DNA of 6,516 nt, taken from contig NZ_JBBAKG010000184.1 in the NCBI RefSeq assembly GCF_040403615.1, forward strand, positions 1-6,516, written 5' to 3'. This DNA comes from Haliscomenobacter sp. (lineage in GTDB: Bacteria > Bacteroidota > Bacteroidia > Chitinophagales > Saprospiraceae). Below the pieces are notes generated by a model. That model made no database searches, was not told the DNA's origin, and saw only the letters and a list, made by a program, of their open reading frames with translations. This document shows, one piece after another, positions 1 to 6,516 of the stretch (position 1 is the first letter of the stretch; each line of letters starts with the position of its first letter). Position numbers and translations under genes: made by a program.

Positions 1-52
1 ATGGGGATTGAAAATCCTTGTGTCGGTGGTTCGATTCCGCCCCAGGCCACCA
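1..52 (+). tRNA. tRNA-Phe (anticodon GAA), 3' portion only; the 5' half lies upstream of the window
   Basis: Anticodon stem GGGGA (3-7) pairs with TCCTT (15-19), including two G-U pairs. Loop TTGAAAA (8-14) has GAA at 10-12. Variable loop GTGTC (20-24). T-arm GGTGG-TTCGATT-CCGCC (25-41). Acceptor 3' strand CCAGGCC (42-48), discriminator A49, encoded CCA 50-52. This layout matches canonical bacterial tRNA-Phe as I remember it. Confidence 0.88.
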
Positions 53-53
53 T
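8..53 (+). repeat. attL: tRNA-proximal copy of the 46-bp direct repeat
   Basis: ttgaaaatccttgtgtcggtggttcgattccgccccaggccaccat is identical to 6415-6460. Identity breaks at 7 (a) vs 6414 (g) and at 54 (t) vs 6461 (c). Confidence 0.9.
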
Positions 54-56
54 TTG

Positions 57-97
57 AAACCGTCGTTTTACTTTGTAGAACGGCGGTTTTTCTTTTT
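57..97 (+). terminator. Rho-independent terminator candidate for the reconstituted tRNA-Phe, carried by the island
   Basis: AAACCGTCGTT (57-67) pairs with AACGGCGGTTT (79-89): 11 bp with one G-U and an 11-nt loop. It runs into the T-tract ttttctttttt (87-97). Confidence 0.6.
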
Positions 98-168
98 CCA
101 CAGCGTGTTTCACTCGTAAACGCCTACGCTGCGGGCACTTTGTCCCTACGTTGCTGTGACTTTGCTCT

Positions 169-1420
169 ATGACGTACAGCACAGACACAGTGGCAGTGAC
201 ACGGGAAACGAAACTCCGCTTGTCAGTTGCCGTACTCACAGCAGCACAACCCAGCATTTTGTATCTACGCGACGGCGACGTTGTGTTGTACAGACGCAGC
301 CGCAGTTTGTTGTATCAATGCCGCTACCGACTTGCTGACGGCACGTGGCACAGAGTCAGCACACGTAAAGCGTCAGTTGAACACGCCGTTGCTGTCGCTT
401 GTGATTTGTATGACGAAGCACGCTACAGACAACGCTTGGGTTTAGCACACCGAGCACACACGTTCGCACAAATCGCAGCGATTACAGTGGCAGAACTGCG
501 ACGCAAGATTGACGCAACGACTGGCAAAACAGCGTATCACAGCTACCTGTCGTGTATTGAACGCTACTTCCTTCCGTACTTTGCGGATAAACGTATTGAA
601 CAGTTGACACACATTGACATTTCCGAGTTTGAGGTGTGGCGTGACAGACAGATGCGACGCAAACCTAAAGCTTCAACGTTGCTGAACTTTGCAAGTGCGT
701 GGAACAGGATTGTTGACACAGCAGTGAAGCAGGGATACATCAGCGAACGTGTGCCAGTTCCCAAGTTGACAACACGCGGCGAGAAAAGCAAAACACGTCC
801 TGCGTTTACAGAACAAGAAGTAGAACAGTTGCTTGTGTTTATGGACACGTGGCGGCGACAGGGTAGTAGGTGTTGAACGTGAAATACGTCCGCTGCTACG
901 TGACTACATTGAAATCTTGTTGTACACAGGAATGCGACATGGTACAGAGGCGATGGGCATCTGCTGGAACAACGTGGAGTGGCACACGCACAAAGATGTG
1001 CGGTACATACGCATTTGGGTTGACGGCAAAACAGGTGGACGTTGGCTCATTGCAAAACACGCTGCAGTTGACGTGCTGCAACGTTTACAAGCACGACAGC
1101 AAGACATACAGCATATGTCATTTGACGAGTTGGTGACGCAGCGTGTCACGCGAAAACTGTTTCGTTTCACCGACGGCTATCAACCACACAGTTTTGTGGG
1201 AACGTTTAGACGGTTGATGCGTGACAGTGGACTTGCTTTGACAGCAGACGGGCAGAACCGTACGTTGTATTCGTTCCGCCACACCTATGCAACGCTGGAA
1301 CTGCTACGCAACAGTACGGACATACACACACTCAGCAAGCAGATGGGCAATTCAGCGGCAATGATTGAACGGCACTACTCAAAGTTGACGGCAACGATGG
1401 CTGCGGAGAGGTTGGCTTGA
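169..1420 (+). pseudogene. int: Tyrosine-type site-specific integrase, interrupted by a frameshift (or a sequencing error) around 850-876
   Basis: The N-terminal fragment 169-876 (frame 1) has an integrase-type N-terminus (LYRRSRSLLYQCRYRLADGTWHRVSTRKAS). The C-terminal fragment is readable in frame 2 up to 1420 (track ORF 833-1420). It carries LLYTGMRHGTE (Arg I), DGKTGGRW (Lys), YSFRHTYATLE (Arg II) and AAMIERHYSKL (Tyr nucleophile). The frames overlap at 833-876. Joined length would be about 415 aa. Confidence 0.8.
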
Positions 1421-1500
1421 TAACTTTTTGCACTTTTTGTTGTTAAAACAACAAATTAGGTAATTACGATAAGAAATTTACACGTTTTCGACTTCATACT

Positions 1501-1514
1501 TTGGACGTGAGCAT
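1501..1514 (+). repeat. Left copy of an imperfect 14-bp direct repeat flanking the membrane-protein gene
   Basis: ttggacgtgagcat vs ttggatgtgagaat at 2157-2170 (12/14 identical). Confidence 0.35.
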
Positions 1515-1581
1515 TGTGTAGCCTCTTAGGGCGAGCGATGCGCTTTCCTACTTACTATGCAGCGGGAAATCACCATAAATC

Positions 1582-2109
1582 ATGAGTTACGAAAAAGAAA
1601 CTTCAGTCACGTCCGCTGAATTAGAAGCACTCATTCAGGGATGGGGCGCTAGCCCTGAAAAATCGATCGACCAATTTTATCCCCTGCGCTTTTGGTACAT
1701 CTTTTTTTTAGCTCTTTTCTATTCCATCTGGTTACTTTTTGCTAATGACTCGGCGGTTCAGCGGATGACCACGGATGCAACAGATTCGGTCAGAATGGGA
1801 CGCTTCTTGTACTTTCGGGGATGGTTTATCTTGTGCATCATTGTCTTGGGCAGCTACGCCTACTTTAAAAATTGGTATCCGGCTATTGTAATGAGTGCCC
1901 TTTTTCTGATGGCTTGTGTTAACTTGGTCTTTGATCTTTTCAACGTTTACGCCGCAGCACTTTCGCAGCCAACTCCGCAATTGACGCTAATGATTCTTGC
2001 CAGAATTATTGCCATTACTTTTTTGTACTTGTGTGTGAAGAATTCAAGTCGTCTACCCAATTTAGGAGACCGCGCAAATCTACTGCTCATATTCAAGAGG
2101 ACTCAGTGA
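1582..2109 (+). CDS. Small integral membrane protein of unknown function, 175 aa, about 4 predicted TM helices
   Basis: Only long ORF in this interval. Hydrophobic stretches are FWYIFFLALFYSIWLLFA, WFILCIIVLGSYAYF, AIVMSALFLMACVNLVFDLF and LTLMILARIIAITFLYLCV. The RBS is weak (GGGAA, 13 nt upstream). Codon usage differs from the neighbouring genes. Confidence 0.7.
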   Translation: MSYEKETSVTSAELEALIQGWGASPEKSIDQFYPLRFWYIFFLALFYSIWLLFANDSAVQRMTTDATDSVRMGRFLYFRGWFILCIIVLGSYAYFKNWYPAIVMSALFLMACVNLVFDLFNVYAAALSQPTPQLTLMILARIIAITFLYLCVKNSSRLPNLGDRANLLLIFKRTQ

Positions 2110-2156
2110 GATGCATGCAGTAGTCTGTCAACCCCTTGTCCAGTTGCAACATGTTG

Positions 2157-2170
2157 TTGGATGTGAGAAT
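2157..2170 (+). repeat. Right copy of the imperfect 14-bp direct repeat flanking the membrane-protein gene
   Basis: ttggatgtgagaat vs 1501-1514 (12/14 identical). Confidence 0.35.
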
Positions 2171-2301
2171 GAAAGCAGCACACATATGCCACTACAGATT
2201 TAGGCCATAGCTCCGACATTCACACGCTGTCAAAATGGGCGTTGGTAGACTTCTCAATTGATTTAATATATTAAGACTACAGATTGCATAGCAAGCTGTG
2301 A

Positions 2302-2319
2302 ATGCTATTGAAATAGCAT
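2302..2319. promoter_or_regulatory. 18-bp palindrome, candidate operator or leader hairpin upstream of the H-NS-like gene
   Basis: ATGCTATT-GA-AATAGCAT has perfect 8-bp arms. It ends 34 nt upstream of the ATG at 2353. Confidence 0.4.
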
Positions 2320-2352
2320 AGAAAATTAAGACAATTATCACAAAGGAAAATT

Positions 2353-2655
2353 ATGGTAAACGAAACACAAGATCCACGTGCACTGTTAGCAAAAATGGAC
2401 GCAGAAGAAAAGTCTGCACGAGAAAAAGCTGACAAACTTGCAGAAGAAAATGCAAAGAAAAAAGAAGAACTTTTGGCGAAGTTGCGTGCAGCAGACTTGG
2501 AGGATGTACTTGAAAAAGTCAAGTTGCACGGCTTTACCGCTACAGATTTGCGTACAGCATTGAAGAAAAAGGGAGCGAAGAAAGCAACGCCCCGCAAAAG
2601 TACTGCACGTAAAACCACAGCACGCAAGTCAACACCACGTAAAAAGACAGCCTAA
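2353..2655 (+). CDS. H-NS N-terminal (oligomerisation) domain-like protein with a Lys/Arg-rich histone-like tail, 100 aa; no canonical H-NS C-terminal DNA-binding motif
   Basis: RBS AAGGA lies 5 nt upstream of the ATG. The N-terminus is a charged coiled-coil-like segment. The segment LEDVLEKVKLHGFTATDLRTAL resembles the 'hG(F/L)TxxDL' segment of beta/gammaproteobacterial H-NS-family proteins. The tail is KKKGAKKATPRKSTARKTTARKSTPRKKTA, and then the protein stops. Confidence 0.6.
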   Translation: MVNETQDPRALLAKMDAEEKSAREKADKLAEENAKKKEELLAKLRAADLEDVLEKVKLHGFTATDLRTALKKKGAKKATPRKSTARKTTARKSTPRKKTA

Positions 2656-2668
2656 TCAGTATGCTGCG

Positions 2669-3601
2669 TTGGTGTCGCAGTACACCACGCAGCTGCTGAT
2701 GCCAGATGTAGACAGGCGTATTGATGACATTCAATACGCTAACTACAGCATTCCAACGCTACAGCATGGTCAACGTCTGCTTGTGCAACGTGACCGTGCT
2801 GTCGGCAGTGCATTTGAATACGAGCACAGTGAAACTGAGTTTGTTGATGCACATGCTGCAAAGAAATATTCACTGCCAGACTTAGAGTTCAATGCTGCAT
2901 TGAGCGGTGAACAACTACTTCAACTGGGCAAGTTGAATGAGTCACTGCGTAAACTCGTTGCAGATAGGAACGTTTCCGACACGCAGTTGAAACGTGTGCT
3001 GGATGTGCAGCAGTTTGCAGACTACAAAGAGTCACTAACAGCAGAAATGCACAGCAGCGAAATCACATATGGCAGCGGAATGCCAGATGAGTTGCACACC
3101 TACAAGCAGCTGCTGAAGGATGCTGACTTTCAGCACAACAAGTTTGAGAAGATGAGCGTGGACAAAAGGTTGGGACGCAAACGATTCCAGCATCACACAT
3201 ACGAACGTGCGAAAAGCAGTGTTGACAAGCTGTACGAGTTGGCACTGGAGCAGTTGGATGCAACATGCAGTTCTGCAGACCCTATGTTGCTGCATGCGAT
3301 TGAAACATGGATGGACAGAGAGCTGGACTTCGATTCTGGTACAGACAGAAAGATCGGCATTGATGCTGAAACAATCCCTCGCATACGTGGCAGCAAAAGT
3401 AAAAATGCATTGGACAGTGGTTTGCCCAAGTTGAGCAAGCGTCTTAAGCGTAAAGAATGCCAGCTGCTGGCATTAAAAGACGCAGCGTGGAAATTGGCGT
3501 TCAAGCAGCCCGTGCAGTCAGAATCTACAGATGACGTGCAAGTTGTACGCAATGCAATACTGAATAGGCTGCTGCAGTTGCGAAATGATGACTTGTATTA
3601 A
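2669..3601 (+). CDS. Hypothetical protein, about 300-310 aa, acidic and helical, no motif I recognise; start uncertain (TTG 2669, GTG 2672 or ATG 2699)
   Basis: Long uninterrupted ORF with the island-typical GCA/ACA/TTG codon bias. It begins 14 nt after the upstream stop, so coupling is possible. No clear SD precedes any candidate start. Confidence 0.72.
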   Translation: MVSQYTTQLLMPDVDRRIDDIQYANYSIPTLQHGQRLLVQRDRAVGSAFEYEHSETEFVDAHAAKKYSLPDLEFNAALSGEQLLQLGKLNESLRKLVADRNVSDTQLKRVLDVQQFADYKESLTAEMHSSEITYGSGMPDELHTYKQLLKDADFQHNKFEKMSVDKRLGRKRFQHHTYERAKSSVDKLYELALEQLDATCSSADPMLLHAIETWMDRELDFDSGTDRKIGIDAETIPRIRGSKSKNALDSGLPKLSKRLKRKECQLLALKDAAWKLAFKQPVQSESTDDVQVVRNAILNRLLQLRNDDLY

Positions 3602-4170
3602 ACCAATTCAACTGCTTTGCGTTTCATGTCATCGTGCACGGTGATGTACTTTTGAGTTGTAGCAATGCTGCGGTGGCCAGCAAGTGACGCAAGCACAAAC
3701 ACACTAATACCTTGTGACGCAAGACTTGTGAGAAAAGTTTTACCGCCACTGTGCGAACTTGCAGCACGTACACCAGCACGTTTGTATAGCCAGTAAAAGT
3801 GCTGTGCAAGTGTGTTGGGTGTAAATGCACGACGTGGTCCTCTGTGTGTGGGAAACAAAGGTTGTGTGCTGTCAATCCAAGTGCGTGAATGAATGTATTT
3901 TTCGAGTTCTGCTTGTAGCCTGCTATTGATGTACACAGTTCGAGCGTGATTGTGTTTGACACGATGTGCAGCAAAGAAAACTTCTGCACGTACAGTGCCA
4001 TCTGCGTTTTGCACATCACCTAATGTCAATCCTGCAACTTCCGATACACGTAAGCCAGCCATTGCAGTCAGCATGAACATTGCACGATTGCGTCGTGCGT
4101 ATGCGTGTTGTGTTGTGTAGTTCAGCACTGTGTTGATTTCTTCTGCGGTAAGTGATTTTGCTGCTGTCAT
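3598..4170 (-). CDS. Catalytic-domain-only tyrosine recombinase, 190 aa, FimB/FimE-like architecture, non-canonical box II
   Basis: GGAG lies 6 nt upstream of ATG 4170; the track's TTG at 4182 overlaps this RBS. Motifs present: AMAGLRVSEV (Arg I), HRVKHNHARTVYI (Lys) and LAGHRSIATTQKYITV (His and Tyr nucleophile). Box II reads SHSGGKTF instead of HxxRH. There is no N-terminal arm-binding or core-binding domain: the protein starts directly at LTAEEINTVL. Confidence 0.85.
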   Translation of the reverse strand: MTAAKSLTAEEINTVLNYTTQHAYARRNRAMFMLTAMAGLRVSEVAGLTLGDVQNADGTVRAEVFFAAHRVKHNHARTVYINSRLQAELEKYIHSRTWIDSTQPLFPTHRGPRRAFTPNTLAQHFYWLYKRAGVRAASSHSGGKTFLTSLASQGISVFVLASLAGHRSIATTQKYITVHDDMKRKAVELV

Positions 4171-4340
4171 TTGTAGCTCCAAATAAAGTTAGTGTTGTAA
4201 GTGTGCTTTCTTAGTTGCTGAGTGAGCAATAGAAACCTGAAGGTTTGGCGGGTTGATGTGGATCTGTTTGTTTGTACGAGGTTGCAGTGCCGAACAAACA
4301 GTTCACGCATAGTGTTATGTCGTGTATTTACCGCTGCAGC

Positions 4341-4351
4341 TGTGTAAAAGC
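4341..4351. repeat. Left arm of an 11-bp perfect inverted repeat (candidate recombination site)
   Basis: tgtgtaaaagc is the reverse complement of gcttttacaca at 5245-5255. Confidence 0.4.
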
Positions 4352-4683
4352 CCTACAACACAGTTTTGACGGTGGGCATAGCCGTAGCGGACTACTTGTC
4401 TGAAAAGTCAACGCATAGGGCTGATTTGACGTGTTGCAGCGTGTGTTGCCCGAAATGGGTTCTACGCCCACAAAAATCACAGCTGCGGATTTTTTGCATC
4501 GGGTACTTAGGCTTTTCACCTGGTGATTTCCTACCTATACCACCTGCATGTGCACGAAAGTTTGGCCTTTGTATTTCTATTGTGCGTGTGATGTGTGTGG
4601 ATGATGAAAGGTGAACGCAGTTCACCTGTGCTGCAACATTGTTCGCTCGCTGTGCTCACTCTCAATGTCTTGCACATGCTGCT

Positions 4684-4712
4684 TTGCATTTGAATATTAT
4701 TTGTATTAGAAT
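4684..4712 (+). promoter_or_regulatory. Sigma70-like promoter candidate P1
   Basis: TTGCAT (4684-4689), 17-nt AT-rich spacer, TAGAAT (4707-4712). It points toward 5329, but no ORF follows for about 600 nt. Confidence 0.5.
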
Positions 4713-5101
4713 ATTTCGATAGATTCAACCTACACGAAGCCTTAAGCAACAGGCTTCGCGTAGTGAAAACATTTCGATGAGTTCTTTACTACAGCACTTG
4801 TGCACAACCATTTGTAGGTAAGGGCGGTTTCGCTGTCTCCTTTTACGTGCTACTGAAACGCAACGCATTTGTGAAAGCCATAGTGCCAACCTTCACAGCG
4901 TTTGCAAGATGCTCGAGTGGCATTGCTTGCTCGTGTCGCACAGTTTTCATTGCCGACTTTGTGCTCGAATCTTTTGCCTTGAGTCAATCAGAAAGCAAAT
5001 CCGAACGCATCCATTGTGGGTAGTGACAACAAGTCTCTGCTACCGCTCAGAACTTCCATCCCTGTGCACACCATTGGCCAGGTTTAGGGTGCATAACAAC
5101 T

Positions 5102-5154
5102 GAGTGCACAACTCTCTATCGGTAGTGATTGGAGTGCAAACACTGTGTATCGGT
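5102..5154 (+). repeat. Two imperfect 22/23-nt direct repeats sharing GAGTGCA and TATCGGT ends
   Basis: gagtgcacaactctctatcggt (5102-5123) and gagtgcaaacactgtgtatcggt (5132-5154). The first 7 and last 7 nt are identical. Confidence 0.5.
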
Positions 5155-5233
5155 TTTGTCTCCATAGTTATTTAGCAGTGACCAAATAAAACCTGCACAG
5201 AAGTGAGCGGTTGTTAGGCTGGTTTATGGCTTT

Positions 5234-5262
5234 TTGAGCAGATTGCTTTTACACACTAGATT
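5234..5262 (+). promoter_or_regulatory. Sigma70-like promoter candidate P2 for the 5329-6256 operon
   Basis: TTGAGC (5234-5239), 17-nt spacer, TAGATT (5257-5262). The spacer contains the right arm of the 11-bp inverted repeat. Confidence 0.35.
5245..5255. repeat. Right arm of the 11-bp perfect inverted repeat
   Basis: gcttttacaca is the reverse complement of 4341-4351. Confidence 0.4.
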
Positions 5263-5328
5263 TCGGTTGCTCACACCAAAAGACCGAAACTACAGTTAGT
5301 TCATTGCAACAAACAAAGGAGTAATGCA

Positions 5329-5769
5329 ATGACAGCATTGAGTGGATTAAAGTTGACAGCTGCACAAAAAGCAACATCACTGCCGCCTGTGCAGCAGCGT
5401 CGAAAAAAGTTGGTGAAACGTATTTGGGAGCAGATTGAACTTGCACGTGCAGAACAAGCTGGTACTAAATTTGCACCCGTCAAACTTCGCAGCTACACAG
5501 ACAAAGAATCGGGTGTACGCAAACAAGTTGAAACAAACAAGCGTGTCAAAGCGTGGTGGTTTACAGCAGACAACGGCAAGTTGGCGTTGAGTGTTCGCTT
5601 CGGACCCAAAGTGCTGGAGCTTGCAAAGGGCAAGTTTGCAGTTGAAGTTGCAGACAAAGCAGACTTGATCAACACATTAGAAGTGGTACGCACAGCAGTT
5701 GACAGCGGCGAACTTGATGATGCTATTGAAAACGCTGCGAAGAAACTGCGTGAAGGCTTTGCTCGTTGA
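5329..5769 (+). CDS. Conserved-looking hypothetical protein, 146 aa, function unknown
   Basis: Strong RBS AAGGAG (5316-5321) lies 7 nt upstream of the ATG. The composition is protein-like, with RRKKLVKRIWEQIELARAEQ, KRVKAWWFTADNGKLALSVRFG and GELDDAIE. I believe similar proteins occur in proteobacterial islands but cannot name a family with confidence. Confidence 0.85.
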   Translation: MTALSGLKLTAAQKATSLPPVQQRRKKLVKRIWEQIELARAEQAGTKFAPVKLRSYTDKESGVRKQVETNKRVKAWWFTADNGKLALSVRFGPKVLELAKGKFAVEVADKADLINTLEVVRTAVDSGELDDAIENAAKKLREGFAR

Positions 5770-5827
5770 TGTTTTATATCTGTACTGTCAAGACCAAATA
5801 AATACGTGCAACAAGACGAGGTGACGT

Positions 5828-6256
5828 ATGCGAATATTTGAGGCTGCCAGTGCAGAAGAACAGATGGCATTGTGGAAGTTGATTAGCGGCAGTGTGTGGA
5901 CTGCAATAGAACAACAAGTTCAGCAGCAACAGCGTGAACGTGCTGCACAGGCAAAACATGCTGCAAAGGGCAAAGGTAAACGTAAACGTGTTGCCGCACC
6001 AGCTGCAATAACATTGCCTCCGCCACCACAACGTTCTGCAGCACAGCCACAGTCTGCAAACGCTGCTGCGGTAAATCCTGTGCAGACTGCTGCAAACGTT
6101 GCAACTAACGGTGCACGTTCTGCATCTTCTGCTGCAGATGTTGATGGTGATGTTGCAGGCACTGCAGACGTTGACATTGATGCTGCAGATTTACAGCAGC
6201 AGAAAAGCCGTCATACGAGTCAAAAGACGGGTGTTTGGCCGAGCAAAAGCAGTTAA
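5828..6256 (+). CDS. Hypothetical protein, 142 aa, with a short structured N-terminus followed by a long low-complexity Ala/Gln/Pro/Asp-rich tail
   Basis: RBS GAGG lies 6 nt upstream of the ATG, which is 58 nt after the upstream stop. The N-terminus reads MRIFEAASAEEQMALWKLISGSVWTAIEQQ, then a KGKGKRKR patch, then PPPPQ and a disordered tail. Overlapping alternative-frame ORFs on both strands are explained by the low complexity. Confidence 0.68.
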   Translation: MRIFEAASAEEQMALWKLISGSVWTAIEQQVQQQQRERAAQAKHAAKGKGKRKRVAAPAAITLPPPPQRSAAQPQSANAAAVNPVQTAANVATNGARSASSAADVDGDVAGTADVDIDAADLQQQKSRHTSQKTGVWPSKSS

Positions 6257-6414
6257 AAAAAATGTTGGTGAAAATGACAACAGGTATAGTAAAAATACTT
6301 TCGCACACGGTTGACGCTTTCGTGCAGCGTTATTGCGTTGCGTTCGTCGCACACCACTTTGCATTCATGCTTTTGAACTTTGAATTTGCACGGTTCGCAG
6401 TTTGGAGAGGTGAG

Positions 6415-6460
6415 TTGAAAATCCTTGTGTCGGTGGTTCGATTCCGCCCCAGGCCACCAT
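6415..6460 (+). repeat. attR: distal copy of the 46-bp repeat (displaced tRNA-Phe 3' remnant, not a gene)
   Basis: Identical to 8-53. The upstream bases (ggtgag) cannot form the anticodon stem, and no D-arm sequence lies upstream. Confidence 0.9.
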
Positions 6461-6465
6461 CTTTC

Positions 6466-6500
6466 AAAGTCAACTTTTCTCAGTTGGCTTTGTCGTTTCT
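6466..6500 (+). terminator. Hairpin plus weak T-tract; probably the original chromosomal tRNA-Phe terminator
   Basis: AAAGTCAACT (6466-6475) pairs with AGTTGGCTTT (6482-6491): 10 bp with one G-U and a 6-nt loop. It is followed by tgtcgtttct. Confidence 0.45.
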
Positions 6501-6516
6501 GGACTTTCCCAATGCC

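Follow-up and report, generated by a model that had tools for sequence, protein, structure and literature searches.

A probably recent, private loss of the second catalytic arginine in a small tyrosine recombinase from a probably immobilised tRNA-inserted mini-island

The window analysed here, an entire contig of 6516 bp, holds a 6.4-kb island between perfect 46-bp direct repeats and encodes a small tyrosine recombinase (sRec) in which the second catalytic arginine (Arg II) is replaced by glycine. We consider it probable that this replacement is a recent mutation that inactivated or strongly weakened one copy of a conserved recombinase family, in an island copy that is itself immobilised and decaying.

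The sRec gene lies on the minus strand at positions 3598–4170 (ATG at 4170, stop codon at 3598–3600), and its 3′ end shares 4 bp with a convergent ORF encoding a 310-aa protein. The start at ATG 4170 gives the same first residue as in homologues, and its TTTGGAG ribosome-binding site is kept across the clade. In a Pfam search, PF00589 spanned residues 6–180 of the 190-aa product (profile positions 2–170 of 172, E 1.7e-23) and scored 83.7 bits (cut-off 27.1), which places sRec in the tyrosine recombinase superfamily. As the profile match starts at residue 6, nothing stands ahead of the catalytic domain, and no N-terminal core-binding domain is present in sRec, the profile beginning after five residues. 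HMMER aligned sRec solely with the C-terminal domains of XerA, XerD and archaeal Xer proteins, covering residues ~100–275 of XerA and XerD. The first-pass annotation had described a 190-aa protein consisting of the catalytic domain only, and both the PF00589 span and the Xer alignments bear this out. The same size recurs in the family: in a search without a length limit, relatives were nearly all 185–200 aa long, and the close ones 189–190 aa. An AlphaFold model built from 63 homologues (pLDDT 92.5, pTM 0.87) found its best structural match in the catalytic domain of XerA, with a TM-score of 0.78–0.80 by query length and 0.56 by target length.

The catalytic positions of sRec are R41 (Arg I), K72 (Lys), H140 (His), Gly143 (the Arg II site), H166 (His) and Y175 (Tyr). 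Five residues of the R-K-H-R-H/W-Y set are therefore present, and the sixth, Arg II, is Gly143. Arg I, the beta-hairpin Lys, His and Tyr had already been read from the letters, and the alignments confirm them; codon 41, within the GLRVSE motif (4048–4050, minus strand), and the TAC codon 175 (3646–3648, minus strand) are intact. Box II of sRec, H-S-G-G-K, sits opposite H-x-L-R-H of the Xer proteins in the HMMER alignments, and codon 143 is GGT at 3742–3744 of the minus strand (ACC on the plus strand), so the originally reported replacement of Arg II by Gly holds on the DNA and in the alignments alike. To our knowledge, Arg II touches the scissile phosphate in every characterised tyrosine recombinase.

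The replacement is confined to this copy. With sRec as query, 5.8 billion clustered proteins yielded 1285 relatives, the best 120 of which are 69–92% identical and nearly all 190 aa long; box II reads HSGRKTF in 119 of these 120, the last one giving no box II match by regular expression. Across 138 aligned close homologues (69–93% identical), neither K144 nor any of the six catalytic positions varies, and box II is HSGRK; at these positions sRec differs from them by residue 143 only. Within the 90% cluster of sRec, which has 38 members, R143 is found in all those listed except two records from the same contig. An Arg codon also occupies position 143 in all 111 gene copies from the fetched genome and metagenome loci (CGC in 77, AGA in 14, CGT in 11, CGA in 5 and AGG in 4), Gly being confined to the window. 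The nearest relative with available DNA reads GGC CGT AAA versus GGC GGT AAA in the window, a difference of one transversion.

Further out, the family reaches ~30% identity and is still ~190 aa long (1.84 billion representatives searched, any length); ~96 full-length relatives at this greater distance have HSGRR or HSGRK as box II, and in the alignment of 63 sequences R143 is conserved to at least 90%. No second in-frame HSGGK member appeared among the matches from the 5.8-billion and 1.84-billion protein searches, and in the one other relative with an HSGGK string (P0123) the reading frame is lost immediately afterwards. The homologues thus carry the standard HxxR and the window holds a singleton mutant, the very outcome that the first-pass annotation had named as speaking against its reading. 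Its question of whether HSGGK is conserved is answered in the negative by HSGRK in each of the 138 close homologues and each of the 111 locus copies; the divergent subfamily that it envisaged dissolves into one contig with Gly among close homologues with an invariant Arg II.

The mutation appears to be young. R143G is the sole private change of sRec at columns conserved to at least 97%, the family average being 0.59 such changes, which marks it as recent. Values of dN/dS in the family range from 0.06 to 0.16, slightly raised (0.15–0.16) in the pairs that contain the window, and indicate that the sRec gene was under strong purifying selection until recently. General decay was not seen in the gene, which has neither a frameshift nor an excess of private changes.

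The island around sRec is inserted at a tRNA gene. Its attL (8–53, plus strand) corresponds to the 3′ portion of a gene for tRNA-Phe(GAA) and is repeated perfectly over 46 bp in attR (6415–6460, plus strand). Between them, the plus strand encodes the main island integrase, a pseudogene in two frames (169–1420; 2 bp missing after 866), a membrane protein (1582–2109), a lysine-rich 100-aa protein (2353–2655) and the 310-aa protein convergent with sRec (2669–3601). On the other side of sRec, a non-coding spacer (4171–5328) leads to the gene for a DUF6641 protein (5329–5769, plus strand), the constant divergent partner of sRec, which is followed by a gene for a 142-aa protein (5828–6256, plus strand). 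The 310-aa protein had no match in Pfam, NCBIfam, PHROGs or PADLOC, and its Atlas model is poor (pLDDT 0.37). The PADLOC defence-system models gave zero matches among the island proteins, and the viral contigs scanned held no close relatives.

The integrase frames are intact in four relatives (412–420 aa). Three other runs, belonging to at least two other studies, yielded contigs that match the window at 95–99% identity and have the two extra integrase bases, which the source run lacks at a depth of 99.6x. Both recombinases of the island thus carry separate disabling lesions, which points to an immobilised, decaying island copy. This pairing of lesions is a single case, observed in one island.

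Mis-binning of the contig is probable. The RpoB of the assembly is only ~50% identical to the RpoB of Limnohabitans and Hydrogenophaga, while the island relatives and the RNA motif described below are all from Burkholderiales. The tRNA fragment of the island did not match any of the three intact tRNA-Phe genes of the assembly, the att repeat was not found elsewhere in the assembly, and the contig is the strongest tetranucleotide outlier in its size class.

We propose that in this copy, and in no other, codon 143 went from CGT to GGT by a C-to-G change at its first base, so that Gly took the place of the catalytic Arg II. Judging from other tyrosine recombinases, Gly143 would abolish or greatly cut DNA cleavage, and it would be expected to leave folding, and probably DNA binding, intact. 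In the same island copy the main integrase has been lost to the 2-bp deletion; the island is then most likely locked in the chromosome, with decay starting, and a locked island would leave the small recombinase without a job to protect it. An error of sequencing or assembly, with Arg in the true gene, would be a simple account of a single base in a metagenome-assembled contig, yet it is scarcely credible here: Logan contigs, an independent assembly of the probable source run, agree with the window over 2144–5047 with zero differences at ~93x, so the Gly codon is no assembly slip and represents the majority sequence of an abundant population. It is also highly improbable that Gly143 and Lys144 together form a functional, compensated active site of a divergent subfamily. 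The Lys does lie one residue past the lost Arg, and the remainder of the protein is fully conserved, but all 138 relatives with Arg143 have Lys144 too, and a subfamily requires more than one member, whereas no second in-frame HSGGK protein was found. Since Lys or Arg at position 144 is the family norm beside Arg143, Lys144 is not compensatory, and the compensating Lys of the first-pass annotation falls away.

Of the three options raised there, an inactive derivative is still the likeliest. Retention of the G143 protein as a cleavage-dead DNA binder that serves, for example, as an autoregulator or site blocker appears quite unlikely. The otherwise intact gene, its good ribosome-binding site and the conserved fold would suit such a role, as would the precedent of MobK Y179F, which retained DNA binding and lost cleavage (PMC8152469). 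Against it, the allele occurs in one contig, the island has a broken integrase, and five differences in the most conserved block upstream of the gene sit poorly with preserved binding. We therefore still prefer to explain Gly143 by a mutation that, in a decaying island, recently inactivated or strongly weakened the enzyme.

Beyond this copy, sRec, the spacer and DUF6641 form a fixed module of freshwater Burkholderiales mini-islands. The DUF6641 gene lies divergently upstream of sRec in 27 of the 34 distinct copies for which 3 kb or more of upstream sequence was available, and the spacer between the two genes measures 1.1 kb at minimum, 1.44 kb at the median and 3.0 kb at maximum (41 measurable copies). 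A P4-type integrase, a lysine-rich protein and a 310-aa protein are the usual companions, and the islands are located at tRNA genes, some of them as tandem arrays. The family was detected in 17 of 401 sampled Limnohabitans-family genomes, with up to 8 copies per genome, as well as in named Limnohabitans and Hydrogenophaga assemblies and many freshwater metagenomes. Among more distant relatives, some are encoded on Legionella plasmids, next to rep/par genes, and others in Caulobacter phages of the phiCbK type.

The ~1.15-kb ORF-free region that had been pointed out next to sRec was confirmed: positions 4171–5328 contain no conserved ORF and differ from relatives by indels of 1, 8 and 13 nt. The spacer houses a full-length Polynucleobacter-1 RNA (Rfam RF01718, 92.4 bits) at 4980–5114 on the minus strand, i.e., on the sRec strand and ~810 nt upstream of its start. 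This RNA falls within the best-conserved part of the spacer, its centre (~4735–5130), which shows few differences per 100 nt from 82%-identical relatives, compared with 84–85% nucleotide identity in the sRec gene. Its discoverers counted the Polynucleobacter-1 motif, found in Burkholderiales and fresh water, among the probable cis-regulatory RNAs (Weinberg et al. 2010, PMC2864571). It occupies the same place in six related loci (L060, L061, L101, L082, L083 and L105). As a universal partner of sRec it was rejected, being absent at the gathering score from 14 genome loci and many metagenome loci; islands without it have other sequence in that part of the spacer. RNA-guided targeting was likewise set aside, since a comparison of the spacer with attL and attR on both strands gave just chance-level 8–9-mers.

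Closer to the gene, an inverted repeat, CTGTTTGTT-N20-AACAAACAG, is located at 4264–4301 of the minus strand, 94–131 nt upstream of the sRec start. With its 9-bp arms and 20-nt spacer it is kept in the nearest relatives, and we regard it as a candidate protein-binding or DNA-processing site. Farther upstream, at 4306–4321 (minus strand), lies the stretch ahead of sRec that the clade conserves best, GAC[C/T]AAAGAGAAT..., in which the window has five differences from nearest relatives whose flanks otherwise match; these differences are a hint only, as more distant relatives also vary there. In relatives 44–56% identical to sRec, a 24-bp palindrome, CAAAG-N14-CTTTG, is found 129–162 nt upstream of the gene, exemplified by CAAAGAAAA-TTGTAG-TTTTCTTTG with arms of roughly 9 bp and a 6-bp centre. 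The wider pattern CAAAG-N0-40-CTTTG is present in 13 of 63 distinct upstream regions versus 0.5% of shuffles. In the clade of the window the palindrome is weak: what is conserved at that distance is its left half, CCAAAGAGAAT, a half-site-like block, with the 9-bp repeat coming after it. The 24-bp palindrome occurs once per element; a single site fits a resolution site, an oriT or an operator, and misfits an inversion switch.

The first-pass annotation had likened sRec to the FimB/FimE-type invertases and pointed to 4341–4351 and 5245–5255 as candidate recombination sites. The likeness in size and architecture stands: FimB and FimE (PRK09870, PRK09871) are ~190–200 aa proteins made up essentially of the catalytic domain, and sRec aligns with the invertase model end to end (12–177 of 200). 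Identity as an invertase does not follow, because sRec scored 32.1 bits against the NCBIfam model PRK09870 (cut-off 221) and 18.7 bits against PRK09871 (cut-off 222), both far below threshold, versus 83 bits for XerA. A family of FimB/FimE-like invertases flipping a promoter-bearing spacer segment is accordingly very unlikely, even though the proposed sites do form a perfect 11-bp inverted repeat around 893 bp. The sites are not conserved in 82%-identical relatives, where one arm has changed by substitution and an indel interrupts the other, and ~5 such repeats are expected by chance per 6.5 kb. Spacer blastn matches in 22 related loci are all colinear with sRec, no strand-switching joints were found across four runs, and each element has a single palindromic site. 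In contrast to FimB and FimE, sRec thus comes with neither a conserved pair of inverted repeats nor orientation variants.

The sRec family may be an uncharacterised relative of a recently recognised class, the MOB_M relaxases. The relaxases MobK, MpsA and TcpM have no core-binding domain and have their oriT directly upstream; in SGI1, an sRNA between oriT and mpsA is also required (PMC8152469, PMC9299015). In the data set of a recent preprint, tyrosine-recombinase-like relaxases are the commonest on chromosomes, 96% of them are near an integrase, and they are often annotated as integrases and systematically missed (bioRxiv 10.64898/2026.01.13.699239). Judged by the architecture that delimits the class (PMC8152469, bioRxiv 10.64898/2026.01.13.699239), sRec is built like its members, having a catalytic domain without core- or arm-binding domains and an integrase nearby in an integrative element.

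As in MobK of pIGRK, the MpsA/MpsB-oriT-sgm-sRNA system of SGI1 and TcpM of pCW3, the DNA_BRE_C domain stands alone in sRec. Its gene is carried by a small integrative element beside a true integrase, with a conserved cis region containing inverted repeats directly upstream. The structured RNA upstream on the same strand recalls the sgm-sRNA of SGI1, and box II of TcpM, H-x-x-R-R, is a further likeness. Several features set sRec apart. No MpsB-like core-binding partner was found with it, TcpM is longer (266 aa) and has extra terminal elements that sRec lacks, and the copy in the window is without Arg II. In hhalign, the family alignment matched TcpM with a probability of 46% (E 2e-4), which amounts to generic catalytic-domain similarity, with no specific sequence relationship to TcpM. 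DUF6641 was considered as an MpsB-like core-binding partner and rejected, its model consisting of a helix, a beta-sheet and two helices with no SAM-like helical bundle. The same model (pLDDT 87) had no significant match in PDB or BFVD; its best viral match was an unnamed protein (E 4.7e-3, TM 0.46).

A single-site resolvase of the Xer or Cre kind is the main alternative to a relaxase. In XerS/difSL, XerH/difH and Cre/loxP the recombinase gene adjoins one palindromic site, as in the relatives 44–56% identical to sRec, and the best sequence and fold matches of sRec are Xer proteins; the rep/par neighbours of the distant plasmid-borne relatives are a further likeness. However, in those systems an N-terminal core-binding domain clamps the DNA, and its absence from sRec argues against a resolvase of the Xer/Cre type; the weak palindrome in the window's own clade is a further difference from the single-site systems.

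We hypothesize that intact members of the family act, in the excised island, on a single conserved site ~100–160 bp upstream of their own gene. That they nick this site as MOB_M-type relaxases, so that the island is mobilised by a helper conjugative element, is by analogy plausible without being probable; the conserved inverted repeats and palindrome at −94 to −162 are compatible with an oriT and do not prove one. A somewhat doubtful alternative, likewise drawn from known systems, is that they recombine two copies of the site and so resolve multimers or tandem arrays. More speculative and rather unlikely is the idea that the sRec–spacer–DUF6641 module constitutes an SGI1-like mobilisation unit, whose enzyme would nick the upstream site and need the upstream structured RNA. 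If so, Polynucleobacter-1 here, and other RNAs elsewhere, would take the part that sgm-sRNA plays for MpsA, and the sRec copy of the window would be a natural dead-enzyme control.

Together, our results suggest that the arginine was lost by a mutation peculiar to this one dying island, and that its loss represents neither a new catalytic solution nor a new type of enzyme. When one metagenomic copy departs from expectation at a catalytic residue, its relatives should be checked before a subfamily is claimed. Catalytic-domain-only tyrosine recombinases are abundant in small tRNA-inserted islands without visible means of transfer. If the sRec family works like MOB_M, the spread of these 5–7-kb islands would be explained, and an orphan RNA motif known since 2010 would gain a possible function.

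The contig carrying the tRNA-Phe island (C184, window 1-6516) was probably mis-binned in its assembly, which comprises 6.9 Mb at 46% GC. RpoB of this assembly is no more than about 50% identical to RpoB of Limnohabitans and Hydrogenophaga, and the island's relatives all belong to Burkholderiales. The attL fragment (8-53) matched none of the three intact tRNA-Phe genes of the assembly, and in tetranucleotide composition no contig of this size deviates more strongly from the rest. The main integrase gene (169-1420, + strand) has lost 2 bp at 866/867. Two additional bases stand at this point in contigs that come from three other runs and are 95-99% identical to the window; the probable source run, read to a depth of about 100x, lacks them.

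Upstream of genes for sRec, the 190-aa catalytic-domain-only recombinase (3598-4170, - strand), a 24-bp palindrome, CAAAG-N14-CTTTG, was found at a distance of 129-162 nt in the 44-56% identity clade, with one copy per element. Named examples among the loci that have it are L106:2939-2962, L055:4458-4481, L115:3707-3730 and L107:3665-3688. Its shape is that of a tyrosine-recombinase core site, with arms of about 9 bp and a 6-bp centre. Catalytic-domain-only relatives of sRec, 31-37% identical, are also carried by phiCbK-type Caulobacter jumbo phages (e.g., NC_019405.1:114398-114934) and by Legionella plasmids (NZ_CP045733.1:110203-110787); on the one Legionella plasmid examined, the gene adjoins replication and partition genes. 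In related locus L116 (5115-7012), about 1.3 kb of inserted DNA interrupts an sRec homologue and separates residues 1-120 from 118-190 on the same strand.

The DUF6641 protein (5329-5769) matched PHROG 31551 (E 2.7e-21); DUF6641 is therefore found in phages too. Its confidently predicted fold consists of a helix, a beta-sheet and two helices, and neither PDB nor BFVD holds a structure that clearly matches it. Elsewhere, up to three islands follow one another within about 15 kb, each with its own sRec, spacer and DUF6641 module; such tandem arrays occur at L041/L042 (G284:C7:100000-131900), L043, L045, L083 and L090.

At the edge of one related island contig, a Betaproteobacteria toxic small RNA was detected (RF02278, 56.7 bits; L071:10368-10428). 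For the Polynucleobacter-1 RNA of the spacer (4980-5114, - strand), one contig of the probable source run joins window 4850 to 5018 at depth 94, so that 167 nt are missing from it, some of the RNA among them. Summed depth over 4797-5232 reaches 145-183, versus about 93 elsewhere, and the RNA cassette is probably common to a second element in the sample. The RNA itself may be about 400 nt long, because the conserved non-coding block at 4735-5130 reaches well past the 141-nt Rfam model. In this block, relatives 82% identical to the window across the entire spacer differ from it at only a few positions per 100 nt.
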